20,000 nucleotides of DNA from IMG/VR virus record IMGVR_UViG_3300022752_006411, one strand, 5' to 3'. This DNA is from an uncultured virus (IMG/VR IMGVR_UViG_3300022752_006411). Taxonomy: Duplodnaviria; Heunggongvirae; Uroviricota; Caudoviricetes. Numbering within the stretch: position 1 is the stretch's first letter; every line of letters begins with the position of its first letter. The notes under the pieces are model-generated. The model made no database searches and was not told where the DNA came from. It saw only the letters and a program-made list of their open reading frames with translations. A program made the translations under genes and the position numbers. This document shows positions 1 through 20,000 of the stretch, piece after piece.

Positions 1-665
1 TAAATAGTTGGCTTTTCGTTCTCTAGAGGCTCGTACAAATTAACTACAGTCTTTCGCACAGTTGATTTCATAACACCTTCTTCGTCAACAATTTTTGTTG
101 GAAGTTGAGTTTCAAAAGTCTTAAAGGGACTTCTTGCAACCAAAGGAACATTATTAAACAAAACTTTGACTTCCTTTGGAATCAATATTTGCCCCAAAAG
201 AACCTTGAGTTTTTCAAATTCTTCTCTGGACATCTCCATTATTCCTTTGACTTTAGTTCCAATGGATCTTTTTTGTCTTGGATTATAGTGTCTGCCTCTA
301 TCGTCAAAGATAACAGTCCCAGTTGTAGTTTCTATCGAAGCCTCTCTACACAAAGAAAGCCAAAGTTTGCAACCGAAATTAAATTGACCACTTTGAAGAG
401 GATTACTTCTTTTATAAGACTCGGCAAACAATGTATAAGAATGATGAAGGTATTCGCCATAACCTCTAGGGCTGTTATCTTCAACGCAAACTTCAACTAA
501 AGATTTGTAAGGAACGGGAGTTGCTGTTATTTTTACTTCATTGACGCCAGAAAACCTTTCGTCAATTGCATTAGAAATCAACTCAATAAAAATATATTCA
601 GGGCCACGTTCCTTGGCCTGTTTGTTCAATCCATTTTTGTCGGCTTCAAACCATTTTGTAGTCAT
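1..665 (-). CDS. GHKL (HATPase_c)-family ATPase, N-terminal part; runs off the window edge (not in ORF track)
   Basis: Manual translation from ATG at 665: MTTKWFEADKNGLNKQAKERGPEYIFIELISNAIDERF...VEDNSPRGYG...SGQFNFGCKL...TTTG..., open to position 3. ELISNAID is the N-box (ExxxNAxD), DNSPRG a divergent G1 box and GQFNFGCK a G2-like box. Confidence 0.8.
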   Translation of the reverse strand, partial: MTTKWFEADKNGLNKQAKERGPEYIFIELISNAIDERFSGVNEVKITATPVPYKSLVEVCVEDNSPRGYGEYLHHSYTLFAESYKRSNPLQSGQFNFGCKLWLSLCREASIETTTGTVIFDDRGRHYNPRQKRSIGTKVKGIMEMSREEFEKLKVLLGQILIPKEVKVLFNNVPLVARSPFKTFETQLPTKIVDEEGVMKSTVRKTVVNLYEPLENEKPTI

Positions 666-745
666 AAAAAATTCCATTAAATAATTTAATTTATACTCGC
701 ACAACAAAAATAGACCTAACAAAATTTGTTTTTTATAATTTACTG

Positions 746-773
746 TTGATTTTTTATAAAATCATAATATAAT
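746..773 (+). promoter_or_regulatory. sigma70-type promoter, probably leaderless transcript
   Basis: TTGATT(746-751)-16 nt-TATAAT(768-773); ATG at 780 follows 6 nt later with no SD. Confidence 0.6.
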
Positions 774-779
774 AAAAAT

Positions 780-1475
780 ATGGAAAGAGTAAGCGTTTCA
801 AATGGCGACTTGCCTGTTTTGTTAGTTGCTCCACATGGAGCAGATGACATAAATACAGACTACATAGTAGACAGAATATCCTCGGAAATGGGGTTGTTTT
901 CGGTCATAAATAGAGGTTGGAAAAAATCAAAAAAAGTAGATTATTACCAAGATTTAGCCAATTGCAACAACATAAAGCACATACACGAAGAAGTTATAAA
1001 AGATGAATTTTTAGATCCAATATTAAAATCAGTCGCTAAAATTCAAAAAAAATTAGATGAACGAGTTTATGTGTTTTATCTGCATGGATGCTCAGACAAT
1101 GTTCGTTTAGAAGCCAGCGATGACAATTTAGACATTATTGTCGGCTACGGAAACGGAAGTCCATCTTCGCACAGTTGTAATCTAAAATACAAAGATGCAT
1201 TTATACACTTTTTACAAGAACAATCTTTTGGAGTTTATGAGGGGAAAAAAGGCGGAAATTTTTCTGGTCGTTCAAAAAACAACATAAATCAATTATTTAG
1301 ATTGTGGCATAATAATGAAAATGTTCATTCCATGCAAATTGAAATTGTGAATGAAATGAGGACTGAGGAGGAACTTATTGAAATTTGCTGTGATGGGCTA
1401 ATATCAGCCATTGATGATTTGATTATGTTTGATGACACAACTAAAATACCAAAAATAAAAGTAAGCAGTATTTAA
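780..1475 (+). CDS. Zn-dependent amidohydrolase, N-formylglutamate amidohydrolase / poly-gamma-glutamate hydrolase-like fold
   Basis: 231 aa; LLVAPHG..D..T, YLHG, IIVGYG and MQIEI motifs match the FGase/PghP (M14-like) pattern. Confidence 0.6.
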   Translation: MERVSVSNGDLPVLLVAPHGADDINTDYIVDRISSEMGLFSVINRGWKKSKKVDYYQDLANCNNIKHIHEEVIKDEFLDPILKSVAKIQKKLDERVYVFYLHGCSDNVRLEASDDNLDIIVGYGNGSPSSHSCNLKYKDAFIHFLQEQSFGVYEGKKGGNFSGRSKNNINQLFRLWHNNENVHSMQIEIVNEMRTEEELIEICCDGLISAIDDLIMFDDTTKIPKIKVSSI

Positions 1476-1476
1476 A

Positions 1477-1514
1477 TGCGTTGCAAAACCCTTTTTACAG
1501 GGTTTTGCAACGCA
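1477..1514 (-). terminator. 16-bp perfect inverted repeat between convergent genes (GTAAAA loop on minus strand)
   Basis: TGCGTTGCAAAACCCT-ttttac-AGGGTTTTGCAACGCA; only a short U-tract, so not a textbook intrinsic terminator. Confidence 0.65.
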
Positions 1515-1528
1515 CTCAAAAAAATAAA

Positions 1529-1846
1529 CTACGAATTGATAATCTTGAAAACGATATCAAGGTTCTTCTTTGCGACGTTCAAATCTCCACCAACAGAATT
1601 GAGAAGATTCTTGGCAAAAACCCAAGAAGAAACATCATGGTTCTTCTTGGCCGCCTTGGCAGCATAACTACGACGATTTTTCTTCATCGAAGTCTTAACC
1701 TGATAAACCAACTGCTTGGTTACACTTACTCCCTTGGCCTTCAAAGCCTCCATAACAGCAGCAGGCGACTTATCAGCCTCCGAAGAAGCAGTGCTAATAT
1801 GTTCACGAATCATTTCCGAACGGCTCTTTTCAGTCTTCTTTGACAT
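1529..1846 (-). CDS. small basic putative DNA-binding/nucleoid-associated protein (paralogue 1)
   Basis: 105 aa, K/A-rich; KSRSEMIREH...SPAAVMEALKAKGVSVTKQLVYQVK...FAKNLLNSVGGDLNVAKKNL; SD AAGGAG upstream. Confidence 0.75.
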   Translation of the reverse strand: MSKKTEKSRSEMIREHISTASSEADKSPAAVMEALKAKGVSVTKQLVYQVKTSMKKNRRSYAAKAAKKNHDVSSWVFAKNLLNSVGGDLNVAKKNLDIVFKIINS

Positions 1847-1869
1847 AACTTTCTCCTTGAATAATCGAA

Positions 1870-2187
1870 CTAATTTAACAATTTAGAAACCACTTCTAAA
1901 TTGATTTTTGCTAAAGAAAGATTGTTGTCGCAAGAATTAAGCAGCCTTTTGGCAAAACTTAATTTTTCTATTGCACAATCTTTCTTCTTCTTATTTCTAA
2001 TGCAAATCGACTTTTTCCTAAGTTTTAGCTTGACCATCCCTACATGATGAACAGTTACAACAACGCCCTTCTTTTTCAAGGCTTTTACAACTTGACTTGG
2101 AGAACCCTTAGAGTCAGGGTTGGACTTTACGTTCAAGTTGCATTTTATGCTTCTTAAGTATTGTCTAATTTTTTCAGACCTGTTCAT
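1870..2187 (-). CDS. small basic putative DNA-binding/nucleoid-associated protein (paralogue 2)
   Basis: Likely start ATG at 2187 (MNRSEKIRQYL); aligns with paralogue 1: SPSQVVKALKKKGVVVTVHHVGMVK...FAKRLLNSCDNNLSLAKINL. Confidence 0.75.
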   Translation of the reverse strand: MNRSEKIRQYLRSIKCNLNVKSNPDSKGSPSQVVKALKKKGVVVTVHHVGMVKLKLRKKSICIRNKKKKDCAIEKLSFAKRLLNSCDNNLSLAKINLEVVSKLLN

Positions 2188-2192
2188 AAAAT

Positions 2193-3236
2193 TCACTTTT
2201 TATAAGAACTCTCAATTTCTTCGTCGGAAGGCCCAGACCCACCAACAATAGTGGATCTGGCCTCTCCCATGAGTCTATCGTTTCTAACGTCAGGGGTGTC
2301 GGAAACAGCAAACTTGACAGAGCGACAGAAGTGAATTGGAGAAAACATTTTCAAAATCGCGCACAATTCTTCATAGGAATCTGCGTAGTTGCAAACCCTA
2401 TCGAGAAACTTGGTTCCATCAACCAATTGCGGATAAAACTTGGTGTGAGACTCAACATTTTGCTTGATTGAAACCCAACCTTCATTAGTTATTCCCTTGA
2501 GCATATCAATTTTTGCCTTATCAGACAAACTATTTCCATCTTCATCCATACCATTGATTACCTGAAAAAGAATCTCAGATGCGGAAATCTGCACATCACT
2601 CGCAGGCTCCAACTTGCCCTCAGAAAACCTACCATAAAGAAGATCAGTAAAATTCAAACTCCACTGAGGAACAAAACTAACTTCTTTAGCAATAAGATTC
2701 TTGGAGTTTTCCAAACTAACACCAAGATCAACAAGGCCACGAAGCATTGCGTCTTCTGGGGTTTCTTCCTCAGAAGGCTGGGGCGTGTTGATCTTAATCT
2801 TAGAGCCAGAAATAACCATGAAAAGACCTTCGGCATCAAGGCGACCTTCCGAATTCATTACCTTGATGGATGGATTCTTGGGCTGAGACTTGCTGTTCCA
2901 AAGAGCCTGCTTGTATTTTTCCATAATTGCAGAATAAATATCTTCAGTTTGAGACTTCTGGCTTGCCTCAAACATATCACATAATTCTCTTGTGGCCGCA
3001 AAAGTCACAAACTTCTGCTGAGTCTCTTCATCAATATCAACAACAGGACGGTCAGAAGGCTTAACCTCTTTTGTAGAGGGCTTGACCTTGGACTTGAAAA
3101 CATCAATCAACTTACTCTTTTTGGTAGGAGCAGGAGCGTCACGGTCAACGGCCATAGGAATAGAGTGAACAACCTTGTCCTTCTTTTCAGAAGGGGTCTT
3201 GGAAGCCTTAGAAGTCTTGCTGGTTTCTTTACTCAT
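2193..3236 (-). CDS. hypothetical protein with K/S/P-rich disordered N-terminus
   Basis: 347-aa ORF, SD (AGGGAG) upstream, visibly more GC-rich than its neighbours; no family recognised. Confidence 0.8.
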   Translation of the reverse strand: MSKETSKTSKASKTPSEKKDKVVHSIPMAVDRDAPAPTKKSKLIDVFKSKVKPSTKEVKPSDRPVVDIDEETQQKFVTFAATRELCDMFEASQKSQTEDIYSAIMEKYKQALWNSKSQPKNPSIKVMNSEGRLDAEGLFMVISGSKIKINTPQPSEEETPEDAMLRGLVDLGVSLENSKNLIAKEVSFVPQWSLNFTDLLYGRFSEGKLEPASDVQISASEILFQVINGMDEDGNSLSDKAKIDMLKGITNEGWVSIKQNVESHTKFYPQLVDGTKFLDRVCNYADSYEELCAILKMFSPIHFCRSVKFAVSDTPDVRNDRLMGEARSTIVGGSGPSDEEIESSYKK

Positions 3237-3369
3237 TTGTTTCTCCCTAATTTTTAGTTTTTCTTTCTTTCTTTCCTTTGTTCATTTCGACACAACTAAG
3301 AAAGATCTCAAACAAACCTTGTTATGGGCCACCTATTTTTATTTTAGAATTATTTTTCTCCGATTCAAG

Positions 3370-3398
3370 ATGGTAGATCAAGAAATCAAAGATGTAAA
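3370..3398 (-). promoter_or_regulatory. possible sigma70 promoter for the 3236-2187-1846 operon
   Basis: Minus strand TTTACA-17 nt-TACCAT. Confidence 0.4.
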
Positions 3399-3536
3399 GC
3401 AGGTGCTTATTTTTTTAAATTTAATTAATTAAAATTAATTCTTTTATGCAGCCATTATAAAGACCTTGCACAAAAAATGTCTCATAAATAAATGATAATT
3501 GAAAATTAGCATTTATTTATACTATTTTAGTTCATT

Positions 3537-3743
3537 ATGATATTGGAAACAGCATTTTTTTTAAATTTTGATTTGAAAGCCGAAATAACAAAAGACTTAA
3601 ATAAAGAAAAGTACAAATTAGTCGAAGATAAATTTGTGCAAGCAGAAAAAGAAAGAGATATAGAAACAGAAAGACTTTTTTTAGAGTTATTTAAAGTTTT
3701 AGAAAAAGAACAAAGAGAATTTATTCCAACTTTTAACAAATAA
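3537..3743 (+). CDS. small hypothetical protein (charged, helical)
   Basis: 68-aa E/K-rich ORF filling a gap; no clear SD. Confidence 0.4.
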   Translation: MILETAFFLNFDLKAEITKDLNKEKYKLVEDKFVQAEKERDIETERLFLELFKVLEKEQREFIPTFNK

Positions 3744-3954
3744 ATTTCATAGAAGATTTGCATTCATCTAATAATGATTCTGTATGAAAAAACATTTGAG
3801 ACTTTGAGCTTTCATCATCTTTTATTTCTTCTGTACCAACTATTATAAACTTTCCAATCTCTTTATGCTTCCTGACCACCCGCATTGCCGCTTGCTTATG
3901 ACTGCTGGCGTTTTGAGTTGTTACAACAGATCCTGTTTGAACATGATACAACAT
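3733..3954 (-). CDS. small hypothetical protein
   Basis: Start revised to ATG at 3954 (MLYHVQTGS..., 73 aa), with SD AAGGGAG upstream. The ORF-track TTG at 4011 is the -35 box of its promoter. Confidence 0.7.
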   Translation of the reverse strand: MLYHVQTGSVVTTQNASSHKQAAMRVVRKHKEIGKFIIVGTEEIKDDESSKSQMFFHTESLLDECKSSMKFIC

Positions 3955-3982
3955 TGTTTTTTCTCCCTTATTTTCAAGGAAG

Positions 3983-4011
3983 ATTGTATCAAAATTTATA
4001 AATTTTGTCAA
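3983..4011 (-). promoter_or_regulatory. sigma70-type promoter
   Basis: TTGACA-17 nt-TACAAT on the minus strand. Confidence 0.75.
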
Positions 4012-4024
4012 GTTTTTTTATTGC

Positions 4025-4987
4025 TCAAGTTACAATATTTTTTAAATACCAATCTATTGTCTCTGTAAATCTTTGTTCTAAATTAGAACATTCCATTTCT
4101 TCTGTTTCGTCTAAAACAGAAGTCTTATTATACCCTTCAACTTGTTCTATGTTGCAATCGAAACCTTTTTCTTTTAGTATAGATTTCCAACAACTAGACC
4201 AATGGTAATTAGAATTTATTTTTTTACATCCTATATGAATAACACATTCATATTTTTTTGGAAAACAAAGAATGTCAGCAATAATTTTTACAGTATCAAC
4301 AACAGGAGTCCATTGATAAATACTTTTGTCTATTTTTATAGTTTGATTATTTATAGACTTAAAAATAAAGTCCGGAAGCGTTTTATCTAATTGTTGTCTA
4401 GGCCCAAATTGATCTGCGATTCGTATTATTTTTACATTTATATTATCTTTTACAGATGATAAAAACATGTCTTGACATGCTTTTGAAGCAGAAAAAGAAT
4501 TTGTTGGATTGAATGGAGAATTTTTACCAAATCTAAAATTTCCTTCTTCAGAATAAAGTGCTTCTCCATAAACTTTACCAGTGGATATTTGAATAAAATT
4601 TTTTATATTTTTATAGCCTATTAATTTACATAAATTACATGCTATATTTGAATTATTATTAAATAAATCAAAATCTGTTGCGGCATTAATATCTGATGCA
4701 AAGTTTATTATGTCTGTTTCTGTAGACCACTTTATTCCATATTGAATGTCTATGGTGTTGTTTATATCTTTTCTTAAAAAGACAAAACTTTTATTTGAAT
4801 AATTTTTTATAAATGAGTTTATTAAATCATTATGAAAATTAAAATTAAATCTAGAAGAACGGTTTATTTTGTCTAAAAAATAAACCATTTTATAATCGCA
4901 TAATATGTCAGGTCGCTCAAGCAAATGCTCTAAAAAATTTATGCCCACAAAACCAGCAGAGCCGGTTATTATAAGTTTTTTTGTCAT
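4025..4987 (-). CDS. NAD-dependent epimerase/dehydratase, RmlB (dTDP-glucose 4,6-dehydratase)-like, catalytic residues substituted
   Basis: TGSAGFVG Rossmann motif, ISTGKVYG (cf. ISTDEVYG), NSFSASKA (cf. SPYSASKA), FGPRQ. Confidence 0.75.
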   Translation of the reverse strand: MTKKLIITGSAGFVGINFLEHLLERPDILCDYKMVYFLDKINRSSRFNFNFHNDLINSFIKNYSNKSFVFLRKDINNTIDIQYGIKWSTETDIINFASDINAATDFDLFNNNSNIACNLCKLIGYKNIKNFIQISTGKVYGEALYSEEGNFRFGKNSPFNPTNSFSASKACQDMFLSSVKDNINVKIIRIADQFGPRQQLDKTLPDFIFKSINNQTIKIDKSIYQWTPVVDTVKIIADILCFPKKYECVIHIGCKKINSNYHWSSCWKSILKEKGFDCNIEQVEGYNKTSVLDETEEMECSNLEQRFTETIDWYLKNIVT

Positions 4988-6009
4988 TTCGATATTTTTT
5001 TAATAGATTCCTCAAATGTAAAACCTCTATCTTGATATTGTTTAACTGTTAAGATTTGATCTAAATTCATACCTAGCAAAGATTTGGCCTTGTCATCAGA
5101 TCCGAATATATCTAGTATTGTTTGTATATTTGGATTAGAAAATTCAATCACATACTTAAATCTGCTTGGCCTATCTTTTAGAGAGTTATCTACCTTAGAA
5201 AGATCATTGACTGTCATTATGAAAATGACATTCTCGTAGGTGTTATAAATTCCATCTAAAGCATTTAATATTATATCAAAAGTAAATTTTACATTCTTGT
5301 TGTCTTCCCCAATCAAACATTTTCTACAATTAAAATAATTATCAAAATCTTCAAATAAAACTATGCAATCATTAGGAATTTGAGAAAACAATAAAAGCAA
5401 TTCATAATTATTCCAATCAGGACTTAAAGTTATAATTTTTATCGGCAATCTGTATTCAAAAGCCAAATATTTTACAAAACTGGTCTTGCCATTCCCAGGA
5501 TTCCCATAAAAAATTGCACTAGTTTTTATCTTGCTTTTGATTTCATTTTCAAAATCCAAACATAAATTATTAGTAATTATTGGTTTTCTTGCGCTCTTTA
5601 GTTGTCCAATTTTATCAGATTGATATGGTATTAAAGTATCAACAGGTATAGAGGTATTTTTTTCATGAAAACTTTTAAGAAACTCTTTAAATTTTTTATA
5701 ACTTGTTCTAAATAAAATTATTTTTGTAACATAATCTTTGGCTGTCCAGCCGGCAGTCATCAATCTTTCTTCATGTGTCAAATAAAAACAAGGACATCCT
5801 TTTAAGAAACAAATAGCAGTAAAAACAATTGGATATTTTTTTTCATGAGTAAACTCTTCTTCTAAAAGAATGATTTTATTATTTTTACACAAATCGTAAA
5901 TTATTTTAAATGAATTCTCATCTATTCTAACATCAATAAGAATAACATATCTAAAAAAAGTCCATGCCGTAAATGCAGAAGCAAGTACGGTGAAAATATT
6001 AGAAAACAT
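4984..6009 (-). CDS. AAA+ ATPase, BCS1-like, with N-terminal hydrophobic anchor
   Basis: Walker A GNPGNGKTS, Walker B VLFEDFD, LNALDG, sensor-1 MTVN, SRH DNSLKDRPSRF; N-terminal hydrophobic helix. Confidence 0.8.
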   Translation of the reverse strand: MFSNIFTVLASAFTAWTFFRYVILIDVRIDENSFKIIYDLCKNNKIILLEEEFTHEKKYPIVFTAICFLKGCPCFYLTHEERLMTAGWTAKDYVTKIILFRTSYKKFKEFLKSFHEKNTSIPVDTLIPYQSDKIGQLKSARKPIITNNLCLDFENEIKSKIKTSAIFYGNPGNGKTSFVKYLAFEYRLPIKIITLSPDWNNYELLLLFSQIPNDCIVLFEDFDNYFNCRKCLIGEDNKNVKFTFDIILNALDGIYNTYENVIFIMTVNDLSKVDNSLKDRPSRFKYVIEFSNPNIQTILDIFGSDDKAKSLLGMNLDQILTVKQYQDRGFTFEESIKKISK

Positions 6010-6021
6010 TTATTAGTTGAT

Positions 6022-6291
6022 TTAAATTGTGTTGTACTTAGAAAGAGCTTCAAAAATAGAAACTAATTGTTTTTCTCCAAAATTAGAAAAAGACAACAAA
6101 GTTTCTTTTTTTTGAGCTAAAAGATGGCCAAGATTAGTGATTCCATTCGATTCAAGAAGATTTATTAATCTTTGCTTAACTCCCAGTTGTTCCAAATTTG
6201 AAATTGAATGATTTTCTTCAACTCCAATTTTTATTGCCTCCAAAGCTTCGTTTGAAATTTCAGGAAGCGAATTAAAACACTTGGTCTTCAT
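6022..6291 (-). CDS. stand-alone RNA polymerase alpha-subunit C-terminal domain (alpha-CTD)-like protein
   Basis: SISNLEQLGVKQRLINLLESNGITNLGHLLAQKKETLLSFSNFGEKQLVSIFEAL matches the alpha-CTD pattern (I..L.LS.R..N.L...GI..v.dL......L....N.G.KSL.EI...L). Confidence 0.75.
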   Translation of the reverse strand: MKTKCFNSLPEISNEALEAIKIGVEENHSISNLEQLGVKQRLINLLESNGITNLGHLLAQKKETLLSFSNFGEKQLVSIFEALSKYNTI

Positions 6292-6316
6292 TTTTATTCT
6301 CCCAGAAGGAAGAATA

Positions 6317-6344
6317 ATTATAAATCATTATAAGGATTTGTCAA
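6317..6344 (-). promoter_or_regulatory. consensus sigma70 promoter
   Basis: TTGACA-16 nt-TATAAT on the minus strand, upstream of the alpha-CTD/AAA/RmlB-like operon. Confidence 0.75.
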
Positions 6345-6356
6345 GACCAAATTGTG

Positions 6357-6590
6357 TCAAAACCAATATTTATTGGCTTTTTCTAATATGTCTTTATTTA
6401 CACAAATAACAGAGTCTCCAATTACCGAATCCACATTGCATTTTGGACACAAGGCAGTTTCGTTATTGTCAATCCAACCAACAACTTCTTTGGGCTCAAA
6501 AATACTCAAACAATAATAGCAACCACACATTTCCGAATTTTCTAAATATATTTTATTTCTTATGCTATATTTAGAAATTAGATTCATCAT
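6357..6590 (-). CDS. small Cys-rich Zn-ribbon protein
   Basis: CGCYYC...WID...TALCPKCNVDSVIGD...YWF; start moved to ATG at 6590 to avoid overlap with clpX. Confidence 0.7.
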   Translation of the reverse strand: MMNLISKYSIRNKIYLENSEMCGCYYCLSIFEPKEVVGWIDNNETALCPKCNVDSVIGDSVICVNKDILEKANKYWF

Positions 6591-6603
6591 GTCTTCGTTT
6601 TTA

Positions 6604-7878
6604 TCACGCGGCACTTTTTGACTTGAAAACACTTTCTTCTCCCTTCACAATACTGTCGGTAATTATCATTTTCTTCAATTTGAACTCAGACAACTCAAAA
6701 GTTATTGGATTCATAATCTTGGTAACAACTCTTCTCAACGCTCTAGCTCCAGTCTTTTCTTTGATTGCCATTCTAGCAATTTCTCTAATCGCTCCGTCTG
6801 TGAACTCAAGTTCTATTCCGCTATACAAAAATTGCTTTTTATACTGCTTTAACAAGGCATTCTTGGGTTCGGTCAAAACATGAACAAGTTCATCTTCGGA
6901 CAACTCCTCCAAACAAGTTTGAATTGGAAGTCTACCAATAAATTCAGGGATCATTCCAAATTCAACAAGATCTTCTGATCTTATCTGTTTCAATAGATCA
7001 TTTTTGCTTAATTCTTTTGCAGACTCAGAAGATCCAAATCCAATAGACTTTTTGCCTAGTCTTTTGCTGATTATATCTTCGACTCCAACAAAAGTTCCTC
7101 CACAAATAAACAATATATTTGATGTGTTTACCTGTAAGAACTCTTGTTCCGGGTGCTTTCTTCCGCCAACAGGAGGAACATTACAAGTTGTCCCTTCAAG
7201 CATCTTCAACAAGGCTTGCTGAACTCCCTCGCCAGAAACATCCCTGGTTATAGAGACATTGCCGCTAGATCTGCCGATCTTATCAATTTCGTCAATATAC
7301 AAAATTCCCATTTCTGCTTTTGATATATCCATGTCAGCAGCCCTAACCAATCTAAGGAGAAGATTTTCAACGTCTTCTCCGACATATCCAGCTTCAGTGA
7401 CAGTTGTGGCATCTCCAATGGCAAAAGGAACGTCTAAAATCTTGGCTAACGTAGAGGCCAGCAAAGTTTTGCCAGAGCCAGTTGGGCCAATCATAAGAAC
7501 ATTACTTTTATCAATTTGAGTGTCAGCAAGTTCTTTGTCTTCAATAGTCTTAGACAAGTCTTTGTCCATGAGCCTTACGTAATGATTGTAAACGCTAACG
7601 GCCAAGTTCTTTTTGGCCTCATCTTGACCGCAAATATACTCATCTAATTTCTTAACAATGTCTTTGGGAGAAGACAACTTAATGCCTCCAGACTTTTTTG
7701 AAGATTTTAAAGAAGAAAGTTTTCTCTCCATGATTTGGGAGGCAGTGTGGATACAATCTTCGCAAATGTAAGATTTTTCAGCAGGGCCACCTTCAATCAA
7801 TGGCCCAATTTCTTTAGAAGCCTTCCCGCAAAAATTACATTTCTTTTCTTCACAACTTTTTGTGCTTTTCTTTGCCAT
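6604..7878 (-). CDS. clpX: ATP-dependent Clp protease ATP-binding subunit ClpX
   Basis: C4 zinc-binding domain (CNFC/CEDC), GPTGSGKT, GYVGEDVE pore loop, YIDEIDK, RDVSGEGVQQALLK, RKHP, IGF ClpP-docking loop, TGARALR. Confidence 0.97.
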   Translation of the reverse strand: MAKKSTKSCEEKKCNFCGKASKEIGPLIEGGPAEKSYICEDCIHTASQIMERKLSSLKSSKKSGGIKLSSPKDIVKKLDEYICGQDEAKKNLAVSVYNHYVRLMDKDLSKTIEDKELADTQIDKSNVLMIGPTGSGKTLLASTLAKILDVPFAIGDATTVTEAGYVGEDVENLLLRLVRAADMDISKAEMGILYIDEIDKIGRSSGNVSITRDVSGEGVQQALLKMLEGTTCNVPPVGGRKHPEQEFLQVNTSNILFICGGTFVGVEDIISKRLGKKSIGFGSSESAKELSKNDLLKQIRSEDLVEFGMIPEFIGRLPIQTCLEELSEDELVHVLTEPKNALLKQYKKQFLYSGIELEFTDGAIREIARMAIKEKTGARALRRVVTKIMNPITFELSEFKLKKMIITDSIVKGEESVFKSKSAA

Positions 7879-7928
7879 AAATTACTCCTTAATTTAATTC
7901 TTGTGGGAAGCGTACAGAGCATTATAGG

Positions 7929-8711
7929 TCAAACCTGATCGTCCGTAAACTTGGCTTTTCCTTCAGCTTTATTTGATAAAAATGAACTCCATTTATTTTT
8001 TATATAATTCATATTATTTTTAACGTGTTTTGAAAAATCATTTTCTTTCAAAACTTGAATTGTTGTTTTATTAGCAAAATGATGAACAAGATTTGAAGAA
8101 TAACAAGCATATATTTTTTTATTTTTACTTCTGACTCTCAATGCAAAATCAGCATCTTCACAATAAGCAAATTTTAAATTATCATCAAAAAGGCCAAAGT
8201 TTTCATAGGTATCACGAGAAAAACACATGCAATAACCACACACATAATCTATTTCGTATCCTTTTCCCTTTTCAATTCCTCTTCCTTCATGATTTAATAT
8301 TCCGCCATCGTAACCAACAATTGCGACATCTTTATTTTTTTCTAAAAATCCGATCATCACACTGTCCCAATACCTATCAACCATCGTATCTGAATTTAAT
8401 AAAATAATATATGGATTTTGAGTGTCCTGTATCATTTTATTATTTGGAATAATAAAGCCAACATTTTCATCACTATAATATAATTTGATATTTTTATTTT
8501 CTTTGGCAATTTTTTTTAAGTAACTTGAAGTTTCATTTTTAGAAGCATTGTCCCAAATATATAAATTAAATTTTTTAGTATTTTTATAAATTGAATCAAT
8601 ACAATTTTTAATGTACTTAAATTGATCATGCACAACAATTAAAATATCTTTTTTAATTCCTTTTGTATAATCGACCAACAAAAGTTCTTCTTTTATTTTT
8701 TCAAGATTCAT
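7929..8711 (-). CDS. glycosyltransferase family 2 (rhamnosyl/galactofuranosyltransferase-like)
   Basis: WDNAS, NVGF...NN, ILLNSD (DxD-like), GLFDD..AYCEDADF. Confidence 0.85.
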   Translation of the reverse strand: MNLEKIKEELLLVDYTKGIKKDILIVVHDQFKYIKNCIDSIYKNTKKFNLYIWDNASKNETSSYLKKIAKENKNIKLYYSDENVGFIIPNNKMIQDTQNPYIILLNSDTMVDRYWDSVMIGFLEKNKDVAIVGYDGGILNHEGRGIEKGKGYEIDYVCGYCMCFSRDTYENFGLFDDNLKFAYCEDADFALRVRSKNKKIYACYSSNLVHHFANKTTIQVLKENDFSKHVKNNMNYIKNKWSSFLSNKAEGKAKFTDDQV

Positions 8712-9283
8712 TTATTATCTTTCGTACTTTGCATTAAATCACGAACATTATCTTTGCAAAATCCATGTTCGCCACGTTCAATGAACTCATAAATAACCCC
8801 TGTTAGCTGACTTGGTTTGGTAAAAACCTGAGTTAAACCAGGACAAGTCAAAGGATTTTCAGATGCAAACTCAGCATATCCTTTTTCCTTCCATTCTTTC
8901 ATGGTTTTTTCTACACTTTCAACCTGATAAGCCATGTGATGAACTCCACCTATTCCATCTCTTCTTTCAACCCATTTTCCAACAATAGAATCTGGCGTTC
9001 CATCAGATACAAATATTTCTGGAGGAAGATGAAATTCTGCAAATAAATTTTCATCAATATCTTTATTTTCAGGAAAACTTGGACCAACATATTGTTTAAC
9101 CAGCCAATGTAAATTTTCTACTTTTGGCTTTTCTGGTGGTTCTAAAGCAATACATTTTGCTTTGCTGCCATCTGGAAAATCAATATCGAATTCTGTTTGT
9201 ATATTGTATCCGAATGCATCTATAAAAAATTGAGCAGTCTTTTTTCTATCTGCTGATCTGTAGGCGATGTGATCTAGTCTAAT
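8708..9283 (-). CDS. VOC/glyoxalase-fold metalloenzyme resembling the C-terminal domain of 4-hydroxyphenylpyruvate dioxygenase; putative ATT start
   Basis: Frame is open 116 codons upstream of the tracked ATG (8935): (M)RLDHIAYRSADRKKTAQFFIDAFGY...GIGGVHHMAYQVESVE...YEFIERGEHGFCKDNVRDL (191 aa), with His/His/Glu metal ligands. ATT at 9283 is preceded by GAGGAGG. Confidence 0.8.
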   Translation of the reverse strand: MRLDHIAYRSADRKKTAQFFIDAFGYNIQTEFDIDFPDGSKAKCIALEPPEKPKVENLHWLVKQYVGPSFPENKDIDENLFAEFHLPPEIFVSDGTPDSIVGKWVERRDGIGGVHHMAYQVESVEKTMKEWKEKGYAEFASENPLTCPGLTQVFTKPSQLTGVIYEFIERGEHGFCKDNVRDLMQSTKDNK

Positions 9284-9451
9284 GGTTGCCCCTCCTCGAA
9301 GCTATTGTTGCTTCGCAAATTTTAATTAAATATCATTCTTTTTAATTTAGTAACTTTAGTAAATTTTTTGCTCTGTGTAAAAAATACTTGATAGATCCAT
9401 AAAAAGAGGGCAGCATTAACATAAAAAATAATATTTTGACTATTTTATGTT

Positions 9452-9931
9452 GTGAAAGAAGAAGAATTAAAAAACATACCCGGCTATGACGAGAATTATT
9501 TTGTTGATAAATTAGGGAACATATACTCTAAAAAAAGCGGAGATTTGAAAAAACTCTCTGTCAATGATGATCACAGAGGTTATTTGATATGTGGCGTGAG
9601 AAGAAATGATGGCATTCAATATCCTTTGAAAGTGCATCATGCGGTCTTGTATGCCTTTGTGGGCCCAAAACCAGGGGCAAATTATGTGGGGATGCATATA
9701 GATGATGATTCCTATAACAATAAACTAGAAAATTTAAAATGGGGAACTATAAGAGAAAATCAAGAATCTAAATTGCAGAATAAAGCAAAAGCAAAACAGC
9801 ATAAAAGAAAACTAGATATTGAAAAAAAAGAAATAGCAAAAAAAATGATATCTTGTGGCTTTTCAGTTGAAGAAATATCTCTTCTAACAGGTTGGCCTTT
9901 AAAAAAAATAGAAAAAGAATTAAGCAGATAG
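9452..9931 (+). mobile_element. free-standing NUMOD4-HNH homing endonuclease with C-terminal HTH-like tail
   Basis: IPGYDENYFVDKLGNIYS (NUMOD4), VHHAVLYAFVGPKP, HIDDDSYNNKLENLKWGTIREN (HNH_3); oriented opposite to its neighbours. Confidence 0.85.
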
Positions 9932-10012
9932 AAGAATTAAAAGGCGGCGAGGGCCAAATAGAAATAAAAAAATGGTACAGCCCATTTTAAATTTAGGCTT
10001 ATAGTTATTTTT

Positions 10013-11980
10013 TTATGAATTTGCAAATAAATCCAGCCATTCTTTGAAATTTAATTTCAATTGTTTTTGTGGCTTTTTGAAAATTGGCTTTTGTGCCAAT
10101 TGCTTTTGATTATTTGCCATATCTTTATTGAGCGCTATTGGCTTTTCGACATCCAAACGATCTTTTTGTGCATCACCTAAAGTTGCAGAATCTTGATTAT
10201 AAGTTTGTCTATTTCTAATAAACATCTCAAATAACTTGGCTAATTTTTTAACATAAAAATCCCAATTATTATCTAAGTTCTTTAATCTTTTTATAACTTC
10301 TGCATTTTTATATAAATCTAAAGCCAATGAAATACTAAGATCAAAATAAACCCAGCCAGTTAATTTTGTTAAGGTTTTATCTTCCTCGGATTTCTCGGAA
10401 CTGAAGGGTGAAAGACCGCTCATTGAATTTGTAAAAAATAAATTAAAATTATTATATGTTACCTTAAAAGGAAGAACTTTATATTGATTTATTAGATTAG
10501 CAAATTCTTTGTTCCATTGGGTGATGTAAACTTTTCCGCCATTGTTATTTAGGTAAGTTCTTTTTGTAACGTAATCTTTTATGTATCCTATTCTTTCAGG
10601 ATCGTTTGTTTTTATAGTAAAATCTTCATCGTCTAATTCCATGCTAAAATTTTTGAATTCAATTTTTTCTGATAAGTCTTTTATGTAACCCTCTTCTAAA
10701 AGAGCCTTATGAACCTTGCCAACGTGTTCTTCAAAATCCCTATCAACTTCATCAACATAGTCTAAAAAGTGTTCGAAATCAGTTAGCTCATCATAGTGAC
10801 GATCACCTTCATTAAACATGAATCTAAAGTTGTATGAATTTGCATCTTCGTCTATCTCAACATCTTCTAATCCATGAATATCTAAAGCATCTTCTACTAT
10901 TCTTTTCACAATTTTATAATTGGGATTACTCCAACTTCCTATTTCAATCGTAAACATTTTTTTGGAAATTGAGAATCCGCTAAAAGCAGAATATATTAAA
11001 TAACGATCTTCAATATCTAAACTAACATCTATATGTTTCCAATTAGAATTGTGATCTTCTAACGCTCTTTGTGCCCTTTCATAAACTCCATCATCTTCGT
11101 CCTCGTCTTCATCGTCTTCATCTTGACTTCTTTTTCTTCCGGCAACAGAAACATCAAAAAAACTAGACCAAACTTTACCCGTGTCGTTATCTTGGTAACT
11201 TCCACCTTTTAATTTAAATTTTTCGTACCCTTCAACTGGATCTATCTTGCCTATTGAATCATTTTGTGCAGTTTTTGCCCAATTTTTTACTGCACTTAAA
11301 AATCCTACGTTTTTAATTCCATATGTTCTCAATTCTGGCATCAATAAGTTAATATTGCCGTCTGTGAGTCTTCTTAGTCTAAGTCTTTCAAGAGGAACAA
11401 TTCCATTTACGCCTCGATCATAATCTTTAAATATTTCTTTGTCCTGTAAATTGACCTTCTTGAGATCTGAATTTTTTACTACATAAGCAATTGCTCCACC
11501 TGTTTTCGCTTCTTGTCTTGCACATTTATAAAATTGACCATCTGGGCTGTGGCAACTGCTTATTCCATCATGATCACTCATTCTAAGAACATCTATTGGA
11601 CTTCTTGAAATTACTATAGAAGCACCGACTTCGTTGTTCTTTAAATTTTCTCCATTTTTTTGCCACCAATCTAATAATTCTCTTTGGTTGTTTGATTGCA
11701 GGATCTTGCCAACTTTTTCTGGTCTTAGTTTTTCTCCCTGTTGTGTTTTTATTTTTTTATAAGCTTGTTTTTTATTTATAAGATCTTCGTAGTCAACTTC
11801 GTAGCCAAGATCTTGCAAACTTTTTATTAATTTATTTATATTTTCATCTTGCTCTAACGGCACAACAATTCTGAGTTTGTTGCCAAAAATATTATTAAAA
11901 TGAAGATCTCTTTCTGGGTTTATTTTTTCAAGATCTTTTTCACTTACTTCTCTTAATTTTAGATATTTTATAAAACTCAT
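10013..11980 (-). CDS. large hypothetical phage protein
   Basis: Likely start ATG at 11980 (MSFIKYLKLRE..., 655 aa); internal ISRSPIDVLRMSDHDGISSCHS motif, acidic linker, C-terminal LNFKEWL. Confidence 0.8.
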   Translation of the reverse strand: MSFIKYLKLREVSEKDLEKINPERDLHFNNIFGNKLRIVVPLEQDENINKLIKSLQDLGYEVDYEDLINKKQAYKKIKTQQGEKLRPEKVGKILQSNNQRELLDWWQKNGENLKNNEVGASIVISRSPIDVLRMSDHDGISSCHSPDGQFYKCARQEAKTGGAIAYVVKNSDLKKVNLQDKEIFKDYDRGVNGIVPLERLRLRRLTDGNINLLMPELRTYGIKNVGFLSAVKNWAKTAQNDSIGKIDPVEGYEKFKLKGGSYQDNDTGKVWSSFFDVSVAGRKRSQDEDDEDEDEDDGVYERAQRALEDHNSNWKHIDVSLDIEDRYLIYSAFSGFSISKKMFTIEIGSWSNPNYKIVKRIVEDALDIHGLEDVEIDEDANSYNFRFMFNEGDRHYDELTDFEHFLDYVDEVDRDFEEHVGKVHKALLEEGYIKDLSEKIEFKNFSMELDDEDFTIKTNDPERIGYIKDYVTKRTYLNNNGGKVYITQWNKEFANLINQYKVLPFKVTYNNFNLFFTNSMSGLSPFSSEKSEEDKTLTKLTGWVYFDLSISLALDLYKNAEVIKRLKNLDNNWDFYVKKLAKLFEMFIRNRQTYNQDSATLGDAQKDRLDVEKPIALNKDMANNQKQLAQKPIFKKPQKQLKLNFKEWLDLFANS

Positions 11981-12076
11981 ATATGTTATATACAAAAAAG
12001 ATACATAGTTTTAGACAAAGCCAAAAAATTTATTAAATAACTCTAATATTTTAAATTCTAATAAATAGGACAAATT

Positions 12077-12229
<153 letters not shown>

Positions 12230-12232
12230 AAA

Positions 12233-12266
12233 AACGGACCCTGTGATTTTACTCACAGGGTCCGTT
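12233..12266 (-). terminator. intrinsic terminator (14-bp stem, GTAAAA loop)
   Basis: AACGGACCCTGTGA-ttttac-TCACAGGGTCCGTT, with a U-tract on the minus strand; lies between convergent genes. Confidence 0.8.
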
Positions 12267-12290
12267 AGTCAATTAAGAATTTTTATAAAA

Positions 12291-12872
12291 TCATCTAGCG
12301 AAAAGACGCTTTCTGTAGTTGACTTCGATAGAATCTTTTCTGTCTCTAACTACGACTTCATACTTGCCATAGTCGTAAACCTTGCCATTTCCGACCAGGG
12401 TGCCACGAACAGCCTCTTTGCAAGAACACTGCGGCTTGCAAATCTGAACATCCTGAGCAGTCCTAACCGTAACTTTATTGCAGCCGTCGCAACAGGTTTC
12501 ACATCGAACAGCCTCAACAACGTCTGGGACTGCGTTGGGGGCAATATTCCTCTTGTTTCTATAAATAATAGGCTTGCAGCTACCATTGGCACAATTGCAG
12601 CCAGCCGGTGCGGTGGCAACAACTGGTGAGGTTGCGGCGGTTGCGGCAGTAGCAGCAGTAGCAGCAGTAGCAGCAGTAGCAGCAGTAGCAGCAGTAGCAG
12701 CAGTAGCAGCAGTAGCAGCAGTAGCAGCAGTAGCAGCAGTTGCGGTGTTGGCAGTAGCAGCAGTTGTTGCTTCAGTGGCCAAAGTTGGCTCATTCTTAAG
12801 AACGCTCTGCTCTTCTGCAAAAATATTGCAAGTCAAGAAACTAAAAACAAATAAAAACATAAAGTTTTTCAT
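12291..12872 (-). CDS. secreted Cys-rich protein with (Thr-Ala-Ala)n repeat
   Basis: Start ATG at 12872 after SD AAGGAG; Sec signal peptide MKNFMFLFVFSFLTCNIFA; 12 TAA tripeptides; Cys-rich beta-strand C-terminal domain. Confidence 0.8.
   Translation of the reverse strand: MKNFMFLFVFSFLTCNIFAEEQSVLKNEPTLATEATTAATANTATAATAATAATAATAATAATAATAATAATAATAATAATSPVVATAPAGCNCANGSCKPIIYRNKRNIAPNAVPDVVEAVRCETCCDGCNKVTVRTAQDVQICKPQCSCKEAVRGTLVGNGKVYDYGKYEVVVRDRKDSIEVNYRKRLFAR
12651..12740. repeat. perfect 9-bp tandem repeat (AGCAGCAGT)x10 encoding Thr-Ala-Ala
   Basis: Ten identical units, plus two degenerate units at 12633-12650. Confidence 0.95.
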
Positions 12873-12899
12873 AAACACTCCTTAGGTAAAAAAAATTAA

Positions 12900-12918
12900 G
12901 CATTGAACTCCTCAATGC
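12900..12918 (-). promoter_or_regulatory. 5'-leader hairpin with GGA in loop (candidate CsrA site)
   Basis: Minus strand GCATTGA-GGAGT-TCAATGC, 16 nt upstream of the SD AAGGAG (12878-12883). Possible promoter TTTACT-17-TATACT at 12929-12957. Confidence 0.55.
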
Positions 12919-13022
12919 CCTCAGACTCAGTATAGCGTAGTGCAAATTAAAAGTAAAGCAAAAAAAATTTTTTTTATTGAAGTTTTGGCTGAAATAGCCT
13001 AAATTCCCCAATTTATTAAATA

Positions 13023-13060
13023 AAATACCCACCTTTCCTTTTACAGAAAGGTGGGCATTT
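13023..13060 (-). terminator. intrinsic terminator (16-bp stem with two G-U pairs, GTAAAA loop)
   Basis: Minus strand AAATGCCCACCTTTCT-GTAAAA-GGAAAGGTGGGTATTT followed by TATTT; both apparent mismatches are G-U wobbles only on the minus strand. Confidence 0.8.
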
Positions 13061-13078
13061 TATTTATGATCCCAAATT

Positions 13079-13741
13079 TCAAGCAGAACGCTTGGCATTC
13101 GGATTCAGCGTATAACGCTTACTGGTTTCGTCATGAAGAACAACAGGATCGGTTCCCTCAAATCCGGGATGGTGCTTCTCTTTAGCAAGACCATAGAGAC
13201 ACTGGTAAACATTCTGAACCAGTCCTTTATGGCCCTTATCGCCACCATACTTATAGCCAGCCTCAGCAACTTTAGTTGCAAGATCGCCAAGCTTAAGACC
13301 TTCTTTGTTCCTAGACAAAACATCTAAGCAAACAGCAGGAAGGGGCAGATCAGAACCCTTCTTGGCAGCAACTTTTTTAGCCTTCAAAACCTTTTTTTCA
13401 GCCTTAGCAGCTCTTTTTCCACCAAGCTTATTCTTGATTATAGAAACAAGAGCTGCTCCGACCTCAAAACCTTCATTCTTAAGAGCCTCAATAACATCTC
13501 TGGGTCTCGAATCTTTGCCATGCTTCTCAAAGTAAGAACGAATAAGTTCCGACTTATTTACTCCTCCAGCACGGCCAGCACGAGTCTTCACAGTTGCCTT
13601 AGCGGCCTTGGGCTTGACAGCCTTAGGCTTAAGCGAAAGCTTCTTCTGGAGCGAGAAAATTTCTTTGATCAGAGACTCGGTCTTCTCGTGAAAAGTCTTG
13701 ATTTTCTCCATATTACGCTCAATCTGCTTAGTAGCGGTCAT
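13079..13741 (-). CDS. multidomain basic nucleoid-associated-like protein (paralogue 3): coiled coil + K/A linker + shared domain + winged-helix-like C-terminus
   Basis: NKSELIRSYF...RPRDVIEALKNEGFEVGAALVSIIKNKL matches paralogues 1/2; PKAVKPKAAKA and KKVAAKK linkers; C-terminal LPAVCLDVLSRNKEGLKLGDLATKVAEAGY...VYQCLYGL...RYTL is wHTH-like. Confidence 0.75.
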   Translation of the reverse strand: MTATKQIERNMEKIKTFHEKTESLIKEIFSLQKKLSLKPKAVKPKAAKATVKTRAGRAGGVNKSELIRSYFEKHGKDSRPRDVIEALKNEGFEVGAALVSIIKNKLGGKRAAKAEKKVLKAKKVAAKKGSDLPLPAVCLDVLSRNKEGLKLGDLATKVAEAGYKYGGDKGHKGLVQNVYQCLYGLAKEKHHPGFEGTDPVVLHDETSKRYTLNPNAKRSA

Positions 13742-13758
13742 AAATCACCCTTCCTCAA

Positions 13759-13812
13759 AAAAGGCTCAAAAGTTTCAAAACAAAACAGCAAAGAGCCTTT
13801 TGCCGTTTTGTT
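13759..13812 (-). promoter_or_regulatory. structured 5' leader (alternative stems / pseudoknot)
   Basis: 14-bp stem 13812-13799/13792-13779 (one G-U); its loop AGGCUC is complementary to GAGCCU at 13767-13762. Confidence 0.55.
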
Positions 13813-13829
13813 ATTACGTTTCTATTTGA

Positions 13830-13857
13830 ACTATACGTATGAAAAATCGAGTGTCAA
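13830..13857 (-). promoter_or_regulatory. sigma70-type promoter
   Basis: TTGACA-16 nt-TATAGT. Confidence 0.7.
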
Positions 13858-14035
13858 ATTGAAATGTAGATTTTTTTCTAATCAAAACCATAATCTCTTG
13901 ATGTAAAAAGACTTACGAATAAATAAAATTTAATAACTTAAAATTTTTAAATAAAAATTTATTATTATTTTTGGAAAAAATTTTTTCATAAGAATACTAT
14001 ATTGATGTTGGCAAGGAAAGAAAGGAGACACAAAG

Positions 14036-14239
14036 ATGCTAGTATTGAGCAGAAAGAAAGACGAAACAATAATTGTTAGAATACCAGGCAGAGAAGATAT
14101 AAAGCTGACTGTGGTAAGAATTGACAACCTAAACAAGGTTAGAATAGGTGTAGAAGCAGACAAAGACGTAGTGATACTACGATCAGAACTTGATGAAAAA
14201 ATACAAAAAGAAATGGCTTCTCAAGCTGACAATCGCTAA
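14036..14239 (+). CDS. csrA: carbon storage regulator CsrA/RsmA (copy 1)
   Basis: MLVLSRKKDETI...VRIGVEADKDVVILRSEL; short insertion (RIPGRE); SD AAGGAG. Confidence 0.92.
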   Translation: MLVLSRKKDETIIVRIPGREDIKLTVVRIDNLNKVRIGVEADKDVVILRSELDEKIQKEMASQADNR

Positions 14240-14246
14240 TTAGAAA

Positions 14247-15128
14247 TTATAAATTATTTAAATTTGTTCCATAACTATTTTTAAATTTATTTGCTGTTTC
14301 AATTAGTTGAGTTTTAGTAATCCATTTGTTGTTGTATGCTATTTCATGTGGAGAGCCTACCAAAACATCCTGTTGTCTTTGAATTGTTTGAACAAAATTC
14401 GATGCATCCATCATCGAATCAAATGTTCCTGTGTCGAACCATGTGGCTCCACGATTCAATTGAATAACTCTTAATTTCTTTTTATCATGATAAATTTTAT
14501 TTAAATCTGTTATCTCCAATTCATTTCTAAAAGATGGCTTTAAATTCTCAACATACTTATAAACATTGTTTGGATAAAAATAAAGACCAGTAACAGCAAG
14601 ACTGCTTTTTGGTTTTTCTGGCTTCTCCTCAATACTTACAGATAACTTGAAATCTTTATTCAAATCTTTTACTTCAACAATTCCAAATCTCTCAGGGTCT
14701 TTAACCTTAATTGCAAAAACAACAGGAAATTTTGATTTGTTTGCTTTTTTTAATAAGCCAGTTAGTCCAGCACCATAAAACAAATTATCTCCTAAAATCA
14801 AACAACTTCTTTTGTATTTTTTAATATTTTTGCCAAAATGAAAATTAGCAATCTTAAATGCTTCTGCTATTCCATTCGGTTCTTGTTGAGTTGCAAAATG
14901 AAGATTGATTCCTAAATTATGATTCTCAAATAATTTTTTAAATATTTGTTGTTCCGAAGGTGATGTGATTATTAAAATGTCTCTAATCCCAACAAGCATT
15001 AAAGTTGATAAAGGATAATAAACCAACGGCTTATCATACACGGGCAAAAGTTGTTTGGTTATGCCCAGTGTGGTAGGATAAAATCTAGAAGATTTTCCTG
15101 CCGCTAGTATTATGCCCAAAGTTTTCAT
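14247..15128 (-). CDS. rmlA: glucose-1-phosphate thymidylyltransferase RmlA/RfbA
   Basis: GIILAAGKSSRFYPTT, KQLLPVYDKPLVYYPLSTLM, LILGDN, EEKP, GLYFY, RNELEITD, WFDTGT. Confidence 0.92.
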   Translation of the reverse strand: MKTLGIILAAGKSSRFYPTTLGITKQLLPVYDKPLVYYPLSTLMLVGIRDILIITSPSEQQIFKKLFENHNLGINLHFATQQEPNGIAEAFKIANFHFGKNIKKYKRSCLILGDNLFYGAGLTGLLKKANKSKFPVVFAIKVKDPERFGIVEVKDLNKDFKLSVSIEEKPEKPKSSLAVTGLYFYPNNVYKYVENLKPSFRNELEITDLNKIYHDKKKLRVIQLNRGATWFDTGTFDSMMDASNFVQTIQRQQDVLVGSPHEIAYNNKWITKTQLIETANKFKNSYGTNLNNL

Positions 15129-16204
15129 TGATCTAAAAGCTCGCTTATAGATCCGCCTTCATAATGAGTTCTTCTTATTGCTTCTGCAAATAAAGAAACT
15201 GTTTTGCAAACATGCAACCTTCCTCTCCATTGATCTTTTATCAATTTTAAAGGAGGGACAGTGTCGGTAACTATTAGCCTTGGAACGTCCTTCAGATTTT
15301 CATTAGATTTTTCTGTAAAAACGCCATGAGTTGCACATACAGCCCACACTTCGCCACCATATTTTTTAACGGCATCACAACAAAGCTTAATTGTTCCACC
15401 CGAAGCTATTATATCATCGTATATTATTATTCTTTTTTCCTTAATGTCTCCACTAATTTCTCCACCGCTCTCTTTAAGATCCCCAGAAGGATTCCTTTCT
15501 TTATCCAGATGAACAACAGGTATCTTATTTTGTAAATTAAGTCTTGATTCCAATTCGTTTCTAAATTTCTTAGCTCTTCCTAAGCCTCCACTATCCGGGG
15601 CCAGAACAACAATATCAGATTCTTTTTTGTTTAAAACAAAATCTTGATATAGAAAACCAGAAACGCTGTCTTCTATCATTATTCCATCTTTGTCATAACC
15701 TCCGCAGACAAAATCAGCCAAAGGCTTTTTTGCCTCTAGATTATCAAACAAAACTCTCATCGACATTGCAGATTGAGTTGCCGATAAATTATGAACGTCC
15801 ATTGTTATCAGTCTTGTGAAGTGCATAGTTTCTAATAACTTTGCACTATAGCTGGTGTATATGCCAGCCCTAGACTCTGTTTTTCTATCTTGTCTTTGAT
15901 AAGCAAGATAAGGAACAACAAGGGTTATTCTTGATGCTCCTGCATCCTGCAAAGAGCCAGCAAAAAATAATAATTTTATAAACTTGTCGTTTACTGACTG
16001 TTTATTGTCTGAAAATAAAGAAGAAATGATGTAGCAGTCGGAAGCCCTTACATTTCCTTCCCTACCTACAGTGCTTTTAATATAAGGCTCGCCATCCACA
16101 AAAGTTTTTTCTTGCCTTGGAGTAAGTTGTACACCAAGACTTTTGGCAACTTTTCTAGCGAAGTCCTCGTAACCATCAACACCAAAAAGTCTAAGATTTT
16201 TCAT
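15125..16204 (-). CDS. prs: ribose-phosphate pyrophosphokinase (PRPP synthetase)
   Basis: FVDGE, PYLAYQRQDRK, MDVH, APDSGG, IIYDDIIASGGT PRT motif, ATHGVF, VTDTV; ATGA overlap with rmlA. Confidence 0.93.
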   Translation of the reverse strand: MKNLRLFGVDGYEDFARKVAKSLGVQLTPRQEKTFVDGEPYIKSTVGREGNVRASDCYIISSLFSDNKQSVNDKFIKLLFFAGSLQDAGASRITLVVPYLAYQRQDRKTESRAGIYTSYSAKLLETMHFTRLITMDVHNLSATQSAMSMRVLFDNLEAKKPLADFVCGGYDKDGIMIEDSVSGFLYQDFVLNKKESDIVVLAPDSGGLGRAKKFRNELESRLNLQNKIPVVHLDKERNPSGDLKESGGEISGDIKEKRIIIYDDIIASGGTIKLCCDAVKKYGGEVWAVCATHGVFTEKSNENLKDVPRLIVTDTVPPLKLIKDQWRGRLHVCKTVSLFAEAIRRTHYEGGSISELLDQ

Positions 16205-16262
16205 TTTTTATTATGACATTGCCTAAAGCAACATTATAATAAAAAACAAAGTAGAAACAAGA

Positions 16263-16835
16263 TTAAAAGTCATCCATGGAATCGTCAGAAATATTTTCCA
16301 AATAACTTTCGCATTCTTGATATTCTTCGTCGTCGTAATTCATCTCTTCCTCTTCCTCTTCCTCTTCCTCTTCCTCTTCCTCCTCTTCTTCGTCCTCTTC
16401 TTCTTCGTCCTCTTCTTCGTCCTCTTTGTTTATTTCGCCTTCCATCTCTTCATAATTAATTTCTTCTATTTCGCCTTGCATATTTTTCTCTAAAATATAC
16501 AAAACATCTAAAATTTTTCCATTTTTTTGTTTTCTTAGACCCATTATTGATTCAACAATTTCAAGAATTACAGCCAAGCCATTTAAATCTGCTATTAGCT
16601 CGCCGTTATCATTATGACCATTATTTTCAATTAACCTCTTGAGAGGCTTGCAAAAATAACGGTCAATTTGCATTTCATTCAGTATGCAACAAGACGGGCC
16701 ACCACATCCATTAACAATCAATGATGGCAAAGCCGAAGGTGAAGATTGAGATTTGAGCTTTAGGCTTACTTTTATTTCTTGCTTATTTTCATTGCTCTCA
16801 GAAACAATCCTTTTGACCAATTTGATCTTATCCAT
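16263..16835 (-). CDS. hypothetical protein with very long acidic (E/D) C-terminal tract
   Basis: 190 aa, SD AAGGAG; KEDEEEDEEEEDEEEEEEEEEEEEEEEEMNYDDEE encoded by GAR/GAC repeats. Confidence 0.8.
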   Translation of the reverse strand: MDKIKLVKRIVSESNENKQEIKVSLKLKSQSSPSALPSLIVNGCGGPSCCILNEMQIDRYFCKPLKRLIENNGHNDNGELIADLNGLAVILEIVESIMGLRKQKNGKILDVLYILEKNMQGEIEEINYEEMEGEINKEDEEEDEEEEDEEEEEEEEEEEEEEEEMNYDDEEYQECESYLENISDDSMDDF

Positions 16836-16900
16836 TTTTACACTCCTTTGCGTGTTTGATTGAGGACTCCTATACCCCTCGAAAGACCGGGGCGGGGCGG

Positions 16901-16928
16901 ATTATATCCAAAAAATTGCGTTTGTCAA
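16901..16928 (-). promoter_or_regulatory. consensus sigma70 promoter
   Basis: TTGACA-16 nt-TATAAT. Confidence 0.75.
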
Positions 16929-16956
16929 GTCTGTTTTTCTCCTAAAAAAATTAAAA

Positions 16957-17592
16957 TTAAAAATTGTAATTTCCTCCCGAATGTGGTTTTCTACACTTAA
17001 CAATCCAAGAAACGTCGTATTCTTTTTGGCCAAAATTGTCGATAGTAGAATTTAATTTTCTTAATATCAAACCTTCAATTTCATCTGATTTTAAAAACTC
17101 TTTGTAATGAAATTCAAAATTATCCTTCCAAGTTTCAGCAAGCCAAATATCTTCTGTCACATATAAGGCCAATTTATTTTGCTCTAAAACTTTAGGGCTT
17201 CTACAAATTTTTTCTAAAATTAGAAGTCTGTCTTGTTGAGGCGTATTAATTAGATATTTTCCAGAATGAAGAACATCAAATAAAATTATTTTTTTCTTAT
17301 AATACTGGCTTTTAGTTTTATGATCTAAAAGTTCGCCATTCAACCAATATTCTTTATCTTCTTCTAAGTCTAAAGATAAAATTTGATCAATATGATTCTT
17401 GGTCAAAGAAAATAATTTTGGAGGAGTTCCGTGTCTAGTAAAAATTTTAATTTTTCTATCACGGGAAATATTTATTACAATATTGGTTCCGTTAAATTTT
17501 CTTTGTGCAACCCACTTTCCAGACTTTTCATATTCAAAAAGCTTATTGGAAGGGATTCTAATATTTGGATGAGGCGGAAATAAAGCTTTCAT
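16957..17592 (-). CDS. ATP-dependent ligase-superfamily nucleotidyltransferase (adenylation domain only)
   Basis: Motif I AQRKFNG, Ia FTRHG, III LNGEL, IIIa LFDVL, IV EGLILRK, V WIVKCRK; protein ends about 8 aa after motif V. Confidence 0.8.
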   Translation of the reverse strand: MKALFPPHPNIRIPSNKLFEYEKSGKWVAQRKFNGTNIVINISRDRKIKIFTRHGTPPKLFSLTKNHIDQILSLDLEEDKEYWLNGELLDHKTKSQYYKKKIILFDVLHSGKYLINTPQQDRLLILEKICRSPKVLEQNKLALYVTEDIWLAETWKDNFEFHYKEFLKSDEIEGLILRKLNSTIDNFGQKEYDVSWIVKCRKPHSGGNYNF

Positions 17593-17649
17593 TATAGGCT
17601 CCTTTGGAACAGGATAGTTTTAGTTTTTTCAAAAAAATATGTAAAGCAA

Positions 17650-17678
17650 TTGACAAAAAAATAAAATATTTGTAAAAT
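17650..17678 (+). promoter_or_regulatory. sigma70-type promoter, probably leaderless transcript
   Basis: TTGACA-17 nt-TAAAAT; ATG at 17685 follows 6 nt later with no SD. Confidence 0.7.
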
Positions 17679-17684
17679 CAATAT

Positions 17685-18383
17685 ATGAAGAAAATTAAAT
17701 TTTACACTATAGATGCATATTTGGGAGCAATACCCGAACCAATTCCAGCGCATGAAATGCCGCCTGATTGGTTCAAAACTATGAATTCAAAAATTGACGA
17801 CAAAAAAGCAACCGCTATAAACAATTGCACAATTAAAATGTGTCCGGGGATTATAGATTCATTTTCATACGGATACATAATTCCTGCTTGGTGCGATATA
17901 ACCATGTGGTGGGATGATAAAAATCAATTACAAATAGAAACAGGATGGGCGGATAAAAGTGCGATTCAGGGAGTTTCAGAAAATCAATTTAAGAATTTCC
18001 AACTTCCAAAAAATCATAAAAGAGTAATGATTAAAATGACAATTCCATGGAAAGTTGAAACTGATCCGGGAACCAGCATACTTGTCGCTCATCCCAAATG
18101 GAGAAGTGATAACTTTACTTTATATGAAGGAATGGTTGACAGCGATAGCTATGTAAATAATATTCACGCTATAATTTCATTCGATCCAAGAGAACAGGTA
18201 AATATAAAAAGAGGCCAGCCTTTAGTCCAAATCATTCCTTTAATTAGGGAGGATTGGAAAAGAGAAATTAAACTGTGGGGCGACAAAGAAAATAGAAAAT
18301 TTAATAAACAGCAAAACGCTCTGTTTTCATATGGTGTCTGCGGCTATCTGAAACACTTTTGGAAATCTAAAAATTTTTATTGA
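17685..18383 (+). CDS. conserved phage hypothetical protein (DUF6065-like / dUTPase-like beta fold)
   Basis: PIPA...PDWFK, TIKMCPGIIDSFSYGYIIPAWCD, PWKVETDPG.S.L..HP, GMVDSD, IKRGQPLVQIIP; family recalled from aquatic phage genomes, not searched. Confidence 0.6.
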   Translation: MKKIKFYTIDAYLGAIPEPIPAHEMPPDWFKTMNSKIDDKKATAINNCTIKMCPGIIDSFSYGYIIPAWCDITMWWDDKNQLQIETGWADKSAIQGVSENQFKNFQLPKNHKRVMIKMTIPWKVETDPGTSILVAHPKWRSDNFTLYEGMVDSDSYVNNIHAIISFDPREQVNIKRGQPLVQIIPLIREDWKREIKLWGDKENRKFNKQQNALFSYGVCGYLKHFWKSKNFY

Positions 18384-18564
18384 AAGATTTATTTGGTATT
18401 TTTTTATTATTGATCTTATCATATATTTCATCTCTATAGATCGGAATTTGTTTTGGAGCTTCAATTCCAATTTTAACTCTGTTGTTCTCTACTTCTAAGA
18501 CAATTATTTCAATGTCATTTCCAATAATTATAGATTCGTCAATTCTTCTTGTTATAACAAGCAT
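18367..18564 (-). CDS. csrA: carbon storage regulator CsrA/RsmA (copy 2)
   Basis: Start revised to ATG at 18564: MLVITRRIDESIIIGNDIEIIVLEVENNRVKIGIEAPKQIPIYRDEIY; SD AGGGAG. Confidence 0.95.
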   Translation of the reverse strand: MLVITRRIDESIIIGNDIEIIVLEVENNRVKIGIEAPKQIPIYRDEIYDKINNKKIPNKSFNKNF

Positions 18565-18610
18565 TTTCAACTCCCTTTGTTTTTTTGTTTTATGACCAAC
18601 AAGAAAGATC

Positions 18611-18638
18611 ATTCTACAAAGGCGAAAAGTATTGTCAA
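18611..18638 (-). promoter_or_regulatory. sigma70-type promoter of csrA copy 2
   Basis: TTGACA-16 nt-TAGAAT. Confidence 0.75.
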
Positions 18639-18652
18639 CTGACTATCAAAAA

Positions 18653-19738
18653 TTAATATTTTTTAGCAAATAGCATGGCAGATCCAATAATTTGATGCAT
18701 GTCTCTGTATTGATACTCTCCTAGTCTACCGCCAAAAACAACATTTTTTGAATCTAAATTAATATATTTTTTATATAAAGAATTATTCTTTTCATCATTT
18801 ATTGGATAATAAGGAATTTTATTTGCTGAATAATCCTCAGGATACTCTTTTGTTATAACGGTTTTATTTGTCTTAATTCCTTCAAAATGTTTGTGCTCAA
18901 CAATTCTTGTGAATGGAATAGACTCGTCGGTATAGTTCATTATTGATATTCCTTGAAAATCTTCTTGATCAAAAACTTGACTTTCAAATCTTAAAGATCT
19001 GTACTCTAACTCTCCAAAAGCATAGTCATAAAATTGGTCTATTTGGCCCGTATAAATTATTTTTTCAGAACAATTTAATAGTTCTTTTTTGTTTTCAAAA
19101 AAATCAGTATTTATTTCCAACCTAATATTTGGATGATCTAACATTCTTTCAAATATCGCAGTATATCCATTAACAGGAACCCCTTGATATTTATCATTAT
19201 AATATCTATCGTCATAATTCAATCTAAAAGGAATTCTTTTTATTAAAGATGAGGGTAGTTCTGTGGGTTTTTTATTCCATTGCTTTTTTGTGTATCCCTT
19301 TATAAATATTTCATACAATTCTTCGCCCATTTCAGACAAAGCAAAATCTTCTAAATTGTTTGCATTTTCTTTTTTTCTAAAAGATTTTATTTTGTTAGCC
19401 GCTTCTTCTGGGGTTTTTACTCCCCAAATTTGATTCATAGTAGATAAATTAATGGGGAAGGAATAAATGTTGTTTTTGTAATTGACTTTTATTCTGTGTT
19501 GATAATTTATAAATTCAGAAAATCTATTTATAAATTTCCAAACTTCATAATTATTTGTATGAAAAATATGAGGTCCATATTTGTGCACGTTTATATTGTG
19601 AATTTTTTCAGTAAAACAATTGCCGCCTATATGATTTCTTTTGTCTATTACAAGCAATTTATAACCAAGCTCGGCTTTTATTCTTGCAAAAGTTGACCCG
19701 AATAATCCACATCCAACAACTAGATAATCAATCTTCAT
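18653..19738 (-). CDS. glf: UDP-galactopyranose mutase
   Basis: VVGCGLFG FAD motif, HIGGNC, HKYGPHIFHT, GYTKKQW, LEYRSL, FTRIVEHKHF, PYYP, GRLGEYQYRDMHQ. Confidence 0.96.
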   Translation of the reverse strand: MKIDYLVVGCGLFGSTFARIKAELGYKLLVIDKRNHIGGNCFTEKIHNINVHKYGPHIFHTNNYEVWKFINRFSEFINYQHRIKVNYKNNIYSFPINLSTMNQIWGVKTPEEAANKIKSFRKKENANNLEDFALSEMGEELYEIFIKGYTKKQWNKKPTELPSSLIKRIPFRLNYDDRYYNDKYQGVPVNGYTAIFERMLDHPNIRLEINTDFFENKKELLNCSEKIIYTGQIDQFYDYAFGELEYRSLRFESQVFDQEDFQGISIMNYTDESIPFTRIVEHKHFEGIKTNKTVITKEYPEDYSANKIPYYPINDEKNNSLYKKYINLDSKNVVFGGRLGEYQYRDMHQIIGSAMLFAKKY

Positions 19739-19744
19739 ATTTTA

Positions 19745-19772
19745 ATTATATAAAAATAAAATTAAAAATCAA
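19745..19772 (-). promoter_or_regulatory. sigma70-type promoter of glf, probably leaderless
   Basis: TTGATT-16 nt-TATAAT, then 6 nt, then the ATG at 19738; no SD. Confidence 0.6.
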
Positions 19773-19776
19773 CATT

Positions 19777-19810
19777 AAAAAAAATAGACCCGCCGGAGGG
19801 CAGGTCTATT
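19777..19810 (-). terminator. intrinsic terminator
   Basis: Minus strand AATAGACCTGCC-CTCC-GGCGGGTCTATT followed by a poly-T tract. Confidence 0.8.
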
Positions 19811-19831
19811 GTTATCAAAAATAACAAAAAA

Positions 19832-20000
19832 CTAAAAAAGCTGCTGAATGCAAACTGTGATTGCTGGAACCCAGGCTCCTGACATACTTGAGCACATCAT
19901 GTTTCCTTTTGGGCAGCTGACTAGGAAATATTTCCATCCGCCACATTTTGCTGTTCTTGTTCCGGAAGCACTTATTCTTCCGTTTGAGCAGCGTCTATAA
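19832..20000 (-). CDS. C-terminal fragment of a Cys-rich hypothetical protein (starts outside the window)
   Basis: ...YRRCSNGRISASGTRTAKCGGWKYFLVSCPKGNMMCSSMSGAWVPAITVCIQQLF*, ending just before the terminator; frame choice uncertain. Confidence 0.45.
   Translation of the reverse strand, partial: YRRCSNGRISASGTRTAKCGGWKYFLVSCPKGNMMCSSMSGAWVPAITVCIQQLF

What the first reader, a model, noticed from the sequence alone, without database searches (positions are those of the whole stretch)
8708..9315. VOC/HPPD-like gene apparently initiates at AUU behind a perfect SD and a hairpin
Seen: minus strand CGAAGC-AACAATA-GCTTCG-AGGAGG-GGCAACC-ATT-AGA-CTA-GAT-CAC. An in-frame TAG lies 7 codons upstream, and there is no ATG/GTG/TTG between it and the first metal-ligand motif RLDHIAY; the first in-frame ATG is 116 codons downstream, after both His motifs. 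The SD-to-ATT spacing is 7 nt and a 6-bp hairpin (9297-9315) abuts the SD. Known: AUU starts are rare and in infC act as a sensor of IF3 level. Inference: deliberate translational control tied to host initiation-factor status, or a recent ATG>ATT mutation.
Basis: partly seen in the sequence, partly recalled or inferred. Interest (0 to 1): 0.7.

Follow-up and report, generated by a model that had tools for sequence, protein, structure and literature searches.

The report
Homing nuclease relic explains ATT start
A metal-enzyme gene of a freshwater giant phage really begins with the rare start codon ATT, most likely because a selfish DNA-cutting gene once settled directly in front of it and rewrote its start, a swap seen again and again in related phages.

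Summary
In detail: ATT at 9283-9281 sits where relatives have Met1, behind AGGAGG at 7 nt, with no other start before His5. Contigs of three runs (possible sources) read ATT. It is not a private mutation: 14 distinct DNA alleles have a non-ATG start (13 ATT, 1 ATC), all with an SD, scattered over the family tree. New: the start is tied to one subfamily of free-standing HNH-type endonuclease genes whose last codons hold the SD and run into the ATT. Six of the 14 carry it or a relic, against 0 of 99 ATG/GTG loci. The window holds a 17-codon relic ending on the TAG of ATT-AG; the hairpin lies inside it. 24 of 25 subfamily proteins end in letters that fit this overlap (controls 20 of 95), 21 with a non-ATG start. 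Best reading: a footprint of a homing cassette, probably self-immunity by recoding the start codon. IF3 control is not excluded. Cleavage and translation are untested. The scan noted endonucleases displacing starts to ATT before, on other DNA.

The parts
8708..9283 (-). VOC-fold (methylmalonyl-CoA epimerase/glyoxalase/HPPD-like) metalloenzyme gene, 191 aa, starting at ATT; His5, His115, His116, Glu89, Glu166 invariant in 56 homologues
   Evidence: (Pfam Glyoxalase_4, Glyoxalase over cut-off)
9281..9283 (-). ATT start codon at the Met1 position of the family; its last T is the first base of the relic's TAG stop
9291..9296 (-). Shine-Dalgarno AGGAGG, 7 nt before ATT, encoded within the last codons of the endonuclease relic
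9279..9341 (-). Relic of the C-terminal codons of an HNH-type endonuclease gene (frame +2 to the VOC gene; 17 open codons 9332-9282, TAG 9281-9279, cut off upstream by TGA 9335-9333; no start codon, so not translatable)
   Evidence: frame; score 41 against a maximum of 25.5 in 81 ATG/GTG loci; HMM E 3.4e-4; best ATG/GTG locus E 1.4
9297..9315 (-). 6-bp hairpin abutting but not covering the SD; lies in the relic's codons
   Evidence: significance inconclusive
9353..9381 (-). sigma-70-like promoter match (a second at 9456-9428); 2 found against 1.1 +/- 1.1 expected, so weak
9452..9931 (+). Divergent NUMOD4-HNH_3 endonuclease gene of a different family from the relic; absent from the syntenic ATG relative L324
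7929..8711 (-). GT2 glycosyltransferase gene, ATGA-overlapped with the VOC stop (candidate for translational coupling), followed by clpX (6604-7878)
   Evidence: same order in L324

Best explanation
The ATT is a real start codon left by a mobile free-standing HNH-type (PacI-like fold) endonuclease cassette that is dedicated to the start of this VOC gene. The cassette sits directly upstream; its last codons supply the SD and run into the first codons of the VOC gene (stop on the TAG of ATT-AG, or two codons further in frame +1). In the window the endonuclease has decayed to about 60 nt and the ATT has stayed; the gene is translated from AUU through a strong, unpaired SD, probably below the AUG level. 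Shown: the anatomy, the recurrence and the association. Inferred: homing, and why the codon changes. The VOC coding sequence stays whole and contiguous after insertion, and upstream DNA is not conserved between phages, so the likely target is the conserved ATG-Arg-Leu-Asp-His stretch; the start codon is the one invariant triplet that can change without changing the protein, so ATG>ATT/ATC would make carriers resistant to their own nuclease.
For: Endonuclease gene or relic abutting the start in 6 of 14 ATT/ATC loci and 0 of 99 ATG/GTG loci (two of the six were in the model, the window and L179 were not); within the window's own broad clade 6 of 14 vs 0 of 12, p 0.017. Three full endonuclease ORFs (240-242 aa, 54-60% identical, PHROG 374 HNH at E 3e-31 and 8e-26 for the two scanned) end on the TAG of ATT-AG, in front of VOC genes from different branches and after different upstream genes. 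24 of 25 proteins of the tight subfamily have C-termini that fit an overlap with the VOC start, against 20 of 95 more distant homologues; 18 read ATT, 3 ATC (one of these ATC or ATT), 3 ATG. Seven end in LD or LE, as L161 does in DNA, i.e. they run through ATT-AGA where ATG-A would have given a normal TGA stop, so the need for a stop does not explain ATT. Two of the three ATG-keeping endonucleases have lost one of two N-terminal repeats and nest beside an ATT member. Ile starts are scattered: 18 rows, 18 changes on a 193-row tree, and Met and Ile starts occur inside single 90% clusters (2 of 10 clusters). Empty-site counterparts exist: L022 vs L128, L086 vs L130, L324 vs the window. Co-conversion of flanking sequence by free-standing endonucleases is established (PMC2988022, section 17).
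Against: No cleavage, homing or translation data; no RNA. 8 of 14 ATT/ATC loci show no relic, two of them lack the TAG (second codon CGx) and two have little upstream DNA. Three endonuclease proteins decode as keeping ATG, one of them full length (P0137, a weak 3-residue decode). The metagenome scan asked only for starts not ending in G, so endonuclease-plus-ATG loci there were not counted, and most of the 99 ATG/GTG loci belong to a more distant clade. Two-residue decodes are weak one by one (20 of 95 controls pass), and DNA confirms only four cases. The tree is FastTree with 73 of 190 inner branches open. No ATA allele was found although ATA also removes the G and initiates as well as AUU in E. 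coli extracts (PMC5499595, section 20): immunity then needs a pyrimidine, or ATT is simply inherited. Why ATT has not reverted in the window after the nuclease decayed is unexplained. The nuclease has D-R in place of the usual D-H and matched no Pfam family over cut-off and no PDB sequence; fold match to PacI only E 7.9e-3.
Confidence: 0.68

Rival explanations
1. ATT is selected for control of VOC (and coupled GT2) expression by IF3 level or nutrient state, as in infC; the endonuclease only hitch-hikes, or created the codon that was then kept for regulation.
For: 13 of 14 non-ATG alleles are ATT, above Ile codon use in these genes (0.43; p 1.6e-4, alleles treated as independent, which a shared cassette would violate). 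AUU is the codon most repressed by added IF3 (PMC5499595, section 20). Related phage records encode IF3, including the ATT-bearing G002. ATT persists without a detectable cassette in 8 of 14 loci; one cluster has 15 of 15 members called from codon 10, as expected of a whole lineage without ATG (DNA not seen).
Against: 95%-identical relatives use Met; IF3 is also in ATG-bearing records (G001, G004, G006 contig 90) and the three phage IF3 frames read have an ATG near their start. It does not predict 21 non-ATG starts among 24 endonuclease overlaps. The hairpin is not conserved.
Confidence: 0.15
2. Start capture without immunity: the endonuclease inserted just after the ATG (or the first few codons), took over the original start, and the VOC gene fell back on a near-cognate codon in the cassette's tail, helped by re-initiation at the overlapping stop; ATT is kept by drift or by the TAG overlap.
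For: The L130 endonuclease begins M-R-x-x-H-I like the VOC protein; His at position 5 in 8 of 25 subfamily members vs 2 of 95 others (kin are not independent). Earlier scan notes describe such captures (e1-137052, e1-1185133; unchecked). Stop and start overlap in L126, L128, L130.
Against: ATT is kept across endonucleases only 50-61% identical, including those ending in frame +1 where ATG would give both a better start and a stop; L126 and L128 show little likeness to the VOC start in DNA. This may describe the origin while immunity explains the upkeep.
Confidence: 0.12
3. The window's gene is a recently inactivated pseudogene or an assembly error.
For: Close relatives have Met; no expression data.
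Against: Three runs agree; frame intact with all invariant residues of the family; SD of 5-8 nt at 4-7 nt in 14 of 14 non-ATG alleles; no ATA, CTH, GTH or TTH start among full-length homologues although the scan covered them.
Confidence: 0.05

Closest known systems
Free-standing homing endonucleases of T4-like phages (seg, mob; 'intronless homing', marker exclusion; PMC2988022, passages and section 17 read)
   Same: Endonuclease gene outside an intron, beside a conserved host gene, overlapping neighbours, moving with flanking sequence; decays to relics.
   Different: There the cut site lies hundreds to thousands of bases from the gene, and the overlaps described are with the upstream ORF. Here the cassette overlaps the downstream gene's SD and start and goes with a changed start codon; the parts read describe no such case.
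infC (IF3) AUU/AUC autoregulation (PMC5499595, sections 20 and 23 read)
   Same: AUU behind a strong SD; expected to be IF3-sensitive.
   Different: infC's codon closes a feedback loop; here the product is a metabolic-type enzyme, the codon switches among close relatives and follows a mobile element.
ShiLan hidden out-of-frame HNH in a phage methylase (PMC11855218, passages read)
   Same: HNH gene read in another frame than the host gene, homing between divergent phages.
   Different: It lies inside the host frame and uses GTG for itself; it does not change the host's start codon.
Methylmalonyl-CoA epimerase (PDB 1jc4; TIGR03081) and HPPD/hydroxymandelate synthase (TIGR01263)
   Same: VOC fold; His5, His116 and Glu166 align with epimerase positions 12, 91, 141 (that these are its metal ligands is recalled); the C-terminal 150-186 stretch resembles HPPD; TM 0.57-0.68 to both.
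   Different: Far below both cut-offs (51 vs 115 bits; 29 vs 277); single domain with an insertion; substrate unknown.
PacI (PDB 3ldy), HNH-type restriction endonuclease
   Same: Top fold match of the cassette's nuclease (E 7.9e-3, prob 1.0); invariant D-R, Y seven residues on, and N resemble its catalytic layout (recalled, not checked).
   Different: The cassette protein has two N-terminal CxC beta repeats; 19% identity; no methylase seen beside it.

Membership tests
Free-standing homing endonuclease cassette | Endonuclease-family ORF outside intron or intein | tested here: met
   PHROG 374 HNH, HNH-type fold neighbours; VOC frame is contiguous; no Rfam intron match in 8600-10100. In the window only a relic.
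Free-standing homing endonuclease cassette | Patchy presence with occupied and empty alleles at one site | tested here: met
   6 of 113 loci occupied or relic; empty counterparts L022, L086, L324
Free-standing homing endonuclease cassette | One nuclease lineage tied to one target gene across divergent hosts | tested here: met
   24 of 25 vs 20 of 95 C-terminal fits; more distant family members precede other genes, mostly with ATG starts (64 distinct loci)
Free-standing homing endonuclease cassette | Cuts the empty allele and spares the carrier | not testable with these tools
   needs a cleavage assay
Free-standing homing endonuclease cassette | Co-conversion of flanking host sequence | tested here: inconclusive
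   second codon AGR in 12 of 14 ATT/ATC vs 6 of 12 ATG alleles of the clade (read); weak
infC-type IF3-sensing AUU start | AUU/AUC with SD at normal spacing and no usable canonical start | tested here: met
infC-type IF3-sensing AUU start | Codon conserved among orthologues | tested here: not met
   Met in 95%-identical relatives; 18 Ile rows scattered among 193
infC-type IF3-sensing AUU start | Output changes with IF3 level | not testable with these tools
   needs a reporter
VOC superfamily | Glyoxalase Pfam over cut-off and paired beta-alpha-beta-beta-beta fold | tested here: met
HPPD (TIGR01263) | Two-domain protein of about 350 aa over the family cut-off | tested here: not met
   191 aa, 29 bits vs 277
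Methylmalonyl-CoA epimerase (TIGR03081) | Score over the family cut-off | tested here: not met
   51 bits vs 115

The most novel reading that the evidence does not exclude
A homing endonuclease lineage of giant phages targets the invariant ATG-plus-first-codons of a host gene and protects its own carrier by recoding that ATG to ATT or ATC, a change silent in the protein. Selfish DNA thereby spreads rare start codons laterally, leaves them behind when it decays, and puts the host operon under IF3 sensitivity in phages that often carry their own IF3.
Probability: 0.4. Interest if true: 0.8.

Novelty: new variant of a known kind. Interest (0 to 1): 0.62.

Why it matters
It gives a mechanism, other than regulation, for where AUU starts come from and why they recur, with a simple test (cut an ATG vs an ATT substrate). 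It shows a way for a homing element to invade the start of a gene without intron or intein and without changing the protein. It warns that gene callers truncate these proteins (the window's call would be 75 of 191 aa; 15 of 15 members of one cluster are called from codon 10), and it names a nuclease subfamily with a predicted target at a start codon.

Tried and rejected
Rfam scan of 8600-10100: only a chance snoRNA match at E 1.5; no riboswitch or intron. No whole genome is held for the window, so IF3 in this very phage is unknown. No RNA holder listed; says nothing on expression. Genome-wide scan for other SD-plus-ATT starts in G001, G002, G003 and the window found only this gene, but it also missed the known ATT genes of G002 and G003, so it is insensitive. 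DNA-level alignment of the window's upstream 150 nt did not detect the relic (best ATT-locus score 37, best ATG-locus score 41); only the peptide tests did. L125 has a relic-like tail by eye but scored at background (21) and is counted as no relic. Viral-contig scans with the nuclease alignments returned only distant members, a pattern scan for Ile starts only the two known loci plus four copies of one unrelated match. Dropped: 35 of 55 matches that were not homologues or were internal matches (among them L127, L138, and the 16-codon L142/L162). Upstream in-frame canonical starts as an alternative: none in 7 of 14 alleles, and 6 of the other 7 lack an SD. TAG read-through and frameshift fusion were considered by reasoning only and set aside: homologues begin at this codon. 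No tRNA genes in the window. Literature searches listed no paper whose title or abstract start describes an endonuclease recoding a neighbour's start codon (two returned nothing); subscription papers and supplements were not seen.

Full report
1. Observation. The frame from ATT 9283 is open for 191 codons, and the first ATG/GTG/TTG in it is at codon 117. His5, His115, His116 and Glu166 are invariant in 56 homologues, so a protein from codon 117 would lack the N-terminal half of the fold. Contigs from three runs of three studies read ATT with no differing letters; they may be the window's source, and no raw reads were laid. The setting is a giant phage by inference: relatives lie on viral contigs of up to 436 kb and GenBank phage records of 595 and 636 kb; holders are lake and freshwater metagenomes. 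Ten other window genes show AGGAG- or GGAG-type SDs (read), so SD-led initiation is normal here. The host was not determined.

2. The gene. Pfam Glyoxalase families pass their cut-offs. Best sequence and fold matches are methylmalonyl-CoA epimerases (E 9e-8; 7e-11); hydroxymandelate synthase and HPPD follow with TM 0.64-0.68. Neither NCBIfam cut-off is reached. It is a VOC metalloenzyme of unknown substrate. Its stop overlaps the ATG of a GT2 gene, followed by clpX; L324 keeps this order with an ATG start.

3. ATT recurs. All 14 first viral relatives have ATG. Six of 120 listed homologous proteins have Ile at the Met position behind SD-like letters. A pattern scan of viral contigs gave 109 matches, 87 distinct: 80 ATG, 3 GTG, 2 true ATT homologues, 2 unrelated. 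A metagenome scan restricted to starts NT(A/C/T) gave 55 matches; 20 were homologues, forming 13 alleles: 12 ATT and 1 ATC, no ATA, CTH, GTH or TTH (L133 is cut after 12 codons). With the window that is 14 alleles. All have an SD of 5-8 nt at 4-7 nt; 7 have no in-frame canonical codon before the upstream stop, and 6 of the other 7 have one without an SD. On a 193-row FastTree the 18 Ile-start rows need 18 changes (many forks open). The window's nearest neighbours (95%) begin with Met. Two of ten 90% clusters hold both Met and Ile starts, and one has 15 of 15 members called from codon 10.

4. What comes with ATT. ATT-AG holds a TAG in frame +2. In L126, L128 and L130 a 240-242 aa ORF ends on exactly this TAG; in L161 its homologue runs two codons further in frame +1. 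They are 54-60% identical, match PHROG HNH endonuclease families, fold most like PacI and other HNH domains, weakly, and miss Pfam cut-offs and PDB sequences. The window's frame +2 reads 17 codons that resemble their C-terminus and ends on the same TAG. It scores 41 against a maximum of 25.5 in 81 ATG/GTG loci. With an HMM of the subfamily's C-terminus, 6 of 113 distinct loci pass E 1e-3, all ATT, the window at 3.4e-4 and L179 at 2.9e-6; the next is 1.4. SD and hairpin therefore lie in the relic's codons. The hairpin leaves the SD free and is not conserved.

5. The nuclease subfamily is tied to this site. A profile search listed 120 proteins. I took the 25 closest by identity and length before printing their ends. 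Their C-termini were tested for fit to an overlap with the VOC start: 24 of 25 fit, against 20 of 95 others; 18 read ATT, 2 ATC, 1 ATC or ATT, 3 ATG, 1 none. Short fits are weak singly; two are long (10 and 12 residues). Seven end in LD or LE, the frame +1 reading of ATT-AGA-CTA-G, where ATG-A would itself have been a stop. So ATT is kept where neither stop nor start would favour it. Two of the three ATG keepers share the loss of one N-terminal repeat and form a starred pair beside an ATT member. More distant family members precede many other genes, mostly with canonical starts.

6. Mechanism. Shown: anatomy, recurrence, association, empty-site counterparts (L022 vs L128, L086 vs L130). Inferred: the cassette homes to the VOC start and carries SD and start with it by gene conversion, as flanking sequence moves with T4 free-standing endonucleases (PMC2988022, section 17). 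Since the VOC coding sequence is left whole and upstream DNA differs between phages, the conserved first codons are the likely target, and ATG to ATT or ATC is the only systematic difference there. I read it as self-immunity (about 0.4 on its own; 0.68 for the cassette footprint as a whole). Start capture may describe the first insertion (His5 in 8 of 25 vs 2 of 95); I took this idea from earlier scan notes and tested it only this far. In the window the nuclease is gone, the relic has no start codon, so no coupling from upstream is possible, and translation would rest on the SD. In E. coli extracts AUU gave 0.74 and 0.48 of AUG and fell by half or more with excess IF3 (PMC5499595, section 20), so IF3 sensitivity is a likely side effect; related phage records encode IF3, as already reported for huge phages (PMC7162821, passages).

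7. Against. No biochemical or expression data. Eight of 14 alleles have no relic. The ATG denominator in metagenomes is unknown, and most ATG loci are from a distant clade; within the near clade the test is 6 of 14 vs 0 of 12 (p 0.017). The lack of ATA and the persistence of ATT after decay fit the IF3 reading as well.

8. Literature and novelty. Seen: PMC2988022 (passages, section 17), PMC5499595 (abstract, sections 20 and 23), PMC11855218, PMC7162821 and PMC3014915 (passages); other papers only as search listings. Searches showed no paper on an endonuclease recoding the next gene's start codon; subscription journals and supplements were not covered. The scan has noted the same kind of event on other DNA (e1-137052, e1-1185133, e1-6020337, unchecked; read after my reading was formed). 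What this case adds is a population-scale association for one nuclease lineage and one target, and the frame +1 argument for immunity. Verdict: real feature, new variant of a known kind, interest 0.62.

Noticed in passing
window 14036-14239 (+) and 18367-18612 (-): Two CsrA genes (Pfam over cut-off); one CsrA lies within a few kb of the VOC gene in several relatives. CsrA binds GGA in SD regions (recalled), so it could act on this leader.
   Followed up: partly
L185, L186, L187, L193: Phage-contig IF3 genes; the three read have an ATG near the start rather than infC's AUU.
   Followed up: partly
window 10013-11995 (-): 660-aa ORF with no Pfam or NCBIfam match and no hit in the relatives tested; with the divergent NUMOD4-HNH gene it replaces a single 255-aa gene of L324.
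   Followed up: partly
window 12291-12878 (-): Signal-peptide-like N-terminus with a long TAA tripeptide repeat; relatives keep the C-terminal part with another linker.
   Followed up: no
window 6022-6291 (-): Stand-alone RNA polymerase alpha C-terminal-domain-like protein.
   Followed up: no
window 4025-4987, 14247-16204, 18653-19738 (-): Sugar-nucleotide genes: RmlB-like, RmlA-like, PRPP synthetase, UDP-galactopyranose mutase; also ClpX and a small ligase-like gene at 16957-17592.
   Followed up: no
viral loci L004, L027, L044, L046 and others: Many VOC genes of the more distant clade have no SD (53 of 73) and a TATAAT-like box just before ATG, which suggests leaderless mRNA. Earlier scan notes place such genes in a lysine-breakdown module (unchecked).
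   Followed up: no
L049, L066, L099: ATG allele whose frame stops after 9 codons, in three records.
   Followed up: no
L259, L261, L270: Genes after distant endonuclease family members where the open frame begins well before the first canonical start found; possible further non-canonical starts.
   Followed up: no
L188 (546-kb contig) and L189 (371-kb contig): VOC homologues on large contigs inside bacterial MAGs; probably phage contigs binned with cells, so no host evidence.
   Followed up: no
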